Part shown: piece after piece, positions 1-64,000 of the stretch
Layout of the letters: each line of letters starts with the position of its first letter
Numbering within the stretch: position 1 is the first letter of the stretch
Assembly (NCBI GenBank): GCA_965237675.1
Contig: OZ250150.1
Coordinates: forward strand, 2,112,001-2,176,000
DNA from: Candidatus Latescibacterota bacterium
GTDB taxonomy: Bacteria > Latescibacterota > UBA2968 > GCA-2709665
Direction: 5' to 3'
DNA: 64,000 nt
Position numbers and translations under genes: made by a program
Notes under the pieces: generated by a model
Database searches by the model: none
Told to the model about the DNA's origin: nothing
What the model saw: only the letters and a program-made list of their open reading frames with translations

Positions 1-814
1 GGAGATAGACGCCAATCTTCCTTGCTGACAGTCCACCCAGCGCCTCGAAGCAGCGGATACGCAGGGAGGGTTGCCATGTGCTCTGTTTCGCCACCGTCTC
101 CAGGTGGGCAATCGCTTCTGGCGTCCCGAACGTCTCCAGCGCCTCCACCATGACGAGCGACGTGGAGAGGTGCTCTGTTTCCAGCAATGTATCGGCGACG
201 ACGGGCAAGCTTTGCAGGTCTGCCAGCCGGGCAAGCGCCAATGCAGCGGCGGACCGCACAACCGGTTCCGGATCTTCTTCAAAAGCCCGTCGCAGCGCCG
301 GGACGGTTGCCCCGTTTCCCGGTTGGCCGAGGGCGGCGGCGGCGTTGGACCGGACCATGCCCATTTCGCCATTCCGGAGCGTTTCCGCCAGCCATGCACT
401 CATCGTCCCCGGAGTCAGACGTTCAAGCGCCGCCGCGGCCTCCACTTTCACGAAGGCGCTGACCGTTTTTTCGAATAGTCCCTCGAGCGCGCCAACTGCA
501 TCCGGACCGTTCAGTTTACCCAGCGCGTCAACTGCACGAAGGACCACGATTTCATCGGGATGGTCCAGCAGACGGAGAAATGCCGTTTGCGCATCCACGC
601 CCTCCAACCCGCCCAGGACTGTTACAGCCTCCGCGACCACGGCACCTTCAAGCTCCCTGTCGTGAACAAGATCGAGCAACGCGGTCAGCGCGTCTTTTTC
701 GGCCCGCTGCACATCCTGTCGACCGACGCCGCAACTCCACGTCACGACGCAGAGCAGAAGCATCCACACACATCGCCAACCCGGACACGGCGTCCCGCCC
801 ATTCGTGTACACAT
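1..814 (-). CDS. HEAT-repeat protein, probable lipoprotein (3' end runs off window)
   Basis: Manual translation from ATG at 814: MCTRMGG...LLLCVVTWSC (lipobox-like), then repeats such as VVLRAVDALGKL, VRSNAAAALGQ, VRSAAALALARL. Open to the window edge and absent from the ORF track. Confidence 0.75.
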   Translation of the reverse strand, partial: MCTRMGGTPCPGWRCVWMLLLCVVTWSCGVGRQDVQRAEKDALTALLDLVHDRELEGAVVAEAVTVLGGLEGVDAQTAFLRLLDHPDEIVVLRAVDALGKLNGPDAVGALEGLFEKTVSAFVKVEAAAALERLTPGTMSAWLAETLRNGEMGMVRSNAAAALGQPGNGATVPALRRAFEEDPEPVVRSAAALALARLADLQSLPVVADTLLETEHLSTSLVMVEALETFGTPEAIAHLETVAKQSTWQPSLRIRCFEALGGLSARKIGVYL

Positions 815-816
815 AC

Positions 817-2193
817 CTATTCAACTCCCACCGCACAGCGAAACCCGACATCGGACCGTTTTTCGTCGGGTCTCGCCCAGCCCGCACCGGTACATTTCGC
901 CCGTTTTTCGTCGTCCAGCCAGGACCCGCCGTATATGGCCCGGAGTTCTCTATTGTTCCCATACCATCCATCCACCCACTCCCACACATTGCCGACCATA
1001 TCCCGAACGCCATAGAGGTTTGGCGCTCCTTTTGCCACTTCCACGGCCCCCGCGTCCCAGCCCAGACCCGTCCGTCCCCTGGAGGGATCGTACCGCAAAC
1101 CGTAGGAATAGATATTACCCGCCTCACCCACGCAGGCCGCAACCCATTCTTCTGAGGTCGGCAACCTCTTCCCGCGAGAGACGCAGAAAGCCTGCGCCTG
1201 TTCGTGCGTTATCCCGGTGGCCGGCATCCTTGTGGCGTCGGAAAACTCATCCGGCCTGTAGGTCGGGTCGAACGCCCGGAACGCCTCGACGCTGACTTCG
1301 TGAGGATCGATATAGAACGTCTGGAAAGCGGAGGTCTCAATTTTCAGCATGCCCTCGACCTTTTTCGCAAAAGTCGCCGCGATCCGGGCCGCCTCGGCCA
1401 CCCGAGCCTGTTCTTCGGCAAGCTCGGCCACCCGAGCCGTTCTTGCCTTGGCTTCAACTTTGGCGATCCGGGCCGCCTCGGCGGCTTTGAGCGCGGCCTT
1501 GCGGCGGGCGGTTTCTGTGCGGACGCGTGCATGAATTCTGCGACGCGCCTCTGCTTTGGCCGCGGCCAGGCGCGCCCGGTCGGCGTCCGTCAGCGATCGG
1601 GCACACCGAAACCCGTAATTTAACGACTTCAAGTCGACTTTCGCCCGCCTCGCGGATCCGCACCGCGTCAACCTGGGACTATCCGTCCAGGAACCGCCGT
1701 ACACCTTCTGCATCTCGTCTTCGGCGTCGCCGTCGTCCACCCATTCCCACACATTTCCGGACATATCGTACAGCCCCGCCTTGCTCTTTTCGTAGGTCAT
1801 CACCGCCTTGGGACCGTCGGTCCAGTTCCTGCGGCCCACTCGCGCGTGGTTGGGATCGTAGTTGTTTCCATAGGCGTAAGCCGACCCCTCCAGGCCGCCA
1901 CAGGCCGCGACCCATTCTTCGGAAGTAGGCAGCCGTTTACCCTGTGCTTCGCAGAACGCTTTCGCCTGTGTGAACGTGATTGCGGTGGCAGGCATTTTGG
2001 CATCGTCGAAATAGGTGTACGCCGGATGATAGTCCGGATCGAATGCCTTCATTTGTTCCACCGTCACCTCATGTCTGCTCATGTAAAACCGTTCCTGGCC
2101 GGCCTGCACCAAAGCCATTTCGTCTCCCTGCGACTGGGCAGGAATCGCCGCCGGAATGAATCCAACGAAAATGGTGATCGCCAGACGCAGCAC
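817..2193 (-). CDS. Secreted protein with two formylglycine-generating-enzyme-like (FGE-sulfatase/SUMF1) domains and a coiled-coil linker
   Basis: Signal peptide. Two copies of HEVT/S...GKRLPTSEEW...DMxGNVWEWV...GGSW...GFRCA separated by an Ala/Arg/Glu-rich helix. Confidence 0.85.
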   Translation of the reverse strand: MLRLAITIFVGFIPAAIPAQSQGDEMALVQAGQERFYMSRHEVTVEQMKAFDPDYHPAYTYFDDAKMPATAITFTQAKAFCEAQGKRLPTSEEWVAACGGLEGSAYAYGNNYDPNHARVGRRNWTDGPKAVMTYEKSKAGLYDMSGNVWEWVDDGDAEDEMQKVYGGSWTDSPRLTRCGSARRAKVDLKSLNYGFRCARSLTDADRARLAAAKAEARRRIHARVRTETARRKAALKAAEAARIAKVEAKARTARVAELAEEQARVAEAARIAATFAKKVEGMLKIETSAFQTFYIDPHEVSVEAFRAFDPTYRPDEFSDATRMPATGITHEQAQAFCVSRGKRLPTSEEWVAACVGEAGNIYSYGLRYDPSRGRTGLGWDAGAVEVAKGAPNLYGVRDMVGNVWEWVDGWYGNNRELRAIYGGSWLDDEKRAKCTGAGWARPDEKRSDVGFRCAVGVE

Positions 2194-2194
2194 C

Positions 2195-3190
2195 TCAAAA
2201 CTCCCCGAGCAATTCCTGACATTCGTCGCCTTCGCCCAGAATCAGGCTGATATCCCACTCGTATTGACCGTTTGCCGGTACCACGCCGCAGGCTTTAAGT
2301 CCCCACGCGGTATCCAGGCGGTCGACCTGCGACGTAGAGGGCTCCAGCGCCACGTGGTGGAGGTTGTACCATCCGCCCTCGTTTATCCACAAGCCAAGAT
2401 GGGGGAACTTTTTGGCCGGAAACAGAAAACCGACAAATTCCCCATTCGGGTAGACCAGCGCGCAACGGCCCTGTTTCAGATCCACGGAAAAAAGCTTCTC
2501 GGCCTCTTTGGTACGGCTGGAGCGAACCGAGGATCGGTTATAGGCCTTGTCCAGCGTCAGATCCGTGACTTTGGGCCAGGCATGGCGTGTCATTGGCGGC
2601 CCCAGGCGGTCTTCGGTGCTCATGTACGAAACCACATCCGTTCCGGGTGGTATCAGGATGCGGGCGCGGGTTTCCGCTTTGAACAGGGGGTGGAACGCAT
2701 AGACAAACGGCATTTCATACGGGCTTTCATTTTCAACTGTGTAGGAGAATCGGATATACGGTTTCTTGCCGCGCGCCAGTGTCTCGAAGCGGATATCACG
2801 TTTAAACACATATGGAAGTCGCACGCCTCTCACCCACATCTGCAGGCGTCCCTGCTTGACCTCGTACTGCCATGGAAGCGTCCAGACCTCTCCATGGTCC
2901 GGAACCAGAACACCTTCCCATGGAAATACAGGATACGGACAGGCTTCGACGGTGGGAAAACACTCGTCGGCCCCATCGCGTTCATAATTCTCGAAACGAT
3001 CCGCATAGGTCCGGCTCCTGTACGGTATATTTGTTCGCGAAAGAAACTCGCGTCCGGTCGTTTTATTGACGAGAGAGGTAATCTTCCCACCCAGTTCAGG
3101 AACGACCACCAGAGAGAAAAAATCTGTCTCCAACCTTAGTCCCGAGATGTCCGGCGTCAGTTGCACCTCTTTCAGCTTGAGTTTATTCAT
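2195..3190 (-). CDS. Galactose mutarotase-like (aldose 1-epimerase superfamily) protein
   Basis: PELGGKITSL, GADECFPTV, PDHGEVW, AFHPLF and ALEP motifs. Start chosen at MNKLKL after GGGA. Confidence 0.7.
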   Translation of the reverse strand: MNKLKLKEVQLTPDISGLRLETDFFSLVVVPELGGKITSLVNKTTGREFLSRTNIPYRSRTYADRFENYERDGADECFPTVEACPYPVFPWEGVLVPDHGEVWTLPWQYEVKQGRLQMWVRGVRLPYVFKRDIRFETLARGKKPYIRFSYTVENESPYEMPFVYAFHPLFKAETRARILIPPGTDVVSYMSTEDRLGPPMTRHAWPKVTDLTLDKAYNRSSVRSSRTKEAEKLFSVDLKQGRCALVYPNGEFVGFLFPAKKFPHLGLWINEGGWYNLHHVALEPSTSQVDRLDTAWGLKACGVVPANGQYEWDISLILGEGDECQELLGEF

Positions 3191-3294
3191 GTATTCCCAT
3201 CCTTTTTTCGGAATAAGGACCTGACGGCCGGACGCCTCTCCCACGATTCAATGATTCCGACGCATCGCGCCGCATTACCGTTCCACGAATTCTT

Positions 3295-4260
3295 CTACGG
3301 ACGCCGATCGGGAATTCTCTGTCGAATCATCGGGCCGATTTGTGCGACACCCAGAAGATCGAAATACTCTCGATCGTCGTCTCTGGGGCGAAATCGTACG
3401 TACTCCAGCATTCGCGCCAGTACGCTGTTCTGTCTGGCAACCTCTTCCAGAATGGGAATATTGAGCCGTCCCATCACGTTTTTCATTCGCACCCTTCCCC
3501 TATTGATCCAGCGGGCGTCGTAAGTGATATCGAGCGACCCTTCCGCCGTGCGAATAATTGGAACCGAATGCTCGGCCAGCTTCAAGTCTCGCAGTGACGT
3601 TTTGTAAACCGCAATCTTGTAGGCATTGGGACTTCGATGCTCGTCGTAACCGTCCGGAAAAAGCGGTTCCTCGACCACCATTTCTCCAAGGTTGGCGTAC
3701 AGTTCTTCGGTGCCCAGCGCCGTTGCTTCCAGCCTGTAGATCGACTCTTTGCTCTCGACGTGGAAAAATTCTGTCTGGAGATTCAGATGCATCCCCGCGA
3801 AAGGCGACGACCAGCTAAAGCCGTCGTAATTGCCTATCCTGTGGTTTCTCTTTATGTAGTAATGCGCCACACAGAGGGCGTCCACGTCCTGCGCCCGGTC
3901 GATCACCTCCCCCAAACGCAATCCGTCCCACCCACCCTGGTGTTTTACCTCGTAACCCCTGTGTTGAAGCGCCGCGCGGATTGCTTCGTATAGCCGGAGT
4001 TCGTACCTGCGCGGCATCCGAAATGGATCCCCCTCCAACTGCCGGCTGTATCCCAGCAAAACCCTGCCGGCGTACCGAAGTCCGATATCCGGGTCCCTGT
4101 CCGACGCCAGGACGATGAGTCCGATCCGTTTCGGGCGATAACGTGCAAAGGCCTCAGCCGCCGAATTCGTCCCTTTGGCGAAAGTCTCTTTTTTTATTTC
4201 GCCGCCCTCGGATGGGGCCGACCCGATACACAACAACCCGCACAACAGCAGAAAGCGCAT
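3295..4260 (-). CDS. Hypothetical secreted protein
   Basis: 321-aa ORF with N-terminal signal peptide, co-oriented in the operon; no recognised motif. Confidence 0.6.
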   Translation of the reverse strand: MRFLLLCGLLCIGSAPSEGGEIKKETFAKGTNSAAEAFARYRPKRIGLIVLASDRDPDIGLRYAGRVLLGYSRQLEGDPFRMPRRYELRLYEAIRAALQHRGYEVKHQGGWDGLRLGEVIDRAQDVDALCVAHYYIKRNHRIGNYDGFSWSSPFAGMHLNLQTEFFHVESKESIYRLEATALGTEELYANLGEMVVEEPLFPDGYDEHRSPNAYKIAVYKTSLRDLKLAEHSVPIIRTAEGSLDITYDARWINRGRVRMKNVMGRLNIPILEEVARQNSVLARMLEYVRFRPRDDDREYFDLLGVAQIGPMIRQRIPDRRP

Positions 4261-4275
4261 GCACGCCTCACTGTT

Positions 4276-5592
4276 TCACTCGTTCCGTTTCAACCCGTCG
4301 AGCAATTCCAGCGTCGCCGATTTGATCATTCGTTCACAGGCCGGCGTAATCATCAACGTACCGTAATACCGGTACGCCTGGTCCACTTCGTACCCGCCCT
4401 CGGGAAATGCCTCTGCCGTTGGCACATATCCGATACACCCGTTGGCATATCCGAGCGTAAACGTCTTCTCGAACGGCGACGTCCGATCCATTTCCAGCTG
4501 ATAATCCACGAACATTTCGCCAGGGTAAGCCACCAGCGCCGCCTCGCCGATCCGCATCGCCTGTATCTCGAACGCCACTGACCCGTGTGGGAGGTTCCGC
4601 GCGGCCTGGAGATAATCTTCCGCCCAGCCGATCTGCCCTCGGTACTGACGAATCAGATACTCGGTCGAATCGGGGTTCCGCTCTTCGCGCATCACCCGCT
4701 CTTTCTGCTCCTCCAGCGCGCGTTCCGCCTCATCCACCGAAGGGATTCTCGTGGGCAGATCTATCACCCTGAGCACAGCCGCCAGACATCGTCCCGCCAG
4801 AGGTGCCGCGCGCCGGGCAGCCGTTACCGCCGCGCCGCCCAGCAATTCACCGTGCCGTCTGGTTGTACGCAGCGTGCCGTCCATGGGTGTACAGTTGATG
4901 TCGCCGCAACAACCCTGCGCAAACATCGGCAATGCGCCGTTCAACTCACGCCGGATGGACCGTGCTGCATATCCGGGAAATTCCGCGCTGAACCCCAGGC
5001 CCCGCAGGTTGACGGGGTGGGCCGCCGTCATATAAAAAAGCCCCAGCGTGGAACCGGTACGGCGGTCAATGCGCAATACGTCCACCCAGGGAGCTTCAGG
5101 CCCATCCGGATTGTGTCCGATCGTCATCCGTCCGTTCCGACGGGCGCGCCGATTGTGGGCAATCCTCACCGGCTCGCGGCCTACCTGAAGCGAAACGGCC
5201 TCCAGCCGGTCTGCCGCCATTCGGACTGCGCCGGCGACCTTCCGGCACAGCACGTCCTCGTACGCTTCGTCCCGCTGACCCATGCTGCGAAACGGCATCA
5301 CCGTGGGCCCGGAATGAGAGTGCGATCCGTTCAACAACAGGCAGCCGCCCGGTATGCCTGACGCTCGTTCAACCAGGCCCCGAATCCGTTCCACGAGGTC
5401 GGGCGCGAATCCGATGAGATCCGACGTTACAATACCCAGCCGCGTCTTCCCGTCGTCCAGTACCAGCGCACGTGCGAACAGATCGTCGTAAACCGTTTCG
5501 GCCGGCCCCTTCCGGTTACCGAATCCACACAGCGAAACGCCGATCGGCGGCGTAATATTGACCTCGGCAACGCCGGCCTTCAGTTCACCCAT
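4276..5592 (-). CDS. Neutral/alkaline ceramidase-like amidohydrolase
   Basis: AGVAEVNITPP, DDLFARALVL, SHSHSGP, AHP, QGCCGDIN, PGEMF, GYANGCIGYVPT...GGYE motifs. Confidence 0.8.
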   Translation of the reverse strand: MGELKAGVAEVNITPPIGVSLCGFGNRKGPAETVYDDLFARALVLDDGKTRLGIVTSDLIGFAPDLVERIRGLVERASGIPGGCLLLNGSHSHSGPTVMPFRSMGQRDEAYEDVLCRKVAGAVRMAADRLEAVSLQVGREPVRIAHNRRARRNGRMTIGHNPDGPEAPWVDVLRIDRRTGSTLGLFYMTAAHPVNLRGLGFSAEFPGYAARSIRRELNGALPMFAQGCCGDINCTPMDGTLRTTRRHGELLGGAAVTAARRAAPLAGRCLAAVLRVIDLPTRIPSVDEAERALEEQKERVMREERNPDSTEYLIRQYRGQIGWAEDYLQAARNLPHGSVAFEIQAMRIGEAALVAYPGEMFVDYQLEMDRTSPFEKTFTLGYANGCIGYVPTAEAFPEGGYEVDQAYRYYGTLMITPACERMIKSATLELLDGLKRNE

Positions 5593-5661
5593 CACCGAAC
5601 CCTTCCAACCCGATGGACGAGGCAGGTCGCCCGTTCCGTGGCGTTCTGCCTTCTTCACGAT

Positions 5662-6693
5662 CTAAAACTGTCCGTTCCGTGCTTCGTATTTTGTGGGCTT
5701 GCCCAGCGTCGGGCCGTCGCGCATTACCCAGGCGGCCACCCATTCCATCATTTCCTCGGACGAGACCCGGGGCGGTCCCATGCATTCGAACAACGTCTGT
5801 GCATTGCCCAACAGGGCCGTCTCACTCTCTTTACCCTCGAGAATCGGAGTTCGCCCCATCAAGGCGCCGAACTTCACCGCCACGTCCCGCACCTCCAGCA
5901 GGTCGGGACCGGTAAGGTTGAGCACTCGCGCGGGGCTCTCACAGAGTGGAAAACTACGCGCAAGGTAAGCGTTTGCATCGCCTTGCCAGATCTGGTTTAC
6001 ATATCCCATCGTCAGATCGATTGGTCGCCCGGTCCACACCCGCTGGGCGATGTCCAGAAAAACGCCATAGCGCAACTCTGTTGCGTAGAATAGGCGAATA
6101 ATCGCGAGGGGGGTACCGTTCCGCTCCGCGTAGTATGCCGCCAGGCGTTCGCCCCCCAGCCGGGACTGCGCATATTCCCCCACCGGGCCCAATGGCGAAG
6201 ACTCCACCGAGCCGCCGGAATCGGGAGATACAAACCGGTAGACGTTTCCGGAAGAGACATAAACGATGCGGGACTCCGGAAATCGCTGCATCACCTTACC
6301 GGGAAGCAGCGCGTTCATCGCCCACGTCAGCGCTTCATTCCCGGTTGAACCGAATTTGTGCCCCGCCAGCAGGATGATGTGGCCCACTTCCGGCAGGCTG
6401 CGCAGCGCATCGTCGTCGATCAGGTTGCACCGTGCGGTCCGTATCCCCCTGGCTTCAAGGTATTCCCGATCCGCCGGATTTGAAAAGCGCGAGACCCCGA
6501 TGACGCCTCTGGCGCCGGAACGCACCAGGAGTTCGCCCAGGGTCAACCCCATTTTGCCGGCAATGCCCAGTATCATTACGTCGCCGTCGATTCTGGAAAC
6601 CGCGTCCGTCACCTCGGGGACCGGTTCGGTCATCCGGTCGATCAGCGCTGCTTCGGTCTCGATAGGATCAACGGTAGACTCCGACATCTTCAT
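5662..6693 (-). CDS. NAD-dependent epimerase/dehydratase
   Basis: ILGIAGKMG Rossmann motif, SSGNVY, EYAQSR, YVNQIWQGDAN. Confidence 0.8.
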   Translation of the reverse strand: MKMSESTVDPIETEAALIDRMTEPVPEVTDAVSRIDGDVMILGIAGKMGLTLGELLVRSGARGVIGVSRFSNPADREYLEARGIRTARCNLIDDDALRSLPEVGHIILLAGHKFGSTGNEALTWAMNALLPGKVMQRFPESRIVYVSSGNVYRFVSPDSGGSVESSPLGPVGEYAQSRLGGERLAAYYAERNGTPLAIIRLFYATELRYGVFLDIAQRVWTGRPIDLTMGYVNQIWQGDANAYLARSFPLCESPARVLNLTGPDLLEVRDVAVKFGALMGRTPILEGKESETALLGNAQTLFECMGPPRVSSEEMMEWVAAWVMRDGPTLGKPTKYEARNGQF

Positions 6694-7118
6694 CGCCGCT
6701 CCCTTATTAAGTGGACCCCCGAACGCACCTCGTCGAACCCGTCGATCGGCCATCGGGGACGAACACGGCAGATTGACGCCGCGGCGTCGGCGGACGGGAG
6801 CCGCAACACCACTGCCTGCGATGTCAAATCCTTTACTTCGTCGGCCGTAAATCCATAAGCAGATATTTTAAATGAGCGTACTCTGTTATTAAGTTGACTA
6901 AATTCCAATACGCTAGACTACAATATAGAGTGTAAGCCCTTCGTGCACAACCGAAAGTTCGAGTGCACGGTCATCCTCGGGCCAAAAGGGTTGACTTTCC
7001 GCCTCTGGACACCTACGTTAAAAGCCTGCCAGGTCTAATTCGCCATCCGCGGATAACGCATTTTTCGGTCCGGGTCGAGCGAATGATCGCACTCTATCAC
7101 GGGTACAGTATTTCAACC

Positions 7119-8882
7119 ATGAACTTTCTCGCCCAATTCTATCGCATTCTGGAGGGTAAACGGCTTCTCATCGCCCTCACAATTGCCTGCGGGCTCCTAT
7201 TTGCCGCCGCCAACCTTCTGCCGCCTTTGCTTATCCGGGAACTCATCCGCTGGCTGACGGAAGACGCCGCCGCAGCAGATCTGCTTCGGGTCAGCCTGCT
7301 TCTCGCAGGGATCTACCTTTTTCGGGGCGCCGCCAGATACGGTTACGGTTTCTTTTCCCATATTGCCGCCTATCGCGTGATGCATGACCTGATGGTGAGG
7401 ATATATCGACACCTTCAGAACATGCCCCATCGCTTTTACAACAAGCAGCGAACCGGCAACCTCATCTCTCGTTCAATCAACGATGTTGAAGCCCTGGAAG
7501 ACTTCGTTGCTCACGGGATCCCGGAGACCGCGCTGGCCGCGATCATACCCGTTTCAATGATCGTCGTGCTGTTCACACTGAACCCCGAACTCGCTTTCAT
7601 CACGCTGATTCCCATCCCGCTGACAGCCCTGCTGGTCTACCGTTACGTCTCCAAAGTCCGCGCCCTCTGGCGCGCCGTGCGGACGCATCTGGCCGACCTG
7701 ATTGGCCTTGTCCAGGACAGCTTCTCGGGCATCCCCGTGATCAAGTCCTTCGCGCAGGAACACCGGCGTGCCCGACTTATAGAAGCCCAGAGTCTGAAGT
7801 TCAGAGACAGCAGCGTGACGGCCAACCGCATCTCCCTGCTACCCGCCGGCATCATCGAGGCCGCGGGCGGTATCGGCATCGTCCTGGTTATCTGGAGTGG
7901 CGGCGCAATGGCGCTGGAAGGCGTGATTTCCGTTGCGGACCTCTTTGTTTTCATCGTCTACATGGGGCACATTTATCAACCTTTTCTTCAACTCGCCTCG
8001 TTTAACGACATCCTGCAGAAAGCCGCCGCCAGCACCGAGCGTGTCTTCCAACTCCTCGCCGTCGAATCCGAAATCATTGACGCCCCGGACGCCCGTACGC
8101 CGCAAACCATGACATGGAACATCCGGTTTCAGAATGTCACATTCGGATACGATCCGGAAAATCCCGTGCTTCACGAGGTCGATTTCCACGTCGACGCCGG
8201 GGAAATTATCGCCCTCGTGGGCCCCACGGGCGCCGGCAAAACCACCGTTGCCAATCTGATCCCACGCTTTTACGACCCACAGAGCGGCGGGGTTTTCATT
8301 GGCGGGCATGACATCCGTACCCTTCCGCTTGCTTACCTGCGCTCGCAGATCGCTACGGTGTTCCAGGATGTCTTTCTCTTCCACGCTACCGTGCGCGAGA
8401 ACCTGGTCTTCGGCCGTCCCGACGCTACGGACCAGGAGGTCCGGGCTGCGGCCCGGGCGGCCAACGCGGAAGACTTCATCCTGGATCTCCCTGAATGCTA
8501 CGACACGCTCGTCGGTGAACGCGGAGTCCGGCTTTCCGGCGGTCAGAAGCAGCGGCTCTCCATCGCCCGCGCCGTGCTCAAAGGTGCCCCCATCCTGATC
8601 CTGGACGAAGCCACCTCATCGGTGGATGCCGAAACCGAGATCCTCATTCAGGAAGCCATTGCCCGTCTTACCCGCCATCGCACCACGATCGTGATCGCCC
8701 ACCGGCTTTCCACCGTGCGCAATGCCGACAAAATTCTCGCTTACAACGGCGGCCGTGTTATCGAATCCGGGACCCACGAGAACCTGATGGCCCAAGAGGG
8801 TCTCTATGCCCGAATGGTGCGGACACAGGAGATTACCCGTGGCTGGCGTATACCCCAGGCCCGGGAAAACGCCGCCGATTAG
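7119..8882 (+). CDS. ABC exporter, fused permease/ATP-binding (MsbA/MdlB-like)
   Basis: Six TM segments, Walker A GPTGAGKT, LSGGQKQR signature, Walker B ILILDEATS, IAHRLST. Confidence 0.92.
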   Translation: MNFLAQFYRILEGKRLLIALTIACGLLFAAANLLPPLLIRELIRWLTEDAAAADLLRVSLLLAGIYLFRGAARYGYGFFSHIAAYRVMHDLMVRIYRHLQNMPHRFYNKQRTGNLISRSINDVEALEDFVAHGIPETALAAIIPVSMIVVLFTLNPELAFITLIPIPLTALLVYRYVSKVRALWRAVRTHLADLIGLVQDSFSGIPVIKSFAQEHRRARLIEAQSLKFRDSSVTANRISLLPAGIIEAAGGIGIVLVIWSGGAMALEGVISVADLFVFIVYMGHIYQPFLQLASFNDILQKAAASTERVFQLLAVESEIIDAPDARTPQTMTWNIRFQNVTFGYDPENPVLHEVDFHVDAGEIIALVGPTGAGKTTVANLIPRFYDPQSGGVFIGGHDIRTLPLAYLRSQIATVFQDVFLFHATVRENLVFGRPDATDQEVRAAARAANAEDFILDLPECYDTLVGERGVRLSGGQKQRLSIARAVLKGAPILILDEATSSVDAETEILIQEAIARLTRHRTTIVIAHRLSTVRNADKILAYNGGRVIESGTHENLMAQEGLYARMVRTQEITRGWRIPQARENAAD

Positions 8883-8883
8883 C

Positions 8884-8916
8884 AAAACGGGACGACCTGG
8901 AGGATCGCCCCGTTTT
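8884..8916. terminator. Probable bidirectional intrinsic terminator
   Basis: AAAACGGGACGA...TCGCCCCGTTTT hairpin between convergent genes. Confidence 0.65.
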
Positions 8917-8954
8917 CGGGCTGCGGCCGGCCGTGGTTGACCATCGGTTCGCGA

Positions 8955-9953
8955 TCATTTCTCCCACACCGTCACGTCCACGTATGCCGTTCCTGCTCTG
9001 TCGCGGGCGACCCGTTGCCTATGAGTGACGGCGGGCCGGAATCCTGCCTGCGAAAGCGCCGTCGCCTTCGGTCCGAACCCCGCGTCGCAATAGGCCAGGT
9101 ACCGGTCCGCGACCGGAAGCGACAACGCGCCCAACAGTTCGATCGAACGGTCCCAGAAATTCGGATGGCAATACACATCCACCACGCAGCTTCCTGGCCA
9201 TAGCCGGTCGAACGACCACATCGCCAGCCCCGCCACCGCCGTCGTCTCACGTTGCCGCAACACCTTCACGCGCGCCGGTCTGCCTTCGGCCTGTCGAGCC
9301 ACCGCGTCCCGGATGACCGGCAACAGGGGGCTTTCGGTAGACTGCCGTCCGAATATCCGCATGCCGGCACATCGCGTCACACCGGGAAAATCACCCGAAA
9401 ACAGCGCTGTCGACGCAGGCCAGTCCGGCCAGTCCAGGTTCGCCACGACTGCCCGTCCTTTCGAGAAATATTCCGCCTCGAACGCTCCTTTTGAAGTCGA
9501 ATAGTAATCCATATAGCCGCTGCGCGGCTCCAATCCTTCAAATCCGTGCGACCGATATATGTGATAAGGATGCGAATCATAACCTGTCCCGAGGTACAGC
9601 GCCCGCCCGCCCCGCCTTCTGAAATGATCCATCATAACGCGCATCAGTTCCATCGCGGCCCGCTGCCGACGGTCCTCCGGTTTCGTATACACGTGCCCGA
9701 AAATTCCCACCCCCCGCATCTCGACCGTGGTCATATTGGCGAATGGAATCCCGTCCCGATGCAGAATATAAAAGTACGCCTCGACGCCCAGCCTTTCCCG
9801 TAGCACCATGGTGTTTCCCCATCGCCAGATCTCTGATTTGTGCTCAAGCAACGTCTCAATTCGTCCTGCCCAATCCCGGTCAGGTCCTATCACAAACCCC
9901 ACTTCGACCGTTTCGCCCGACTTCAGTCTGATTGTGTCAATGGGTTCGTACAT
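8955..9953 (-). CDS. GNAT family N-acetyltransferase with extended C-terminal domain
   Basis: GHVYTKPEDRRQRAA acetyl-CoA motif A; HIYRSHGF motif B. Confidence 0.75.
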   Translation of the reverse strand: MYEPIDTIRLKSGETVEVGFVIGPDRDWAGRIETLLEHKSEIWRWGNTMVLRERLGVEAYFYILHRDGIPFANMTTVEMRGVGIFGHVYTKPEDRRQRAAMELMRVMMDHFRRRGGRALYLGTGYDSHPYHIYRSHGFEGLEPRSGYMDYYSTSKGAFEAEYFSKGRAVVANLDWPDWPASTALFSGDFPGVTRCAGMRIFGRQSTESPLLPVIRDAVARQAEGRPARVKVLRQRETTAVAGLAMWSFDRLWPGSCVVDVYCHPNFWDRSIELLGALSLPVADRYLAYCDAGFGPKATALSQAGFRPAVTHRQRVARDRAGTAYVDVTVWEK

Positions 9954-10078
9954 ACCATTCCTCGCCTCTCGTGTCCTGTCCGTGAAATATGTCACCATTC
10001 TTCCCTGTCTGCGTGCGTGAGGCAGCACGCACAGGCAGGCGCGGGTTCATCCCGTCTCGCTGCGTTGCGTCATTCGGA

Positions 10079-11593
10079 TTATTTCCCCCAGTCCGGTAAC
10101 CCCGTCGACTCAATTCCCAGAGCCGAACCGCCCAGCGCGTATATGGCGCCGACGACGATCGCGACCCCCGTAAGATTCAATATCAACCCCACGCGGACCA
10201 TGTCCGTCATTCGCACCCGATCCGTCCCGAACACGATCGCATTCGGCGGCGTTGCCACCGGCAGCATGAACGCAAACGAACAGGAGAGTGTCCCCGGAAT
10301 CATCAACAGAAGCGGATCCACCTGAATCGCGACACCCAGCGCCGCCAGGATGGGGAGGAACATCTCGGCAGTGGCGGTATTCGACGTCAACTCGGTCAAG
10401 AACGTAATCATCAGGCAGAGGATGGCCACCAGCAACATGGGATGGAGCGCACTGAGCCCCGCCAGGCGATGCCCGAACCACATTGACAAGCCCGAGTCCT
10501 TGAACCCGGTAGCCAGCGCGAAGCCTCCTCCAAATAGCAGCACGATGTGCCACGGCAGTTTCGACACCGTCTTCCGGTCCAGGATCTTTTCCGCGGAATC
10601 GCTCCGCGCGGGAATAAGAAAAAGCAGAAGCGCCATTCCCATTGCGACGGTCCCGTCATTCAGAAACGAACCACTGGGAAACAGCCCCGACCACCCCGGG
10701 ATTACCGCGTCGCCGATCCGGATCTCATTCCGGAACAGCCAGAGAAGCGCCAGCAGCACAAAGTCGGCCAGGACCACAGCTTCCTCGTAAGAGAGCGGTC
10801 CCAGCGCTCTGTATTGATCCCGTAGAACACTTTGATCGAACGTCTTCGCATGCCGGCCGCCGGCATGCAGGTAACTCAACAGCAGCCACGCCACAATCAG
10901 GAACAGCACGGAAATTGGAAATGCAAAAACAAACCAGCCTGCAAACGAGATCTCCGGCGCATCGGGGAACTGAATATTCAGAATCCGGGCGAACGAGAGA
11001 TTCGGCGGCGTGCCCACCAGTGTTGCCACGCCACCGATGGATGCGCTGTATGCCACACCGAGAAACAGACCGGTGGCAAACCGTCCCCGCGCCTCGCCCT
11101 CCTCCAGCTTCAACACCACCGCCAGCACGATCGGCACCATCATCATTGTGGTCGCCGTATTGGAGATCCACATCGATAAAAACGCAGTAGACACCATGAA
11201 TCCCAGCAGAATACGCCTTGGGCGAACACCGCACCAGAGCAACACGCGCAATGCGATCCGCCGATGCAGATTCCAACGCTGCATGGCCAGGGCAACCATA
11301 AATCCGCCGATGAACAGAAAGATAACGTGGTTGAAATAGATGGGGGCGACCTTCTTGCCGTCCATGATCCCCAGCAATGGAAACAACACGACCGGGAGCA
11401 GCGCCGTCGCCGCGAGCGGCACTGCTTCCGTCATCCACCACACGGCCATAAGCAAGGCCACCGCCGCCGTCCGGGTCACGGCCGGCCGTCCTGGCTCCAG
11501 ATCAAAGAATACAAGCAACGCGAACGCCAGAACGGGTCCCGCGATCAGTCCGATTCTTTGTATCCTCGCGCCGGATGTTTTCTTCATATGCAT
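10079..11593 (-). CDS. SLC13/DASS sodium:dicarboxylate/sulfate symporter
   Basis: SMWISNTAT, GTPPN, TELTSNTAT and PVATPPNA motifs; many TM helices. Confidence 0.92.
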   Translation of the reverse strand: MHMKKTSGARIQRIGLIAGPVLAFALLVFFDLEPGRPAVTRTAAVALLMAVWWMTEAVPLAATALLPVVLFPLLGIMDGKKVAPIYFNHVIFLFIGGFMVALAMQRWNLHRRIALRVLLWCGVRPRRILLGFMVSTAFLSMWISNTATTMMMVPIVLAVVLKLEEGEARGRFATGLFLGVAYSASIGGVATLVGTPPNLSFARILNIQFPDAPEISFAGWFVFAFPISVLFLIVAWLLLSYLHAGGRHAKTFDQSVLRDQYRALGPLSYEEAVVLADFVLLALLWLFRNEIRIGDAVIPGWSGLFPSGSFLNDGTVAMGMALLLFLIPARSDSAEKILDRKTVSKLPWHIVLLFGGGFALATGFKDSGLSMWFGHRLAGLSALHPMLLVAILCLMITFLTELTSNTATAEMFLPILAALGVAIQVDPLLLMIPGTLSCSFAFMLPVATPPNAIVFGTDRVRMTDMVRVGLILNLTGVAIVVGAIYALGGSALGIESTGLPDWGK

Positions 11594-11673
11594 CTCCGCA
11601 CCTCCGATTGTCTGCGATTCGCCAACCACTTAAGATATGCCCGCCCCGCTTGCGAAAAAGCGTAAAATGCCCA

Positions 11674-11702
11674 TTGACAACCTGCCAGCCATATCCTACA
11701 TT
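11674..11702 (+). promoter_or_regulatory. Sigma70-like promoter for the Gfo/Idh/MocA pair
   Basis: TTGACA-17 bp-TACATT. Confidence 0.5.
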
Positions 11703-11795
11703 TCCTCCTGCTCGAATTCTCTTTTTTTGCGGTCCTGCCTCGGGGTCAAACAACCCGGAGCGTCAGCCGGGGTTTCGCGAACACGGAGGCGATGA

Positions 11796-12869
11796 ATGAA
11801 AAACGGGAAATTCGGTTTCGGCATCATTGGCTGCGGCGTGATCGCGCCGACCCACCGCATGGCCATTGACGCCTGCGACGAGGCCGAACTGGTGGCGGTC
11901 TGCGACACCGACGAAAGTCAGATCCGGTCATTTCTTGCCGGCGTTAATGGCGGCGAAACGAACATTCGTGCGTATTCAGACCATAGAGAACTGGTTCAGG
12001 ACGGAAAGGTCAACATCGTCAGCGTCTGCACGCCCTCCGGCGTGCACCATGAAGGCGTGACTGCGGCGGCAAGGGCCGGCAAGCACGCCCTGTGCGAGAA
12101 GCCCCTCGAGATCGACGCCGGTCGCATGACCGAAATGACAGCGGCATGTCGCGAAGCGGGGGTGAAACTCGGCTGCGTGTTCCAAAGCCGCACCAGTCCG
12201 GACATGATCAGAGCCCGCAAAGCCATTCAGGACGGCCTGCTGGGTCAAATGGTTCTGGCCGACGCCTATCTCAAAGACTACCGCTCCCAGGCCTATTACC
12301 GGAGCGCCGGATGGCGCGGCACCTGGGCGCTGGACGGCGGCGGCGCCCTCATGAACCAGGGCGTACACGGCGTGGACCTTCTCCTATGGCTCATGGGCAG
12401 CCTTGTCGACTCCGTGTTCGCGCGCGCCGAACATAAGGTGCGCGACATCGAAGTGGAAGACACGGCGGTGGCCAATCTGAAATTCAAGAACGGCGCGTTC
12501 GGTGCGCTCATCGGCACCACCTCGTGCAACCCCGGCGAAGCTCGTCGCATCGAGTTGCACGGAAAACGGGGTACCATCACCGTAAGCGGCAGTTCGATCT
12601 CCCGCTGGGCGAACACCCTCGAAGAAGACGGACGCGCCGAAGACAGCGAACCACCGAGAGAAATCGAAATCCAGGGCGCGGTGGCCGATCCCAAAGCCAT
12701 TGGCAGCGCCGGCCACGTATTCCTCGTGAATGACCTCATCCGGGCTATCCAGGAAGACCGCGACCCTTACGTGACCGGCGAATCCGCCCGAGGCGCCATA
12801 GACCTCATTCTGGCGATCTACGAATCCGCCCGATCGGGCAGGGAAGTCGAGGTCCGGCACGACGGCTGA
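11796..12869 (+). CDS. Gfo/Idh/MocA oxidoreductase
   Basis: GIIGCGVI, CTPSGVH, CEKP, GGGALMNQGVHGVD. Confidence 0.92.
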   Translation: MKNGKFGFGIIGCGVIAPTHRMAIDACDEAELVAVCDTDESQIRSFLAGVNGGETNIRAYSDHRELVQDGKVNIVSVCTPSGVHHEGVTAAARAGKHALCEKPLEIDAGRMTEMTAACREAGVKLGCVFQSRTSPDMIRARKAIQDGLLGQMVLADAYLKDYRSQAYYRSAGWRGTWALDGGGALMNQGVHGVDLLLWLMGSLVDSVFARAEHKVRDIEVEDTAVANLKFKNGAFGALIGTTSCNPGEARRIELHGKRGTITVSGSSISRWANTLEEDGRAEDSEPPREIEIQGAVADPKAIGSAGHVFLVNDLIRAIQEDRDPYVTGESARGAIDLILAIYESARSGREVEVRHDG

Positions 12870-12930
12870 ACCCATCCGATCCAGGCGCGGTCTGCCGCGC
12901 TCCAACCCCCGAAAAGGAACCAGGCACCCA

Positions 12931-13989
12931 ATGGCCAAAAACAATAAACTCGGATGGGGCATTATTGGCGCCGGTATGATCGCGGGTCATTTCCGGTCTG
13001 GAATCGAAGCCTGCCCCGACGCGGAACTGGTTGCCGTCTGCAATTACAACGAAGATAAGGGAAGGAAATTCGCGGCCGAGTCCGGCGGCATCAAATATTA
13101 CAAGAACTATCAGGACCTGGTCTCGGATCCGGACGTGCACATCGCCGGTATCTGCACCCCTTCCGGCATGCACGCTGACAACGTGATTGCGGCTGCTCGG
13201 GCCGGCGTGCATTCCCTAAGTGAGAAACCGCTGGATGTCACGCGGGAGAAAATGGACCTGATGATCGATGCATGCCGCGATGCCGGCGTCAAACTCGGCT
13301 GCATTTTCCAGAGCCGGACCAGTGATGAGGCCATCAAAGCGCGGAACGCCATCAAGAACGGCGATCTGGGGAAAGTGGTGCTGGCAGACGCCCTGATGAA
13401 GAACTACCGCCCCCAAGCGTACTATAACAGCGCCGGCTGGCGCGGCACGTGGAAGGACGACGGCGGCGGCGCGCTGATGAACCAGGGCGTGCACGGCGTG
13501 GACCTCCTGCTGTGGCTGATCGACGACGACGTCGAGTCCGTGTTCGCGCGCGCAGAACACAAGGTGCGCGACATCGAAGTGGAAGACACCGCCGTCGCCA
13601 CGATCAAATACAAGAGCGGAGCTTTCGGAACGCTCATCGGCACCACGTCCTGCAACCCCGGCGAGGCGTCTCGGATTGAACTTCACGGTGAATCCGGGAC
13701 CATCACCATGAGCGGCACCCAGATCACCCGCTGGGCCACCACCACCGAGGAAGACGGACGCGCCGTCGACGCATTTCCCCCACGGCAAATCGCTGCGGCC
13801 GGAAACGTGGGCGCCGCCAGCGCCGTCGCGCCCGGCCACGGCTGGCTCGTGAACGACATCACCCGCGCCGTATTGGAAGACCGCGACCCCTATATCCCGG
13901 GCGAGTCCGCCCGGAAGTCCGTGGACCTGATCCTGGCCATCTACGAATCCGCCCGGATCGGGCGGGAGATCGTAATGGATGCGTGGTAG
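12931..13989 (+). CDS. Gfo/Idh/MocA oxidoreductase (tandem paralog)
   Basis: GIIGAGMI, SEKP, GGGALMNQGVHGVD; long stretches nearly identical to the upstream gene. Confidence 0.92.
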   Translation: MAKNNKLGWGIIGAGMIAGHFRSGIEACPDAELVAVCNYNEDKGRKFAAESGGIKYYKNYQDLVSDPDVHIAGICTPSGMHADNVIAAARAGVHSLSEKPLDVTREKMDLMIDACRDAGVKLGCIFQSRTSDEAIKARNAIKNGDLGKVVLADALMKNYRPQAYYNSAGWRGTWKDDGGGALMNQGVHGVDLLLWLIDDDVESVFARAEHKVRDIEVEDTAVATIKYKSGAFGTLIGTTSCNPGEASRIELHGESGTITMSGTQITRWATTTEEDGRAVDAFPPRQIAAAGNVGAASAVAPGHGWLVNDITRAVLEDRDPYIPGESARKSVDLILAIYESARIGREIVMDAW

Positions 13990-14063
13990 GCCGCACGGGT
14001 TGGGAACGACGGGGACCCGGCCCGACGGTATCCGGTCGGGCGCCGAAATTGTTACGGAAGTCT

Positions 14064-14109
14064 AAAAAGAAACAGCCGGTTGCGATACCAGGGACCGGCT
14101 GTTCCTTTT
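14064..14109. terminator. Probable bidirectional intrinsic terminator
   Basis: AACAGCCGGT/ACCGGCTGTT stem flanked by A- and T-tracts between convergent genes. Confidence 0.7.
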
Positions 14110-14132
14110 GTTGTGCCTGATGTCCGGCGTCT

Positions 14133-15206
14133 TCAAGCGCCGCAATCTTCCACGGTCACGACCCTTCCCCTTTCCGCGGAGGCATAAATTGCTTCCACCA
14201 CCTCCACGGCCCTCAGCCCGTCCATTCCCGTGATTCCGGGAGGTTTCCCTTCCAGAATGGCCTCGACTGTCTCACTCAGATACACCCGGCCGGAAGCACC
14301 GCCGTAACCGTCCGCCGCCTGAGACGCGATCCGAAGCGTCGTCTCGGGCCCACCCGCGAAATCGGGATGGTCGCTCACCACAAAGATTTCGTCCGCGGTT
14401 CCTCCCCAGGCCGGACTCCACGACGCCGTACCCAGTGTGCCCCGAAGGCCAATGAAAAGATCCCTGCCGGCGGGATAGGCTTTCGGTACGGAATAACTGA
14501 TATCCAGGGTCGCTGTCGCCCCGTTCCTGAATTTGACGATTCCGAAACTATTGTCCTCGATATCCAGGTGATGTTGCAGGTGGCTCACCATGCCGGTCGC
14601 CTGCCGGACCTCGTCCTTCAAGAACCACCGAAACAGATCGATCCAGTGCGTTCCCAAATTGTGCATCGGGCCGCCGCCCGCAATCGCCTTGCGATTCAGC
14701 CAGGGTGAAATCCCGTTTTCCAGGTAACGCCGGGGTGAGCCCGCCGCACATCGCCCCTCCAGCGCGATGATCTGACCCAGCATGCCCCGATCGACGAGTT
14801 CCTTGATCTTCCGGGCGGCCGGATGCGCGCGCCAGCAGTAGGGTGAAGACAGCGCCACCCCCGCCGCTCCCGCCGCCGCGATCATCCGCCGGATACCCGC
14901 CGACGTATTCGCCATCGGCTTCTCGACAATGACGTGCTTGCCTGCCGCCGCCGACTGTTCCACCGCCTCCGGGCACTGCGAATGGGGCAGCAGGATCACC
15001 ACCAGGCCAATGTCTTCCCGCGCCAGGAGCGCGTTGTAATCCTCGTATCCGTCAATCCCGGTCTGTCCGCACACCTGTTTCAGATAGTCCGGATCCGCCT
15101 CCGCAACGGCCCGCACCTCCGTCTGGACGATGGCCTCAAAATGCGGCAGATAATCCAGGGAATGAAGATGATGGAATCCGATGATCCCAACCCCGAGCCT
15201 CTTCAT
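14133..15206 (-). CDS. Gfo/Idh/MocA oxidoreductase
   Basis: VGIIGF, HVIVEKP, GGGPMHNLGTHWID. Confidence 0.88.
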   Translation of the reverse strand: MKRLGVGIIGFHHLHSLDYLPHFEAIVQTEVRAVAEADPDYLKQVCGQTGIDGYEDYNALLAREDIGLVVILLPHSQCPEAVEQSAAAGKHVIVEKPMANTSAGIRRMIAAAGAAGVALSSPYCWRAHPAARKIKELVDRGMLGQIIALEGRCAAGSPRRYLENGISPWLNRKAIAGGGPMHNLGTHWIDLFRWFLKDEVRQATGMVSHLQHHLDIEDNSFGIVKFRNGATATLDISYSVPKAYPAGRDLFIGLRGTLGTASWSPAWGGTADEIFVVSDHPDFAGGPETTLRIASQAADGYGGASGRVYLSETVEAILEGKPPGITGMDGLRAVEVVEAIYASAERGRVVTVEDCGA

Positions 15207-15269
15207 CGAATTGCATTCTCCGTTTCGGCCGGACACGTCTTTCTGGCCGCGTGGTCCGGCAATGTGCGT

Positions 15270-16538
15270 TTATCCACACCAATCCACAATCGCCCGCGCG
15301 AGTACCTCGGCCCCGGCAGCCAGGCTCTGCACGGGGATCTGCTCCTGGCTGGAGTGGGCTACGCCCAGCGTTCCCGCGCCAATCACCACCGCGGGGACAC
15401 CGATCAGATTCGAATAGAACCACGCATCGCACGAGGCCGGCATCGCGGCGATCTCCGTGGCCTGTCCGCTTGCCCGGCAGGCCCGTTGCAGCGTCCCCAC
15501 GATCGGATGGTCCGGAGACACTTCGTTGCAATCGTGCCGGTACATGAATTCGATATCGAAATGGTCCGGAAGCCAGTCTCCTCCCTCCGTTCTCAGCGCC
15601 TCCTCCATCTCGCGCATCACCTCTTCTTTGGTCCGGGTCGGAAGGAATCCCAGAACCCCCTTGAATGTCGCCTTTCTGGGCGCCATCGCCGGCCAATCAC
15701 CCGCCTCCAGCGTTCCGAACGTAATTGGCATCGGGTTCTCGTACGCATCGTAGAGCGGGTGTCCTTTGGATTCCGCCAGCAACCTCCCGTGATACCCCTC
15801 CAGAATCTCAATTGCCCGCATGGCCTCCTTCAGCGCGCTCACGGTGCGCCCCGCCTGCCCGCTGTGGCCCGCCCTACCGTAGACGTTTACCGTGAACCAT
15901 ACTGCGCCGCGGATCGAAGGAAGGATCTTCAATTCGGACGGCTCCAGAACAAGGGCCGCATCGGCCCGATCCTCGCCGCGTACGAACGCCAGCGTTCCGT
16001 TGCCGCCGCACTCCTCCTCTATCACCAGGTGCCCGATCAGATCCCCTTTCAGTTCAATCCCCATCTCCCTCAGGGCGGCAAGCGCCAGGTAAAACATGGC
16101 CGCCTGTCCCTTACAATCGCACGCCCCGCGGCCGAACACGATCCCGTCTTCCCGGCGCCCCTCGAACGGCTGATCCTGGTCCGAGGAAGCCGGCACAACG
16201 TCCAGGTGGGTATTCACAATCAACGACCGTCCGCCGCCATTGCCATTCCTGACCACCCTCAAATTCGGCCGGCCGGCATAGCTGAAATCCGGTAGTTTGA
16301 AGGAATAATCGGGATCCTCCTGAATCCCGTCCGCAACCGGCACCAGTTCGCGCTCGTCCACCACCCCTGCCATTCGCTCGTGCAACATGCGCATCGCCGG
16401 TCCTTCGTCCCCGCGCACGGACGGGATGCGGATCAGATCGCGGAGCAGCCCGACCGCATCTTCCTTATGAGTCTCGATTGCCGCTTTCAATAACCGATCA
16501 TCCAACAAGCGCACTCCCCGGACCCGGCGCGCCAACAT
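15270..16538 (-). CDS. M20 metallopeptidase, ArgE/DapE-like deacylase (start may be ~16508-16514)
   Basis: NTHLDVVP, GRGACDCKG, EEECGGNG, EP, AHSSQE metal-binding motifs. Confidence 0.88.
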   Translation of the reverse strand: MLARRVRGVRLLDDRLLKAAIETHKEDAVGLLRDLIRIPSVRGDEGPAMRMLHERMAGVVDERELVPVADGIQEDPDYSFKLPDFSYAGRPNLRVVRNGNGGGRSLIVNTHLDVVPASSDQDQPFEGRREDGIVFGRGACDCKGQAAMFYLALAALREMGIELKGDLIGHLVIEEECGGNGTLAFVRGEDRADAALVLEPSELKILPSIRGAVWFTVNVYGRAGHSGQAGRTVSALKEAMRAIEILEGYHGRLLAESKGHPLYDAYENPMPITFGTLEAGDWPAMAPRKATFKGVLGFLPTRTKEEVMREMEEALRTEGGDWLPDHFDIEFMYRHDCNEVSPDHPIVGTLQRACRASGQATEIAAMPASCDAWFYSNLIGVPAVVIGAGTLGVAHSSQEQIPVQSLAAGAEVLARAIVDWCG

Positions 16539-16608
16539 GCCTTTTCCGGGTCCTTCATTGCCGGACCGTCAGGTAGACCGCCCCGGTCGTGGATTCACAG
16601 CTGCCCGA

Positions 16609-17946
16609 TTAAGCGCAAAGTTCCTCCAACGCGCGGTCGAGGATGTCGATGCCCGTCCCCGCCTCCTCCTCCCCAATCAACAGCGGAGGCGCGACCCGGA
16701 CGACATTCCCGTATAACCCGACCTTACCGAGCAGAAGACCGTACTCCCCAGCCCTCAGCAGCAGATCCGACGTCAGTTCCGGCGCGGGTGTCTTGTCCTC
16801 GCGGTCCAGAACGAACTCGAGGCCGATCACCAGACCCTGCCCCCGCACGTCGCCCAGAACCTCATATTTGGCCTGTAGCGCCTGAAACCGCGCCATCATA
16901 TAGTCGCCCACTCTTTGAGCGTTCTCCGGCAGTCTCTCGTCTTCCATCACGTCCAGTACCGTGTGAGATGCAGCGCTGGCCAGCGGATTGCCCCCACAGG
17001 TGCTGGACATCTCACCGACCCCCATGCACTCGAAAATCCGGCTCTCGCCGGCCAACGCGGAAGCGGGCATCCCACTGCCGATACCCTTGCCGAGGCAGAC
17101 CATATTCGGTTGCAGGTCCTCCCACTCCAGCGCGAACAACTTTCCCGTGCGTCCGAACGACGATTGCACCTCGTCCAGAATGAAGACCATCCCCCGGTCC
17201 CGGGCCCATTTCTCCAGTCCTTTAAGCCAACCGGCAGGCGGAAAAATGAAACCCGCGCCCCCCTGGTAGGGCTCGGTGATCACCGAGCCGACGTCGCCCG
17301 TGGACGTGGAATCGATAATCCGATCCAGGTTTTCGAGACATCGCTGTGCGCATTCCTCTTCGGTTTCGCTATCGTAAAAATCCCGATAAAAGTAGGGAAA
17401 CGGCGCCAGAATTCCGCCGGGTAACTGCGGGCCGAACCCGCGCTTTGTCTTCATACTCCCGGCCACGCTCATCGGGCCGTACGTGCGCCCATGAAATCCC
17501 CCATAGAATGACAATACCTCGTGCTTGCCCGTGAACCGCTTGGCAATGCGGATGGCCGCTTCCGTCGCCTCGGCCCCCGTCGTCAGCAAGAACGTCTGAT
17601 CGATATTTTCAGGCAGCAGATCGGTCAGGCGTTGTGACAGCGTCACCCGTTCCGGCGTCGGGAACGAATAACAATTCATCAGCCGTCCGGCCTGTTTCCG
17701 GATGCTTTCGACGTGGCGGGGGTGGGAATGTCCCAAATTGGTCACCAGCACTCCGGAGGTGAAGTCCAGAAACCGGTTGCCGTCCACATCCCATACCCAC
17801 ACGCCCTCGCCATGGTCCCACACCACCGGCACCTGATCGGCCATGCACGGCGGCTCGTATTGACTGGAAACCGCCAGCAACTCCGCAGACCTGGGTCCCG
17901 GAATCTTCCGTCTCTCCAGCGTGATTGCGTTCGCCACCTGTGCCAT
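16609..17946 (-). CDS. Class III aminotransferase (GabT/ArgD-like)
   Basis: DFTSGVLV, TGAEATE, FHGRT, EPYQG, DEVQSSFGRTG, GKGIG (PLP Lys). Confidence 0.9.
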   Translation of the reverse strand: MAQVANAITLERRKIPGPRSAELLAVSSQYEPPCMADQVPVVWDHGEGVWVWDVDGNRFLDFTSGVLVTNLGHSHPRHVESIRKQAGRLMNCYSFPTPERVTLSQRLTDLLPENIDQTFLLTTGAEATEAAIRIAKRFTGKHEVLSFYGGFHGRTYGPMSVAGSMKTKRGFGPQLPGGILAPFPYFYRDFYDSETEEECAQRCLENLDRIIDSTSTGDVGSVITEPYQGGAGFIFPPAGWLKGLEKWARDRGMVFILDEVQSSFGRTGKLFALEWEDLQPNMVCLGKGIGSGMPASALAGESRIFECMGVGEMSSTCGGNPLASAASHTVLDVMEDERLPENAQRVGDYMMARFQALQAKYEVLGDVRGQGLVIGLEFVLDREDKTPAPELTSDLLLRAGEYGLLLGKVGLYGNVVRVAPPLLIGEEEAGTGIDILDRALEELCA

Positions 17947-17981
17947 CTCAGATCCCCCGGCAGGTTGATTCGCGCATTCGC

Positions 17982-18971
17982 CTACACCAGTTCCTTGTTG
18001 ATCAGGAACCGCGGCGGCCGCCCCTCGATAAAACGCACAAAATCCTCCATTACCTTCTCCCGCATGCTCCAGTTCGCCTCTTCGGAATACCACGCCAGAT
18101 GCGGCGCAAGGAGGGCATTCTCCAGATTGAACAGATCCATGTCCGGATCGGGCGGCTCCTGCTCGTACACGTCGATGGCGGCACCGGCGATCCAACCCTC
18201 CTTCAGCGCCCTGCCCAGCGCATCCGCGTCCACCAGACCGCCCCGCGCCGTATTCACCAGATACGCGAGGGATTTCATCGCCCTGAGTTCCTTTTCGCCG
18301 ATGAGATGATACGTCTCTTCGTGGAGCGATGCGTGAATCGTGATCATATCCGCTTCTTTCAGCAGCGTGTCCAGATCCACCACCTGCACGCCCAGTTCCT
18401 TCTGCCGCTCTTCTGAAAGGTACGGATCGCAGACCAGGACATTCACTTCAAAACCGGCCAGTTTCCGCAACGTCAGGCTGCCGATGCGGCCACATCCGAT
18501 AATGCCCACGGTCTTCCCCTTCACGGAATACACGGGGTACACCTCGGCGAAATCCCAGATCCCGTTGCGGCTCGACGCCTCGAGAATCTTCCGGCCCACA
18601 TTCAGCTTCCGCCAGCCGGACAGCATCAACGTAATGGCGTGTTCCGCCACCTCATCCGAACAATAGTCCGGCTCGTAGGCGACCCGGATGCCCTTTGCCG
18701 TCGCCGCCGCCACGTCCACGTTGTCGTATCCGACGCCGTGCCGCAGAATCAGCTTGCACCTGTCCAGCTGATCGATAACGCCGGAGGTCATCTTCACCAT
18801 ATTCACCAGTATCATATCCGCGTCGCCGATCTTGGCGACCAGTTCGTCCTCCGACGTGAACTTGAGCTGATGATATTCAAACGTGACATGCCCGTATTTT
18901 TCGAGCTCCTCCTCTTCCCATTTCAGGTCGGGTTCGATATAATCCGTCACCACAATCTTGACCGGCTCCAT
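17982..18971 (-). CDS. D-isomer 2-hydroxyacid dehydrogenase (CtBP-like)
   Basis: GVGYDNVD, GCGRIG, NTARG, DVYEQEP, PHLAWYS. Confidence 0.9.
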   Translation of the reverse strand: MEPVKIVVTDYIEPDLKWEEEELEKYGHVTFEYHQLKFTSEDELVAKIGDADMILVNMVKMTSGVIDQLDRCKLILRHGVGYDNVDVAAATAKGIRVAYEPDYCSDEVAEHAITLMLSGWRKLNVGRKILEASSRNGIWDFAEVYPVYSVKGKTVGIIGCGRIGSLTLRKLAGFEVNVLVCDPYLSEERQKELGVQVVDLDTLLKEADMITIHASLHEETYHLIGEKELRAMKSLAYLVNTARGGLVDADALGRALKEGWIAGAAIDVYEQEPPDPDMDLFNLENALLAPHLAWYSEEANWSMREKVMEDFVRFIEGRPPRFLINKELV

Positions 18972-19001
18972 AGAACGCTCCTCAAAATAGAAAATCCGGG
19001 T

Positions 19002-20045
19002 TCAACCGTTGAATGGCAGCGCCACGGGGTTGCCCGTCCTCGCCGATTCATAAATCGCCAGGATGATTTCGATGGCCCGCTTCGACTCCGGGCCATCGAT
19101 CTTCGGCTCGCCGCCACCATTCAGAATGCGCACCATCTCCGCGATCTGCGCCATGTGTCCTTCCGTGCCGAACGTCCTGGAATCCGATGCCGCCTTTGCC
19201 ACGTCGGTCGTGTCCGCCGTCGTCTCTTCCACGCCCTCGCCTTCGATATCCCACCTGGTAACCTGGTCCGCTTCCACCACAACCGTACCCCGGTCTCCGG
19301 AGAATTCCATCCGTGCCGGCAATCCGGGATACGCGGCTGAAGACGCTTCAATTACCCCCAGCGCCCCGCTCTCGTATTCCAGTGTGGCTACCACCGTATC
19401 TTCCACTTCGATATCGTGGATCAACGTGCCCATCCTGGCGTAGACGCGCTTTACCGGTCCCATAATCCACTGGAGCAGATCCACCGTGTGGCTGCCCTGC
19501 GTCATCAGTGCCCCACCGCCCTCCATCATCCAGTTGCCCCGCCAATCGTCCGCATCGTAATAGGCCTGGGGCCGGAACCACTTGATATAGGCATCGCCCA
19601 GCACCATCCTGCCGAGAACGCCCGAGCGAACCGCCGCCCGCACCCTGTTGACCGCCTCCCCGTACCGCAACTGGAAAACCCCCATCAGCTTCACCCCCGC
19701 GTTACCGGCCGCCTGAATGATGCGATCCATTTTCTGAATGGACACATCCAGCGGTTTCTCCACGATCAGATGCTTGCCCGCCGCCGCCGCATCCGTCACA
19801 ATGGGAATGCGGACGCCACTTGGGGTGCAGATGCAAACCACATCCACCCCAGGATGGCGGAGAATGGTTTCGTGATCCGTAAACCAGGGCACGCCGTGTG
19901 CCTCTCCTGTCGTCCGCGCGCGCGTTTCGCTTCGGCTGTATACCGCTACCAGTTCTGCGCCTTCGGTATCCTGCACCGCGCCGATGTGATAATCCGCCAC
20001 CACGCCGCACCCGATCATTGCGAAACCGATGGTCCGACCGCCCAT
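19002..20045 (-). CDS. Gfo/Idh/MocA oxidoreductase
   Basis: IGCGVV, CTPSG, VEKP, GGGALMTQGSHTVD. Confidence 0.9.
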   Translation of the reverse strand: MGGRTIGFAMIGCGVVADYHIGAVQDTEGAELVAVYSRSETRARTTGEAHGVPWFTDHETILRHPGVDVVCICTPSGVRIPIVTDAAAAGKHLIVEKPLDVSIQKMDRIIQAAGNAGVKLMGVFQLRYGEAVNRVRAAVRSGVLGRMVLGDAYIKWFRPQAYYDADDWRGNWMMEGGGALMTQGSHTVDLLQWIMGPVKRVYARMGTLIHDIEVEDTVVATLEYESGALGVIEASSAAYPGLPARMEFSGDRGTVVVEADQVTRWDIEGEGVEETTADTTDVAKAASDSRTFGTEGHMAQIAEMVRILNGGGEPKIDGPESKRAIEIILAIYESARTGNPVALPFNG

Positions 20046-20275
20046 AAACGAATCCTCCGGAGTTGTAGCCTCAATTGAATGGAAATGTCCACACCAACGG
20101 TGAGAACGCCAATGCGAGCCGGCACCGCCAATGCTTCCAGACCTTGCAGGAGGGCCGTGGACGTTGTACCTTGTTCGGGCCTTCCGCCCCCGGCCCTCAA
20201 TGGGCGCCTCTTCGGCTGTTGATGTCCTGAATTCGCGTTGCGCGAGACGCCTTCACCTACGGAGACCATGTCCAT

Positions 20276-21103
20276 ATGGAATGCGCACATCCCGAACTCC
20301 TGGCCGGCCAAGTCGCGTGGGTCACTGCTTCCGCGCGGGGCCTGGGCCGGGCGATTGCGGAACGTCTGGCGCGTTGCGGCGCTTCGGTGGTTGTCCACGG
20401 ACGATCTGACGAAACGGCGGCAGAGTTCAACGAAGCCCCGTCCACGACTCATGTCGCCGGGGAAATCGCGAAAACAGGCAGCCCGGTCATCACCGTATTC
20501 GCCGACGTCTCGGAACCCGCACAGGTCAAAGCCGCGGTTGAACAGATCGAAAGCGAACTCGGACCGATCGACATTCTGGTCAACAACGCCGGAGGCGACA
20601 TTGCCGCGGCAGGCGGAAAGCCGAAGCCCAACGACACTTTGGGTATCCCCCTGGAAGATATCGAAGCCGTGTTCCGCAGGAACTTCGCCACAACCCTGCA
20701 TTGCTGCCGTACCGTCGTTCCGGGCATGGTCCAACGGAGAGAAGGCAGTATTGTCAATATAGGTTCCGTGGACAGCTTCACCGGCGAGCCCGGTGGAGGC
20801 CCCATTTACGCCACGGCCAAAGCCGCCCAAACCCACTATACCCGCTGCCTGGCTGCCCAACTCCGGGAACACAACATCACTGTGAACATGGTTGCGCCCG
20901 GCAATTCCCCCAGCGGTCGATTCGTTGCCACGGGTCAGGCCGACCCGGAACTTATGAACGCAATGAACCGGCCCACGCTGATCCGCTACGCCCATCCGGA
21001 CGAAATCGCGCGGGCCGTACAGTTCTTCGTTTCGCCGCTGGCAAGCTTCGTGAGCGGCCAGATCCTCCGTGTTGACGGGGGAGCCCAGCTTTCGCCGGCG
21101 TAA
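20276..21103 (+). CDS. Short-chain dehydrogenase/reductase
   Basis: VTASARGLG, NNAG, YATAK catalytic motif, VDGG. Confidence 0.9.
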   Translation: MECAHPELLAGQVAWVTASARGLGRAIAERLARCGASVVVHGRSDETAAEFNEAPSTTHVAGEIAKTGSPVITVFADVSEPAQVKAAVEQIESELGPIDILVNNAGGDIAAAGGKPKPNDTLGIPLEDIEAVFRRNFATTLHCCRTVVPGMVQRREGSIVNIGSVDSFTGEPGGGPIYATAKAAQTHYTRCLAAQLREHNITVNMVAPGNSPSGRFVATGQADPELMNAMNRPTLIRYAHPDEIARAVQFFVSPLASFVSGQILRVDGGAQLSPA

Positions 21104-21136
21104 TACCCTATCGGACAAGATAGCGGCAAAGTGCCC

Positions 21137-21733
21137 TCAGCGCCTGTCCAGTTCCGCCCGATATTCCTCTGGCGTATCCATATCCCGCAACACCCCCTCA
21201 TCCTCGACGTCAACCTCCAACGTATCGTCCGCGTGCCCGCGCATTACGGGTTTCAGCCCCGTCTCTCCCGAAAGAGATCGGATTTCCGAATAATAACGAC
21301 CCAGATCCACCAGAGCCGGATGCCCTCGTTTGCCTCCGCAAACGGGAACGACGATCCCTTTATTGCTGTTTTGGTACGCCGCGGCCACCCTCCGAACCAC
21401 CCGCGAATCGATCTGCGGCTGATCGCCCAGGGCGATCAACGCGGCGTCGGCCGACTTCACCAAGGTGGAGAGACCGCACAGGATACTTGAAAACATCCCC
21501 CTTCGGTAATCCGGATTGACGCGAAACATCACCGGCCGCTCCGCCAGACTCTCGCGCACGGTATCTGCATGGTGGCCAAGGACCACCAGGATCCCATCCA
21601 GATCGGCCGCCAGCAACGTATCGACCACGGTTTGAAGCACCGTCTTCCCGCCGAACGGCAGCAACTGTTTAGGAGACCCCATGCGAGTCGACATCCCGGC
21701 AGCCGGCACAAGCGCACAAATGCGTTTTTTCAT
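21137..21733 (-). CDS. Nucleotidyltransferase, MocA/MobA-like (molybdenum cofactor cytidylyltransferase family)
   Basis: PAAGMSTRMGSPKQLL, GMFSSI, LGDQP, GHP, DMDTPEEY. Confidence 0.85.
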   Translation of the reverse strand: MKKRICALVPAAGMSTRMGSPKQLLPFGGKTVLQTVVDTLLAADLDGILVVLGHHADTVRESLAERPVMFRVNPDYRRGMFSSILCGLSTLVKSADAALIALGDQPQIDSRVVRRVAAAYQNSNKGIVVPVCGGKRGHPALVDLGRYYSEIRSLSGETGLKPVMRGHADDTLEVDVEDEGVLRDMDTPEEYRAELDRR

Positions 21734-21988
21734 TTGGATCTCAAGTATAACAAAAAAAAACGCCGGAGACCACAAAATCTGAACGGCAACCGGACAAGGC
21801 AAGCGACGGAGGCCGCTCTGCATTTAAAAACAAACACTTAATCGTCGCCGTCCAGGGCATTTCACCAACAGACGGGCCATGACGAAACGGCGGTCGAGGC
21901 CCGTATGCGGACAATTCGAATTTATCATTCTTGTTTTTAATAAATGAATAAATAACAGATAATTATACGCCTCAAACTACGCTTTATC

Positions 21989-22037
21989 TTGACTTTTTTT
22001 TATTAAATAGTACATTACATTTCTTTGAAATGTAATG
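21989..22037 (+). promoter_or_regulatory. Sigma70-like promoter overlapped by a perfect 11-3-11 palindrome (candidate operator)
   Basis: TTGACT-16 bp-TACATT; CATTACATTTC-TTT-GAAATGTAATG at 22013-22037; AT-rich upstream. Confidence 0.6.
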
Positions 22038-22083
22038 AGGGTCGAATCCCGCACATCCGCAGCTTCCGGAGAAGCTATCCCAG

Positions 22084-22329
22084 GTGCTCTGTGATACGTG
22101 TGAAAAGCGTCCCGCCACACGGGCCTCCACCCGGGTTTTCAATGGCGCGAAACAGGTCACTTATCGTTGCGAGGTCTGTGACGCGTTAGCGGAAGCCGGG
22201 TCGAATCCTCCACTCGAGCGCCCCTGCGAGCGTTGCCGGCAAGAAGAGGGTCGGATCAAACTCACACGCCTCACGGAACGTTATCGAACCGTAACGTATC
22301 TCTGTGAGACTTGCGCGACCCGTACCTAA
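22084..22329 (+). CDS. Small Cys-rich protein with two McsA-N-like CxxC..CxxC modules
   Basis: MLCDTCEKRPAT...NGAK...CEVC and CERC...YLCETCA; GTG start after GGAG; 8 Cys. Confidence 0.7.
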   Translation: MLCDTCEKRPATRASTRVFNGAKQVTYRCEVCDALAEAGSNPPLERPCERCRQEEGRIKLTRLTERYRTVTYLCETCATRT

Positions 22330-22523
22330 CCGCCCGGTTCCGGGCTGGCGAACATCCTCGAGGAATCGGGCGTCGGCGCCGGCGTGCATCTCCTGTATCC
22401 CCGGCCTCCGAACCGGATGTCGACACGTTATCCGCGGCGGGTGTACCATCACGAAACCCCGCCAACCCGCGTGCGCGAGCAGCCCTCAGCCGCCACACCC
22501 ATTTGCAACCGGTTAGCCGCAAG

Positions 22524-25500
22524 ATGGATACCCGCACATTCCTGAATCCTCCGGCTCCATATCGGATTCTGCCTTCCTGGTCCTGGAACAGCACCATCGA
22601 GGACGGCGAGATCGTGCGCCAGATCCGGGAGATGAGCGAAAAAGGCCTGGGTGGTTTCTGTCTCTCCGCGGGGCCGGGGCTTCGCATTCCGTACCTCTCC
22701 AAGATCTGGTTCGATCGTGTTCGGCTGGCGGTGGAAACCGCCCGGGAGTGCGGCCTTCAGGTCTGGCTGCAGGGAGAATACCCCCATCCCCACAGCATCA
22801 GCGGCGGCCAGGTTTCACTGGGTTACCCGCAGTATCGCGCCCAGCACCTCACCTTCGATGAAATCACCGTACAGGGCGGTCAGCAGGTCGACATGGAACT
22901 ACCGTGGGGCACGGTATTGCGGGCGCTCGCCGTTCCGCTCAAACGGGACCGGTGCCTCTGGGAGAGTGTGACCGATGTCGGGGATTATATCGGCGCCAAT
23001 CAGCGCCATGAGATATACCACGAACACACGGACGATGGGACATACCACAACAAACAATTTCTCGCCCGCCACCTTGCGCATCGCCTGTTCTGGAAGGCGC
23101 CGCCCGGACGCTGGAGAGTGCTGGTCTTCATACAGCGAGAATCCGATGCGGCGGAACCTCATGGAATCCATTTCGATCCCTTCAACGCGGAAGCCGTCGC
23201 CTGTTTTCTTGAGACAACCCACGGACGGTACGCCAAAGTGCTCGCAGACAGTTTTGGCGGTGTGATCCAGGGCATTTTAACCACCGATACGCTTTCCACA
23301 CCCGGCAGATGGCCCTGGTCTCCGACATTGCCCGGGGTATTTCACGAGCGCAACCAGTACGACCTGCTTAACTGCCTCCCTGCGCTGATGACCTATTTCG
23401 GTCCGAATACGGCCCGGATTCGGACCGATTACTTCCAGACACTGAGCGAGATGCTCCGAGACAACTTCCATAAAGTCTTCGAGACGTGGTGCGCAAAGCA
23501 TAAACTGCGGCACGCAGCGGATGTCACTGTCTTCAGGAACGCTCACAGGCGAAATGTCCACATCCCCGGCACGAGCGGAGGCGGTGAAAAGGTCGGCCGG
23601 TTCAGAGACCGGGACGCGCATGCCGCCGATTATCGCCGCAACCCCAGATTCTCAGTGTCCGTCCACGACGGGGGCCGCGTTTTCAACACCTGTTTCCAGG
23701 ATACCGGCTGGTCTCTCACACTTCAGGATATGAAATGGACGATCGACCGGATGGGCGCCCTCGGCGCCAACCTGTTTCACGCGCGGGGATTGGCCTACAC
23801 GCTCGACGGGTTGCGCAAGCACCACAAACCGCCCTCGATTTTTCACCAGAATCCCTACTGGAAACATTTCCGGCTTCTGGCGGACTACGCCGGCCGTCTC
23901 TCATACGTCCTCAGCCAGGGACGACGAAGGGCCAACCTGGCCCTGCTCGATCCAGTGACGAGCCTCTGGGCGCACCTGGGCAGCCCCGGCCTCGGATGGA
24001 AATATATCGGTTACGATGAGGATGAAGCCAAGTTTACCCAGCGCCTCGCTTCGGATTGGGCGTACCTGATAGAAACCCTTTGCCAGATGCAGCGCGATTT
24101 CGACTCGCTGGATCCGGAAACGTTGGCCGAGGCGCGGATCGTCGGTGACAGGATCCATATTGACGGAGCCAGATACGACGTGCTCATCCTGCCGCCCATC
24201 GCGAACCTGGAACGAGACGCATTTGAACGCATCCGGCAGTTCATCAACGCCGGCGGCAAAGTCATCTGTCTCGGCCTGCTGCCGATCGAAGACATTCAGG
24301 AGGGTCCATCGGTTGTCGAGGCATTCTCCCGGCTCACCGATATGGACCCCGGCAGAATGAAACGCGACTATGCAGGCCACGAACTGGGCGTACATCTCAT
24401 CCAGCGGGGAGACCTCTACTTCATCCGTACGGGTGGTTCCGTCGAGGAAAACCGTGGTGCGCGCATGCTGGCCGATCTGCTCCACCGTATCCTTCCTCCT
24501 GACGTGATCGTTGAAACCGACAAGAAGAACGGTTCGGCAATCCTGTCGCAGCGGAGAGAAACGCCGAAAGAAGACCTGTTTTTCTTCGCGAATACCGATC
24601 CAAACGCCTTCACATCCCGGATCACCATAAGGGTTCCGGCAAACCGCCGCAAAGTGGAACGGTGGGACCTGGAAACCGGCAGGCGGACCCCATTGAAGGC
24701 GGAACGGGAAGGCGATCGGATCACGCTCAATCTCGACTTCGGACGCCTGCAATCCCACCTTATCGTTGCATCGGAAGACAAACCCCAGGCGCTGGCGGAG
24801 TCGGAACCGGCGGCAGCCTTGCGTCCAGACTCGAACGGTCCGTGGAAGGTCGATCCCGAAGAGGACAACTGCCTGCGCATGGACAGGTTCCAGATGCAGC
24901 TCGATCCGCAGAACAAGGGGATCGAGCAGGGCTGGCACAATCTCGGTTACAGGGACAGCCGCTGGACACCGGTTACCCCCAAACCGATGGTAGAACAGAT
25001 TCGAGATCTGTCTTCTCTCTCCAGCCTGCCCTTCACGTTCAACAGCGATGCGCCGGGCCAGGCTCCGGGTCCTGGCATCGATTTTCCTCTTGTCTGCTGG
25101 TTCAGAACGGCATTCTCCGCGGATTTCGTGCCTTCAAAGCTCTCCCTGGTGATGGACCGCAGCGCCATTCTTGGCAACTACCAGATTTTCCTGAACGGTG
25201 TCCGGCTGCCGGGAAAAGCCTTCCGGCCCACTTTCCGGTACGACCATAACAACGTCACCTGCGCCGTTGTGCGCCGCGTCTCGACCGGCAAGAATGTCCT
25301 CGCCGTCCGAGTAGAACTCGACCACCTCAACCAGGGCCTCGTAGATGCATTATACGTCTTCGGGAAATTCGGTGTCAGACGTTGGCTCAATCAATATCTC
25401 CGAATCGTCCCACCGGTCGACCGGGGTATACCGGGTGAGTTGGACGACCAGAAAATGCCATTTTATGCTGGCACGGTTGTGTATACGAAGGATATGACGT

Positions 25501-25763
25501 TTGCCGAGCCTCCCGAGACGGAACAGTTTGTTTTTTCGCTCGAAGAGGAACTCAGGGACCTTTCCAATATTGTCGAGGTCGTCATCAACGGCCGTTCGCT
25601 GGGCACGAGGGCCTGGGCGCCCTATAAGTGGACGGGCCAGACCGAGTGGCTGAAATCCGGCAAGAATCGTGTCGTCGTGAGGATGACCAACACGCTTTCC
25701 CGCCTGCTCACCGGCTCTGAATTCGACGCCCAGACCCATTCCATGAAGCCGGTAAGGCTGTAG
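22524..25763 (+). CDS. Large glycoside hydrolase-like protein (GH106/GH2 sugar-binding related)
   Basis: FLNPP..YR..P.W.WN, GLGGF, GWSLTLQDMK, PPSIFHQNPYW, YAGRLS; C-terminal PFYAG...GxNxxxVxxTNTL jelly-roll. Confidence 0.75.
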   Translation: MDTRTFLNPPAPYRILPSWSWNSTIEDGEIVRQIREMSEKGLGGFCLSAGPGLRIPYLSKIWFDRVRLAVETARECGLQVWLQGEYPHPHSISGGQVSLGYPQYRAQHLTFDEITVQGGQQVDMELPWGTVLRALAVPLKRDRCLWESVTDVGDYIGANQRHEIYHEHTDDGTYHNKQFLARHLAHRLFWKAPPGRWRVLVFIQRESDAAEPHGIHFDPFNAEAVACFLETTHGRYAKVLADSFGGVIQGILTTDTLSTPGRWPWSPTLPGVFHERNQYDLLNCLPALMTYFGPNTARIRTDYFQTLSEMLRDNFHKVFETWCAKHKLRHAADVTVFRNAHRRNVHIPGTSGGGEKVGRFRDRDAHAADYRRNPRFSVSVHDGGRVFNTCFQDTGWSLTLQDMKWTIDRMGALGANLFHARGLAYTLDGLRKHHKPPSIFHQNPYWKHFRLLADYAGRLSYVLSQGRRRANLALLDPVTSLWAHLGSPGLGWKYIGYDEDEAKFTQRLASDWAYLIETLCQMQRDFDSLDPETLAEARIVGDRIHIDGARYDVLILPPIANLERDAFERIRQFINAGGKVICLGLLPIEDIQEGPSVVEAFSRLTDMDPGRMKRDYAGHELGVHLIQRGDLYFIRTGGSVEENRGARMLADLLHRILPPDVIVETDKKNGSAILSQRRETPKEDLFFFANTDPNAFTSRITIRVPANRRKVERWDLETGRRTPLKAEREGDRITLNLDFGRLQSHLIVASEDKPQALAESEPAAALRPDSNGPWKVDPEEDNCLRMDRFQMQLDPQNKGIEQGWHNLGYRDSRWTPVTPKPMVEQIRDLSSLSSLPFTFNSDAPGQAPGPGIDFPLVCWFRTAFSADFVPSKLSLVMDRSAILGNYQIFLNGVRLPGKAFRPTFRYDHNNVTCAVVRRVSTGKNVLAVRVELDHLNQGLVDALYVFGKFGVRRWLNQYLRIVPPVDRGIPGELDDQKMPFYAGTVVYTKDMTFAEPPETEQFVFSLEEELRDLSNIVEVVINGRSLGTRAWAPYKWTGQTEWLKSGKNRVVVRMTNTLSRLLTGSEFDAQTHSMKPVRL

Positions 25764-25865
25764 GAAATCCGAAAGCAAACGGCGCGGCTCCGAAACGGGG
25801 AAATCGGGCGCGTCATCGGTATTCACCTGCCCCATAGAAAACTCGTAACGCGCCGGAAGAAGAAA

Positions 25866-25894
25866 AAAAGCGGCCCCATGTCGAGGTCGCTTTT
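25866..25894 (+). terminator. Intrinsic terminator
   Basis: AAAAGCGGCC...GGTCGCTTTT hairpin after the glycosidase gene. Confidence 0.55.
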
Positions 25895-25963
25895 GTGTTG
25901 AGTCCACAAGCGCGAATTTACGCGAAAAACTGACGAAAGATAGGAGTTGACCCCGATAGCCGG

Positions 25964-26164
25964 ATGGTGCATGTGTTAGGGCGGCGTTTCGTCGGTTCCG
26001 TCGCCGTGGAGGATTTCGACGATGCGATTGAGGAACTGCATCGCAAAGGCGTGGCGGTTGAGTGGGGTCCGCACGAGCTTGCAACCTGCCACGTGGCCAT
26101 GATCGCCGATCCCGGCGGAAACCCGATCTTCATTCACAGGCGAAAGGACGGGAGTTGGGGATAG
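25964..26164 (+). pseudogene. C-terminal half of a VOC/glyoxalase protein
   Basis: VEDFDDAIEEL..KGV.....P.......ADPGGN motif only; the N-terminal half is missing. Confidence 0.65.
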
Positions 26165-26252
26165 TCGGCGCTAGCGCGACACCGTCATTGACGGATTTCC
26201 CTGACGGTGGAAGTAGCGCATTCGGTTCTCCGTTCAGGAATTGAGGTTTGGA

Positions 26253-26357
26253 ATGTCAGAGTGCGACTACGGTCTTGCCTGGTACCATGGTGCTCAGCAA
26301 GAGCTGACAGAACTTCGCCTAGGAAGTTCGATCACTCAGAACCGAATTCTGGCGTAA
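26253..26357 (+). pseudogene. Truncated duplicate of the 5' end of the 27396-27815 gene
   Basis: MSECDYGLAWYHGAQQELTELRLGSSITQNRILA* versus MRKCDYSLTWYHGSQQKLTELRAGSSITQNRNLAK; AAA>TAA; upstream leader also similar. Confidence 0.8.
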
Positions 26358-26559
26358 GCGTTTTGCAATCGAAACTCCGCACCGAACCAGGAGTCAACAA
26401 GACGCCACGGAGAAAAGCCGGGTCACTGGCCTCAGACGAAACCGCTGAATCGCCCTGTGACAAACTCCCACATCATACTATCACGTCCGTGACGGGCCTC
26501 GGCGCTTGTGCGCCTGGTTCAACCGCTGCGTGGGTCGGGCACGCGGAACGTCATCTGAA

Positions 26560-27252
26560 ATGAGCCATGCGATGAAAAAGCAAAGTATTTTAGAAGAGCA
26601 GATCTCCTATTATCGCGCCCGCGCCCCTGAATATGATGAGTGGTTCCTGCGAAAGGGACGCTACGACGTTGGCGCAGATGATAATCGACGATGGCATGCC
26701 GAAACCAAAAAGCTCAGGAGTGCGCTGCACCAGGCCCGACCGTGCGGAAGAATACTCGAACTGGCGTGTGGAACGGGATGGTGGACCAGGGAGTTGGTCG
26801 TGCACTGTCAAGAATTAACCGCTGTAGACAGTTCGCCAGAGGCCATTGCACTGAATCAAAGCAAAGTCAATGATGATCGTGTCGAGTATATTGAGACCAA
26901 CATGTTCCACTGGAAGTCAGAATCTCTCTATGATTTCGTGTTCTTCGGATTCTGGCTTTCGCATGTACCGGATTCACATATGGAGCGTTTTTGGAGATTG
27001 ATCGAGAGGTCTCTACGGCCCGGGGGAAAACTGTTTTTTGTGGACAACCTGATTCCCTCAACACCGGACAGCGCGCCACCTGCCGAGGATAATATAACGC
27101 GGCGGCGGCTTAACGATGGTCGAGCATTCAACATCGTCAAGGTATTCTACGATCCCGACGAGTTGGCGCGCGCGATCCGGAACCGTGGCTGGAAGGGCGA
27201 TGTTTGCACGACTGGCGACTTTTTCCTCTACGGGAGATTCGAACGTGTTTAG
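26560..27252 (+). CDS. Class I SAM-dependent methyltransferase
   Basis: YYRARAPEYD, ILELACGTG, VDSS, FWLSHVP, LRPGG. Confidence 0.88.
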   Translation: MSHAMKKQSILEEQISYYRARAPEYDEWFLRKGRYDVGADDNRRWHAETKKLRSALHQARPCGRILELACGTGWWTRELVVHCQELTAVDSSPEAIALNQSKVNDDRVEYIETNMFHWKSESLYDFVFFGFWLSHVPDSHMERFWRLIERSLRPGGKLFFVDNLIPSTPDSAPPAEDNITRRRLNDGRAFNIVKVFYDPDELARAIRNRGWKGDVCTTGDFFLYGRFERV

Positions 27253-27395
27253 CCAGAGGCCCTCGAGCGAGACTTGTCGAGCAGGAGTTTGCAACTCTCA
27301 CGAATCCTTGCATACCCTACTTTCCGTGTTACCGATCGAAACCCTGGGAAAGGAAGTCGCATTTTCGGTTCTCTGTCAGGAATTCGAGGTCGGAT

Positions 27396-27815
27396 ATGCG
27401 AAAGTGTGACTACAGCCTTACGTGGTACCATGGCTCTCAGCAAAAGCTGACGGAACTTCGCGCCGGAAGTTCGATCACGCAGAACCGAAATCTGGCGAAA
27501 GCGTTTTCCCACAGGCCCTCGCTTGTCAGTAGGTCTTACCCGGACGAGTCCCTGTCCGACGATTGTAACGTGAAACACAATAGCGTCACGCCGGGTTATC
27601 TCTATACTGTTTCCGAGGAGATCGGTCCGGAGGATATCGATCCGCATCCCCACCCGGCGAATGCCGATCGCTGGGAGTGGTTGACCAGACGGGAACTGAC
27701 GCTGGAATTCATCCAAGAAACGATCGTGACGGATCGAGAGCGTCTGACAGACGAAGAAATCGCACAACTCAGGCAGAAACAGGAGCAACGGGGCGAGGAG
27801 ACGTTTGCGGAGTGA
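27396..27815 (+). CDS. Hypothetical protein, possible ADP-ribosyltransferase (Arr-like) fold
   Basis: WYHGS...SITQN..LA..FS...GYLYTV...WEW pattern; GAGG Shine-Dalgarno. Confidence 0.6.
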   Translation: MRKCDYSLTWYHGSQQKLTELRAGSSITQNRNLAKAFSHRPSLVSRSYPDESLSDDCNVKHNSVTPGYLYTVSEEIGPEDIDPHPHPANADRWEWLTRRELTLEFIQETIVTDRERLTDEEIAQLRQKQEQRGEETFAE

Positions 27816-28068
27816 CGGGAACGATTGCCGCGATCTATTTCTGGTTCCCGCACACTTGCATTTTGAAATGGCGGTATATATATTTCGAGAGCATGCAGGA
27901 CAACCGGCCGCACCGTCGCTCTGAGCACTGCCTCAAACCTGTTCAGTGGTCCCAGCGGGACAGGTTCCATGTGCGGGTCACGCCTACTTCACTTGCAGTG
28001 GAGTTCGGGCGCGTAGCGCCCACTTTCCCGTTACCGAGAGATGAAACGGCGATCCATTCAGGTCTTAG

Positions 28069-28228
28069 CAGTCCGTTGATAAAGTCGCTCTGCAGGCGAG
28101 GCCGAGTCATTGTGGCCGAAGACAAGGCGCGCGACCGCGTCGAATCGGGGGATTCGGGGAGGGAGTGCAACGCAGTAATTCGGCCACAAGGGCCGGACGC
28201 AGCCCGGATGGACTTTTTCAACGGGCTG
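28069..28228. mobile_element. MITE-like element A (160 bp)
   Basis: Imperfect TIRs CAGTCCGTTGATAAAGTC / GACTTTTTCAACGGGCTG, flanked by TTAG on both sides; internal IR TTGTGGCCGAA/TTCGGCCACAA; no transposase. Confidence 0.75.
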
Positions 28229-28307
28229 TTAGGCGGACCCACTCTTTATAGGCATGCAGTATCTTGCGACAAGAGAAGATGCCTTTCTCAAGAATGGAGA
28301 ATTCGCG

Positions 28308-28565
28308 ATGGCTGATGTAGAACGGAATAGGTTAGAATTGGGAAAGATCGTCTCGCGTGATCCTGAAATCCACAGCGGAGACCTTGTATTTGCCGGCACG
28401 AGGGTTCCGGTAGACTGTCTGGTGGGTTATATTAAAGGGGGGCACTCCATCGAAGAGTTCCTCCTGGACTATCCCACGGTCGAGCGCTGGCAGATAGAGC
28501 GGTTTCTCGACCTTGCAGCCGAGGGTCTGGAGCACTTGAGAGCACAGGATGCGAGTGCTTCGTGA
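28308..28565 (+). CDS. DUF433 antitoxin-like protein
   Basis: RDPEIHSG..VFAGTRVPV...G.SIEEFL.DYPTV. Confidence 0.88.
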   Translation: MADVERNRLELGKIVSRDPEIHSGDLVFAGTRVPVDCLVGYIKGGHSIEEFLLDYPTVERWQIERFLDLAAEGLEHLRAQDASAS

Positions 28566-28875
28566 CGAGGATGTTCCGATCAGACTCAGACTCTACTTCC
28601 AATCAGAAGTAGAGGTCGAAACGGTGGCGTATCGTGGATGGAAGGGTCTTAAAAACGGCGCATTACTGCGTGCCGCCCAACGACATTTCGATGTTCTTGT
28701 TACGATGGACAATAACCTTCCTGATCAACAATCTCTTCAACAATTCGACCTGGGCGTGGCTGTCTTGCGTGCATCGAGCAATACGCTTGAGGGTTTGGTA
28801 GCAATGGTATCAGAAATCGAAAGAGTGCTACCTGAGATCCGGCCTGGACAAGCTTTGCGGATCTATCCCAAATAG
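28549..28875 (+). CDS. DUF5615 PIN-like (VapC45-type) toxin
   Basis: MRVLxDEDVP, GWKGLKNGALL, FDVLVTMD.NL..QQ; overlaps the DUF433 gene. Confidence 0.85.
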   Translation: MRVLRDEDVPIRLRLYFQSEVEVETVAYRGWKGLKNGALLRAAQRHFDVLVTMDNNLPDQQSLQQFDLGVAVLRASSNTLEGLVAMVSEIERVLPEIRPGQALRIYPK

Positions 28876-29223
28876 ACTGCGGCCTCCATATCATTGACAA
28901 GGCCAGCACCTCATCGCCACAGGCTGCCACGACGCAGAAGTACGACCTCCCGGATCACCCTCCGCACGCAACAACGTCAACAACCCGGATCCCCGCCGGC
29001 AATTTTACACTCGTCGTCGAGGAACAACACAAAATCGCGGCATGACGATATCGAAGCGCTGTCTCCCTTGAGGATCCGACGCCAGCCCGGATAATATCCG
29101 TGCCGTTTCACGGGAATTTCGAGGTCGGGAACTATATCAACAGTCCCACGCGGTGGACTCCTCAGGCTCTCGGTCCAATAGCAGACGATATCACTCCAAA
29201 CTAATTCTGGAGGTACGCAACTC

Positions 29224-29631
29224 ATGACCCCCTGGAAGATCAATCTGGACGACGTGCCTGAAGATCATCAGACGTGGACCTGGAAGACCGGAAGCTACGA
29301 ACGCTTTCGCCGCCATGTATCCGTCGCCCTGGGAAACACCCCGGAAACACCCCATCCGTTCGACGTGGAACTGACGCGTCTGCCGCCGGGGGCGCGGCCA
29401 TGTCCGGTGCATTCGCATGCCCGCACATGGGAATTCTTCATTGTCGTGTCCGGCCGCGCCGTGGTCGATCGTGAAGGAGATTCCACCGAAGCCGTCGCCG
29501 GAGACTGCTTCATGCAACCGGCGGGCACCCGGCACCGGATCCGAAATGCCAGCCGATCCGAAGATCTGGTCTTCTACGTTATCGCCAACGAGCACGGCGA
29601 GCCCGATCCGGGCCGGAAATATCGGGTCTGA
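29224..29631 (+). CDS. Cupin-domain protein
   Basis: PVHSH...EFFIVVSG...GDC...PAGT.H.IRN. Confidence 0.85.
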   Translation: MTPWKINLDDVPEDHQTWTWKTGSYERFRRHVSVALGNTPETPHPFDVELTRLPPGARPCPVHSHARTWEFFIVVSGRAVVDREGDSTEAVAGDCFMQPAGTRHRIRNASRSEDLVFYVIANEHGEPDPGRKYRV

Positions 29632-29809
29632 TCAGCACGGTATAAAGCTCGATCTGCCCGCTGTCGTCTATCGACGCGAACGCCCCCTCCCCCCGCGTTC
29701 CGCGTCTGCGCCGCCTGAACGGGACGGTTAGCGCCCGCACCGGAATCGCGGAATCGTCTCTCCCGCCCTCGTCAGATATTGATTCCTGGAATCCGCTTGG
29801 GGACTCAAA

Positions 29810-30697
29810 TTGGGGTTTTCGATCTCTCCCGGTGAGGTCTTCGGGCTGATGTGCTCGGTCGTCTGGGCGCTGAACAGCCTGATGGTCCGCACGCAGTCAC
29901 AGGCGATCCCTCCGGCGATGATGAACGGCATCCGGTGCGCTGTGGCCACCGTATTTTTCTGGGCCATGCTCCCGTTCGGTCCGCCGCTTTCCAGCTACGC
30001 CTACGTCACTGGAACGGAGTGGGCGCTCCTCGTGGGGGGGCTGGTGATCGGGATGGCCATCGGCGAGACGATGTACCTGGCGGCAATCAAGGAGATCGGC
30101 GTGTCGCGCGCGATGGCGATGTCCGGGACCTTCCCGCTCGCCACGTTTTTCTTCGAGTGGGTCCTGCTTCAGAATCCGTTCAGCCGGAGATTCTTCCTCG
30201 GGATCTGTCTCGTGGCCGTGGGGGTGATCTTTCTTTCAAGCCGGGCCCGGCAGCCCTCCGGTGAGCGGCCCGTTCGGCTCGCGCTGGGCACATCCCTGGC
30301 GCTGTTCGCCTGCCTGCTGTGGGGCCTGAGCACGGTGATGCTCAAACCGGCGATCGCGCACATGACGTCCGTTCAGGCCAACAGTGTCCGCGTGCCGATC
30401 ACGGCCGCGTTGCTCTTCCTGGCCCGGGCCTGGACCGGCCCGGTGATGCGCATCCGGGATATCGACCGGCGGGCGCTGTCTATTGTGGCCGCCAGCGGGA
30501 TCGTCGGCGTGGGCGCCGGATCCATGCTGTACTTGATGGCGATCAGCCGGATCGGACCCGCCAAGATGGCCACCCTGGCGTCTGTCTCCCCCGTTCTGGG
30601 GCTGGTGATGGCGGTCATCTTTCTGAAGGAGAAGTTGACCCTGCGGCTGGTGACGGGTGTGATATTCTGTGTGACGGGCGTGTGGATGGTCCTTTGA
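29810..30697 (+). CDS. DMT/EamA family transporter
   Basis: About 10 TM helices in two EamA repeats; FLKEK. Confidence 0.85.
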   Translation: MGFSISPGEVFGLMCSVVWALNSLMVRTQSQAIPPAMMNGIRCAVATVFFWAMLPFGPPLSSYAYVTGTEWALLVGGLVIGMAIGETMYLAAIKEIGVSRAMAMSGTFPLATFFFEWVLLQNPFSRRFFLGICLVAVGVIFLSSRARQPSGERPVRLALGTSLALFACLLWGLSTVMLKPAIAHMTSVQANSVRVPITAALLFLARAWTGPVMRIRDIDRRALSIVAASGIVGVGAGSMLYLMAISRIGPAKMATLASVSPVLGLVMAVIFLKEKLTLRLVTGVIFCVTGVWMVL

Positions 30698-30812
30698 CGC
30701 AAGGGCCCTCTCGAGACTACACACACTTGTGTGTGTATATAGCGCCGTCCGGGCTCCGTTGGCGCTGACGGCAGATCGGCGGAGATGGACCGAGAAGACG
30801 CGAGGCGGGTTT

Positions 30813-31532
30813 ATGATTCGCGAAATGATGGACGTTCTGTTCACCAGGGAACTGCTGGTTGCCCACCCGGATGAATGGGGTATTGCCGAGTATTGCGACC
30901 ATCCCGTTTCGATAGGCTATGCGACCACGATTACGCCGGATACGATAAAGACGGCAGTCGATCGGGACGTGGATGTCATTGTCACGCACCACGATGCCTG
31001 GGAGTTCATGTTCGAGCAGAGGGAGGAGGTCCGAGCTCTGCTACGCAAAAACGGCCTGACGCACATCTGGGCGCACCTCCCGCTCGACCTGGCGGATTTC
31101 GGAACCTCGGCAATGCTGCTATCGGAGATCGGTTGTACCCCTGTGGCCACGCTGGCTGAAAACGCGGGAAGGGTGGGCGAACTATCCGAACCCGCCAGCC
31201 TGGCCACGGTGCGCTCAAACCTCACGTCTCTGCTGTCCGAGGAGCCCTGTAGAGTGCATGATGCGAACCGGTCCGTGCGCAGGGTAGGCACGGTAACGGG
31301 TGCGGGAATCTATACCACCTTTCTGCGAGATGCGTTGCATTTCGGGATCGACCTGTACGTCACAGGGGAGACGAATCTCTATCTGCTGGAGTACGCCAAA
31401 TTTAAAAACGTCAACGTGCTGGTGTATTCGCACAACTATTCGGAGCTACCGGGTGTAAACGCCTTCGCAAGACGAATTGCCGGGGCGTTGAATCTCGAGT
31501 TGAAGGGCCATCTGGGGGATTCTCATTTTTGA
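30813..31532 (+). CDS. Nif3-like dinuclear metal-centre protein
   Basis: VTHH, AHLPLD, VTGAG, YVTGE, HNYSE motifs. Confidence 0.85.
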   Translation: MIREMMDVLFTRELLVAHPDEWGIAEYCDHPVSIGYATTITPDTIKTAVDRDVDVIVTHHDAWEFMFEQREEVRALLRKNGLTHIWAHLPLDLADFGTSAMLLSEIGCTPVATLAENAGRVGELSEPASLATVRSNLTSLLSEEPCRVHDANRSVRRVGTVTGAGIYTTFLRDALHFGIDLYVTGETNLYLLEYAKFKNVNVLVYSHNYSELPGVNAFARRIAGALNLELKGHLGDSHF

Positions 31533-31579
31533 GGACGGTTTGTACAGAACAAAGCCGCCGTCCAGATATGGTGTTTCGA

Positions 31580-32299
31580 ATGGCAGAGGTCACGCGAAGT
31601 CACATCCATACCGTCAAAGACGCAGAGCTTTTCGACCATTCCCTGGCTGAAGAGGTTGATTGGGAGTCCTTCTAGGCGAAGAGAAAGCGGACTCCGCCTT
31701 TTCTGAGGAATGTCCCGGACGAGAATCTGGTCAGATACTTAGAACAGGGGCGCCTCAGTTCCGGTAACGCTATCGATCTGGGTTGCGGGATCGGTCGGAA
31801 CGCGGTCTATCTGGCAAAGGCGGGTTGCCGGGTGGACGCCATCGATTTATCGCGGACTGCGATCGGTAGAGGACGTCTTTTTGCAGAGGAAGCGCGGGTT
31901 GACGTCAAATTCATCGTCGGGTCGGTCTTTGATATACCGCTGCTCGAGAACCATTACGACATTGCTTGCGATTCCGGCCTATTCCATCATTTGCCGCCAC
32001 ATCGAAGGCCAATCTACCTCGACCGCGTTCGCATGGCGCTGAACCCGAACGGACGCTTCGGGATGACGTGTTTTGACAAGACAGGCGGTCAACCCGTGGA
32101 AGATTGGGAGATATACGAAACGGGAAAGATGCCGCCGGGTATCGGCTACTCGGAAGATCGATTGCGAGGCATACCAAATCACCATTTCGAGATTCTTGAT
32201 TTACGGCCGATGAAGGTTTATCCCGAGGACGCCGAATTATTCGGCATATCGGGTCTTTGGACCGTTATGATGAAGCCGCTCAGACCCTCCTCACGTTAG
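31580..32299 (+). pseudogene. Class I SAM methyltransferase (TPMT/TehB-like) interrupted by an in-frame TAG
   Basis: WESF*AKR at 31673-31675, then PDENLV, IDLGCGIGRNA and DSGLFHHL in the same frame. Confidence 0.8.
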
Positions 32300-32309
32300 C
32301 GTGGTTTGG

Positions 32310-32326
32310 AATTTAAAACAGCTTCT
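32310..32326. repeat. Solo terminal repeat matching the MITE-B end
   Basis: AATTTAAAACAGCTTCT versus ATTCTAAAACAGCTTCT at 39787-39803. Confidence 0.6.
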
Positions 32327-32597
32327 GAGAGAATTGGTTTGGCTGCGATTACGGTACCGAGCTATCTTTAACTCAATACGGGGAATGTACGGAACCGCAT
32401 TGCATTCGAAGAAGACGAGCAAAAAAATAAGGTAAAGCACTGATAATGAGCAAGTTGAGACGTTAATTGCCATAATTCCAGTCATGACATGCTGAACCAC
32501 CTTGCAGTATTTGATCGTGATATGCAGCTCTTATTATCTTAGCGATTGTGTCGCTAGTTTCGGCCAACCTGAAGGGTTTTCGAGTTCGGAGGTATCG

Positions 32598-32816
32598 ATG
32601 GAAGCAGCTTACATCAGTCGCGACCCGGAGATCATGAGTGGGGCACTCTGTTTCAAGGGGACCCGGGTACCGGTGCAAAACTTATTTGACTACCTTGAGG
32701 GGACCTCTTCCCTTGATGATTTTCTGGATGACTTCCCCTCCGTTTCCCGCGAGGCAGCAGTAGCTGTGCTCGAGGCCGCGAAAGTACGGCTATTCGCCGA
32801 TGCGTCTACTTCTTGA
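32598..32816 (+). CDS. DUF433 antitoxin-like protein
   Basis: ISRDPEIMSG..CFKGTRVPV..LFDYLE...LDDFLDDFPSV; GGAGG Shine-Dalgarno. Confidence 0.88.
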   Translation: MEAAYISRDPEIMSGALCFKGTRVPVQNLFDYLEGTSSLDDFLDDFPSVSREAAVAVLEAAKVRLFADASTS

Positions 32817-33118
32817 CGAATCCCTTCCCCGTCGCGTGCGGCAATTCCTGCCTGGCCATACCCTACGGACAGGGGTCGAGATGGGACGGGGTGGTATCAG
32901 GAACGGTGACGTGCTCAGCCTTGCGGCGTCGGATTTTGATGCGTTAACACCGTTGACAAGAATCTTCGGTACCAACAGAACCTCTCTGTCCTCCCCATTG
33001 CGGTCGTGATCCTGTATGCTCACTCAAACGAACTTCAGGTCCTGATGCCGCTCCTGCCCGAGCTGGAAAAGCCCTTACTTCACTGAAACCACGCTCTTTC
33101 GTGCAATTTGGGGCATAA
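32800..33118 (+). pseudogene. Frameshifted DUF5615 PIN-like toxin
   Basis: MRLLLDESLP...FDAL, continuing in another frame as TVDKNLRYQQNL..LPIAVV; a second shift near 33072 gives LKPRSFVQFGA*. Confidence 0.8.
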
Positions 33119-33283
33119 CCAGCCGCTTCCCGCGACGTCTGATCGCTAAACTCTGCCAGCGGATTAAGACATTACACGCAGCAATGTCTGCTATTGCGCA
33201 AGGGAGCGAATACAACCTCTGACGCTTTACGAATGACATAGTCATGGAAGTTTCCCATTCTCCATCCCTCTGGCAAAAACGCG

Positions 33284-33766
33284 ATTAGACCTGCATTCAC
33301 AACCCGCCCCGCGGTTGAGGGAGATGTCCCGGCGCTGATTGATCTGGCGCAGCGGTCCTGGCTTTCCGGAAACTGCGAACTCGCCCCGATTCAGGCTGTG
33401 CGGGACTGGATAGAAGCAGATATCGAGAGCAGGCGATATCCGGAGATCTGGCCGAACGTCACGGTTGCGGCGCATCGTTCTCGAATCCTCGGTTTGTCGA
33501 GCACGGAAGGCCAGGAAGTCGCCGATCTCTGGGTCCATCCGTCCTTTCAGAGACGAGGGATCGGGAGCAGGCTGTTGCAGGTCTGCGAGGAAGAGATTTG
33601 CCTCGCCGGTCACACCTCAGCCAGATTGTGTTATACGGAATACAACGTCGCGGCTCCTCTCTTCTACCACGCTCACGGATACACTGAGGTAAGCCGATCT
33701 CCCGACAGACTCCCATGCGGTCTAGTGAGGGATGTCATCGTTATGGAGAAAACGATCGGAGTTTGA
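33284..33766 (+). pseudogene. GNAT acetyltransferase lacking a canonical start (ATT at the expected start)
   Basis: Open frame (I)RPAFTTRPAVEGDVPAL...LWVHPSFQRRGIGSRLL...FYHAHGY; no ATG/GTG until 33398. Confidence 0.6.
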
Positions 33767-33829
33767 AGAATCGCGAGGCAATGGCCCCCACGACGGCAGA
33801 ACCGCGAGTCGGAGAGAACACAGCCGAAG

Positions 33830-33907
33830 GAACGCTTAGGCCGGCTGAACGGTGTGTGGCGCGACGTTGTCCTGATGGAACGGCGAAGCAGAGTTGTGGG
33901 CACTTAG
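33830..33907 (+). pseudogene. C-terminal remnant of a phosphinothricin/YncA-type GNAT
   Basis: ERLGRLNGVWRDVVLMERRSRVVGT* matches the typical C-terminus of this family. Confidence 0.65.
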
Positions 33908-34104
33908 TGGCTTGCATCCAGACTGCATTGTTCACGATTCAATCAATACCACCCCCACAACGTGACCCGACGTCGAGGAAGCAGGTTTGAACGTGGGGTA
34001 GAAATTCCTGTCTGCCCATTGTATTGGTGTTCAGGTCCCATACCTGTGCGAACCGTGGGCACCGCACAATCTGGCCGAGGAGCGCGACGTTAACCGGACG
34101 ACGC

Positions 34105-36198
34105 TTATCTACCGAAAGCGTTGGCGAAGATTAGAAAATCGCCAAACCCGATCGTGCCGTCGCCGTCCAGATCATATCGTGCGTCGTAGTCTTCATCGGA
34201 TTGACCCAATCCGAATTGTCCCGCAAACTGTATAAAATCGGTAAAGCCGACGGTACCGTCGCCATCGAAATCGGGATTGGGGCTTCGAGGAGTGACGTAC
34301 GGCAACATGTCCCAAAGCAGAATTGTACCGTCTCCACTTCCACTGGCCAGGATCAGCCCATTGGGGGAAAAGGAGACGTTCGTGACAGCCTCGACATGTC
34401 CTTTCAGGACGTCTTTCTCCTTGCGGCTGATCACGTCCCACAATCGTACCGTTGCGTCCTCACTCGCACTTGCCAGAGTGGACCCGTCTGGCGAGAACGT
34501 CACCGAAAAGACACTGCTTTCATGTCCGGTCAGGGTTGCTTTCTCCCGTCTGCTTGCCATGTCCCACAGGCGAATCGTGCCATCTGAAATTCCACTGGCC
34601 AGGGTAGATCCATCAGACGAGAACGACACCGAGTAAAACAGATCCGTTTTGCCGCCCGAAAGATTGCCCCTTTGCTGGCGGCCAACCACATCCCACAATC
34701 GAATCTCCCTCCTACCCACACTGGCCAGGATGGACCCATCTTGCGAAAAGGTCAGTGAAAAGATCGACCCCGTATGACCAGTTAATGTGGCTTTCTCCTG
34801 CGTACTCGCCACGTCCCACAAACGGATCGTACCATCAGAACCTCCACTGGCGAGCGTAGATCCATCGGGTGAGAAGGACAGGGAAAAGACCTCCCCGATA
34901 TGCCCTTTCAATTTAGCCTCCTCTTGACGGCTAACCACATCCCACAACCGAATTGTACCGTCTCTGCGCACTGGATCTCCACTGCCAGTGGCCAGGGTGG
35001 CCCCATCCGGCGAGAACGCCACCGAAAAGACACTCCACCCTTCAAGCCCTGTTAATGAGGTCTCCTTCTGTCTGCTGGCCACGTCCCACAACTGTACCGT
35101 CTCGTCGCGACTTCCAGTGGCCAGGGTGGCCCCATCGGGCGAAAACGACATCGAAATGACCCAGGACGTATGCCCGTCTATTGTGGCCGTCTCCTGACGG
35201 CTGACCGTGTCCCATACCCGAATTGTACCGTCTCTGCTCCCGCTGGCCAGTGTGGCCCCGTCCGGCGAAAATGTTACAGAATAGACCCTGCTCGTATGCC
35301 CTTTCAAAATGGCACTTTCCACCCGGCCGACCATGTCCCACAACCGAATCGTACCGTCCCTGCTTCCACTGGCCAAGGTAGAGCCATCCGGGGAGAATGA
35401 AACGGAATAGATCCAATTGTCATGTCCTGTCAGGGTGGTTTTCTCCTGACGGCTGACCACGTCCCAAACCCGTATCGTACCATAAGCAATTGCACTGGCC
35501 AGGGTCTCGCCGTCTGGCGAGAATGATACGGAAGTAACAATGCCGCCGTGCCCTGCCAGCGTGGCCTTTTCTTTTCCGCTGGCTACATCCCACAACCGAA
35601 CCGATTTTTCTTCATCAAACAGATTCCCACTTCCGCTGGCCAAGGTCGCCCCGTCCGGCGAGAACGACACCGAATTGACCCATGACGCGTGTCCTGTAAG
35701 TGTGGATTTCGTCTGACCGCTGGCCAGGTCCCACAACCGAATCGTATTGTCCCAGCTCCCGCTGGCCAGGGCGGAGCCATCCGGGGAGAACGATACCGCA
35801 GTGACTCTTTCCGTATGCCCTGTCAGTGTGGCTTTCGTCTGACCACTGGCAACATCCCACAACCGAATCGTATTGTCCCAACTCCCGCTGGCCAGGGTGG
35901 CGCCATCCGGGGAGAACGATACCGCAAGGACATACCGCGTGTGCCCCGCGAACAAGGCCACTTCGGCGCCGGTGTGGGCATTGTACAGCCAGATACCGAT
36001 GCTGCTTGCCACCGCCAGGCGCGCGCCGTCCGGTGAATAGGCTACCGCTCTGTCATTAAAACTGATATCACCTTTGCCCAGGCGGGCGAGAGCGCCTTCC
36101 GGAAGGCTGAAGGGGTTTTCCTTCCCGGCGAGGCTGGCCCGCGCGAACAGGACGCCAACCAACAACAGGGCGATGCTGAATGAATGGCGCATTCTCAT
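34105..36198 (-). CDS. Secreted WD40-repeat protein (14 repeats) with C-terminal EF-hand/dockerin-like module
   Basis: Signal peptide; GH..V.SV.FSPDG.TLASGS.D.TIRLWD repeats; DFDGDGTVGFTDF...DLDGDGTIGFGDF tail. Confidence 0.92.
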   Translation of the reverse strand: MRMRHSFSIALLLVGVLFARASLAGKENPFSLPEGALARLGKGDISFNDRAVAYSPDGARLAVASSIGIWLYNAHTGAEVALFAGHTRYVLAVSFSPDGATLASGSWDNTIRLWDVASGQTKATLTGHTERVTAVSFSPDGSALASGSWDNTIRLWDLASGQTKSTLTGHASWVNSVSFSPDGATLASGSGNLFDEEKSVRLWDVASGKEKATLAGHGGIVTSVSFSPDGETLASAIAYGTIRVWDVVSRQEKTTLTGHDNWIYSVSFSPDGSTLASGSRDGTIRLWDMVGRVESAILKGHTSRVYSVTFSPDGATLASGSRDGTIRVWDTVSRQETATIDGHTSWVISMSFSPDGATLATGSRDETVQLWDVASRQKETSLTGLEGWSVFSVAFSPDGATLATGSGDPVRRDGTIRLWDVVSRQEEAKLKGHIGEVFSLSFSPDGSTLASGGSDGTIRLWDVASTQEKATLTGHTGSIFSLTFSQDGSILASVGRREIRLWDVVGRQQRGNLSGGKTDLFYSVSFSSDGSTLASGISDGTIRLWDMASRREKATLTGHESSVFSVTFSPDGSTLASASEDATVRLWDVISRKEKDVLKGHVEAVTNVSFSPNGLILASGSGDGTILLWDMLPYVTPRSPNPDFDGDGTVGFTDFIQFAGQFGLGQSDEDYDARYDLDGDGTIGFGDFLIFANAFGR

Positions 36199-36278
36199 CC
36201 GGGATGCTCTTTCGGTGAAGGCGGCTGGGGCCGCCTATCGTGAAGTCCGCCCTTTCTTCGAAATCCTTCGCCCACTGG

Positions 36279-37040
36279 TCATCCTGACTCGGCATCCGAT
36301 TTGTGTACGGCGACGAATTTGTCGATCTGGCGGAAGATCCTGTGCATGGTGGCAACGTCTCGGCGATCCATGGAGATGCGGCCGAAGAGGCGGCGGATGG
36401 ACCGCGGGAAGGCCTTCGGCATGTAGTCGGCGGGGAAGCCCAGTTTATCCAGTGCGGATGCGATGTGCGTGTAGAGGGATTCCATCTCTTCAAAGGACGC
36501 CAGGTCAAGCTCCGGCAATTCGCGGGGCCTGGCTGCCGCGCGGAAGAGTTCAAAGCCGAAGATGAGAACGGCCTGGGAAAGGTTCAGGGAGGGATACCGG
36601 TGGGCGGTCGGGATATTGGCGATCATGCTGCACAGCCGCATTTCATCGTTGGTCAGGCCGTTTTCTTCTCGGCCGAATACGAGGGCGGCTTCGTTATCCT
36701 GCGGCAGGGAGACCAGCTTCTCCGCCACGTGTCGCGGTCCGTACATGATGTCGAGGTGCTCGCGTTTCCGGTGGGTCGTTCCCACGGAGAGAACCGTTCC
36801 GGCCAGGGCTTCTTCAAGCGACTCGCATACGGTGGCGCCGTAGAGCACGTCACCCGAGCCGTGGGCCATTTTTCGGGCGTCGCCGCAGGTATGGTCGGGA
36901 GGGTCCACGAGGTAGAGCCGCGAGAGGCCCATGTTTTTCATGGCCCGCGCCACCGCACCGATGTTGCCGGGCTCCTTGGTGCCCGCCAGGACAACACGGA
37001 TGCGGTTGAGCGTTTCCGGGACAACCGACTGTTGTCGCAT
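36279..37040 (-). CDS. trmJ: tRNA methyltransferase, TrmJ/LasT (SPOUT)
   Basis: PGNIGAVARAMKNMG, VFGREENGLTN, SLNLSQAV. Confidence 0.88.
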   Translation of the reverse strand: MRQQSVVPETLNRIRVVLAGTKEPGNIGAVARAMKNMGLSRLYLVDPPDHTCGDARKMAHGSGDVLYGATVCESLEEALAGTVLSVGTTHRKREHLDIMYGPRHVAEKLVSLPQDNEAALVFGREENGLTNDEMRLCSMIANIPTAHRYPSLNLSQAVLIFGFELFRAAARPRELPELDLASFEEMESLYTHIASALDKLGFPADYMPKAFPRSIRRLFGRISMDRRDVATMHRIFRQIDKFVAVHKSDAESG

Positions 37041-37143
37041 CTGTTTCTCCTTGTCCGTTCTCTTTATGCAATTCTGACGCTAGTGTCCCGGGATGCGGGG
37101 CATTGCGAGTCATGCGGGCGCGCCGTTCAAACCGACCGATCCG

Positions 37144-38370
37144 CTATTGACTTAAAAAGCGTTTCCACCCTTCAGGCACGGCATTTGTCTCGAGCAGCAT
37201 CAGCACCGCCTGCCGCTGCGCGGTCTGCAGGCTGTCCTCCCGGGCTTTCCAATAGGCGGCGCCACGCCGGATAGCTTCCGGGTGCATTGAAAACGAGGCC
37301 CGGCTGAAAAGGGAGTCGTGAAGGGCGGGGTTAAGGGTATAGCCGTCGAGACGCGTGGTCTGTTCGGCCAAAGCGCCCGTCTCGGTGGTAATGCGCACGG
37401 TCTGCAGAACGGGCAGCCAGTAGCGGTCGTAGTAGAGCGCGTTTTCCTGGTAGGTGCGAAGTTCTTTGATGCCGAGTGATTTTCGGCCTTTCTTGTTCAA
37501 GCGCAGGTCGTAGCCCACCAGCGAGAAGTCGGTTGCGGAAATCCAGATGGCCCCTTCAAGTGCGGGGTTTCTTTTTTTTCCGGGTTCGACTTGAATTTTG
37601 TACACCGCCACGTCGCCCATCTGTACAGTACCTATCAGACGATAGCGGTAATCTCTCCGGGCGTCGGATTCCAACGGTAGAGGACCCACGTCAAAATCGC
37701 GGCCGTTGAGGCGGCCGCTGCGGATATTTACGATGACGCCGGGATGCATGCCGAATTGCTGGGCCGGCGCGCTGCGAGACCGGTACGCCGTGATGACCTG
37801 GGCGATCTCCCCAGGATTTCGATAATACCCCCGGCCGTCGTAATCGATTCGGGCAAGGACGGGCGAACCGGTATCGCTGCCGGCGTAGAGGGTCTGGACG
37901 CCGCGTAACTCAAAACGATGGGTCCGGAGGTCCGCGTAGCGGGTGTGAAAGACGTTTTCGCGGGGTTTTTGACCGATGGTTTTCAGGAGATCCTTGAGGG
38001 ATGGACGTGGGAGGTCAACGTGGGCCTTGAGCGTAATTGGAGAGGGGAAAAGCAAGATATCCAGTCGGCTTTCCGCACCGTCGGGTACGACAATCTCCCG
38101 CAGGGCCGTCCGATAGCCGACAAATGAAACCTGGACGCGAATGGGACCCCGTGGCAGGTCGGCAACCGTGAATCGGCCATAGAGGTCCGTATGGTCCCCG
38201 CGCTTGAGTTCCGGCAGGATGACCGTGGCGTACGGCAACGGCGTGCGCGTCGCGCTGTCTCTGACGGTGCCGTTCAGCGTGGCCGCTCGCACGGCCACGT
38301 GAGCAATGTGTACCGCAAGCGCACAGACGAGAAGCTCAAAAAAACGACGCGCGGACATCTGCCAGTGCAT
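37144..38370 (-). CDS. Secreted protein with carboxypeptidase regulatory-like domain (DUF5686-like C-terminus)
   Basis: Signal peptide; GTVRDS.T..PLPYATV...SFVGY; G.IWI...DF, YWLP. Confidence 0.7.
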   Translation of the reverse strand: MHWQMSARRFFELLVCALAVHIAHVAVRAATLNGTVRDSATRTPLPYATVILPELKRGDHTDLYGRFTVADLPRGPIRVQVSFVGYRTALREIVVPDGAESRLDILLFPSPITLKAHVDLPRPSLKDLLKTIGQKPRENVFHTRYADLRTHRFELRGVQTLYAGSDTGSPVLARIDYDGRGYYRNPGEIAQVITAYRSRSAPAQQFGMHPGVIVNIRSGRLNGRDFDVGPLPLESDARRDYRYRLIGTVQMGDVAVYKIQVEPGKKRNPALEGAIWISATDFSLVGYDLRLNKKGRKSLGIKELRTYQENALYYDRYWLPVLQTVRITTETGALAEQTTRLDGYTLNPALHDSLFSRASFSMHPEAIRRGAAYWKAREDSLQTAQRQAVLMLLETNAVPEGWKRFLSQ

Positions 38371-39499
38371 CGATAAGACGGGTGATATCCTCCTCGCTGT
38401 GGTCGGCCATCAGCGTAAGGCGCAAGCGGCTCTCGCCTTCGGGAACGGTTGGCGGCCGGATGCCGCTCAAGTAAATTCCCTCCCTGAAGAGATGGTCCGA
38501 AATCGCCATGGTGCGCTCCGTGTCGCCGATTAGGATGGGAACAATCTGGGATTGGGAGCCCATGAGATCGAAACCCAGGTCGCGCAGCGCACTTTGCACG
38601 GCGTGGACGTTTCGCCAGAGCCCGTTTCGCAAGTCCGAACGGGTTTCAATGAGTCCCAACGCGGCCGTAGCGGCCGCACAGGCGTCGGGTGGCAGGGCCG
38701 AGGTGTATATAAAGGCCGGGGCTCGATTGATCAGCAGGTCGACGAGTTCCGTGTCTCCGGCGACGAATCCGCCGTAGGCGCCCAGGGCTTTGCTGGCGGA
38801 GGTCGTTACAATGTCGATGCCTCGCGTGATGCCAAAGTGTTCGTGTATCCCTCGGCCGGAAGCGCCGAGGACCCCGGTCCCATGGGCATCGTCAACCATT
38901 AGAATGGCGTTGTGTCGGTTCGCGGCGTCCACGAGGTCTGGCAGGGGAGCGAGGTCGCCGTCCATGCTGAACAGGCCGTCGGTGACGATCAGGCGGCGCC
39001 GGAACTCGCATTCGGTATTGAGCAGGCTGTCGAGGTGGTCGACGTCCCGGTGGCGATAGACGAGGGTCTTTGCCCCGGAGAGCCGGCAGGCGTCGATGAT
39101 GCTGCGATGGTTGAGACGGTCGCTGAAAACCGCGTCTTCCGCGCCGACGAGGGCACTCACCGCGCCCAGGTTCGCCATGTAGCCGGTGGGAAAGCACAGG
39201 GCCGATTCGGTACCCAGGAAACGGGCCATCCGGTGTTCCAGCGTCCGATGCGGTTCCATGTTTCCTGAGATGAGCCGGGAGGCCGCCGCGCTGAGCCCGT
39301 AAGCCCGCAGCGCGGAAGCTGCTTCTTCTTTCAGAACGGGGTGGTTTGCAAGCCCGAGGTAATTGTTGGAACAGAAGAGGAGACGCTCTTTGCCGTCGAT
39401 GCGGACTCGGGGTCCCTGCGCACCTTCAAACAGGTGGAGGCTGCGGTACAGTCCGCGGGATTTCAGATTGTCCAGTTCCGTGGCGAGATGAGGAAGCAC
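38336..39499 (-). CDS. bioF: 8-amino-7-oxononanoate synthase
   Basis: CSNNYLGL, GYMAN, NHRSIID, FSMDGD, DDAHG, SKALG, IRPPTVP. Confidence 0.9.
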   Translation of the reverse strand: MLPHLATELDNLKSRGLYRSLHLFEGAQGPRVRIDGKERLLFCSNNYLGLANHPVLKEEAASALRAYGLSAAASRLISGNMEPHRTLEHRMARFLGTESALCFPTGYMANLGAVSALVGAEDAVFSDRLNHRSIIDACRLSGAKTLVYRHRDVDHLDSLLNTECEFRRRLIVTDGLFSMDGDLAPLPDLVDAANRHNAILMVDDAHGTGVLGASGRGIHEHFGITRGIDIVTTSASKALGAYGGFVAGDTELVDLLINRAPAFIYTSALPPDACAAATAALGLIETRSDLRNGLWRNVHAVQSALRDLGFDLMGSQSQIVPILIGDTERTMAISDHLFREGIYLSGIRPPTVPEGESRLRLTLMADHSEEDITRLIDALADVRASFF

Positions 39500-39604
39500 T
39501 GGAGGGTTACCGTCTGTAAATGCGGGTGAGAGGCGGCGAAAGGTGGACGAAAATTATGGTATTTCCACTGGCTTGTCAAGCGCGTGAGGGGGAATGGTAC
39601 CGGT

Positions 39605-39632
39605 TTGACAAAAGGGTTCATTCGTTTATATT
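39605..39632 (+). promoter_or_regulatory. Sigma70-like promoter upstream of MITE-B and the lnt-tatC operon
   Basis: TTGACA-16 bp-TATATT. Confidence 0.55.
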
Positions 39633-39635
39633 CAC

Positions 39636-39803
39636 AGAAGCTGTTTTAGAATCCCCAGCGGTCTTCGCGCGGCTGCAAAAGCGCCGGTCGGCGTTGGTCA
39701 AACCCACCCGTATCTTTAGTCGAGGCTGCGCGCCCCTCGCGCCTCATAACCGAACTTTTTCGCTCGCGCTCGGGAACTCACCACGAATTCTAAAACAGCT
39801 TCT
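39636..39803. mobile_element. MITE-like element B (168 bp)
   Basis: Perfect 17-bp TIR AGAAGCTGTTTTAGAAT / ATTCTAAAACAGCTTCT; no coding capacity. Confidence 0.8.
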
Positions 39804-39833
39804 AGGCGGGTTTTTGGGGCGGGGCTCAACCAG

Positions 39834-39874
39834 ACCGGTTGGCGGGACTCACTGCTTGCGGCCAACCGGTTTTT
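39834..39874 (+). terminator. Terminator-like hairpin in the lnt-tatC leader
   Basis: ACCGGTTGGC/GCCAACCGGT stem followed by TTTT. Confidence 0.5.
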
Positions 39875-39946
39875 CTGTCCCGCAACCTGAACAGCGAAAA
39901 CGCGACGGGTGAAGATCCGGCAGAAGGGTTCGGAGGAACCGGAAAG

Positions 39947-42268
39947 ATGACGGAGGCACGGCAGGGCATAGACTGGAAATGGATGGTGGTGTTTCCGGCG
40001 GTTTCCGGCCTTGTCCTGGGTGCGGCATTTCCACCCATGCCCCTGGGTTTCCTGTCTTACGTGGCGCTAATCCCGCTGCTGATTTCGGCGGAACGGCTGC
40101 GCGGCCGTGCGGCGTTTGGCGCCGGGCTCGTTCAGGGGATATTTTTCTACGGAGCGACACTTTACTGGATTGGTTCGATCACGCCGCCGGGCATGGCCGG
40201 GGCGGTTTTTTACATGTCCCTGTTCCGTGGCCTGTTTTTGTGGACGTTCGCCCGCGTGGTGTGGCGGTACGGCGTCGTGGGTATGTGGGGCGCGCCCTTT
40301 CTCTGGGTTGGATTCGAGTATTTCAATTCTCTGGGAGACATGGGGTTTCCATGGGTGTTGCTTGGAAATTCACAGACGGCCTATCTGTGGTTGATCCAGT
40401 ATGCTGAAGTGACGGGGGTGTACGGGGTTTCGTTCTGGATTGTGGTGGTCAATCTGAGCGTGCTGATGCTGTGGAGGAACGGGGCTCGGCGCTGGGCATG
40501 GGCTGCCGGGCTTGCGGCCCTCTTTGCGGGACCCGCGGCGAACGGGTATCTGACGCTGAAGAATGATCCGGATGAGCAGTCCGTGCCGGTGGGCGTGGTC
40601 CAGCCGGATATGCCCCCGGTGGCCAAGGAATACAGGGGATTCGATTACAATTTCGGCAAGTTGAAGCCGATGACCGTGGAGGCCGCCGGTCAGGGTGCGA
40701 AGCTTGTGGTGTGGCCGGAGACGGCGGTCGGCTATCTGAAAGGGGAACTGTACCGACACCATCGCGAGCGGGTGCAGGCGATGGTGGATTCTCTCGGCAT
40801 CTACCTCTATACGGGCGCGTATCGACTGGTGGCTGGCGACCCGGTGAAGGTGTACAACTCCTCGTTTCTGTTCGCCCCCCGAAAAGGGATCACGGGATAC
40901 TACGACAAGACTCGCCTGGTGCCGTTCGGCGAACGGGCGCCGTTCCCGGACCTGTTACCTTTTTTGCGGAAGTTCCGGTTCACCGGCGGCGGATTCGTGG
41001 GCGGCAACTGGGATTCCGGAGAGACGCGGACGGTTTTCAATGGTCCGGACGCCACGTTCTCCGCGTTGATCTGTTACGATTCGGTCTTTCCCGGTTTTGT
41101 TCGTTCCTTTGTGGACATGGGCGCCGAGTATCTGGTGGTAATTACCAATGATGGATGGTTTGGTCGAACGTCCGGACCCTTTCAGCACGCCGAAGCGGCG
41201 GTGTTTCGCGCCATCGAGAACCGGCGGGCCGTGGTACGCTGCGCGAATACGGGCGTGTCCACGTTTATTGACGCCTACGGACGAAAGGCGGGGACGACCG
41301 GAATTTTCCACCCGGCCGTGTTGACACAGGGGGTGGTACCGAGAAGCGCAAAGACGTTTTATACCCGGTACGGAGATCTGTTTTCCCAGGTCTGCCTGGC
41401 CCTGAGCGCGATTCTGGTGGTGTTGGCCTTCCGCCGGCGCCCGATGGATGTGACGCCATCGATTCTGCCCCATGACTCCGAAATCCCCGCCGAACGCGCC
41501 AGTGAACCGTCCGCGGGCGTCGAAGACAGACCGATGCCGTTTCTGGATCATCTGGAGGAACTCCGGTGGCGCATATTGAAGGGGCTGGCGGCCCTCGTGG
41601 TCGGCGCCGTAATCTGCGGGATATTTTCGGACCGCATCCTGGGGTGGCTCGTGTTGCCGGTTCGGGACGTGACCGCCGTAATGGAGCTGTTGGGCGTGGC
41701 GCCGGTTGAGCCGCCGGTCAAGCTTATATATTTGAAGCCGACGGGCATGTTTCTCGTCAAACTTCAAATTGCCCTGGTGGGCGGCGCGATCCTGGCGTTG
41801 CCGGTTCTTCTGTACCAATTGTGGATCTTCGTTGCGCCGGGTTTGTTGACATCCGAGCGGCGGTACGTATCCTTTATTGTTTTTTCATCGTCGATCTGTT
41901 TTGTCCTCGGAGGCGCGATTGCTTACCTGAGTGTGGTGCCGCTGTCGTTTCGATTCCTTATTCTCATCAGCGAAGGGACCGGCGTCGACCCCCAGTTCGA
42001 TATCGGTTACTACATCGGCTTTGTGTTGAGACTGCTTGTTGCGTTCGGCGTCGTCTTCGAACTGCCGGTAGCGGCGTTTTTCCTGAGCCGCATTGGCCTG
42101 TTGACCGCAGATCGAATGCGGCGAGGCAGGCGGTATGCGGTGGTGATCGGTTTTATTCTGGCGGCCCTGCTCACACCACCGGATCCGATTTCCCAACTGA
42201 TGATGGCGCTGCCGCTCGTGCTGCTTTACGAGTTCAGCATCTGGGTAGCCCGCGTCGCCGGCAGATGA
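39947..42268 (+). CDS. lnt-tatC: Fused apolipoprotein N-acyltransferase (Lnt) - twin-arginine translocase subunit TatC
   Basis: Lnt motifs GFPW, VWPETA, YDK..LVPFGE, ICYD, ITNDGWFG, RAIENRR, ANTG, TFYTRYGD. After a ~30-aa linker, TatC motifs MPFLDHLEELRWR, APGL, FELP, LTPPDPISQ, LYE. No stop codon between them. Confidence 0.9.
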   Translation: MTEARQGIDWKWMVVFPAVSGLVLGAAFPPMPLGFLSYVALIPLLISAERLRGRAAFGAGLVQGIFFYGATLYWIGSITPPGMAGAVFYMSLFRGLFLWTFARVVWRYGVVGMWGAPFLWVGFEYFNSLGDMGFPWVLLGNSQTAYLWLIQYAEVTGVYGVSFWIVVVNLSVLMLWRNGARRWAWAAGLAALFAGPAANGYLTLKNDPDEQSVPVGVVQPDMPPVAKEYRGFDYNFGKLKPMTVEAAGQGAKLVVWPETAVGYLKGELYRHHRERVQAMVDSLGIYLYTGAYRLVAGDPVKVYNSSFLFAPRKGITGYYDKTRLVPFGERAPFPDLLPFLRKFRFTGGGFVGGNWDSGETRTVFNGPDATFSALICYDSVFPGFVRSFVDMGAEYLVVITNDGWFGRTSGPFQHAEAAVFRAIENRRAVVRCANTGVSTFIDAYGRKAGTTGIFHPAVLTQGVVPRSAKTFYTRYGDLFSQVCLALSAILVVLAFRRRPMDVTPSILPHDSEIPAERASEPSAGVEDRPMPFLDHLEELRWRILKGLAALVVGAVICGIFSDRILGWLVLPVRDVTAVMELLGVAPVEPPVKLIYLKPTGMFLVKLQIALVGGAILALPVLLYQLWIFVAPGLLTSERRYVSFIVFSSSICFVLGGAIAYLSVVPLSFRFLILISEGTGVDPQFDIGYYIGFVLRLLVAFGVVFELPVAAFFLSRIGLLTADRMRRGRRYAVVIGFILAALLTPPDPISQLMMALPLVLLYEFSIWVARVAGR

Positions 42269-42355
42269 GCCGGGCATTCGGCCGCGGACGTCCGATACGC
42301 GACCGCGCGGGAACACTTTGCAGCGGCTGTATAAATTGACAAGGGATTGTTTTTT

Positions 42356-43333
42356 ATGAGTATACCGGTTGCGGTCGGCATTCTGGCGGTGTGTTTCGTG
42401 GTGCTTGCCAAGTGCGCTTCGTGGTTTGTGGACGGAGCGGTGGGGATTGCCGAATATCTGAATGTTCCGAAGATGCTCATCGGCATCGTGCTGGTGAGCC
42501 TGGCGACGACCTCACCCGAACTGGCCGTGTCCGTTCTGTCCGCACTCGAGGGGCATCCGGAGATGGCGCTGGGCAATGCCGTCGGTTCCGTGATTGTGGA
42601 CGACGGCGTTGCGCTGCCGCTGGGCGTCCTCGTGGCAGGGACGCCGATTCTCATCAATCCATATTTGTTACGGACGACCGGGATATTTCTGATCGTCGTG
42701 GATTTGGCCGCGTACGCGATGGCGTTTGACGGGCGCCTGGGGCGCGCCGAGGGAGGGGTACTGCTACTGCTGTTCGTGGCGTACACGGTTTTTGCATATG
42801 TGACGCGTCGTCGATCTTCCGAGGCAGAAGGGAACCGGCTGGAGGAACTGCAGGAGATCGAGGCGTCAATTGAGGGACGCGGTCTGGGGATGCTGCTGCT
42901 CTGGTTTTGCGTGGGGCTGGTCGGCGTGATGATATCCAGTCATTTTATCGTGGGGTCCGCGGTGGCCATCGCCTCGGAGCTGGGCGTCAGCGAAGCGGTA
43001 GTTGCGCTTACGGTTATTGCTATTGGCACGTCGTTGCCGGAGATCGCCACCGGCGTGACGGCAGCGCGGGGGGGACATGGGGAGATCGTGGTAGGCAATA
43101 TTCTGGGCGCGGATATCCTGAATATCTGCTGGATCGCAGGGGCATCCGCAGTGGTGAATCCGCTCGTGGTGGCGCCCAAAGTGATCCATTTTTCGTTTCC
43201 CGCCATGCTGGCGATTGTATTGGCGATGCTCGTCATGATGCGCACAGGCCACCGCCTGACCCGAATCGAAGGTTTCGTGCTGCTGGCGGTATACGGGGTG
43301 TATTTGACTTTTACGGGTATATTGTTCTTTTAG
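42356..43333 (+). CDS. Calcium/sodium antiporter (CaCA, YrbG-like)
   Basis: TTSPEL...GNAVGS and GTSLPE...GNILGA alpha repeats. Confidence 0.9.
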   Translation: MSIPVAVGILAVCFVVLAKCASWFVDGAVGIAEYLNVPKMLIGIVLVSLATTSPELAVSVLSALEGHPEMALGNAVGSVIVDDGVALPLGVLVAGTPILINPYLLRTTGIFLIVVDLAAYAMAFDGRLGRAEGGVLLLLFVAYTVFAYVTRRRSSEAEGNRLEELQEIEASIEGRGLGMLLLWFCVGLVGVMISSHFIVGSAVAIASELGVSEAVVALTVIAIGTSLPEIATGVTAARGGHGEIVVGNILGADILNICWIAGASAVVNPLVVAPKVIHFSFPAMLAIVLAMLVMMRTGHRLTRIEGFVLLAVYGVYLTFTGILFF

Positions 43334-43342
43334 GGGATCATT

Positions 43343-44377
43343 ATGGCCGGGATTTTTGTGACCGGTGGCGCGGGGTTTATCGGTTCGAACTTTGTTCGGT
43401 ACTGGTTGTCCAAATATCCGGATGACAGAGTTGTAAACTACGATTTGCTCACGTACGCCGGAAATCTCGATAACCTTTCCGATGTGGCGGAAACATATCC
43501 CGGCAGGTACGAGTTCGTCCACGGCGATATCGGCAACTATGAGTTGACTCGAGATCTTTTCGAGCGGCACCGGCCGGATTATATCGTGAATTTCGCCGCC
43601 GAGTCCCACAACAGCCGTGCGGTCATGAATCCGGACGTTTTCTACGAGACGAACGTGCTGGGGACACAGCGCTTGCTCCGGGCGGCTTACGACGCAAGAG
43701 TGTCCCGGGTTCACCATATTTCAACGTGTGAGGTCTACGGGGACCTGCCCCTCGATTCGGAGGCAAGCTTTTCGGAGACCGACCCTTATCTGCCGCGTAC
43801 GCCTTACAACGCATCCAAAGCGGCGGCGGATCTGGCGGTCCGGGCGTACCATCATACCTTCGGGCTGCCGGTCACGATTTCCAATTGTGCGAACAACTAC
43901 GGGCCCTACCAGTTCCCCGAAAAGGTGGTTCCTCTCTTTGTCACTCAGGTTCTGAACGGGAAGAAGATGACGCTCTACAGGAGCAGCCGGAACAAACGGG
44001 AGTGGCTCCATGTGGTGGACCATTGCAGGGCTATCGACCTGATCCTGAAACGAGGCAGGGTCGGAGAGACGTACAATATCGGCAGCGGCGTTGAGGTGGA
44101 CGTCGAGACGATTGCAGACACGATTCTGGATGTACTCGGGCAGGACGCGTCATCCAAGGTATACGTTCCGGACCGACCCGGACACGATCGCAGGTACCTT
44201 CTGGATTCGAGCAAGTTACGCACCCAACTCGGATGGCGCCCCGAAGTTTCTTTTGAAGATGGGTTCAAAGAAACAATACTCTGGTACACTGACAATCGTG
44301 CCTGGTGGGAACCCCTGCTGAAGCGCCTCGACGTGGACGAAGAAGGCTGGACGCAGGTGTCGTCCCGGAACTCCTGA
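43343..44377 (+). CDS. rfbB: dTDP-glucose 4,6-dehydratase
   Basis: VTGGAGFIGSNF, LTYAGN, AAESH, YNASK, NNYGPYQFPEK, DRPGHDRRY. Confidence 0.95.
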   Translation: MAGIFVTGGAGFIGSNFVRYWLSKYPDDRVVNYDLLTYAGNLDNLSDVAETYPGRYEFVHGDIGNYELTRDLFERHRPDYIVNFAAESHNSRAVMNPDVFYETNVLGTQRLLRAAYDARVSRVHHISTCEVYGDLPLDSEASFSETDPYLPRTPYNASKAAADLAVRAYHHTFGLPVTISNCANNYGPYQFPEKVVPLFVTQVLNGKKMTLYRSSRNKREWLHVVDHCRAIDLILKRGRVGETYNIGSGVEVDVETIADTILDVLGQDASSKVYVPDRPGHDRRYLLDSSKLRTQLGWRPEVSFEDGFKETILWYTDNRAWWEPLLKRLDVDEEGWTQVSSRNS

Positions 44378-44416
44378 TCTGAAATACGCGTCGATTTCTC
44401 CGGGAAAGGAAGTTGG

Positions 44417-44989
44417 ATGCCATTCCGGTTTCAAAGGATGGGAATTCCCGAACTCATTCTGGTCGAACCCCGGGTTTTCGAAGACAACCGCGGCTTTCTG
44501 ATGGAATCCTATAAGAGGTCTGATTTTGAGGCGAACGGGATTTCCGCCGAGTTCGTGCAGGATATCCACTCCCATTCGGTCCGGCGCGTTCTGCGGGGGT
44601 TGCACTACCAGCTGAACCCCGGGGCACAGGGCAAGCTGGTCCGTGTCGTGAAGGGCGAGGTGTTTGACGTGGCCGTGGATATCCGCAGGAACGCACCCAC
44701 CTTCGGACGGTGGGAAGCGGTTGTGTTGTCGGGCGCCAACTTCAGGATGTTCTACGTCCCCGAGGGTTTTGCGCACGGGTTCTGTGTGTTGAGCGACGAG
44801 GCCGAGTTCGTGTACAAGGTGACTGCGGAGTTCGCACCGGATCTCGACCGGGGCATTGTTTGGGACGATCCGGCCATCGCCATCGATTGGCCGGTTTCCA
44901 ATCCAATACTCTCAAGGAAGGACCTGGAACTCCCCCCGCTGGCCGACGCCGAGAGGAATTTCATCTACGACCCTGGAGCGGGTGTCTGA
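44417..44989 (+). CDS. rfbC: dTDP-4-dehydrorhamnose 3,5-epimerase
   Basis: DNRGF, LRGLHYQ, QGKLV, DVAVDIR, PEGFAHGF. Confidence 0.95.
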   Translation: MPFRFQRMGIPELILVEPRVFEDNRGFLMESYKRSDFEANGISAEFVQDIHSHSVRRVLRGLHYQLNPGAQGKLVRVVKGEVFDVAVDIRRNAPTFGRWEAVVLSGANFRMFYVPEGFAHGFCVLSDEAEFVYKVTAEFAPDLDRGIVWDDPAIAIDWPVSNPILSRKDLELPPLADAERNFIYDPGAGV

Positions 44990-45251
44990 GAACGAAGGGG
45001 ACGCGACACCCCTGGCGTGGGCGGACATTCTCAACATGGAGAATTATCTGGATGTTTCTGAGGCGATTGTGAACGGCGCCCTGGTGCGAAAAGAGAGCCG
45101 GGGATCGCACTACCGCTCGGATTTTCCGGAGAGAAACGATCGTGCCTATCTCTGCGATTTCGTTGTTACAAAGGACAGGCCGACGCCCGTAAGCCGTGAG
45201 GTTGTGTTGACTCGTATGAAACCGGAAGATGCGGAAAAGATGGGGACGTGA
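44974..45251 (+). pseudogene. Orphan C-terminal fragment of an SdhA/FrdA/NadB-type flavoprotein
   Basis: ENYLDVSEAIV.GAL.RKESRGSHYRSDFPERND motif; FAD-binding domain absent. Confidence 0.8.
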
Positions 45252-45311
45252 GCGTCGGGAAGTTGCGCGGCCACGAACGAGGCATCGCGGAACGTTCGAT
45301 CCGGACAGACT

Positions 45312-45953
45312 CTATCCAAGCGGACCACCGCCGCCGAAAAGGTCTTCGCCTTCTTCGGCGGTTTCTTCTTTGTTCGAGATGCCCCAGATCAGGCCGTGGG
45401 GATCCAGTTCGTTCAGAGGGGGGCTGTCGTATTCCGGTTGCAGTTCGTTCCCGCAGATGGGACAGCAGGCGTACGAGGGATGGTACAGGACGCCGTTGTT
45501 ACAGGTTTTGCAGGTTTTTACCAGTGTGTCCAGCTTTTCGCCGCAACGCACACAGTGCTGAAAGTAACCGTCGTAGGGCGTGCTTTTCCCGCACCCGGAG
45601 CAGGTCACCACATCGTGCAGGCCCAGTTTGTCCGCCGGAGGCTGTTCGACGGACACCGCGTGCCGGTCCGGTACGGAAACGTATTCGGCTTTGAATGTCT
45701 GAAATTTTTCGCGGATCTGGCTGGTTTGAACGCCCAGGTATTTTTCTGATATCGTAATGGTGAAGACCAGGTTGGGCGAGATACCGAGGAAGTGGATGAG
45801 GTCTCGCGTGTTCCAATCCCGCTGTTCGACGATGGTGGCCTGGTGGGTTTCACACAGGCTGAGGAAGTCCTGGATTTTCTTCCGGTTTTCCCGCCTGCGA
45901 TTGTTGTCTTCCCGTTCAAATTCGTACAGGGTGCCGAAGTCGATGCGGATCAT
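45312..45953 (-). CDS. Double zinc-ribbon domain protein
   Basis: CSGC, CVRCG, CKTC and CPICG pairs; ATGA overlap with the uvrA stop. Confidence 0.75.
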   Translation of the reverse strand: MIRIDFGTLYEFEREDNNRRRENRKKIQDFLSLCETHQATIVEQRDWNTRDLIHFLGISPNLVFTITISEKYLGVQTSQIREKFQTFKAEYVSVPDRHAVSVEQPPADKLGLHDVVTCSGCGKSTPYDGYFQHCVRCGEKLDTLVKTCKTCNNGVLYHPSYACCPICGNELQPEYDSPPLNELDPHGLIWGISNKEETAEEGEDLFGGGGPLG

Positions 45954-48721
45954 AGTGCGATCACCTCTTTGAGAAAGCGGCCTGTGTGGGAGGCCTGCGC
46001 CGCGGCAACGCGCTCCGGGGGCCCCTCGGCGACGACCCGGCCGCCGGAATCGCCGCCGCCAGGACCGAGGTCGACAATCCAGTCCGCCCGTTTCACGACA
46101 TCCAGGTTGTGCTCGATTACAACGACGGAGTTGCCCTTATCCACCAGCCGGTCCAGCACGGCAATGAGCGACCGGATGTCCTCGAAGTGCAGCCCGGTTG
46201 TCGGCTCGTCCAGAATATACATGGTTTTTCCGGTTGCCACACGGGAAAGTTCAGAGGCCAGTTTGATGCGTTGCGCTTCGCCTCCGGAGAGGACGGTTGC
46301 CGATTGCCCCAGCCGGATATAACCCAGGCCGACCTCCGAAAGCGTTTTCAGTTTCCGCTGTGCACTCGGAATATCTCTGAAGAAGGTGAGCGCCCTGGTA
46401 GCAGTCATATTCAGAATGTCGGCGATCGAACAGCCTTTGTAACGGATTTCCAGGGTTTCCCTGTTGTACCTGCTTCCGCCGCAGGCATCGCAGGTCACAT
46501 AGACATCCGGAAGGAAGTGCATTTCGATCCGTTGCAGGCCGTCCCCCTGGCAGGGCTCGCAACGGCCGCCCTTCAGGTTGAAGCTGAATCGACCTGGCGT
46601 ATAGCCCCGAACCCGGGCTTCCGGAAGCCGCGCATAGAGTTCACGGATGTCCGCGAAGAGATCGGTGTATGTGGCAGGATTTGATCTGGGAGTCCGGCCG
46701 ATCGGCGCCTGATCGATTCGAATGACTTTGTCGATTTGGGACAGGCCCGCGACACCGTCGTGTTCAAGCGGGGTGGCCGTGGTGTTGTGCAGCATGTTTG
46801 CCAGGGCCGGATAGAGCGTCCCGTTGATCAGTGTGCTCTTGCCGGATCCGGACACACCGGTGACACAGACAAAAATGCCCAATGGAACGGCGACGTCGAT
46901 GGACTTCAGGTTGTGCCCCCGCGCGCCTTTCACGACGATTCGGCCGGTGGGTTGTCGTCTGTCGGGCGGCGGCGGGATGGTCTTGCGTCCGGAAAGGTAA
47001 GCGCCCGTGAGGCATTCCCCGGCCGCCATAATTTCCTGCGCGGTGCCCTGGGCTATCAGTTCGCCGCCCTGCTCGCCCGCTCCCGGCCCGAGGTCGATCA
47101 GATGGTCCGCGGCCAGCATGGTTTCCCGATCGTGTTCGACAACCAGAACAGTATTGCCGAGGTCGCGGAGCGCGTGCAGCGTGTGGATCAGCTTGCGGTT
47201 GTCTCTGGGGTGCAAACCGACACTGGGTTCGTCCAGAACGTAAAGTACGCCCGAGAGGCGCGCGCCGATCTGCGTGGCCATGCGGATGCGCTGCGTTTCG
47301 CCGCCGGAGAGCGATGCCACGTTTCGTTCCAGGGTGAGATACCCCACACCCACGTCCCTCAGGAAGGCAAGCCGATTGCGAATTCCATGAAGAATCGGTG
47401 CAACAACCTCCGGGGGGCCCAGGCTTCCCTTCAGGCGATCGATGAAATCGCAAGCCCCGTCGATACTCATCGCGGCAACCTGCGCGATGTTCCTGTCGTC
47501 GATTCTGACCGCCAGCGCCTCCGTCCGCAGCCTGGCGCCGGCGCAGTCGGAACAGGCCACGGTGCGGGCGTACGAATCCAGCCTGGATCCAACTTCATCC
47601 GATGCGGCATCCGCCACACGCTTGTTGAGGGGTGGGATCACGCCGTCGAATCGGAGGGATCTGTCGCCCCACAGAATGGCCTCCCTGGCTTTCGGTGAAA
47701 GGGAACCGAATGGCGCGGCGAGATCGAAACGATATCGGTCCGCGAGGCGCTGGAGCAGATCGAGCGTTGCACGGCCTCTGGGCACGCCCCAGGGCGCGAT
47801 CGCGCCCTCGGCAATGGATCGGTTTGTGTCCGGAACGACCGTGTCAGGATCGATATCGGTCCTCGTGCCCATTCCGTTACAGGCTGGACAGGCGCCGTAC
47901 GGGCTGTTGAACGAGAACAGGCGAGGTGTCAGTTCTTCGAAGCCGATGTCGCAGTTTCTGCAGATGAATTGCGTGGAAAAGCTCAACTCACGGTCTTCGA
48001 GGATATCCAGGACGACGATACCGCCAGAGAGGGCCAGCGCGGTTTCCAGCGAGTCGGCCAGCCGGCGTTCAATTTTCGGACGAACGACCAGACGGTCGAC
48101 AACCGCGTCGACGGTGTGCGGTCGCATCGGATCCAGACGAATCTCTTCGTCCAGTGCACGGTCGTGCCCGTCGATTCGCACGCGCACATATCCGTCGCGC
48201 CGCAGGCGTTCCAACTCCTGGTCCAGACTACCCTTCCGGTTTCGTATCCGTGGCGCCAGAATCCTCAGCCGCGTACCGTCGGGCCGGGCGAGCACGGTGT
48301 CGACGATCTCGCCGACGGTCTGACAGGCAATGGGGTCGCCGCAGTTCGGGCAATGTGGCAGACCGGCACGGGCGAAGAGGACCCTGAGATGGTCGTTGAT
48401 CTCCGTGAGGGTGCCAACCGTCGACCTGGAATTTCCCGAGGCCCGGCGCTGTTGAATCGCCACGGCGGGAGAGAGGCCGTCGATGCTGTCCACGTCGGGT
48501 CTCTCCATCACCTCCAGGAACCGGCGCGCGTGAGCGGACATCGCTTCCACGTACCTGCGCTGTCCTTCAGCGTAGATGGTGTCGAACGCAAGCGAGGATT
48601 TCCCGGAGCCGGATGGCCCCGTGATGACCACAAACCGGTTTTTGGGTATGTCGAGATCGAGACCCCGCAGGTTATGCTGGCGGGCGCCCCGGATTCGGAT
48701 GGCGTCGTGGGTAAGCGGCAT
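45950..48721 (-). CDS. uvrA: Excinuclease ABC subunit A
   Basis: GARQHNL, GSGKSSLAFDT, FSFNSPYGAC, two ABC cassettes (LSGGE, DEP), GRTPRSNPATY. Confidence 0.97.
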   Translation of the reverse strand: MPLTHDAIRIRGARQHNLRGLDLDIPKNRFVVITGPSGSGKSSLAFDTIYAEGQRRYVEAMSAHARRFLEVMERPDVDSIDGLSPAVAIQQRRASGNSRSTVGTLTEINDHLRVLFARAGLPHCPNCGDPIACQTVGEIVDTVLARPDGTRLRILAPRIRNRKGSLDQELERLRRDGYVRVRIDGHDRALDEEIRLDPMRPHTVDAVVDRLVVRPKIERRLADSLETALALSGGIVVLDILEDRELSFSTQFICRNCDIGFEELTPRLFSFNSPYGACPACNGMGTRTDIDPDTVVPDTNRSIAEGAIAPWGVPRGRATLDLLQRLADRYRFDLAAPFGSLSPKAREAILWGDRSLRFDGVIPPLNKRVADAASDEVGSRLDSYARTVACSDCAGARLRTEALAVRIDDRNIAQVAAMSIDGACDFIDRLKGSLGPPEVVAPILHGIRNRLAFLRDVGVGYLTLERNVASLSGGETQRIRMATQIGARLSGVLYVLDEPSVGLHPRDNRKLIHTLHALRDLGNTVLVVEHDRETMLAADHLIDLGPGAGEQGGELIAQGTAQEIMAAGECLTGAYLSGRKTIPPPPDRRQPTGRIVVKGARGHNLKSIDVAVPLGIFVCVTGVSGSGKSTLINGTLYPALANMLHNTTATPLEHDGVAGLSQIDKVIRIDQAPIGRTPRSNPATYTDLFADIRELYARLPEARVRGYTPGRFSFNLKGGRCEPCQGDGLQRIEMHFLPDVYVTCDACGGSRYNRETLEIRYKGCSIADILNMTATRALTFFRDIPSAQRKLKTLSEVGLGYIRLGQSATVLSGGEAQRIKLASELSRVATGKTMYILDEPTTGLHFEDIRSLIAVLDRLVDKGNSVVVIEHNLDVVKRADWIVDLGPGGGDSGGRVVAEGPPERVAAAQASHTGRFLKEVIAL

Positions 48722-48737
48722 GAAAGATCGGGGAGGC

Positions 48738-48765
48738 AAAGCCCCGATCGGGTGACCGGGGCTTT
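48738..48765 (-). terminator. Hairpin downstream of tRNA-Arg
   Basis: AAAGCCCCG...CGGGGCTTT. Confidence 0.6.
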
Positions 48766-48768
48766 GGA

Positions 48769-48845
48769 TGGTGCGGCAGAGAGGACTCGAACCCCCAACC
48801 GTCTGGTCCGAAGCCAGATGCTCTATCCAATTGAGCTACTGCCGC
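48769..48845 (-). tRNA. tRNA-Arg, anticodon TCG
   Basis: GCGGCAGTAGCTCAATTGGATAGAGCA-TCTGG-CTTCGGA-CCAGA-...GGTTCGAGTCC...CTGCCGCACCA; 77 nt with encoded CCA. Confidence 0.95.
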
Positions 48846-48859
48846 GAAGGCGTTGGACA

Positions 48860-48887
48860 AATATACGTTTCGGCGCCGCCGTTGCAA
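48860..48887 (-). promoter_or_regulatory. Sigma70-like promoter for tRNA-Arg
   Basis: Minus strand TTGCAA-16 bp-TATATT. Confidence 0.5.
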
Positions 48888-48991
48888 GCCCAAAAATCGC
48901 CACTTGACAATGAATGACAAAATCCAATAATTAAGGGCTGGCATCGACTGTCGTGAAATCTGAAAGCCGCCGTTGCATCAGGGGGTGTTTT

Positions 48992-50281
48992 GTGCACAAC
49001 CGTTCGAGAGCGTTATTCGAAGCGGCGCAACGGGTGATTCCGGGCGGGGTGAACAGCCCGGCGCGGGCGTTCGGTCCGGTGGGCGGCCAGCCGCTTTTTA
49101 TAACGCGAGGACGCGGGTCGAAGGTATACGATGCGGACGGACAGGAATATATCGACTACGTCTGCTCGTGGGGTCCGTTGATTCTGGGTCATGCGCCTCC
49201 AGGCGTGGTCGAGGCGCTCAAGCGAATCTGCGAGCAGGGTACCAGTTTTGGGGCGCCCACGGAAATCGAAGTCAAAATGGCCAGGCTGGTCGTCGACCTC
49301 GTGCCCGGTGTGGAAATGGTGCGCATGGTGAACTCCGGCACGGAGGCCACGATGTCCGCCGTGCGCCTGGCCAGGGGATATACCGGCCGCGAGAAGGTGA
49401 TCAAGTTCGAGGGGTGCTGGCACGGGCACGCGGACAGTTTCTTGATTCGGGCGGGGTCATCCGCGCTTACTATGGGCGTGCCCAGCAGCCCGGGCGTTAC
49501 CGCCGGCACGGCTGCAGGCACCCTAACCGCGCCCTACAACGATCTGGAGGCGGTAAAGCGGATCGCAGCGGAGAACCCGGACGAAATCGCGGCGATTATC
49601 GTGGAGCCGGTGGCCGGCAATATGGGCGTGATTCCGCCGGTCGAGGGTTTCCTCGAAGGGTTGCGCGAACTCACCGCCAGGTCGGGCATTGTGCTGATTT
49701 TCGACGAAGTGATTACCGGATTCCGGGTTCATCCGGGCGGCGCGCAGGCCCTCTACGGGATCACACCCGATCTGACCACGCTCGGAAAAATAATCGGCGG
49801 AGGGTTGCCGGTGGGTGCATTCGGCGGCAGGCGGGAGATTATGTCGCATATATCGCCACTGGGAAAAGGGGTATCGCAGGCCGGGACGCTTTCCGGAAAT
49901 CCCCTTGCGATGACGGCCGGTTACGAGACGCTCAGGCAACTCCGGGAACCGGGCGCGTATGAGGCCCTCGAGGGCAAAGCCGCTGCGCTGGAAGCCGGTT
50001 TCCGGGAAAACCTCAGGTCGCTTGGGTTGCCGTTTCGCCTGAACCGGGTCGGGTCCATGATGACCCTGTTTTTTACGGACCGTCCCCCGTCACGATACGA
50101 AGCCGCCGTGGCATGCGACCAGGAGGCCTTCGCACGTTACTTCCGGCGAATGCTGAAACAGGGCGTGTATCTGGCACCCTCCCAGTTTGAAGCGACGTTT
50201 GTTTCGCTGGCGCATACCGATGAGGATATCGACCGAACGGTTAAAGCCCATTACACGGCCCTGAAAGAATGCGCAGCCTGA
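48992..50281 (+). CDS. hemL: Glutamate-1-semialdehyde 2,1-aminomutase
   Basis: [55 protein letters not shown]. Confidence 0.96.
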
Positions 50282-50733
50282 GTGTAATTCTTCTATTGTT
50301 GCTCGGGTTGTCGGGTTGCGGCGGCGACAGCGAACATTTTACGCGGCTTCGATCCGGTACGGCGCAAGAGCGCGAGGATGCAGCGGCCTATCTGGGCGCG
50401 CGTCGCATGGCCGGGGCGGTTCCCCATTTGCGCCAGGCGCTGAGGGATCCGGTTCCCGAGGTGCGCGCGAAAGCGATCTGGGCCCTCGGGATGCTGGGCG
50501 CCAGGGAAGCGCTGCCCGATCTGTTACTTTTCCTGACAGACAGAAGCCGCCGTTTACGCCAGCAGGCAGTGGTCGCGATTATGCATATCGAACAGCCGGA
50601 GGCCATTGCCGTTCTGGAACTGGCGATGCAGACAGAGAGAGACCCGTGGGTCAGGAGCGATCTGGCCAGGGCAATAGAGCATCTCAAGCAGTTTGTGGGT
50701 GAATCGGACGTTGCGGAGGGCGCATTTAGGTGA
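50269..50733 (+). CDS. HEAT-repeat lipoprotein
   Basis: LSGC lipobox; [10 protein letters not shown] repeats; overlaps the hemL stop. Confidence 0.8.
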
Positions 50734-50777
50734 GTGTGTTTTGCGCCAGGCCGACAGGCTCGCCTCGACAAGCGCGT

Positions 50778-50868
50778 TTCGACAAGCTCAACGCAAGCAA
50801 CGCAAGCAACGCAAGCAACGCAAGCAACGCAAGCAGCGCAGGCAACGCAGGCACTTCGACAGGCTCAG
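50778..50868. repeat. Seven 9-bp tandem units (CAACGCAAG) between two TTCGACARGCTCA REP-like motifs
   Basis: Five exact and two variant units at 50789-50851, flanked by TTCGACAAGCTCA and TTCGACAGGCTCA. Confidence 0.85.
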
Positions 50869-50951
50869 TGTAAACAACGGAGCGAGACGGGATGAACCGG
50901 CGGATGAATAGTGACAGTTTTCCGGGACAGAACCATAGGGGCATTGTGCAT

Positions 50952-53126
50952 ATGAAAAGGTGGCTGGAACCTCGCATTCTTGCGGCCTGCCTGATCGGCG
51001 GCCTTCATGTTGCATCGTCGAATACTTCCACGGCCTCGGACTGGACGCACTGGCGCGGTCCGATGCAGACCGGTGCTTCTTCGCACAGCGGCCTGATCTC
51101 CAGTTGGACTCCGGATGGAGAGAATCTGGTCTGGCGTTCGGAGTTTATCTGCCGGTCCACGCCGGTGATTCTGAACGGGCGGGTATATGTGATCGGAAGA
51201 ACCGGCGAAGGGGTAAGCCGGCAGGAACACGTTGCCTGTTTTGACGCGCAAGACGGCAGGCTGGTATGGGAGCGCAAGTTCAATGTATGGCATTCCACCA
51301 TCACGTTCAACCGCCTGGGCTGGGCGAATCTTGGCGCCGACGGGGAAACCGGCAATGTGTACGCGCACCTCGTTAACGGTCTGCTGGTGTGTTTCGACCG
51401 TGACGGCGGGATCCTGTGGACCCGGTCGTTGACAGAGGAGTTCAACAGGTTTTCGGGCTACGGAGGCAGGCTGCATACGCCCGTGGTAGACGGAGACCTG
51501 GTTGTCATCAGCATGGGCAACCGAGGTTGGGCGGACCGCCCGCCCTCCCACCGGTACATGGCCTTCGACAAGCGGACTGGAGAGACCGTTTGGATGGCGC
51601 GGCCGGGCGGGGGCGGGCAGGCCGACCTGACCGTATATTCCACGCCGATATCCACGACTATCGACGGCCAGCGGTTATTGATCGCCGGCAACGGAAACGG
51701 AGGCATTTTTGCCTTCAAGGCGGGGACGGGTGAAGTGGTATGGGGGTTCCCGCTGAGCAAGCGGGGTATCAACACCTCTCCGGTCGCGAGTAACAATCGC
51801 GTATACGCGACCCACAGCGAAGAAAACGAGGACAATACCACGATGGGTCGTGTGGTATGCATCGACGGGGGAACGGGGAAGGAGATCTGGCGCCGGGATG
51901 GGATCACGGCGGGGTATGCTTCCCCCGCGCTCCACGCGGGGCGTTTGTACGTTATCGACAATTCGGCAAATGTGCACTGCATGGACGCGGAGACCGGGCG
52001 AATATACTGGGAGCAGAATATCGGCACGGTGGGAAGGGGCTCTCCCACGTGGGCCGACGGTAAACTGTACGTCACGGAAGTCAACGGCGGATTCCGGATT
52101 CTCGAGGTGGAGGACGCGGGCGCGCAGGTACTGGATGAGAAGAAGATTGCGATGCCCGGCGGGAGGCTCGCGGAAATCTACGGTTCGGTCGCCGTCGCAT
52201 ACGGTCGAGTCTACTTCGCAACCGAGGCGGGGTTGTTCTGTCTGGGAGACAGGGATGCGGCGTTCACGCCCGCGTCCACACCGTTTGTGAGACACCCGCG
52301 CGCACCGGACGGCGTCGAACCGGCCTCGCTTCTGGTCGTCCCCGCCGAGAAAACACTGGCGTCGGACGAGGCGCTCCCCCTGAGCGCCCGGGCGTACGAC
52401 GATCGGGGGCGGTTGATTGGGGAGGTCGACGTGGAATGGTCCCTCGAAGGACTGGCCGGGCGTTTTGAGAACGGGCGGTTTACGCCGGCGAAACACGGAC
52501 AGGCCGGGTGGGTGGTTGCCACCTCCGGGGGGCTGACCGCACGGGCATGGGTGCGGGTGGTACCCGATCCGCCCTGGACAGAGGACTTTGAGGGGATCCC
52601 CGCGGGTAAGAATCCGCGCCACTGGGTGTGGGGCGGCAGGGGGTTCCGGGTCGAGGAACAGGATGGAAACAAGGTTCTGGTGAAACCGCCGGCGGCGCGC
52701 GGTCTGGACCGTTCCAATCTGTACATCGGACCGCCTGATATGAAGGGATATACCCTCCAGGCCGATCTGATGGGGGGACGGCGCAGGCGCTGGCGTCCGG
52801 ACATGGGCCTGATCGCGCACCGATACATCCTGGACCTGCAGGGTGCTTACCAGCGGCTGGAAGTCCGGTCCTGGTCCTCGGATCTGCGGATGGTAAGACG
52901 CGTCGACTTCGCATGGGATCCCGACGTCTGGTATACGATGAAGATGAGGGTGGATATCGAGGGCGGTCGGGCTGTGGTCCGCGGCAAAGTGTGGAAACGG
53001 GGCGACCCGGAGCCCAACGCCTGGACGATCGCGGCGGAGGATCCGCTACCCATACGGGAAGGCAGTCCGGGACTTTACGGGTACTCGCCGGCGAACATCT
53101 ATTATGACAATGTGAGCGTGTATTGA
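50952..53126 (+). CDS. Secreted PQQ-like (BamB-type) beta-propeller with C-terminal Ig-like and lectin-like domains
   Basis: Signal peptide, DWTHWRGP, repeated D..TG...W blades, C-terminal G.PGLYG...YYDNVSV. Confidence 0.82.
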   Translation: MKRWLEPRILAACLIGGLHVASSNTSTASDWTHWRGPMQTGASSHSGLISSWTPDGENLVWRSEFICRSTPVILNGRVYVIGRTGEGVSRQEHVACFDAQDGRLVWERKFNVWHSTITFNRLGWANLGADGETGNVYAHLVNGLLVCFDRDGGILWTRSLTEEFNRFSGYGGRLHTPVVDGDLVVISMGNRGWADRPPSHRYMAFDKRTGETVWMARPGGGGQADLTVYSTPISTTIDGQRLLIAGNGNGGIFAFKAGTGEVVWGFPLSKRGINTSPVASNNRVYATHSEENEDNTTMGRVVCIDGGTGKEIWRRDGITAGYASPALHAGRLYVIDNSANVHCMDAETGRIYWEQNIGTVGRGSPTWADGKLYVTEVNGGFRILEVEDAGAQVLDEKKIAMPGGRLAEIYGSVAVAYGRVYFATEAGLFCLGDRDAAFTPASTPFVRHPRAPDGVEPASLLVVPAEKTLASDEALPLSARAYDDRGRLIGEVDVEWSLEGLAGRFENGRFTPAKHGQAGWVVATSGGLTARAWVRVVPDPPWTEDFEGIPAGKNPRHWVWGGRGFRVEEQDGNKVLVKPPAARGLDRSNLYIGPPDMKGYTLQADLMGGRRRRWRPDMGLIAHRYILDLQGAYQRLEVRSWSSDLRMVRRVDFAWDPDVWYTMKMRVDIEGGRAVVRGKVWKRGDPEPNAWTIAAEDPLPIREGSPGLYGYSPANIYYDNVSVY

Positions 53127-53169
53127 AGTGTCCAACATCGAACGCAGACTTCCGGAGAGAAAGACACCG

Positions 53170-54597
53170 ATGAAATCGAGATGGGTTATAGGCGGCGCCG
53201 TGATTGTGATCTGGGCGGTTTCGGGCGCGGGCGCGCAGGAGACCTCGATGTGGGGATTCACACCCTCACGAAACCTGGTATCGGATGAAAAGAACCTGCC
53301 AACGGATTGGAATCCGATCACCGGCAAGAATATTAAATGGAAGGCTGCCCTCGGCTCCCAGTCGTACGCCGGGCCCGTACTGCTGGGCGGCAAGGTGTTT
53401 GTGGGGACGAACAACCGCGGCGAACGCAATCCCGATATCAAGGGCGACCGCGGCGTGGTGATGGCGTTCCGGGAATCCGATGGTAAGTTCCTGTGGCAGG
53501 CGGCCCATCCGAAGCTGCCCGCCGGAAGGGTGAACGACTGGCCGCTGCAGGGGATCTGCTCCACGCCCTTTGTCCAGGGCCAGCGTCTGTACTATGTTTC
53601 CAACCAGGGCCGCGTGGTCTGCGCGGATACGGAGGGTTTTCTGGACTCGGAAAACGACGGGCCGTATCAGGGCGAAGACGTGACCGGGAAGGTTGGCGTG
53701 GATATTGTCTGGGAATACGACATGATGGAAGAGCTGGATGTATTCCCGCACAATCTGGCCACGTGTTCGCCCGCCGGCGCGGACGGCCTGCTATTCGTGA
53801 TTACCAGCAATGGCGTGGATGAAGGCCACGTTGCCATCCCTTCACCGCTTGCGCCCAGTTTTATCGCCCTCAGCTTGATAACCGGGGAACTCGTCTGGGA
53901 GAAGGCCTATCCCGGTACGAATATCCTGCACGGGCAGTGGTCGAACCCGGCTTACGGAATGATCAACGGAGAACCCCAGGTCGTCTTACCGGGAGGGGAC
54001 GGATGGATCTATGCCGTGGCGCCGAAGACGGGCGAATTGATCTGGAAGTTTGATTGTAATCCCAAGGATTCCGAGTGGGCGCTTGGCGGGCGGGGCACCC
54101 GCAACGCGGTAATCGCCACACCGGTGATATACGACAACAAGGTCTATATCGGCGTGGGACAGGATCCCGAGCACGGCGAGGGGATGGGGCATCTGTGGGC
54201 GATTGACGCAACCGGTAAGGGCGATGTTACCGAAACCCACATGGTCTGGCATTTGGGAGACAAGGATTTCAACCGGACGATGTCGACGGTTGCCATACAC
54301 GATGGGTTGCTGTATGCGGCGGACCTGAGCGGATTCGTCTATTGTCTTGACCTGAAGACAGGAAAGCCGCACTGGACCTACGATGCCTACGCCGCCATCT
54401 GGGGGTCACCCTTTGTGGTCGATGGCAAGGTATACATTGGCGATGAAGACGGCGACGTGATGATCTTCAAGGCCTCGGCAGCGTTCGAGAAGATCAACGA
54501 AGTCAATATGGGCAGCGCCGTATACACCACGCCGGTCGCAAAAGACGGGGTGCTGTACATCGGAACCCGCAATACGCTGTACGCGATAACGCAATAG
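53170..54597 (+). CDS. Secreted PQQ-like beta-propeller protein
   Basis: Signal peptide, NIKWKAALGSQSY, repeated TG.L.W blades. Confidence 0.82.
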   Translation: MKSRWVIGGAVIVIWAVSGAGAQETSMWGFTPSRNLVSDEKNLPTDWNPITGKNIKWKAALGSQSYAGPVLLGGKVFVGTNNRGERNPDIKGDRGVVMAFRESDGKFLWQAAHPKLPAGRVNDWPLQGICSTPFVQGQRLYYVSNQGRVVCADTEGFLDSENDGPYQGEDVTGKVGVDIVWEYDMMEELDVFPHNLATCSPAGADGLLFVITSNGVDEGHVAIPSPLAPSFIALSLITGELVWEKAYPGTNILHGQWSNPAYGMINGEPQVVLPGGDGWIYAVAPKTGELIWKFDCNPKDSEWALGGRGTRNAVIATPVIYDNKVYIGVGQDPEHGEGMGHLWAIDATGKGDVTETHMVWHLGDKDFNRTMSTVAIHDGLLYAADLSGFVYCLDLKTGKPHWTYDAYAAIWGSPFVVDGKVYIGDEDGDVMIFKASAAFEKINEVNMGSAVYTTPVAKDGVLYIGTRNTLYAITQ

Positions 54598-54706
54598 AGG
54601 CCGCGGAACGCCCGGCGCCACCGATGCGGAGTGGCATGTTCCCTGGCGCACGGGGTGACTCGCCAGGCGCTTGGCCCGTCAGGCCGGATTCGACCCGTGA
54701 GGTCTG

Positions 54707-54869
54707 GTGTCCTGTTCCGAAAATATCTTACCATTCTCCCGCCGATTCATCCCGCCTGGCTGCGTTGCCTTCGCTCGCCGACCTTGCGTAGGTGGCCTGC
54801 GCTCTGGCGCCTTGCCAGCCGGGCGACTCGTCAGCCGAATTCAAGCAACCTATTTCCGGGACAGGACAC
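54707..54869. mobile_element. MITE-like element C (~163 bp)
   Basis: TIR GTGTCCTGTTCCGAAAATA / TATTTCCGGGACAGGACAC; CTGG/CAAG at the ends resemble a decayed CTAG target duplication. Confidence 0.72.
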
Positions 54870-54872
54870 AAG

Positions 54873-55607
54873 ATGCCGTTGAAGAAGAAGGTGATTCTGG
54901 TAACCGGCGGGGCCTCAGGCATCGGCCGCGCCGCTTCGCTTTGTTGCGCCCGGGACGGCGCTCGCGTGGGGGTCGCGGATTGCGACGGGGACGGCGTTGC
55001 GTCAACGGTTAGCGAAATCGAGGGACAGGGGGGTTCCGCACGGGGTTTCGAGGTGGACGTACGGGTGGAGGCGGGGGTTCGGGCGATGGTGAAGGACGTG
55101 GCCGGCGCGTTCGGACGGATCGACGGACTGATTCATTCCGCTGGCATTCTGGAAGGCGCGCTGGTCCCCGTCGATCTGTTCGAAGAGGAGACCTGGGATC
55201 GGGTGGTCGACGTGAATTTGAAGGGAAGTTTTCTGATGTGCAAGTATGTGGCGCCGGTTCTGGAGCGGTCCGGCGGCGGGGTGCTCGTGCTGATGTCTTC
55301 CGGCGCCGGCGTGCGGGGAGGCAGTTCGTCTGCGGCATACGGATCGAGCAAAGGCGGGGTGCACGGGCTCTCTCTGGTGCTCGCGCCGCAACTGGCCTCC
55401 AGGGGAATCCGGGTGCATGCGTTGTGTCCCGGGAGCCTTGAGACGCCGTTGAAGATGGGTGTGTTGAAGAAACAGGCGAGTCTGGAGGGGCGGTCCCTGG
55501 AGGAGATGAGACAGGGTCTGGGAGATCCGGAGGGTGTGGGAAAGGTGCTGGCGTTTCTGGTTTCGGAAGATGCGGACTACGTGAGGGGTACCGTCTTTAC
55601 AAGATGA
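54873..55607 (+). CDS. Short-chain dehydrogenase/reductase
   Basis: VTGGASGIG, HSAG, YGSSK, CPG. Confidence 0.9.
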   Translation: MPLKKKVILVTGGASGIGRAASLCCARDGARVGVADCDGDGVASTVSEIEGQGGSARGFEVDVRVEAGVRAMVKDVAGAFGRIDGLIHSAGILEGALVPVDLFEEETWDRVVDVNLKGSFLMCKYVAPVLERSGGGVLVLMSSGAGVRGGSSSAAYGSSKGGVHGLSLVLAPQLASRGIRVHALCPGSLETPLKMGVLKKQASLEGRSLEEMRQGLGDPEGVGKVLAFLVSEDADYVRGTVFTR

Positions 55608-55728
55608 CTTGCGGGTGGCCCGCGGTTCCGACCGCGCGGACGTCGAGGCCGCGCGAATCGATGAAACGAAAACAAGGTCCTGGTGCTACCGGGGAGAGAA
55701 TCGACAAAAGGGGAAAGCGAGGTAACGA

Positions 55729-57012
55729 ATGCAGCGCACGATGAAAATCGCGCTGATCGGCGCGGGGATGTTCGGCGGGGACGTGCATGCCAGGGCGTTC
55801 GCCGATCTGCAGCGGATGGGAATCAGTGGAAATCTGGGACGGGTCGGGTTGGACCGGTGGGCGCGGGACCTGGCCGATATACAGTTCGATCTGGTGGCCG
55901 TGGCCACACGGTCGCAGGCGTCGGCGGAACGTGCGCGGGATAATTTTAAAGCTTCCACGGGGCGCGAGCCAGGAACGTACTGGGGAGAAAAGCCGTGGGA
56001 AGACGTGCTGCGCGATTTTCCCGACCTCGACGTCATGGCGGTGGTCACGCCGGATCATCTGCATACCGAGGTGACGCTGGCCGCGCTCCGGAACGGGACG
56101 CACGTGGTGATGGAGAAACCGATGTGCCTGTCGATCGAGGAGGCGGACGAGATCATCGACGTGGCCGACGAGAAGGGGCTGGTGGTCTGTGTGGATATGC
56201 ACAAGCGATACGATCCGGATCATCTGCGCGTCCAGCACGATCTGTCCACGCGGATCGGAGAGCCGCTCTACGGGCAGGCCGTGCTCGAAGAGCCGCTGGA
56301 GGTGTCCACGAGCACGTTCAAGTGGGCGGAGCAGAGCGATCCGTTCAGTTATGTCGGTCCACACTGGGTCGACCTGATTTACAACTATTTCAGGAGCAAA
56401 CCCGTCGCGCTATCCGCGGTCGGACAGAAGAAGCGGCTGGTTCGGGACGGGATCAACGCCTACGACGCGGTTCAGGTGCGCGTGGAATTCGATAACGGTA
56501 TGAGCATCTATTTCCACAATAATTGGATAACGCCCGATGATTTCGAGGGCCCCGTGAATCAGGGCCATGAAATTGTGGGCACCGACGGCAAGGTGGAGTC
56601 GGACCAGCAGTACCGGGGTCTTCGTTTCTGGTACGACGGGGGCGGCAGCCGTACGGTGAACAATCATATGACCCGCGACGTCAGGCGTCCGGACGGCTCG
56701 GATGCGTATATCGGATACGGCGTGGACAGCATCACGGTGGGGCTGGTTGCCGCCTGCCGGATCAAGTTTCTGGGGGAGACGCGGGAGGACGTGGACGGGA
56801 TCTATCCGACGGCGGCGGATGGGCGGATTACGGTCGCGATTGTGGATGCGGCAAGACGGGTACGGGATCTGAATTTCAAATATCTGCATGAAGGCAAGGG
56901 GACGCCGGTGACGGCGCGGTTCGGGGAGGACGGCATCACCATTATCGATCCGAACCGGATTGACGAGGGCCCGGAAGCCGTATTCCAGCGAATTTACGAA
57001 AAGCCAATATAG
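55729..57012 (+). CDS. Gfo/Idh/MocA oxidoreductase
   Basis: LIGAGMFG, TPDHLH, MEKP, HKRYDP, YVGPHWVD. Confidence 0.88.
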   Translation: MQRTMKIALIGAGMFGGDVHARAFADLQRMGISGNLGRVGLDRWARDLADIQFDLVAVATRSQASAERARDNFKASTGREPGTYWGEKPWEDVLRDFPDLDVMAVVTPDHLHTEVTLAALRNGTHVVMEKPMCLSIEEADEIIDVADEKGLVVCVDMHKRYDPDHLRVQHDLSTRIGEPLYGQAVLEEPLEVSTSTFKWAEQSDPFSYVGPHWVDLIYNYFRSKPVALSAVGQKKRLVRDGINAYDAVQVRVEFDNGMSIYFHNNWITPDDFEGPVNQGHEIVGTDGKVESDQQYRGLRFWYDGGGSRTVNNHMTRDVRRPDGSDAYIGYGVDSITVGLVAACRIKFLGETREDVDGIYPTAADGRITVAIVDAARRVRDLNFKYLHEGKGTPVTARFGEDGITIIDPNRIDEGPEAVFQRIYEKPI

Positions 57013-57098
57013 GGTCGGGGCGAAACGGGCCGTGAGACGCCGCGCCTTCAGGTTCGGGTGGCGCCTCGCCGCTCGTTATTCATTTTCAGGAGGATGCG

Positions 57099-58469
57099 AT
57101 GGGCAGGGAGTTCGATATCACACCCCGGGACGTTCCCCGCGTGGACACCAAATTCCGGCGAATCGTCTCCAAATTGCCGCATCCGGAGTCGGTTCCCGTG
57201 CTCGAGGCGCTTCGCACCTATGAGCCGACTTCGATGCGCGGACAACCGCCGGTCGTGTGGGATCGGGCTGAGGACGTCCAGGTCCACGACGGGTACGGGA
57301 ATATGTGGCTGGATTGGAGTTCCGGGGTGCTGGTGACGAATGCGGGCCACGGGATGCCGGAGGTGCGGAAGGCCATTCTGGATCAGGTCAATAGCGGACT
57401 CCTGCACAGCTACGTGTTCCCCAACGCCGCGAGGGCGGCGCTCGCCGAAACCCTCACGGGACTGGCGCCGGATGGGCTGGATAAGGTGTTTCTGCTGACC
57501 ACCGGTTCCGAGGCCACCGAGAATGCGATCAAACTGGCGCGCACCTGGGGAATGAGGCAGGGCGGGAGCCGCAAGGTCGGGATCGTGGGGTTTGAGCGTG
57601 GCTTTCACGGGCGCACGCTCGGGGCGCAGCAGGCCGGCGGGATGCCCGGACAGAAAGACTGGATCGTGAATGAGGATCCCGCCATTGTACAGGTTGCCTT
57701 TCCGGACGGATACTGGACGGAGAATACCGATTTCGACCACTTCTGCGCGACCCTGAACGAAAAAGGGATGAAGGCCGACGACGTGGCGGGGGTGATCGTG
57801 GAGACCTACCAGGGCGTCGGCCCGGACTTTCTCCCGGTGGAATATGCGCGAGCCCTGGCCGAATGGTGCCGGGCGCACGGGGCTCTGCTGATATTCGACG
57901 AGGTGCAGGCGGGGTTCGGACGAACCGGAAAAATGTGGGGGTTCGAGCACTACGGCGTCACACCGGATCTGATCACATTCGGGAAGGGCGTGAGCAGTTC
58001 CCTGCCTCTGTCGGGCGTGATCGGCCGGACGGAAGTGATGGATCAATACCCGCCCGGATCCATGACCAGCACGCATACCGGCAATCCGGTCTGCGCGGCG
58101 GCGGCGCTGGCCAGCTTGAAGAAAATCGTGGAGGACGACCTGCCGGGCAATGCCGCCCGGCTGGAGGCGGTGATGATGGACGGGTTGCGCGCGATTCAGG
58201 CCCGTCATCCGCTCGTGATCGGCAATTGCACGGGCAAGGGGCTGGTCGCGGGGTTGCAGATAGTCAAACCGGGTCTGAAGGAGCCCGACCCGGATCTGGC
58301 CTTCGACGTGGTCGAACGCTGTTTTCACAAGGGGCTGCTGTTTTTCGCGCCGGTGGGATCCTGGGGGCAGACGGTGAAGATCTCTCCGCCGCTGACCATT
58401 ACCGAGGAAGCGGTGGCCGAAGGCCTGGCGGTGCTGAGCGAGTCGGTGGACGAGGCGGTCGGAAGTTAA
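57099..58469 (+). CDS. Class III aminotransferase (GabT-like)
   Basis: DWSSGVLV, TGSEATE, FHGRT, DEVQAGFGRTG, FGKG. Confidence 0.9.
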   Translation: MGREFDITPRDVPRVDTKFRRIVSKLPHPESVPVLEALRTYEPTSMRGQPPVVWDRAEDVQVHDGYGNMWLDWSSGVLVTNAGHGMPEVRKAILDQVNSGLLHSYVFPNAARAALAETLTGLAPDGLDKVFLLTTGSEATENAIKLARTWGMRQGGSRKVGIVGFERGFHGRTLGAQQAGGMPGQKDWIVNEDPAIVQVAFPDGYWTENTDFDHFCATLNEKGMKADDVAGVIVETYQGVGPDFLPVEYARALAEWCRAHGALLIFDEVQAGFGRTGKMWGFEHYGVTPDLITFGKGVSSSLPLSGVIGRTEVMDQYPPGSMTSTHTGNPVCAAAALASLKKIVEDDLPGNAARLEAVMMDGLRAIQARHPLVIGNCTGKGLVAGLQIVKPGLKEPDPDLAFDVVERCFHKGLLFFAPVGSWGQTVKISPPLTITEEAVAEGLAVLSESVDEAVGS

Positions 58470-58567
58470 ACGGCGGGAAGCCGTTCCGAAAACATTGGGG
58501 ATGATCCACTCGGAAAGGCGGGCGGCCGGTATCGTCGCTCGCATTTTTCCTGTACGGAGGAACGTCA

Positions 58568-59755
58568 ATGGATTTGCACGAGAAGTACCGGTTGACTCGT
58601 GTTATCAACGCCTGTGGCAAAATGACGCACCTGGCGGGGGCGATCGTGTTGCCCGAAGTGGTTGAAGAGGTGACGCACGCTATGGGGCGCTTCTACGACC
58701 TGGATGAACTCCAGGAGCGCGCGGGTGAGGTGATCGCGCGCGCCACGGGCGCTCAGTGGGGGTGCGTGACCGCATGCACGGCTGCCGGCATATCGCTGGG
58801 GGTGGCGGCGACGATGACCGGAAACGACCTCGGCCGGGTCTGGCAACTTCCGGACACAACCGGGATGGCCAACGAGGTTGTGATTCAGAAGGGCCACGCG
58901 GTGAACTTTGGCGCACCGGTGACGCAGATGATCCGGCTGGCCGGCGCCGTCGCCGTGGAGATCGGGACGGTGCACCGTTCGACCGAGGAGCACCTGAGGC
59001 ACGCCATCGGAGACCGTACGGCGGCGGTGGTATTCGTGGTCTCGCACCATACCGTCCGGTACGGCGCCCTGCCCCTGACGCGGGTGGTCGAGATCGCGCA
59101 CGAGTACGGCGTCCCCGTGATCGTCGACGGGGCGGCGCAATCGTTTCTGATCAGAAAGATCGTGGACACTGGGGCGGGCCTGGTAATCTGCAGCGGCCAC
59201 AAGTATCTCTCCGGCACCACGGCCGGCGTGGTCTGCGGACGGGAGGATCTGGTGCGGGCGCTGAACCTTCAGAACCGGGGGATCGGGAGGCCGATGAAGG
59301 TGGGCAAGGAGGGAATCGTGGGTGCGATGGCGGCGCTGGAGTACCGGATGCGATTGGATGTGGGGGGCTGGGAGGCGGAGCAGAACCGGAAGATGAACCG
59401 GGTCATGGCGCGCCTCGACGGCATCGACGGTATCGGTCTCAGCGTGGACGCCGACCCCAACGGCAATCCATTCAGCCGCGCGCGTGTCACGGTGGACGCG
59501 GAGAAAACCGGATTGAGCGCTGCCGTGATCAGCCTCGCGATGATCGAGGGTGATCCGTCCATCCGGCTTCGCGCGCACCATACGGATGAGGGATATTTCA
59601 CCGTGGACGCGATGGAGATGACGGATGAAGAGGTGGAATTGACGTGCGATCGGCTGGTGGGGCTGCTCTTGGCGGGGCCTGCCGAAAAAGCGCAGCTGAT
59701 GGAAAGATTCGGCGACGAGGCCACGGTGGCCGCGGAATGGTCCTGGCTGCGCTGA
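58568..59755 (+). CDS. SelA-related PLP enzyme (DgaE-like ammonia-lyase)
   Basis: RVINACGKMTHL, QKGHAVNFGAP, IVDGA, SGHK, GIGRPMKVGKE. Confidence 0.8.
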   Translation: MDLHEKYRLTRVINACGKMTHLAGAIVLPEVVEEVTHAMGRFYDLDELQERAGEVIARATGAQWGCVTACTAAGISLGVAATMTGNDLGRVWQLPDTTGMANEVVIQKGHAVNFGAPVTQMIRLAGAVAVEIGTVHRSTEEHLRHAIGDRTAAVVFVVSHHTVRYGALPLTRVVEIAHEYGVPVIVDGAAQSFLIRKIVDTGAGLVICSGHKYLSGTTAGVVCGREDLVRALNLQNRGIGRPMKVGKEGIVGAMAALEYRMRLDVGGWEAEQNRKMNRVMARLDGIDGIGLSVDADPNGNPFSRARVTVDAEKTGLSAAVISLAMIEGDPSIRLRAHHTDEGYFTVDAMEMTDEEVELTCDRLVGLLLAGPAEKAQLMERFGDEATVAAEWSWLR

Positions 59756-59757
59756 CT

Positions 59758-61008
59758 TCAAGAACTCGCATTGAGGGGGCCGCCGCCGAACATCAGGGCG
59801 ATGTCAGTGCGGATGTCCCGTTCGGTCAGCGGCCAGCCGGCGTGCTTCAACGCTTCGTACTTCCGGACGAAGACCGGTGCAATGGCTTTGATGGAGTGGG
59901 TCCATTTGTAGAGTAGCTGGTCCAGGACCCGGGCGTCGGAGTGTTGAGGCACGAAGCCGGCTCCGAGCAGTTCAAGGCGTTCGGCCGTGATCTCCTGGAT
60001 AATGCTGGGGTTGTTCAAAAACCACCAGCAGCCGAAGGGGAGAATATTGGGGAACTTTCGGGCGGCCACGCAGAGTTCGTGCTGGTTTTCGCGAGAAAGC
60101 AGCGTCACGAGGAAATTGACCTCGGGCCATTCCCGCGCGATGTTTTCCAGGACGGCGACATCCCATTTTCCCATGCCGTCGCCGCCGTCCTGCAATAGCG
60201 GGTTGACCTGGCGCCTGACGCCAACCATCATGGCCGCGGGGATTCCGCGCTCCCTGGCGGTGGGAAAGACCGCGGCATGCAGCAGCCTGGCTACGGGAGA
60301 CTCGGAGGGATAGACGAAATCCGGCGGGAGGGAGATGGCCATGTAACGGGCGTCCATGCGCGTGCACCCTTCGTTGAGGTAGCGGCGCAGTTCCGCGATT
60401 GTTCGCTCGGACAGACCGGATTCGACCCCGTATCCCAGCGCCTTCAACTTTTCGACTGGCGCGGGCCAGCCCGTCAGCGCGCTGTCCAGGCGGAGCGCGG
60501 CTTCAAAACGGGGGTCCCTGTCGAATCCGGCTTGCCAGATGGGGCCCTCCTGATCGTCGAGGGGATCGTTGGTCATAAAGACACGCGCCACACCGGATTT
60601 CCGGAAGATAAGATCGACGTAGTCTTCGGGGTCTGTCCGGGAGAAGAAGGCCCGGAATTCGGACAGGCTGTCCGCCCTGGGGTTCAGACCCAGCGCCGAC
60701 ATAACGGTAACCACACCGAGCTGGGCTTCGGATAGCGGGCTGCTGTCGCCGGCGAAGAGGCTCTGCCAGACGACGTCGGCCTGCCGCTGTTTGGTGAAGG
60801 CGTTGAATTGTGCGACGGTGATTCCAGGCGGAAGCTGACGGCTGGTCTCTGCTTTCAGGTAGTGGTAGGTGACCAGTTCGTCCGGGCCCATGAGACACAG
60901 CGGGCCCATTTGTGTTGGATAGAGGTGGGTATGGATGTCTACAATCGGCTGGTTTTCGAAGGCGAGGGCGACAGCGTCGTTGATGGAGAAGCCGGCAGGG
61001 GATGACAT
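59758..61008 (-). CDS. Uronate isomerase (divergent Bacillus halodurans Bh0493-type)
   Basis: DIHTHLY, ELVTYHYL, MTNDP, LLSRENQHEL, GCWWFLNNPS, PQHSDARVLDQL.YKW.H. Confidence 0.85.
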   Translation of the reverse strand: MSSPAGFSINDAVALAFENQPIVDIHTHLYPTQMGPLCLMGPDELVTYHYLKAETSRQLPPGITVAQFNAFTKQRQADVVWQSLFAGDSSPLSEAQLGVVTVMSALGLNPRADSLSEFRAFFSRTDPEDYVDLIFRKSGVARVFMTNDPLDDQEGPIWQAGFDRDPRFEAALRLDSALTGWPAPVEKLKALGYGVESGLSERTIAELRRYLNEGCTRMDARYMAISLPPDFVYPSESPVARLLHAAVFPTARERGIPAAMMVGVRRQVNPLLQDGGDGMGKWDVAVLENIAREWPEVNFLVTLLSRENQHELCVAARKFPNILPFGCWWFLNNPSIIQEITAERLELLGAGFVPQHSDARVLDQLLYKWTHSIKAIAPVFVRKYEALKHAGWPLTERDIRTDIALMFGGGPLNASS

Positions 61009-61103
61009 GAGATTTACGCTTTCGGCCGGGCCGCACCCCGGTTGAACGGAGAACGCCGGCAATCGTGAGGAGCCGGTATTCATAGACCTTGCAGTACAAA
61101 CAC

Positions 61104-62072
61104 TCAGGCCGTCTGGATGAGGTATCCCTTTTCTTTGTCCACAACGTTCAGAAGGGGTTCTTCAGAAAGATAGCGTCGCAGGTTTTCCTTGAAGATTCGA
61201 AGGACATTTTCGCGGCCTTCGGGAGAGTACCCGCCGGAGTGGGGAGCGAACACAACGTTGGTCATGTCCCAGAGCGGGCTGTCATCAGGGAGGGGTTCTT
61301 CTTCGAAAACGTCCAGGCCGGCACCCGCAATGCGTTTTTCCCGGAGGGCCCGGATCAGGTCGGCTTCGTTGACGATGGGCCCGCGCGCGATATTGACCAG
61401 AAACGCCGTTTCTTTCATCCGGCTGAAGCACGCCGCGTCGATAAGCCCCAGGGTGCTTTCGTTCATTGGCAGGGCCACCACCACGTAATCGGCGTCGGAG
61501 ACGGCCTCCAGGAGACCGTCCGGGTCGAACAGCCGGTCCACATCCGGAGGTGGGGTTTTGACCTGGGCGTCGACCCCCGTTACCGTGAGGCCGAGGGCAT
61601 GGAGCCGCGTCGCGAGACTGCGCCCGATGGAGCCCAGACCGAGTACGCAGGCCGTCTTTCCGTCGATCTGCGAGACCGCCTCTCTGTGCTGGTCCCAGAT
61701 GCGGTCCCTCCGATCGCGTTCGAAGCCCATGAGGCCGCGCGCGTGGGCGAGCATGAACGCGAGCGCGGATTCGGCCATGGCGGCGTCGAAGGCGCCGGCA
61801 GTGTTGGTGATGATCACGTCGCTCGCGATCATTTCGGGATAGAGCATGGTCTCAAAGCCGACGCCGATACTCTGGACCCATCGAAGTCTCCTGGCTTCGA
61901 GAAAGGGGGCTCGCGGCAGGCGGCCGAAAACCACTTCGGCATCCGCAATTTCCTGCAGAAGGTCACCGTCTGAATGCGCGGCGACCGCCACAACGCGGGG
62001 AGACACCGATTCGAGCTGTTCCCGCCATTCGGTCCAGGGGCCGGCCATGATGACAACTTTTTCCGTGTCCAT
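61104..62072 (-). CDS. D-2-hydroxyacid dehydrogenase
   Basis: GLGSIG, NIARG, DVFEEEPL, PHSGG. Confidence 0.9.
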   Translation of the reverse strand: MDTEKVVIMAGPWTEWREQLESVSPRVVAVAAHSDGDLLQEIADAEVVFGRLPRAPFLEARRLRWVQSIGVGFETMLYPEMIASDVIITNTAGAFDAAMAESALAFMLAHARGLMGFERDRRDRIWDQHREAVSQIDGKTACVLGLGSIGRSLATRLHALGLTVTGVDAQVKTPPPDVDRLFDPDGLLEAVSDADYVVVALPMNESTLGLIDAACFSRMKETAFLVNIARGPIVNEADLIRALREKRIAGAGLDVFEEEPLPDDSPLWDMTNVVFAPHSGGYSPEGRENVLRIFKENLRRYLSEEPLLNVVDKEKGYLIQTA

Positions 62073-62194
62073 CGCAGTCCTCTATGAAGTGCAGATTAAA
62101 AAATGCCGAAACGTCGCCGGCCCGCTCAGGCGCGCGGATTGTATCGCGGACCGGCCGCGCCGGAAAGCCTGTTCCGCAACACCTGATGAGTTGT

Positions 62195-62223
62195 AGTATA
62201 TTTCTTTCGGCGGCGCAAGTCAA
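62195..62223 (-). promoter_or_regulatory. Near-consensus sigma70 promoter
   Basis: Minus strand TTGACT-17 bp-TATACT. Confidence 0.6.
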
Positions 62224-62791
62224 GAATCCAAAAGCGGCAGAGCGTCTGGGCCAGGAGCTTCAGGAACAAAGCCGGAATTCCGTTTCCGAGCCGTTACCGT
62301 GCGTGGGACATGGGGGCGATTCGCGCCGATCGGAGTCTAAACCGCGGCCATGAATTAAACAAAAACAGAATATTTTTTACTGGTTTGTTGCGAATTGCCG
62401 CGATTTTACTATATTATTGGAAAGACTGTTGCAATTCATATCACCCGGCGCATTTTCTCCCGCGGACCTCATCCCCGATTTTCGCCGGTGAACCTCCCCC
62501 GGATTCCCGTTCCTTCCCAAAGAAACGCTGTGACACCTGCTCACAATAGAATAGGAGAACTTGCCTATAGTGACGAGGGAGGAGTTGTCTGTACACCTTT
62601 CAGTCGCAATGATGATTCGGATTGAGGAGTCTCCGAGTCCGAGTCTTTTTCCACAACGCCAAAATGATCCCCGCCGGGTCTTTGTGAACTGATTCGTGGC
62701 GATTTCATTCAATGTTGTCGGCCGTGGGTCAGGGTTGAAACGATTGGATCACAGACCCGAATCCCGAAACCTGCAGCAAAGGAATTTTGCA

Positions 62792-64000
62792 ATGACGTTC
62801 GATTCAGAAGTTTGTACTGCGAAGAACATTTGCAGATCCGTTGCGCGTGGAATGACCGCGCTGTTTTTCGTGTCCGGACTTTGCGTATCACAGGAAGTCC
62901 GCGCTTCGGAACATGCGGATACGACGTCTGCCGCGGCCGATTCCATGGAGATCATTCTCGATGAAATTGTAGAACTCGAGGAGCTTGTCGTGATCGGTTC
63001 ACGGCGGGCGCGCTCGGTGACGAAATCGGTCGTGCCCATCGACGTGGTCAGCGCCGAGGATTTCATCAAGCAGGGCGGCACGGATCTGGCCGATCTGATG
63101 CGAAACATCATCCCGTCATACAACGTCAACACCCAGCCGATCAGCGACGCTGGAACGGTTGTCCGGCCGCCCAACCTGCGGGGACTGGCGCCCGACCACG
63201 CACTGGTGCTCGTCAACGGCAAGCGCCGCCACCGGGCCGCCGTGATTCACTGGCTGGGCAACGGTGTTGCCGATGGCGCGCAGGGGCCCGACATGTCTGC
63301 CATCCCCGCAATCGCCCTGAAACGGGTGGAGGTCCTCCGCGACGGCGCCTCGGCGCAGTACGGATCGGACGCCATTGCGGGCGTGTTGGACTTCCGCCTG
63401 AAAACCAATTACGAAGGAATCGCCGCCAATGTCAAAGTGGGCAGTTTCCAGGACGGGAAGGGCAAGTTTCTCGGCGACGGCGAGATGTTCACGGCCGCAT
63501 TCAATGTTGGCCTGGGCAATGAGAACACCTGGGCAAACCTCAGCCTGGAATACGGCAACACCGGTGAAACCATCCGCTCTGTTCAGCGCAACGACGCCGC
63601 GGCGCTGATTTCGGCGGGAAATATCGAGGTGGCGAATCCCGCCCAGGTCTGGGGGCAGCCCTTCGTTCGCGACGACCTGAAATTCTTCGCCAACTACGGC
63701 GCCAACCTGGGTGAGAGCGTCGACTTCTACGGTCACGCGAACTATGCCAATAAAGAAACGGAAGGCGGGTTCTATTTCCGGAATCCCCATACGCGCAGCG
63801 GCGTCTTCAAGGGGCCGTTGATCGATCTGGATGGCGATGGCGAACCGGAGACGGCATCTGTCCTGGTTGGCGATCTGGACGGCGTGGGTCAGGGCAGCGA
63901 GTGTCCGACTGTACCCATCATCAACCACGTTCCGGATCAGAATGCGTGGCTGCAGGTCCGGGATAACCCCAATTGCTTCGCCTTCCTGAAGATGTTCCCG
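62792..64000 (+). CDS. TonB-dependent receptor (5' part; runs off window)
   Basis: Manual translation: EELVVIGSR TonB box, VPIDVV, LRGLAPDHALVLVNGKRRH, RVEVLRDGASAQYGSDAIAGV plug. Confidence 0.92.
   Translation, partial: MTFDSEVCTAKNICRSVARGMTALFFVSGLCVSQEVRASEHADTTSAAADSMEIILDEIVELEELVVIGSRRARSVTKSVVPIDVVSAEDFIKQGGTDLADLMRNIIPSYNVNTQPISDAGTVVRPPNLRGLAPDHALVLVNGKRRHRAAVIHWLGNGVADGAQGPDMSAIPAIALKRVEVLRDGASAQYGSDAIAGVLDFRLKTNYEGIAANVKVGSFQDGKGKFLGDGEMFTAAFNVGLGNENTWANLSLEYGNTGETIRSVQRNDAAALISAGNIEVANPAQVWGQPFVRDDLKFFANYGANLGESVDFYGHANYANKETEGGFYFRNPHTRSGVFKGPLIDLDGDGEPETASVLVGDLDGVGQGSECPTVPIINHVPDQNAWLQVRDNPNCFAFLKMFP

Follow-up and report, generated by a model that had tools for sequence, protein, structure and literature searches.

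Apolipoprotein N-acyltransferase (Lnt) and TatC are both textbook proteins, and in the 64,000-nucleotide stretch of DNA analysed here (the window) they share one reading frame, an architecture that appears to be undescribed. The locus raises the question whether such a gene is real, how it arose, and whether it ties the export of proteins by the Tat pathway to the N-acylation of lipoproteins. The first-pass annotation had interpreted it as an Lnt-TatC fusion in which these two processes are physically coupled. Much of that interpretation stands, i.e., the two genes are truly fused, neither half is truncated, the topological argument is sound, and literature searches found no account of an Lnt-TatC fusion, in line with the annotation; the coupling of export to acylation is not supported in the form in which it was put. 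The reading that we consider probable, with some reserve, is that of a bifunctional fusion born from an operon, in which each half does its ordinary job and the coupling between them is presumably not obligatory.

Anatomy of the lnt-tatC gene and its product

The open reading frame listing gives one open frame at 39839..42268 (+), of 809 aa when counted from a TTG, and the stop-free reading from the ATG at 39947 is 773 aa long. This ATG is the likely start because a GGAGG lies just 5' of it (Table 1) and because most homologues share the same initial Met; in a crude set of 2967 gene starts of the genome, 29% are preceded by an SD-like 4-mer, vs 14% inside genes. The gap preceding the gene is 447 nt long and contains a sigma-70-like promoter match, and a promoter/terminator scan found terminator-like hits within the gene to be no commoner than in shuffled sequence. 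In an RNA run (X20) a relative was represented by no more than two short contigs, which differ at 13 and 10 letters and are uninformative on transcript structure. The predicted product would be an 85-kDa polypeptide, in which Pfam recognises at E ≤0.01 no families other than LNT_N, CN_hydrolase, TatC and, below threshold, DUF7534. The sole lnt match above cut-off in the genome, as well as its sole TatC match, fall in this frame.

A complete Lnt occupies aa 20–497. The NCBIfam equivalog model lnt (TIGR00546) scores 320.2 bits against a cut-off of 132.9, and fusion residues 22–497 align to residues 27–511 of E. coli Lnt, i.e., nearly the whole enzyme, with low identity over the full length. In the HMMER alignment WPE (E258), YDK (K321), and ICYD (C376) stand opposite WPE, NK, and ICYE of the E. 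coli enzyme, for which PMC5500888 gives Glu267, Lys335, and Cys387 as the catalytic triad. E258, K321, and C376 are invariant across 114 fused homologues (41–92% identity). The solved E. coli structures (5N6H, 5VRG, 5XHQ) have the same Glu-Lys-Cys triad and the same combination of a membrane domain with a periplasmic nitrilase domain, and the eight-helix architecture is matched in the model of the fusion, where helices extend up to residue 204, a beta-rich domain spans 213–463 and one further helix follows, so that the nitrilase domain is placed between helices 7 and 8 as in E. coli. This last helix aligns with the C-terminal helix of E. coli Lnt and is directly followed by FRRRP on the cytoplasmic side. 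E. coli Lnt stops a few residues past helix 8, whereas the fusion runs 278 residues further into TatC.

The TatC half is likewise complete. Pfam TatC (PF00902) matches residues 534–756 with 229.5 bits over profile positions 1–208 of 208, the NCBIfam equivalog tatC (TIGR00945) scores 201.4 bits against a cut-off of 132.7, and residues 530–772 align to residues 1–231 of the Aquifex TatC chain. This half opens with MPFLDHLEELRW, a segment in which M530, F532, L533, H535, and L536 are invariant in the 114 fused proteins and every other residue is conserved in at least 90% of them, as is HLEELR at 535–540. According to a table in PMC3827258 these residues correspond to H12/E15/L16/R17 of E. coli TatC, E538 being the counterpart of E15; the table also lists crosslinks of the N-terminal segment of E. 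coli TatC with both signal peptide and TatB. The HLxELR motif and the E15 equivalent are common to the fusion and Aquifex aeolicus TatC (4B4A/4HTS; TatC chains 9DZZ, 9R91). Known TatC proteins stand alone, at about 230–260 aa, and have a short free N-terminal tail, whereas here TatC forms the C-terminal third of a 773-aa frame and has, in place of the free tail, a tether that links it to an enzyme of 500 aa; the difference is one of architecture only and leaves fold and family unaffected.

In the AlphaFold2 model of the fusion the mean pLDDT is 83.6 and values below 50 are found only at residues 1–5 and 500–529, the latter being the linker. The pTM is 0.67, and the placement of the Lnt and TatC halves relative to each other is therefore not confidently fixed. 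The proposed topology, with Lnt and TatC joined in the cytoplasm, is based on homology to solved structures, because in Kyte-Doolittle hydropathy the helices of TatC and helix 8 of Lnt stood out whereas the weakly hydrophobic Lnt membrane domain did not. E. coli Lnt has eight transmembrane helices with both its N- and C-terminus in the cytoplasm, according to the same source (PMC5500888), and both halves align full-length to Lnt and TatC, respectively, which makes the first-pass argument that the two topologies are compatible a sound one. Its description of the locus, i.e., one 773-aa frame with a full Lnt and its E-K-C triad, a Pro/Glu/Ser-rich linker, and a complete TatC, is also borne out, the linker being acidic and rich in Pro and Ser. 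By its anatomy lnt-tatC is a genuine gene for a bifunctional membrane protein, with both activities predicted from homology.

Table 1. Features of the lnt-tatC locus, in positions of the window
Feature	Position	Strand	Basis or remark
Sigma-70-like promoter match (TTGACA, 16 nt, TATATT)	39605..39632	+	11/12 matches, consensus only
Shine-Dalgarno-like GGAGG	39932..39936	+	10 nt 5' of ATG 39947
lnt-tatC fusion gene	39947..42268	+	773 codons plus TGA; single uninterrupted frame
Lnt membrane domain, first six helices (LNT_N, PF20154, aa 20–170)	40004..40456	+	Pfam 107.5 bits; helices in model
Periplasmic nitrilase-type domain (CN_hydrolase, aa 216–450)	40592..41296	+	Pfam 102.9 bits
Lnt triad codons	E258 40718–40720; K321 40907–40909; C376 41072–41074	+	Alignment to E. 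coli Lnt
Last Lnt transmembrane helix (aa 478–495)	41378..41431	+	Model helix 478–495; hydropathy peak 477–495
Cytoplasmic linker, disordered, acidic/Pro/Ser-rich (aa 500–529, ~30 aa)	41444..41533	+	pLDDT <50
ATG of M530, former tatC start codon, possible internal start	41534..41536	+	First residue of TatC part
Complete TatC (aa 530–773)	41534..42265	+	Starts with MPFLDHLEELRW; Pfam, NCBIfam, structure alignment

The junction in relatives and the origin of the fused gene

A sequencing or assembly error that deleted a stop codon, or that brought two separate genes into one frame, could in principle mimic such a fusion, as relatives exist in which separate lnt and tatC genes have a spacer of only 40 nt. 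This explanation is refuted by the results and is vanishingly improbable. Each of the 53 genomes of the window's order (56–92% identity), many of which consist of a single contig, has the junction in one frame, and it is still open in the two of them where the gene is cut by a contig end; it was also scored open in 31 genomes of a sister family, 11 of these by stop-to-stop frame length only. Among the best 120 protein clusters, 117 hold both the Lnt part and the TatC part. Contigs of three runs from three studies, one of which may be the window's own source, span the junction with zero indels. The fusion is confirmed, and the Lnt-TatC junction is far beyond chance or error. Since the fused form is fixed across the order at identities down to 56%, it cannot do much harm and might even confer a benefit.

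The fusion is confined to this lineage among the best 150 HMMER matches from a search of 1.84 billion representative proteins. A stop codon ahead of the ATG at 41534, which the first-pass annotation had named as a sign that would speak against the fusion, is found in split sister lineages, whereas none interrupts the junction in the genomes of the order. The split genes share a common arrangement in the window's class, where the 31 split loci retrieved all have the order lnt -> tatC on one strand; the spacer measures 40–220 nt at 30 loci and 1438 nt at the remaining one; in other, more distant classes the two genes are far apart or on different contigs. TatC of the split relatives begins at the Met equivalent to M530. 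At seven of the 31 split loci lnt and tatC happen to lie in one frame, close to the one-third expected by chance, and there is no hint of programmed readthrough in the split relatives. One long TatC-containing frame (G042, 653 aa) was rejected as a fusion, because the portion that precedes TatC overlaps a gene for EPSP synthase that is read in a different frame.

Fused and split forms occur as sister groups inside single genera. A FastTree phylogeny of 83 concatenated Lnt+TatC rows distributes the fused state over four separate clades, each with 100% support, which requires at least four changes of fused state, and IQ-TREE gave the same count on 38 chosen rows. A single clade of all fused rows was rejected by the AU test (delta lnL 618, p-AU 0.0016); the group put to this test had been chosen by the trait itself, at a point when a first tree was already known. 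In the window's class lnt thus immediately precedes tatC in the same orientation, at a distance of 40–220 nt, and the genes probably became joined when the lnt stop was lost and the short spacer was read through in frame. Such a change of state took place at least four times, and one of the events falls at the root of the window's order, in which the fused form is fixed. The product would run from Lnt, with eight transmembrane helices and a periplasmic nitrilase-type domain, through a cytoplasmic tether of about 30 residues to the six transmembrane helices of TatC.

The former tatC start codon

The linker differs in length and sequence from lineage to lineage, and a (S/T)ILP motif in it is found only in the window's family (ILP in 20/20 loci of the family and in 0/28 other fused loci). 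The codon that follows it is far more constant: the position of M530 is an ATG in 47 of 48 fused loci. A separately initiated TatC is therefore possible, and the ATG at 41534 might still serve to make free TatC besides the fusion, or largely instead of it, in which case the long frame would matter less. This we hold to be somewhat unlikely. It is consistent with such a start that the ATG is kept in all four clades that became fused independently, although the residues preceding it vary freely, that M530 is invariant at the protein level, that TatC of the split relatives starts at this Met, and that MPFLDHLE is the beginning of the TatC match in many other phyla too. On the other hand neither an SD-like motif nor, in a consensus scan, a promoter-like motif was found upstream of 41534. 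The lack of an SD-like motif is weak evidence against a start, because about 70% of the crude gene starts of this genome have none either. Internal initiation within a translated frame is moreover usually inefficient, one fused genome has ATA (Ile) at the former start, and the Met belongs to a twelve-residue segment that is conserved at 90% or more in the 114 fused proteins and may be kept for the function of TatC.

Tat export, N-acylation and other fusions

In the bifunctional protein that we favour, the Lnt half would N-acylate all apolipoproteins, mostly those exported by Sec, and the TatC half would bind signal peptides as the receptor in a minimal TatA/TatC translocase, while the tether would impose 1:1 co-synthesis, co-insertion, and proximity. 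A crude regular-expression scan, triaged by eye, found about 91 lipobox candidates in the genome, of which three have a good twin-arginine (RR) consensus, so that most of the lipoproteins served by the one Lnt must be exported by Sec. The count of substrates with both signals, which had been suggested as a measure of coupling, is thus low. Seen from the Tat side the share is not small, as a lipobox is present on three of about eight convincing Tat candidates, i.e., a heparinase II/III-like protein, an MsrP-like Mo enzyme, and a DctP-type binding protein; candidate RR signal peptides were found on PhoX, two Mo-oxidoreductases, DctP, an NMT1-type protein, and other proteins. The genome has a single TatA-family (TatA_B_E) gene, at G000:C1:4290845 and about 2.1 Mb from the fusion, and no second TatA-family paralogue was found in it, in agreement with the earlier statement that the window holds no tatA or tatB. 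One tatA is present in nearly all genomes of the phylum, fused and split alike, and a correlation of tatA copy number with fusion state was rejected on this ground.

The coupling of Tat export to final acylation had been inferred rather than observed, and several lines of evidence lean against an obligatory form of it. Lgt and LspA act before Lnt, the third enzyme of the lipoprotein pathway, yet in this genome lgt and lspA are free-standing and unlinked. The only Lnt also has to serve some 90 proteins with a lipobox and no RR motif. Sister lineages, some of them in the same genus, live with separate genes, which is why the tether is best seen as tolerated or mildly useful and not as mechanistically required. 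The linker is disordered and free to vary, and the model contains no confident packing between the domains; a complex prediction of Lnt 1–508 with TatC 528–773 gave a score of 0.00 in a run without controls and speaks neither for nor against binding. It is nevertheless possible to imagine Lnt being held at the Tat receptor and acylating folded lipoproteins as they are exported by Tat, or having a structural role in TatC complexes that lack TatB. We consider this unlikely; it is consistent with the compatible topology of the halves, the lnt-tatC gene order kept throughout a class, the repeated changes of state and the fixation of the fusion in one order, as well as with the three lipobox-bearing Tat candidates and the lone TatA-family gene. 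The tether also joins TatC at its N-terminal segment, the very part whose E. coli counterpart is listed as crosslinking to signal peptide and TatB (table in PMC3827258). The recurrent fusion of the same pair, four times, could reflect selection for proximity, and hence a functional link, and not opportunity. More speculative still, and quite improbable in our judgement, Lnt and TatC may form a real supercomplex throughout the class, whether fused or split, with fusions selected to make the contact permanent and with Lnt at the TatC N-terminus as a TatB-like scaffold or as the recipient of Tat-exported lipoproteins.

Natural fusions of Lnt have precedents. The mycobacterial Ppm1 consists of an Lnt-like domain joined to a polyprenol-phosphate mannose synthase, and resembles the present protein in that nature has combined an Lnt-type membrane domain with a second membrane-associated activity; its partner is a glycosyltransferase and not a translocase, whereas Pfam finds no glycosyltransferase domain in the lnt-tatC product. 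Other natural fusions, each seen once among the best 150 HMMER hits, are PAP2-Lnt, Lnt-SNase, and Lnt-LEA_2 (P0165, P0182, P0209), which indicate that extra domains are tolerated at either end of Lnt, and none of which involves TatC. Engineered translational fusions of E. coli TatB to TatC, which also place a membrane-anchored partner on the TatC N-terminus, are reportedly functional; they are artificial and the partner is itself a Tat component, whereas lnt-tatC is natural and its partner is Lnt.

If the fusion is translated as a whole, TatC presumably works with a 500-residue polytopic enzyme on its signal-peptide-binding segment, and this constrains models of TatC receptor assembly. In the public record the fused proteins go by no other names than 'apolipoprotein N-acyltransferase' or 'hypothetical'. 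Annotation under the name 'Lnt' would make these genomes appear to be without TatC, and a missed TatC is a practical error in metabolic reconstructions of a mostly uncultured phylum. The four independent contrasts between fused and split forms amount to a natural experiment on the link between Tat export and lipoprotein N-acylation. A supercomplex, if true, would be the first natural link of a protein translocase to a lipoprotein-maturation enzyme, and coupling, if real, would add a new principle to envelope biogenesis; if it is not real, lnt-tatC would be a clean case of the passage from operon to fusion, for two membrane proteins of compatible topology.

Lnt and TatC in a single frame

The fusion gene can be read without a stop codon as a protein of 773 residues from ATG 39947, which is the likely start codon since GGAGG lies 10 nt upstream and most homologues have the same first methionine. 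Lipoprotein N-acyltransferase (Lnt) and the Tat translocase core (TatC) are both recognized by Pfam and both pass their NCBIfam equivalog models (320.2 bits against a cut-off of 132.9 for lnt, 201.4 against 132.7 for tatC). Aligned with solved structures, residues 22–497 match E. coli Lnt 27–511 and residues 530–772 match Aquifex aeolicus TatC 1–231. In the HMMER alignment E258, K321, and C376 pair with the E. coli Lnt motifs WPE, NK, and ICYE; the E. coli catalytic triad is given as Glu267, Lys335, and Cys387 (PMC5500888). The uninterrupted frame with a complete TatC and the E-K-C triad, both read from the sequence in the first-pass annotation, are thereby confirmed and the case for a fusion is strengthened.

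Modelling with AlphaFold2 from 114 homologues gave a mean pLDDT of 83.6, with both halves confident and residues 500–529 below 50; as the pTM is 0.67, the halves are well modelled singly and their mutual arrangement is not fixed. Across 114 fused proteins with 41–92% identity to that of the window, the three Lnt triad residues and a large part of the TatC core do not vary. Nor do M530, F532, L533, H535, and L536 in the TatC N-terminal segment MPFLDHLEELRW, where the rest is at least 90% conserved. The E. coli counterpart of E538 is E15, a residue tabulated in PMC3827258 as important for function and as one that crosslinks to the signal peptide.

The fusion is not an artefact. Contigs from three runs of three studies bridge the junction without any insertion or deletion, the run with contig 40910–42300 being possibly the window's own source. 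In the 5.6 Mb genome (three contigs) the TatC family and, above cut-off, lnt have one match each, inside the fusion frame, and lgt and lspA are both present, free-standing and unlinked. The only TatA-family gene lies about 2.1 Mb from the fusion, which agrees with the earlier remark that tatA and tatB are missing from the window, whereas many sister-family genomes have a single tatA about 5–14 kb from lnt-tatC (G167 is an example). No evident Tat or lipoprotein link was found among the neighbours of the fusion gene listed in the table.

Coordinates of the fusion gene, its neighbours and compared features (G000, the window's own genome; other G numbers, compared genomes of the phylum; C, contig)
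Feature	Location	Strand	Remarks
Open frame of the fusion	window 39839..42268	+	
LNT_N	aa 20-170 of fusion protein		Pfam
CN_hydrolase	aa 216-450 of fusion protein		Pfam
TatC, full length	aa 534-756 of fusion protein		Pfam, profile 1-208 of 208
Linker carrying the (S/T)ILP motif	window 41444-41533		
Contigs bridging the junction	40910-42300, 40889-41970, 41221-41569		three runs, three studies
Divergent class I/II aminotransferase (BioF/Kbl-like)	window 38336-39499	-	upstream neighbour
Na+/Ca2+ exchanger family protein, dTDP-glucose-4,6-dehydratase-like gene, dTDP-4-dehydrorhamnose 3,5-epimerase	window 42347-44989	+	3' of fusion
WD40-like protein, 697 aa	window 34105-36198	-	nearly all repeats ('SFSPDG..LASGS..IRLWD', read from translation); signal-peptide-like N-terminus; two C-terminal DxDGDG calcium-binding or dockerin-like motifs
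Heparinase II/III-like protein, 1031 aa	G000:C1:5163298-5166396	-	good twin-arginine consensus, lipobox
MsrP-like molybdoenzyme	G000:C1:1583092-1584117	+	good twin-arginine consensus, lipobox
DctP-type TRAP binding protein	G000:C1:1174692-1175813	+	good twin-arginine consensus, lipobox
Fusion locus of G029	G029:C1:5245443-5247709		
tatA and lnt of G167	G167:C1:2063588 (tatA), 2070297 (lnt)		
Fe-S/TatC frame, locus L192	L192:96-1754, G065:C7	-	553 aa

Distribution and origin of the fusion

Of 168 genomes surveyed in the phylum, 166 matched the whole-protein query and 162 the TatC part. The junction is in one frame in all 53 genomes of the window's order (two families, the window's genome included), two of which are cut by contig ends yet open across the junction and one of which, G029, may have an extra disruption near the Lnt N-terminus, since the first ~120 Lnt residues match there as a separate piece containing TAA and the remainder (aa 59–771) is one frame. 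Among the matches listed for a large sister family of the same class, TatC lies in a stop-to-stop frame of 801–983 aa in 31 genomes and of 185–492 aa in 38, with one ambiguous. Sharing of the fusion by relatives thus holds throughout the order but only in part of the sister family, where other members are split by an lnt stop. TatC frames in other classes are mostly 250–430 aa, two being longer, and lnt is located elsewhere, e.g., 2.4 Mb from tatC in G050.

Record titles of fused or adjacent loci read "Candidatus Latescibacterota" in 12 of 17 cases and carry Gemmatimonad names in four. In a protein collection clustered at 90%, 117 of the best 120 clusters contain both the Lnt part and TatC, and the names among these 120 are only "apolipoprotein N-acyltransferase" or "hypothetical protein", bar one fragment called TatC. 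HMMER found just two full-length fused proteins (978 and 520 bits) among 1.84 billion 50%-identity representatives, the matches listed below them (≤388 bits) being fragments or having just one of the two parts, Lnt or TatC; 63 loci of other phyla, two of them titled Latescibacterota, match the TatC part only.

Junctions were scored by script in 80 fetched loci, with a looser motif in part of the scans and L054 left out because its TatC motif was not found. All 48 loci scored as fused are stop-free from the Lnt C-terminal region into TatC. In the 31 split loci of the window's class lnt is followed by tatC on the same strand, the lnt stop lying 40–220 nt upstream of the tatC ATG in 30 and 1438 nt in one, and the two genes share a frame in seven, roughly as often as chance would predict. 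Linkers of the fused forms differ by lineage: the (S/T)ILP motif occurs in 20/20 loci of the window's family (L010–L029) and 0/28 other fused loci, one sister-family genus shows a varying number of acidic His-rich repeats in tandem, and another has Gly/Ala/Pro-rich stretches. Such linkers are what would result if the former intergenic spacer had been read through in frame.

A FastTree phylogeny of concatenated Lnt and TatC (83 rows: 48 fused, 31 split, and four outgroup genomes of other classes, two intended outgroup pairs being left out because the Lnt motif missed them) scatters the fused rows over four distinct clades, all with 100% local support and all nested among split relatives, and therefore requires at least four changes of state. 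IQ-TREE gave the same count for 38 hand-chosen representative rows (14 fused, 20 split, four outgroup). On these rows the AU test rejected the best tree uniting all fused rows (delta lnL 618, p-AU 0.0016), a group that was defined by the trait and chosen after the first tree had been seen. The four changes may combine gains and losses; as the outgroups are split and unlinked, four gains are the simplest reading.

Each half is an ordinary family member, and the architecture is the novel part. Other natural fusions in public data join Lnt to an N-terminal PAP2 phosphatase, to a staphylococcal nuclease (SNase) or to LEA_2 (proteins P0165, P0182, P0209), and in two more long Lnt proteins (826 and 842 aa) the C-terminal part matches nothing in Pfam. 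The mycobacterial Ppm1 is another Lnt fusion, and artificial fusions of TatB to TatC are reported to work in E. coli. There are two long TatC frames outside the class, one of which is spurious and no fusion. The other (L192, from a small-genome family of another class) is a stop-to-stop frame with an RnfB-like Fe-S cluster motif and 4Fe-4S dicluster domains (aa 47–316) directly before a full TatC (aa 322–531); TatC frames in four genomes of its genus are just 282–291 aa, and it is either a second natural kind of TatC fusion or a stop lost in one assembly. In line with the first-pass claim that no fusion of Lnt with TatC was known, a full-text literature search, with supplementary tables outside its reach, found no account of one, and "fused" and "fusion" are absent from the text covered by a term search of the 2013 TatC diversity survey (PMC3827258).

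Products of the gene and coupling of export to acylation

Where tatC once started, 47/48 fused loci have ATG and one has ATA, and the residues directly before this codon vary freely. Internal initiation at this ATG, retained as it is across four fused clades, could still supply free TatC; equally, the methionine could be kept merely as part of the conserved N-terminal motif. The window gene shows neither an SD-like nor a promoter-like motif ahead of this ATG, in a genome where just 29% of gene starts, as crudely called, are preceded by an SD-like motif.

Searching crude ORF calls with a regular expression gave 49 "strict" Tat hits in the window's genome; when these were sorted by eye, about eight were judged convincing. 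The candidates include PhoX, a sulfite-oxidase-like Mo enzyme, an NMT1-type binding protein, a dioxygenase, and the MsrP-like, DctP-type and heparinase II/III-like proteins, all of them credible as Tat substrates. The last three also have a lipobox and are candidate Tat-exported lipoproteins, to be set against about 91 lipobox candidates in all.

It had been proposed that the tether couples Tat export to acylation, or recruits Lnt into TatBC complexes. In favour of coupling are the lnt-tatC gene order kept throughout a class, the repeated origin of the fusion, its fixation in an order, attachment of the tether beside the signal-peptide-binding segment of TatC, and a lipobox on three of about eight Tat candidates. 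On the other hand, sister lineages retain two genes, some within the same genus, Lnt acts third, after two enzymes that are both unlinked, and the sole Lnt must also serve the lipobox candidates, most of which lack the twin arginine. Moreover, the linker is disordered and variable, and tatA copy number is alike in fused and split genomes. The first-pass interpretation is partly supported, and these counterpoints argue against obligatory coupling. On balance a tolerated or mildly useful tether is favoured over a dedicated export-acylation machine. The Lnt-TatC fusion is of moderate interest as it stands, and would be of high interest if the coupling were true.
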